From contig JAAOMT010000078.1 of assembly GCA_016748015.1 (NCBI GenBank), positions 1-8,799 on the forward strand: 8,799 nucleotides of DNA, in the 5' to 3' direction. The notes beneath the pieces are model-generated. The model did no database searches, was not told the origin of the DNA, and saw only the letters and a list, made by a program, of their open reading frames with translations. The position numbers were made by a program, and so were the translations under genes. The DNA comes from Geosiphon pyriformis uo1. Taxonomy: Eukaryota > Fungi > Glomeromycota. Below are positions 1 to 8,799 of this stretch, piece by piece (the stretch's first letter is position 1; every line of letters starts with the position of its first letter).

Positions 1-205
1 AACACCAAATTCACTCTTTATCCGATTTTCAAGACCAGAAAATTTCATCACACCAAAAAGTCTTACTTAACAACCAGAATTAATATCTACTAATACCAAT
101 CTTTTTGACTTCTTAGCAGAAAACCAAAGCAATTACTTTGATAATAGCAAAAACATTTCTGAATCCACAGAGAAAAAAACCACTGAAAATAAAAACACAA
201 ACAAA

Positions 206-820
206 ATAACAATTACCTACATCACAAAAATTACTGAGTTTACTAGAAAAGATGCTGACACTGGCCACAAGAATGACTTGGCAAAATCCAAAAAACAGAT
301 GATATAAATGAATAGACCACCACTAGAATGCTCAAAGCTATTCTTTATTTTTTTCAAAAAACTGCAGATGAATAATTTGAAAACTTGGCTGAATCTTTTA
401 AAGACTGGCAAGCATTCTAAACTGCTTTTTTGGAACAATTTACAGACAACAATATCTTTATTACATTTCAAAACCAATTCTAAAATATTAAGCAAGAACC
501 ATTTGAATCTGTTATAACTTATCTTAGAAAGTTTAACAAACTACTTTAATGAATTCAACAATTGGAAACCAATGAATACTATTCTAATGTCCAGATTTTA
601 GATCAGTTTATTGCAGGATTAAAAAATAAACTCATTAAAAAAGTTTGTCCACATGCTCTAAAAGACTTAACTACAATCATTTAATATGTAAAAAATTACA
701 AAATGACAATAGAAAAAGCAAATTGCACCAAATTTGTCAACCTTGCAATCAGAAAAACCAGCTTAACAGCTGAAAAAAAAATTGATCAACTTACAAAAAA
801 AGTAAAAAATTACTTTACAA
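206..820 (+). pseudogene. gag: Gag capsid (retrotransposon gag) domain remnant
   Basis: Translation reads ITKITEFTRKD...PQE*LGKI...MLKAILYFFQKTADE*FENL...WQAF*TAFLEQF...NIKQEPFESVITYLRKFNKLL...ILDQFIAGLKNKLIKKV. This contains the Ty3 Gag QxxxESVxxYxxxF (MHR-like) and FIxGL motifs. Confidence 0.85.
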
Positions 821-822
821 AT

Positions 823-843
823 CAACAACAACAGCAACAACAA
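823..843 (+). repeat. (CAA/CAG)7 poly-Gln tract in Gag
   Basis: caacaacaacagcaacaacaa is in frame 1 and encodes QQQQQQQ. Confidence 0.8.
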
Positions 844-912
844 AAATACCAGTTATCTCAACAGTGACTTTAAAACAACTATATATCATTATTAAACAAT
901 CAACTCTAAAGT

Positions 913-954
913 TGTCATTATTGTAGAATTCCAGGACACTGGAAACAATATTGC
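913..954 (+). other. Nucleocapsid CCHC zinc knuckle
   Basis: Frame 1 reads CHYCRIPGHWKQYC, an intact C-X2-C-X4-H-X4-C motif. Confidence 0.93.
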
Positions 955-1512
955 AGGAAAATGCAAAGAGACCAACAATTTAGGAATAATCAACGTTATT
1001 TTTAACTTTAACAATCTTATTACCAACCTTTATTACCAGCTTATTACTTTTTAAAACCTCAATAACAAAATAATTACTATCAATTTACACTACAACAACA
1101 ATATTAACAATCTTCACAGATTTAACAATACCAGGCACCATCCACTTAATAATATTAAGTATTAGCCAAAAAACTGGTCCAACAAAACCAATTCACACCA
1201 CAAAACCGTTTTTCAACAAACAACAACAGATTTAACCCCAACAATTAACTAGTTCCCCGAAATTCTGTTCAGCAAAAACCTAATCAATTTTACATTCAAC
1301 TCAATTATTTAATAATGCCAAAAAAATCGGATTTTTAACAAACTGCACTTTTTAAATATGAAGTTACAGCACTAAAACAAAATCTTTTTAGCAATACAAT
1401 TCTATCAGCCAAAATTGCCCAAAATGCCAATCTCTCAGATATATTTTCATTTGAATTTGAAGCAAACAAATCACTATTTTTACTTAGCAATGCAGCAGTT
1501 AATGAGCAAAAA

Positions 1513-1890
1513 GCAATCACAGCTATATACACAGAAACCAAAATAGAAAAAAAACCAATTTGTTTAATCTTAAACAGTAAATTTGCTAAAAGCATTATTA
1601 CTTATCAATTGATATAACAACTCAAACAAAATATTGACCAACCAGCTCAAATGGTTATTGTTACAGCTAATAGTATAAAAAAAACACTAATAAGAGAAAT
1701 TGACAATTTTTTTTTTATAATTGATGAAATTATTATTTCAGTTAAGATTTTTGTCATAAATACATTCTAATATCAAGTTCTTGTTAAAAATAACTGGCTT
1801 CTTAAAGCCAATGCAAATTTAGATTAAGAGACTCAAGAATTAAAGATCTTATACTAAAGACAATACACCAGAGTACCTGCTACTTGTAGT
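1513..1890 (+). pseudogene. Retropepsin aspartic protease remnant (inactive)
   Basis: ICLILNSKFAKSII at 1558-1599 restores to LILDSGSAGSII by reversing transitions (catalytic D->N at 1573). YQVLVKNNWLLK at 1771-1806 restores to LVGNDWL, the C-terminal protease motif. Confidence 0.85.
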
Positions 1891-2085
1891 ACTTTTAACA
1901 AACAATCAGAAAAAGTCTCAGTGTTTGAATTTAAAGAGAAGAAAAAATTGCCAATTACTGAAACATATATGGCTTTTGGATCAACATCTAATTGGACAAA
2001 AAAAGCAGAACAAAAAATCTTTGAAGAATTCAAAAAATAGAATATTGTTTATTATTTTACACCCAAATTACAAAAAAAACCACTT

Positions 2086-2700
2086 TATATTCTACTAAAA
2101 TACAAAAATTATAACAAAAAGCTTTTATGGATCAAAGCTTACATATTACCAGAGGAGAAATATAAAGAATAAACATGCTATATTTGTAAAGCATACTGTA
2201 AAAAATGATTTAAATATCCAAAAAGAAGTGAAAAATAAAACAATACTATTTGTTTCACATATAGAAAAATGCTACTAGAAGAATACAACTGAATTGATAT
2301 TGTAATAAAAGATTGAGTCTGTAATCAAACTTGTTAATATGTTTTACCAATTGTTAAAAAAGTAAAAAGAAGAACTTTATTTAATATAGCATACAACAGC
2401 ACCCTTAATAAACTCTACTATTATTCATATAATACCAAGATGATTTATAAACTAGCCATAGTTTTGATTAATGAAAGAACCAAAAAAGATGTTTGCCAAA
2501 TAAAAAAAGCAGAATACTTCAAATACACTATAGAATTAACTGGATTTGATTATGAAGATAAAGTCAAAACATACTACCAAATAGCAAATCACACTTATCT
2601 GACCCAAAAAGCTCAAATTCAATAATTAGAACAAATGAACATTAAACTATGTAAGGAGTGCATCATGTTTTGTGATGACTAATAGTGTTCAGAATATTAT
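2086..2700 (+). pseudogene. Cys-rich putative Zn-binding insert between protease and dUTPase (includes the 2440-2625 ORF-track fragment)
   Basis: Frame 1 shows YKNY (2101-2112), CYICKAYC (2176-2199), CFTY (2251-2262), VCNQTC (2317-2334) and CKECIMFCDD**CSEY (2650-2697). Several TAC/TAT codons sit where TGC/TGT would complete a CxxC pair. Confidence 0.6.
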
Positions 2701-2820
2701 ACTCTTAGTATTTTCTTGTCCAACAAAAACAATCAAAAGAAAATCAAATTTGGAAAACCAGAAGAAAAAATTACAACAATCTCAATCTACTTTACTAAAA
2801 ATCAGTCTGCTATATAATTT

Positions 2821-3242
2821 AAATACTTTGACAACAATAAACAAAGAATAAAACCAGAAAAAGCTCATAAAATTGATGCAGAATATGACTTATAATATTT
2901 TGGCAAAAATACTTTAGTTTTTTAACCAAAGTTCTTTACTAAAATTAATCTTAAAATTGTCTCAAAATTTTACTAGAAGCAATAGTTCAAATTGCTTCCT
3001 GATTATTATTGGCAAGCAAAAAAATCAATGTTTAAGGAAGAATTATAAATACAGAATATATTGGAGATATTATTATTATGTTATAAAATAAAATTAATAA
3101 ATCATTCAAAATTGAGCATGCTAAAAAGATTGCACAAGCTATTTATCTATTTTTAATCAAAATTTTGGGTCTGAAATCAGTCAACTAAAGAAAACAATTA
3201 GGCAAGAGTAATAACAAAACTCAAAGTTTTGATTCAACTGGA
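2821..3242 (+). pseudogene. dut: Trimeric-type dUTPase domain remnant within pol
   Basis: All five motifs appear in order: I DAEYDL (2875-2892, =DAGYDL), II IAS*LLLASK (2991-, =IASRSSLASK), III GRIINTEYIGDI (3036-3071, =GxIDAGYxGDI), IV KIAQAI (3126-3143) and V KTQSFDSTG (3216-3242, =xxQGFGSTG). There is a 1-nt frameshift near 2960. Confidence 0.9.
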
Positions 3243-3710
3243 CATTTTATAGTTCTAGTAAACATAACTCTTAAAACACAAATTGAATTTTATCAGATTT
3301 TTAGACTTCCACAACCAATCATTATATCACCCTTTGAAGAATATTACGAAATTTACATTTGCCCAAAATCAACTATTACCTACCAAATTTTTAAATCCAA
3401 TGAAAAAATCTGTCTGAAACATAAAATTTTAATTCCAAATGTTTATATTCCAAAAGAAATAAAGAAATTTTGAATTATATTTTATAATCCCAACAACTAC
3501 TCTATTATCTTATTAAATGGATTAAAAATTGGAGTAATACATAGCAATATCTTTTAAGATAAAACTGTTTAAATTGTTTCTAAATTTATTGAAATTGTGA
3601 AACATACTTTTCTTTCAAACTCAAATATTCTGCCTATTACTGAAAACTACTATTTTATTGAAGAAAAACTTCCTTGAATCAACATAAATCTCTTAGAATC
3701 CCAACAACAA

Positions 3711-4680
3711 AGACAATTAAAGCAACTCATTGCTGAATTTGCTGATATATTTGCAAAAAACAACAATGACCTAGGAAAAACTAATATTGTTCAGCACCAA
3801 ATCTATACAAGAAATACTTTACCAAAACACCAACAAGTCTATTAAGTCCATCTGCCAGCTATTAATTTATTAAAAAAAAGATACAAAAATGCTTAATAAT
3901 AATCTTATTCAATTATTAAAAAGCCTTTGGGTTTCATTAATAGTTCTTGTTAAAAAAAACGGAAAAATCAAATTTTGTGTAAACTATTGTTAACTCAACA
4001 GTGTAACAATTGGAAATGCTTATCTACTTCTAAGAATCAATAACATGCTAGATGCTTTTAGAAAACCAAAGTTTTTTTCAACTTTGGACTTAGAAAGTGA
4101 ATACTGACAAGTTGAAATAGATCTCAAAAATTGATTCAAAACAGCATTTACCATCCAAAAAGGAAATTACAAGTTCAATGTCATGTTTTTTAGACTTTGC
4201 AATACACTAACAACATTTTAGTAACTTATAGATATTGTATATAAAGAACTCTTATGGCAATTAATAGTTGTTTACTATAATAAAACTAATATATATTTCT
4301 TAATATTTAAAGCTTATTTGATTCACCTGTAAAAAGTATTTCAATGATTATAAAAAGCAGAACTGAAATTGAACATTAAAAAATGTTACTTTGGAAAAAC
4401 AAGCTTAATTTTTCTTGGATATATTGTCAGCAAAGATAAAGTTTAATCTAATCCAAAAACAATTAGCACTGTCAAAAACTTCAAAACTCTCAAAAATACT
4501 ATAGAATTAAGAAAATTTATTGAATTAGCCTCTTACTATTAAAAATTTATCAAAAAATTTTCTGAAATTGCAAAACCACTCAATTATCTTATCAACAAAA
4601 ATGTCTTATATTAATAGACTAATGAATAACAGAAAGCTTTTGAAACTCTCAATGTAAAATTAACAACAGTACTAGTTTTT
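3711..4680 (+). pseudogene. Reverse transcriptase domain remnant (Ty3/Gypsy type)
   Basis: Motifs seen: EFADIFAKNNNDLGKTNIVQHQI; SLWVSLIVLVKKNGKIKFCVNYC*LN (=SPWASPVVLV..FCVDYRxLN); AYLLLRINNMLD (=AYPLPRIDDMLD); STLDLESEY*QV; KTAF; VMFFRLCNTLTTF (=VMPFGLCNAPATF); VVYYNK at the YxDD position (4273-4284); LKLNIKKCYFG; FLGYIVS; LASYY*KFIKKFSEIAKPL. Confidence 0.95.
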
Positions 4681-5072
4681 GCCTATTCAGACTTCAACAA
4701 ATAATTCCAATTAGCCACTGATGCTTTATACATAGCATTTAATGCTATTCTATTATAATTGAATCACAATGTCAATAAATAAGTTATTGTTTATGTTAGC
4801 AGAACACTAAAACCTCCAGAAACAAAATATGGCTCAACAAAACTAGAAGCAGCAGCTGTTATTTGGGCTTTTAAACATTTTCAACAATATTTTCAAAATA
4901 GCAAGAAATTTGATATTATCACAAATAATATTAGTCTCAAATGGCTTAACAAAAAAAAACTGGACTTAATGCCAAACAATCTTAATAGATTGATTTCTTA
5001 GCAAATTACAAATTTATTGTCCATTACAAATCTGACAAATTATACACCAATGTTAATAGCCTTTTAAAAATG
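4681..5072 (+). pseudogene. RNase H domain remnant (Ty3/Gypsy type)
   Basis: Motifs seen: DFNK*FQLATDAL (TDAS, D at 4720); YVSRTLKPPETKYGSTKLEAAAVIWAFKHF (E at 4846); IITNN; **IDFLANYKFIVHYKSDKLYTNVNSLLK (=RW...Y.PGK...AD.LSR). Confidence 0.92.
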
Positions 5073-5344
5073 AGGCAAAATTAATAACAAAACTCACAGA
5101 AACAAAACACCAACAACTTATTAGCTTAATAAACAAAAAAATTAACAACAATAAATCTAAAAACTTACAACAATATCAAAAACTATTTAAAGACACTTAC
5201 TATGTCTAAAAACTTGTCTTTAAATAAAAAACACCAATTAAAACAACAATTCAAATAATATTTTATTTATCACAATAAAATTTATTATCAAAATCACCAA
5301 AATCTAATTAACTTATTCCAATTAGTACAAGAAAATAAAAAAAA

Positions 5345-6528
5345 ACAATTCTATATAACATGTACACAGATTTATTATCAGCATATTTAAGAAGAAACAG
5401 TACAATTCAAAGAATACTTGAATATTATTTTTGGCCTCACATGTAAAAAAACATTTGACAGTATATATAATCATGTAATAGTTGTTAAAGAAGAGAAAAA
5501 ATTCACTTCACTGAATCTCTAAATCCAATCAAAGTTGAATAACCTTTTAACAAAGTTGGTATTGATTTAATTGGATCACTATCTATTACCACTTAAGGAA
5601 ACCAATATATAATAGTTGTAGTAGATTACTTTATCAAATGGCTTGAAGCCAGAACTATCTAAAGAACATATACAAAATCAGTAGCAAATTTTATATATGA
5701 ATACATAATTTGTAGATATAAATGCTTAATTAAACTTTTATTTAATTAAAGAATACATTTTGTGAACAATTTGATACAAGAAATTTGTGAATAATTTAAC
5801 ATTAAAAAACTTTTTTTATTACTCTATCATTCTCAAACAAATAGATTTGTAAAATGTTTTAACTAAATATTATGTAAATTACTAGCCAAAGTCTCAACCA
5901 ATTTTAAGCAAGAATAGCATATCTTTATTTTATTAATGTTACTAACTTGTAGAACATTAAAACAAAATACTACAAACACACACTATTTGATCTTACTTAT
6001 AGGAAAACAGCAATATTATCAATTAATTTTACAGTGGAAACATATTTAGTACAACCCATTACAAAAGAAAACTTCCAAGAAACTCTTTAAAAAAAAGCTT
6101 ATACTCTTCTCAGTACATTGAAAAAAAAATAACAAATTACAGCAACTTATATTAAATACTTTTAAGCTTAACAGAAAAAATGAGATAACAACAAATTGCC
6201 ACCAGTTACCAACGAATTTAAAGTTAGAAACAAAGTTTTTTTACACAGAACTAAGACTAAAAAACAATAAAGTAAAAAATTTGAACATAAATAGAATGGA
6301 CTATTTTAAATTCATGAAATCTTAAGCAATAAATTATACAAATTAAGACTTGATAATAAAATCTTAGCTAAAATTGCACATGGAAATTGACTAAAGCACT
6401 ATTATTCCAGAAATAATTTTGAACTATCAATTCCACAAATTGGTATATATTTCTCTTTAATTAATCCTAAAGATATTCTTCGAAATTTAGAATCAATAGT
6501 TATAATAGAACAAAAACCAAACATTTAA
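5345..6528 (+). pseudogene. Integrase remnant (HHCC, rve core, GPY/F; no chromodomain seen)
   Basis: The HHCC finger has H->Y at 5363 and 5384 and CNSC at 5474-5485, with YFWPHM between. The core reads VGIDLIG (D 5564), VDYFIKWLEA, LFN*RIHF (=SDQGTHF, D->N 5744) and YHSQTNRFVKCFN (=YHPQTNGLVERFN, E->K 5852). The second D and the E are exactly 35 residues apart. KFEHK*NGLF (=W.GPF) lies at about 6277-6306. Confidence 0.94.
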
Positions 6529-6682
6529 TTTTATTAATAATCTCTCTAAAAATACAAAAAAATCAATTAAAAATAGTAAAATAACCATTAAAAAATAACC
6601 AAACCCAAAAATATATAAAATCCATATACCAAAAATTATTTTTTTTTATTTTTTTTATTTCCAAAAATTTATTTTTATTATA

Positions 6683-7396
6683 ATGCTTATTCTTTGAAAC
6701 ATTTAACAAATATTTCACAAATTAATATTAGCTTTAAAAACACTTTTTGACTTATCCATAACAATCAATAGAAATCAAATTAATTACATTCAGAAAAAAA
6801 CTACAGCTTCAATAGTAAATAATTTGCAAAATTATCATCTTTATAGAAAAAATACAAAAATTTATTCTGGAATTCAATTATTAAAACTCTTGAAACAAGC
6901 CTTAAAAGAAAACTTTTTATTTGCCCCTATTGATATTGTACCAAATGCCACAATTCAACAAAAGTTTTAACTGTTTCTTAATGAACAAAGTTATAAATAT
7001 ATCTTTATATTTAGATATTTTTATATTAAAAGAACACTTTATGAACAAAAACTGGAACTTACAACAACAAATCTTACTTTAAAAGCTATACAAAAACAAA
7101 TTCACAACAAATTTAAGACAGCAGCTAGATTAACAAACACTCATTAAAAACTTAGAGCAGTTTATAAACTCTATAATCTATTTAATATTTGTGAAAATGT
7201 CCTATAAAATCTAATATTTCAACCAATAAAGATTCAATACATTGGCAAATTTACAAAACTGAAATTTCAACAATTTTTAGACCAAAATACTTCAATAATT
7301 TTGGATCACTATTTTGAAATTACAGATAGTGCTTAGATTTCAATAGAACTTAGTCTTAAGGAGGAGATTATGTTACTAGTAGAATTTAGTCATTAA
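6683..7396 (+). pseudogene. Decayed accessory ORF (~237 codons) of unknown function between integrase and the 3' LTR
   Basis: It runs from ATG 6683 to TAA 7394-7396 entirely in frame 2. There are only 6 internal stops (6695, 6704, 6968, 7145, 7205, 7334), each explicable by a C->T or G->A change. The translation is protein-like and runs across the PPT into the LTR. Confidence 0.7.
7358..7367 (+). promoter_or_regulatory. Polypurine tract (plus-strand primer)
   Basis: AAGGAGGAGA is a conspicuously G-rich purine run followed by TTA and then TGTTAC at 7371, the expected PPT/LTR junction geometry. Confidence 0.75.
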
Positions 7397-7569
7397 TTAG
7401 CATGAAATTATCTTTATAATTCGTATCATTAATTAGCATATATTAATATCATTTCAAATTATAACTTATTATTTAATCAAATTATTAAATATCACTATTT
7501 AATTAATAATCTAATTTTTATAATAAAATTAGGATGATCAAATTATACAATACTCTATACTATATAACA
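7371..7569 (+). repeat. Probable 3' LTR (start well supported, end uncertain)
   Basis: It starts TGTTAC just after the PPT. The candidate end ATAACA (7564-7569) is GTAACA with one G->A change. It contains AATAAA at 7522-7527 and an internal 14-bp direct repeat TCATTAATTAGCAT (7390-7403, 7426-7439). An alternative end lies at 8340, and there is no 5' LTR in the window for comparison. Confidence 0.5.
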
Positions 7570-7575
7570 TTCAAA

Positions 7576-7696
7576 AATTCACTGAAATTTGTAGAAATTT
7601 ATCGAAATTATGAATAATTTACTAAAATTACAAATAGTTCACTAAAATAACTTGTAGTTTGCCAAAATATATCTTTAGTTCATTGAAATCATAGCA
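7576..7696. repeat. Degenerate ~20-bp tandem repeat, 6 units
   Basis: Units: aattcactgaaatttgtaga / aatttatcgaaattatgaat / aatttactaaaattacaaat / agttcactaaaataacttgt / agtttgccaaaatatatcttt / agttcattgaaatcatagca. The inferred ancestral core is AGTTCACCGAAAT. Confidence 0.7.
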
Positions 7697-8063
7697 AAAA
7701 AAAAAGTTCAAGTTTATAGATTAGTATTATAACAATTTGTATAAAAAAAGAGCTTTTTTTTCAAAAAAATGTATCTTTTATTAGAATTATCTTATTATAG
7801 ATATTTTTTTTACTTCTTTAAAAAAAAAATTAAATACTTAAAAACCAAATTTCTTAATTAAAAATTGCACTTAAAATTTCTTAAAAACTCTACTAATGTT
7901 TTGAAATTGATTAGCCACAAATTTTAGTAAACTGTTAGTAATTCCAGGTCTGAACCAAAAAATGATTCTCTTTACAAAATTCTAATTCTTTTATATTTCT
8001 TTTATTTTCTTTTATTTTTTTTATTATAATTATTAAGGTAGTTTACAGACAAGATTCTTATAG

Positions 8064-8164
8064 AAAAGTTGACTTTTATTACAAAATAACTACACAATTT
8101 TAGTGAGCTTTTAGATGAGCAATTTTTGAGAAAAAGTTGATATTTACTACAATATAACTACATA
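8064..8164. repeat. 33-bp imperfect direct repeat, 2 copies 68 bp apart
   Basis: aaaagttgacttttattacaaaataactacaca (8064-8096) matches aaaagttgatatttactacaatataactacata (8132-8164) at 28 of 33 positions. Confidence 0.65.
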
Positions 8165-8341
8165 AAGTAATTGGCACAAAATTGGTTATTTCACTTATAA
8201 GTTTAGCAGTTCAAATTATAGAAGATAATTTAAAAAGTAAATTCAGTTATCGGAGATTCAACTACTTTTAGAAAATGTGAATTCACAGCAATTAAGCATT
8301 AACAACATTCAAGAAAAGAGACCAAAAATCTTTAGTAACAG

Positions 8342-8627
8342 TGTATTTTTTTTAAAATTTTATTGTAAATTAAATTTTATTGAAAGATATTAGAAAGCTG
8401 CTAAAAAATATATATATAACAAATATGATTATTTATGGAAAAGATTACAAAGAACAATGCTTAAAAATTTTAAATCAGTATTTTTAATAACTATTAGACA
8501 ATTTTCAAGAAAATATTGATGTTATATAAATTTTTATAAAAAAAATATTGGTAAAAAATTAGTAAAATATGTTATAAAAAATTAGAAATCTTATAAAAAA
8601 ATTCCAGATAATATTCAAACTTTGTAA
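8342..8627 (+). pseudogene. C-terminal remnant of an IS630/Tc1/mariner-superfamily (DDE_3-like) transposase
   Basis: Frame 3 reads FFLKFYCKLNFIERY*KAAKKY...DYLWKRLQRTM...SVFLITIRQFSRKY*CYINFYKK...YVIKN*KSYKKIPDNIQTL*. Reversing transitions gives PKFHCELNFIERYWGAAK...YKSHRRIP, a variant of the PxxSPDLNPIE motif with the catalytic E at 8382-8384. Confidence 0.75.
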
Positions 8628-8799
8628 TACTGTATTTGGTTTAATATTATATAAAATTTAATAAAATTTTTTTTTTTTTATAAATAATATATTAAAAACA
8701 CATGTATATTAACCAATAAAATTTAATTATATAAAAAAAAACACGTGAAGATCATCATTTAAAATTTCGGACTGATCTACATTTTTGATGATTATAAAT

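What the first reader, a model, noticed from the sequence alone, without database searches (positions are those of the whole stretch)
6683..7396. Unknown ~237-aa accessory gene in the env position of the Ty3/Gypsy element, overlapping the PPT and LTR
Seen: a single-frame decayed ORF, missed by the ORF track, reading MLIL*NI*QIFHKLILALKTLFDL...FRYFYIKRTLYEQKLEL...IHNKFKTAARLTNTH*KLRAVYKLYNLFNIC...PIKIQYIGKFTKLKFQQFLDQ...ELSLKEEIMLLVEFSH*. It has 6 stops in 237 codons, against my rough expectation of about 20 for random sequence of this composition. It shows no obvious signal peptide, transmembrane anchor, furin site or Cys pattern, and it looks soluble and helical. Known: this slot holds env in errantiviruses and extra ORFs in some plant elements. 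Inference: this is a conserved non-env cargo protein, perhaps an anti-silencing, nucleic-acid-binding or cell-to-cell movement factor, defining an undescribed multi-module retroelement lineage.
Basis: partly seen in the sequence, partly recalled or inferred. Interest (0 to 1): 0.8.

Follow-up and report, generated by a model that had tools for sequence, protein, structure and literature searches.

The report
Third gene of fungal Gypsy retrotransposon
This is a mutation-killed copy of a real extra gene that a large family of Gypsy-type jumping genes in Geosiphon-type fungi carries behind its integrase; it is not an envelope gene and likely encodes a small DNA-binding helper of the element, a function that is predicted and untested.

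Summary
The ORF is real. 6683-7396 has 6 internal stops in 237 codons against 19±4 in shuffles. Stop-free relatives abound: 87 hits, then 221 with a profile; every listed hit is a Geosiphon pyriformis hypothetical protein. A distant metagenomic lineage (27-31% identical, same length) also exists; in one contig it lies behind an integrase tail. The last codons run over the polypurine tract (7357-7370) into a 970-nt LTR (TGTTAC 7371...GTAACA 8340). The element also encodes a dUTPase. Env is excluded: no transmembrane segment in 50 of 50 members, all-helical model. No family or fold match is significant. Weak, concordant hints point to a DUF1016-N/ParB-KorB-like helix-turn-helix, so my best guess is a nuclear DNA-binding trans-factor for the element (about 45%). 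No RNA data could be examined. Extra ORFs and dUTPases in Gypsy elements are known; this protein family appears undescribed. The scan noted similar extra genes in other fungal Gypsy elements, with no sequence look-alike. New variant of a known kind.

The parts
574..1092 (+). C-terminal part of gag, decayed; CCHC zinc knuckle at 913-954
   Evidence: six-frame translation; tblastn to gene models P0133/P0158, P0133 has a weak Ty3_capsid hit, E 0.0026
1384..1791 (+). aspartic protease region of pol, decayed
   Evidence: 43% to P0141 197-328, which holds Asp_protease_2, E 2.8e-5
2050..2790 (+). unannotated Cys-rich (CxxC) stretch of pol
   Evidence: translation; no Pfam hit; 60% to P0146
2791..3260 (+). 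dUTPase domain, decayed, frame change near 2961
   Evidence: PF00692 E 1.3e-7 on 2961-3260; tblastn with P0149/P0139
3883..5001 (+). reverse transcriptase and RNase H, decayed
   Evidence: RVT_1 E 1e-7, RT_RNaseH_2 E 2.9e-22, RT_RNaseH E 8.3e-22
5078..6528 (+). integrase with Tf2-1-like SH3 C-terminal part, decayed, frame change near 5990; no chromodomain hit
   Evidence: Integrase_H2C2 E 3.3e-11, SH3_Tf2-1 E 0.015; E 1.8e-5 in relative P0072
6529..6682 (+). A/T-rich non-coding spacer, poorly shared among copies; TATATAA at 6612
   Evidence: contig depth 866-1600 at 6523-6645 against >=10,000 in the ORF; 6629-6694 was masked as repeat; motif scan
6683..7396 (+). ORF3, the finding: dead copy of a 221-245-aa all-helical accessory protein gene
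7357..7370 (+). polypurine tract inside ORF3 (encodes the EEIM part)
   Evidence: 11 of 14 purines directly before TGTTAC; same ELSLEEEIMLP peptide in the 27%-identical lineage
7371..8340 (+). 3' LTR, 970 nt, TGTTAC...GTAACA inverted ends
   Evidence: termini; contig depth rises from the 7384-7424 bin and falls after the 8302-8428 bin; four gene models diverge after the matching end. The 5' LTR is outside the window, so no LTR pair or target-site duplication was checked

Best explanation
The stretch is a dead copy of the third gene of a dUTPase-bearing Ty3/Gypsy retrotransposon family, lying between integrase and the 3' LTR, and its product is likely a nuclear helix-turn-helix-type DNA-binding protein that would act in trans on the element's own LTR to keep copies transcribed in a methylating host. 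Shown: open family members, position, overlap with PPT and LTR, conservation across two distant lineages, no membrane features. Predicted: an all-helical core of about 110 aa. Inferred: expression from a separate sub-genomic RNA (it is 154 nt behind the pol stop); nuclear import through a conserved PY-basic linker motif; DNA contact through the basic helix after the conserved TN motif; the LTR as target. This copy then decayed by C-to-T and G-to-A changes like the rest of the element. That it is a functional element-encoded accessory gene I put at about 0.9; the confidence given is for the DNA-binding regulator mechanism.
For: Open relatives: 87 of 285 candidates, 221 with a profile, 120 listed. 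Distant lineage P0165/P0187, 234 aa, stop-free, 35% over 125 aa to P0025, E 5e-20; hydrophobic pattern kept at non-identical sites, odds ratio 3.9, p 1.7e-4. Position: 16 of 30 fused gene models (among 187 stored proteins) carry the integrase C-terminus upstream; contig L001 shows integrase tail then the homologue. Selection: changes against the decay direction 6 synonymous of 9, pN/pS 0.18, p 0.013, while decay-type changes are neutral, 14 of 39, pN/pS 1.1; no indel at >=45% share in the ORF. DNA-binding hints: Pfam DUF1016_N in 8 of 50 members, best E 0.012; profile-profile score 23.9 over 104 columns in register, reached by 0 of 95 column and 0 of 94 block shuffles; model resembles ParB (Z 4.9, rmsd 3.0, 59 aligned), KorB (Z 4.3, 2.7, 55) and sigma-F (Z 5.1, 2.5, 56) helical domains; conserved YF.IG..L and G.TN.R...A..RLY..F motifs. 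Window CpG o/e 0.12; TEs are CG-methylated in the related Rhizophagus (10.1101/2021.03.30.436303, passages).
Against: No match reaches significance: DUF1016_N bits 13-16 against a cut-off of 32.8, 42 of 50 members and both distant-lineage proteins have no such hit; HHalign probability 5.8% and the family was chosen after seeing the Pfam hit; all fold Z <= 6.0, inside the range of common helical arrangements, with non-DNA-binding proteins ranked as high. Whole-protein charge is not consistently basic, pI 5.2-9.2. The PY motif pattern is complete in only 39 of 75 decayed members. The pN/pS sample is 9 changes from truncated tables, and transversions were 6 non-synonymous of 7; subfamily A/B substitutions are only modestly conservative, P 0.012-0.060. 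Nothing in my calls ties the protein to the LTR or to silencing.
Confidence: 0.45

Rival explanations
1. ORF3 is an RNA- or cDNA-binding helper of the particle: it would chaperone, package or move the element's RNA or pre-integration complex, for instance between nuclei of the coenocytic hypha.
For: Same weak nucleic-acid-binding hints; top structural rows include filamentous-virus capsid proteins (PFV2 Z 5.8, rmsd 3.2, 67 aligned; AFV1 ORF132 Z 4.3, rmsd 2.4, 53 aligned) and the first Atlas hit for P0165 is a closterovirus coat cluster at 0.91. Such roles are proposed for plant extra ORFs (PMC7264820, sections 4 and 7 read).
Against: The Atlas hit shares 138 of 256 features, under the 170 typical of true family hits, and recognition is below the tool's threshold; fold scores are in the chance range; protein not strongly basic; gag has its own CCHC knuckle.
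Confidence: 0.2
2. ORF3 is a protein-interaction adaptor that blocks a host defence (RNAi or DNA methylation) without touching nucleic acid, analogous in position to retroviral accessory genes that overlap the 3' LTR (analogy recalled).
For: Small, all-helical, fast-evolving (27-31% between lineages), neutral to acidic in the distant lineage; host lineage silences TEs by methylation and small RNA (Rhizophagus).
Against: No direct evidence; the best-conserved residues form the DUF1016-N-like motif with a basic helix.
Confidence: 0.22
3. ORF3 is a captured host or foreign gene fragment carried passively, with no function for the element.
For: Copies are decaying; one contig joins 6511 to 7463, skipping the ORF; the selection sample is small.
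Against: Open and full length in lineages at 27% identity, chance of 233 stop-free codons about 3e-9 at the shuffled stop rate; C-terminus written through the PPT in both lineages; adjacent spacer is far less shared than the ORF; no host-gene-like homologue among listed hits.
Confidence: 0.06
4. ORF3 is an env or env-like membrane protein.
For: Only its position and sense orientation.
Against: Maximum 19-residue hydropathy 0.46-1.55, none of 50 at 1.6; no furin motif in 8 of 8; 1-2 Cys; all-helical soluble core; no env family in Pfam scans of 50 members.
Confidence: 0.02

Closest known systems
Additional ORFs of unknown function and dUTPase domains in fungal Gypsy elements (Novikova, Smyshlyaev, Blinov 2010; PMC2864245, passages read)
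   Same: Fungal Ty3/Gypsy element with an extra ORF; dUTPase between PR and RT as in PosPlaTy3-5.
   Different: Those are chromoviruses of asco-, basidio- and chytrid fungi; here no chromodomain hit, host in Glomeromycota, ORF overlaps PPT and LTR. Their add. ORF sequences were not compared (supplements not read).
ORF3s of bdelloid rotifer LTR retrotransposons (PMC5408684, abstract and passages read)
   Same: dUTPase-bearing pol followed by a non-env third ORF.
   Different: Those ORF3s are GDSL esterases, DEDDy exonucleases, transmembrane or env proteins; this one has no enzyme or membrane signature.
[quoted passage not shown]
   Same: Conserved in most copies, sense orientation, proposed accessory role; some plant antisense products are nuclear.
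   Different: Plant sense aORFs are env-like with transmembrane domains; no sequence relation detected here.
DUF1016 N-terminal domain (PF17761, YhcG) and ParB/KorB DNA-binding domains
   Same: Weak in-register motif match over about 65-100 residues; similar three-helix arrangement at Z 4-5.
   Different: Far below family thresholds; no PD-(D/E)XK nuclease partner domain; eukaryotic retroelement context. YhcG's N-terminal domain was itself of unknown function in PMC1189080 (passages read).

Membership tests
Ty3/Gypsy LTR retrotransposon (host element) | Order gag-PR-RT-RH-IN on one strand | tested here: met
Ty3/Gypsy LTR retrotransposon (host element) | PPT followed by an LTR with TG...CA inverted ends | tested here: met
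   7357-7370; TGTTAC 7371, GTAACA 8340; depth profile
Ty3/Gypsy LTR retrotransposon (host element) | Paired 5' and 3' LTRs, PBS, target-site duplication | not testable with these tools
   5' end is outside the window; no genome held
Chromovirus | Chromodomain at integrase C-terminus | tested here: not met
   only SH3_Tf2-1 in window 5992-6525, P0072 and P0068; RT phylogeny not done
Conserved additional ORF (ORF3/aORF) | Open and present in many copies, between pol and 3' LTR | tested here: met
   share of full-length elements that carry it not measured
Conserved additional ORF (ORF3/aORF) | Purifying selection on the protein | tested here: met
   open at 27% identity with kept hydrophobic pattern; pN/pS 0.18 on 9 changes; no full dN/dS
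Conserved additional ORF (ORF3/aORF) | Own sub-genomic or spliced transcript | not testable with these tools
   no RNA holder listed
env / env-like | Transmembrane anchor | tested here: not met
   0 of 50
env / env-like | Furin site and Cys-rich ectodomain | tested here: not met
   0 of 8 with furin motif; 1-2 Cys
DUF1016_N (PF17761) | Pfam gathering score 32.8 | tested here: not met
   best 15.8 bits among those shown; 8 of 50 sub-threshold hits
DUF1016_N (PF17761) | Remote profile-profile homology | tested here: inconclusive
   P 0.0065, probability 5.8%, above all 189 shuffles, family picked post hoc
ParB/KorB-type helix-turn-helix | Fold match above background | tested here: inconclusive
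   Z 4.9 and 4.3 among many helical rows
ParB/KorB-type helix-turn-helix | DNA binding | not testable with these tools
   needs a binding assay

The most novel reading that the evidence does not exclude
A lineage of dUTPase-bearing Ty3/Gypsy elements in early-diverging mycorrhizal fungi has recruited a bacterial-type (DUF1016-N/ParB-KorB-like) helix-turn-helix protein as its own trans-activator or anti-silencing factor, written through the PPT into the LTR like the accessory genes of complex retroviruses; it would help explain why LTR elements fill about 41% of the Geosiphon genome.
Probability: 0.2. Interest if true: 0.8.

Novelty: new variant of a known kind. Interest (0 to 1): 0.5.

Why it matters
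Functions of non-env extra genes in LTR retrotransposons are mostly unknown (PMC7264820). This one is small, soluble, has many stop-free copies, a usable structure model and a candidate target (the LTR), so it is directly testable. G. pyriformis has 41.2% of its genome in LTR sequences (PMC11952901, passage read); an element-encoded regulator would be a candidate cause. At a practical level, well over a hundred 'hypothetical proteins' of that annotation are this transposon gene, not host orphan genes.

Tried and rejected
No genome held for the window, so no LTR pair, copy census or codon-level dN/dS. No RNA holder listed; this says nothing on expression. Full-length model was poor (pLDDT 45.8) and its fold search gave nothing above Z 5.7. 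Foldseek of the good core model: no match at E<=0.001 in viral or PDB libraries; wide search best Z 6.0; a second-look fold job was not run. PDB sequence search: two hits at E 0.37 and 0.96. NCBIfam FtsQ hits (best E 4.6e-4, 19.5 bits against cut-off 366) rejected as chance: FtsQ's fold (recalled) does not fit an all-helical model. phrog_23683 (E 8e-5 for P0041) traced to a 125-aa Bacillus phage protein with one close relative; the match is one amphipathic helix, rejected. No relative among the 141 and 138 pattern matches in viral contigs and prokaryote genomes. The idea that the extra ORF of L001 is a paralogue of ORF3 failed: 155 of 2000 shuffles scored as high. Antisense frames over the ORF, the LTR's sense frames and the 3' flank have no Pfam hit at E<=0.01. 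Ten literature searches listed no paper describing this ORF family; the Geosiphon genome paper was not held and it or unseen supplements (Novikova 2010 Additional file 1; the AMF TE library of PMC11952901) may bear on novelty. No complex prediction was run.

Full report
Observation. Dinucleotide shuffles give 19.0+-4.0 (P 0.0004), and P stays 0.0005 for the best of six frames. The window is 16-30% GC with CpG at 0.12 of expectation, the pattern of methylation-driven decay.

The element. Pfam places RT and RNase H at 3883-5001 and integrase at 5078-6528, a dUTPase at 2791-3260, and relatives place protease and gag upstream. A CCHC knuckle lies at 913-954. Behind the ORF's EEIM codons (PPT, 7357-7370) TGTTAC starts at 7371 and the only downstream GTAACA ends at 8340. 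In one DNA run, 12,667 contig pieces lay on 5000-8799; summed depth is high from about 7384 to the 8302-8428 bin and falls about fifteenfold after it. The tool warns that depth is no copy number; I use it only as a boundary sign. Four gene models of other copies pass through the same end and then diverge. So the ORF covers the PPT and 26 nt of a 970-nt LTR. The 5' LTR is outside the window and no genome was held.

The family. The X-read protein finds 87 relatives among 285 candidates, 50-73% identical, all named G. pyriformis hypothetical proteins. A profile finds 221; the 120 listed are again all from that species, and 101 were not shown. Full-length members are 221-245 aa in two subfamilies that part right after the LTR start. 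I infer the window is from this fungus or close kin. A search of 1.84 billion representatives gave 30 hits, the last a 234-aa metagenomic protein, P0165, 27% identical; it has an 86% relative, P0187, and matches P0025 at 35% over 125 aa, E 5e-20. Both end in ELSLEEEIMLPDE, nearly identical to the Geosiphon tail while the rest is about 27% alike, as expected if the same PPT and LTR start underlie it (inference; their DNA was not seen). One metagenome contig, L001 (1 of 165 pattern matches), shows an integrase C-terminal tail matching window 6421-6510 (50%, E 8e-6), an A/T-rich spacer, a further 128-aa ORF, and then the homologue. Among 187 stored proteins that match the ORF, 157 stand alone and 30 are fused gene models; 16 have the integrase C-terminus upstream. 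These are predictor joins and show neighbourhood, not real splicing.

Selection. No DNA of intact copies was available. Differences between the window and other copies were taken from two truncated tables (40 of 608 and 40 of 94 rows shown). I kept the 55 ORF positions with at least 10% share in run X1 and dropped the rest. The 39 decay-type changes are neutral (14 synonymous, pN/pS 1.1). The 9 opposite transitions, which should include changes fixed while the lineage was active, are 6 synonymous (pN/pS 0.18, p 0.013); 7 transversions are 6 non-synonymous. Subfamilies A (32 proteins) and B (41) differ at 61 of 221 columns with mildly conservative changes (P 0.012 or 0.060 by model); P0165 keeps the hydrophobic pattern at non-identical sites (p 1.7e-4). 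No indel reaches 45% share in the ORF, and the unmasked part of the spacer is covered ten to a hundred times less than the ORF at 80% likeness. Together with stop-free full length at 27% identity this makes a selected protein-coding gene very likely.

The protein. None of 50 members has a 19-residue hydropathy of 1.6; the 8 checked lack a furin motif and have 1-2 Cys, pI 5.2-9.2. The core (151 aa of P0165, 60-row alignment) folds at pLDDT 77, pTM 0.69, all helical. Foldseek found nothing significant. The wide search peaked at Z 6.0; ParB, KorB and sigma-F helical domains, RecX, the CHD1 C-terminal domain and two filamentous-virus proteins appear at Z 4.3-5.8 among unrelated bundles, which is inconclusive. 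Pfam DUF1016_N hits 8 of 50 members below threshold, and an Atlas DUF1016 cluster appears at 0.80, a lead only. A profile of 14 DUF1016-N sequences aligns in register to 10 ORF3 sequences over 104 columns (P 0.0065, probability 5.8%), above 95 column shuffles, 94 block shuffles and the reversed alignment; the family was chosen after the Pfam hint. A PY followed by basic residues is kept in the low-confidence linker of both lineages; its likeness to a PY-type nuclear signal is recalled, not tested. That DUF1016_N is HTH-like is also recalled.

Mechanism. I commit to a nuclear DNA-binding trans-factor acting on the element's LTR (0.45). Rivals: a host-defence antagonist working by protein contact (0.22), an RNA or particle helper (0.2), a passenger (0.06), env (0.02). 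Expression would need a sub-genomic RNA; a TATATAA lies 71 nt before the ATG, weak evidence in such A/T-rich DNA, and no RNA holder was listed.

Comparison and novelty. Extra ORFs and dUTPases in fungal Gypsy elements are published (PMC2864245, passages), non-env ORF3s with dUTPase-bearing pol in rotifers (PMC5408684, abstract and passages), and accessory-factor roles are proposed for plant aORFs (PMC7264820, abstract, sections 4 and 7). G. pyriformis has 41.2% LTR sequence (PMC11952901, passages). Ten searches listed no description of this ORF family; the genome paper was not held. Earlier scan notes report orphan extra genes in other fungal Gypsy elements, but sequence look-ups with P0022 and P0165 found no look-alike. 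Verdict: real, new variant of a known kind, interest 0.5.

Noticed in passing
L001:425-808: The distant lineage has a further open 128-aa ORF between the integrase tail and the ORF3 homologue, absent from the window. No Pfam hit. 55 residues match the zinc-knuckle region of a gag in gene model P0133 (36%, E 3.5e-6, 0 of 1000 shuffles) but without the Cys/His ligands; unexplained.
   Followed up: partly
window:2791-3260: dUTPase domain between protease and RT.
   Followed up: yes
window:2050-2790: About 250 aa of pol with several CxxC motifs and no Pfam hit, shared with other copies (P0146); possible zinc-binding module.
   Followed up: partly
window:3260-3845: A second unannotated stretch before RT; its end scores a borderline Spuma_A9PTase hit (E 3e-4), probably the pre-RT linker rather than a second protease.
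   Followed up: no
window:6511-7463: One contig joins these places, skipping the whole ORF3 and PPT: a deleted copy or an ORF3-less relative.
   Followed up: no
window:8179-8340 and 6923 (gene model P0073): One gene model runs from LTR-end sequence into ORF3, the layout a spliced sub-genomic RNA from the 5' LTR would have; a prediction only, and a deleted copy would look the same.
   Followed up: no
window:8054-8169: A degenerate repeat of about 34 nt, 68 nt apart, inside the LTR, variable in number among copies; a candidate binding site for an LTR regulator.
   Followed up: no
window:8341-8799: The 3' flank is itself repetitive (depth 12,000-30,000) with no Pfam hit.
   Followed up: partly
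P0165 (Atlas): Second hit is an unnamed 98-member Mucoromycota cluster at 0.90; may be a wider fungal family, sequences not available to test.
   Followed up: no
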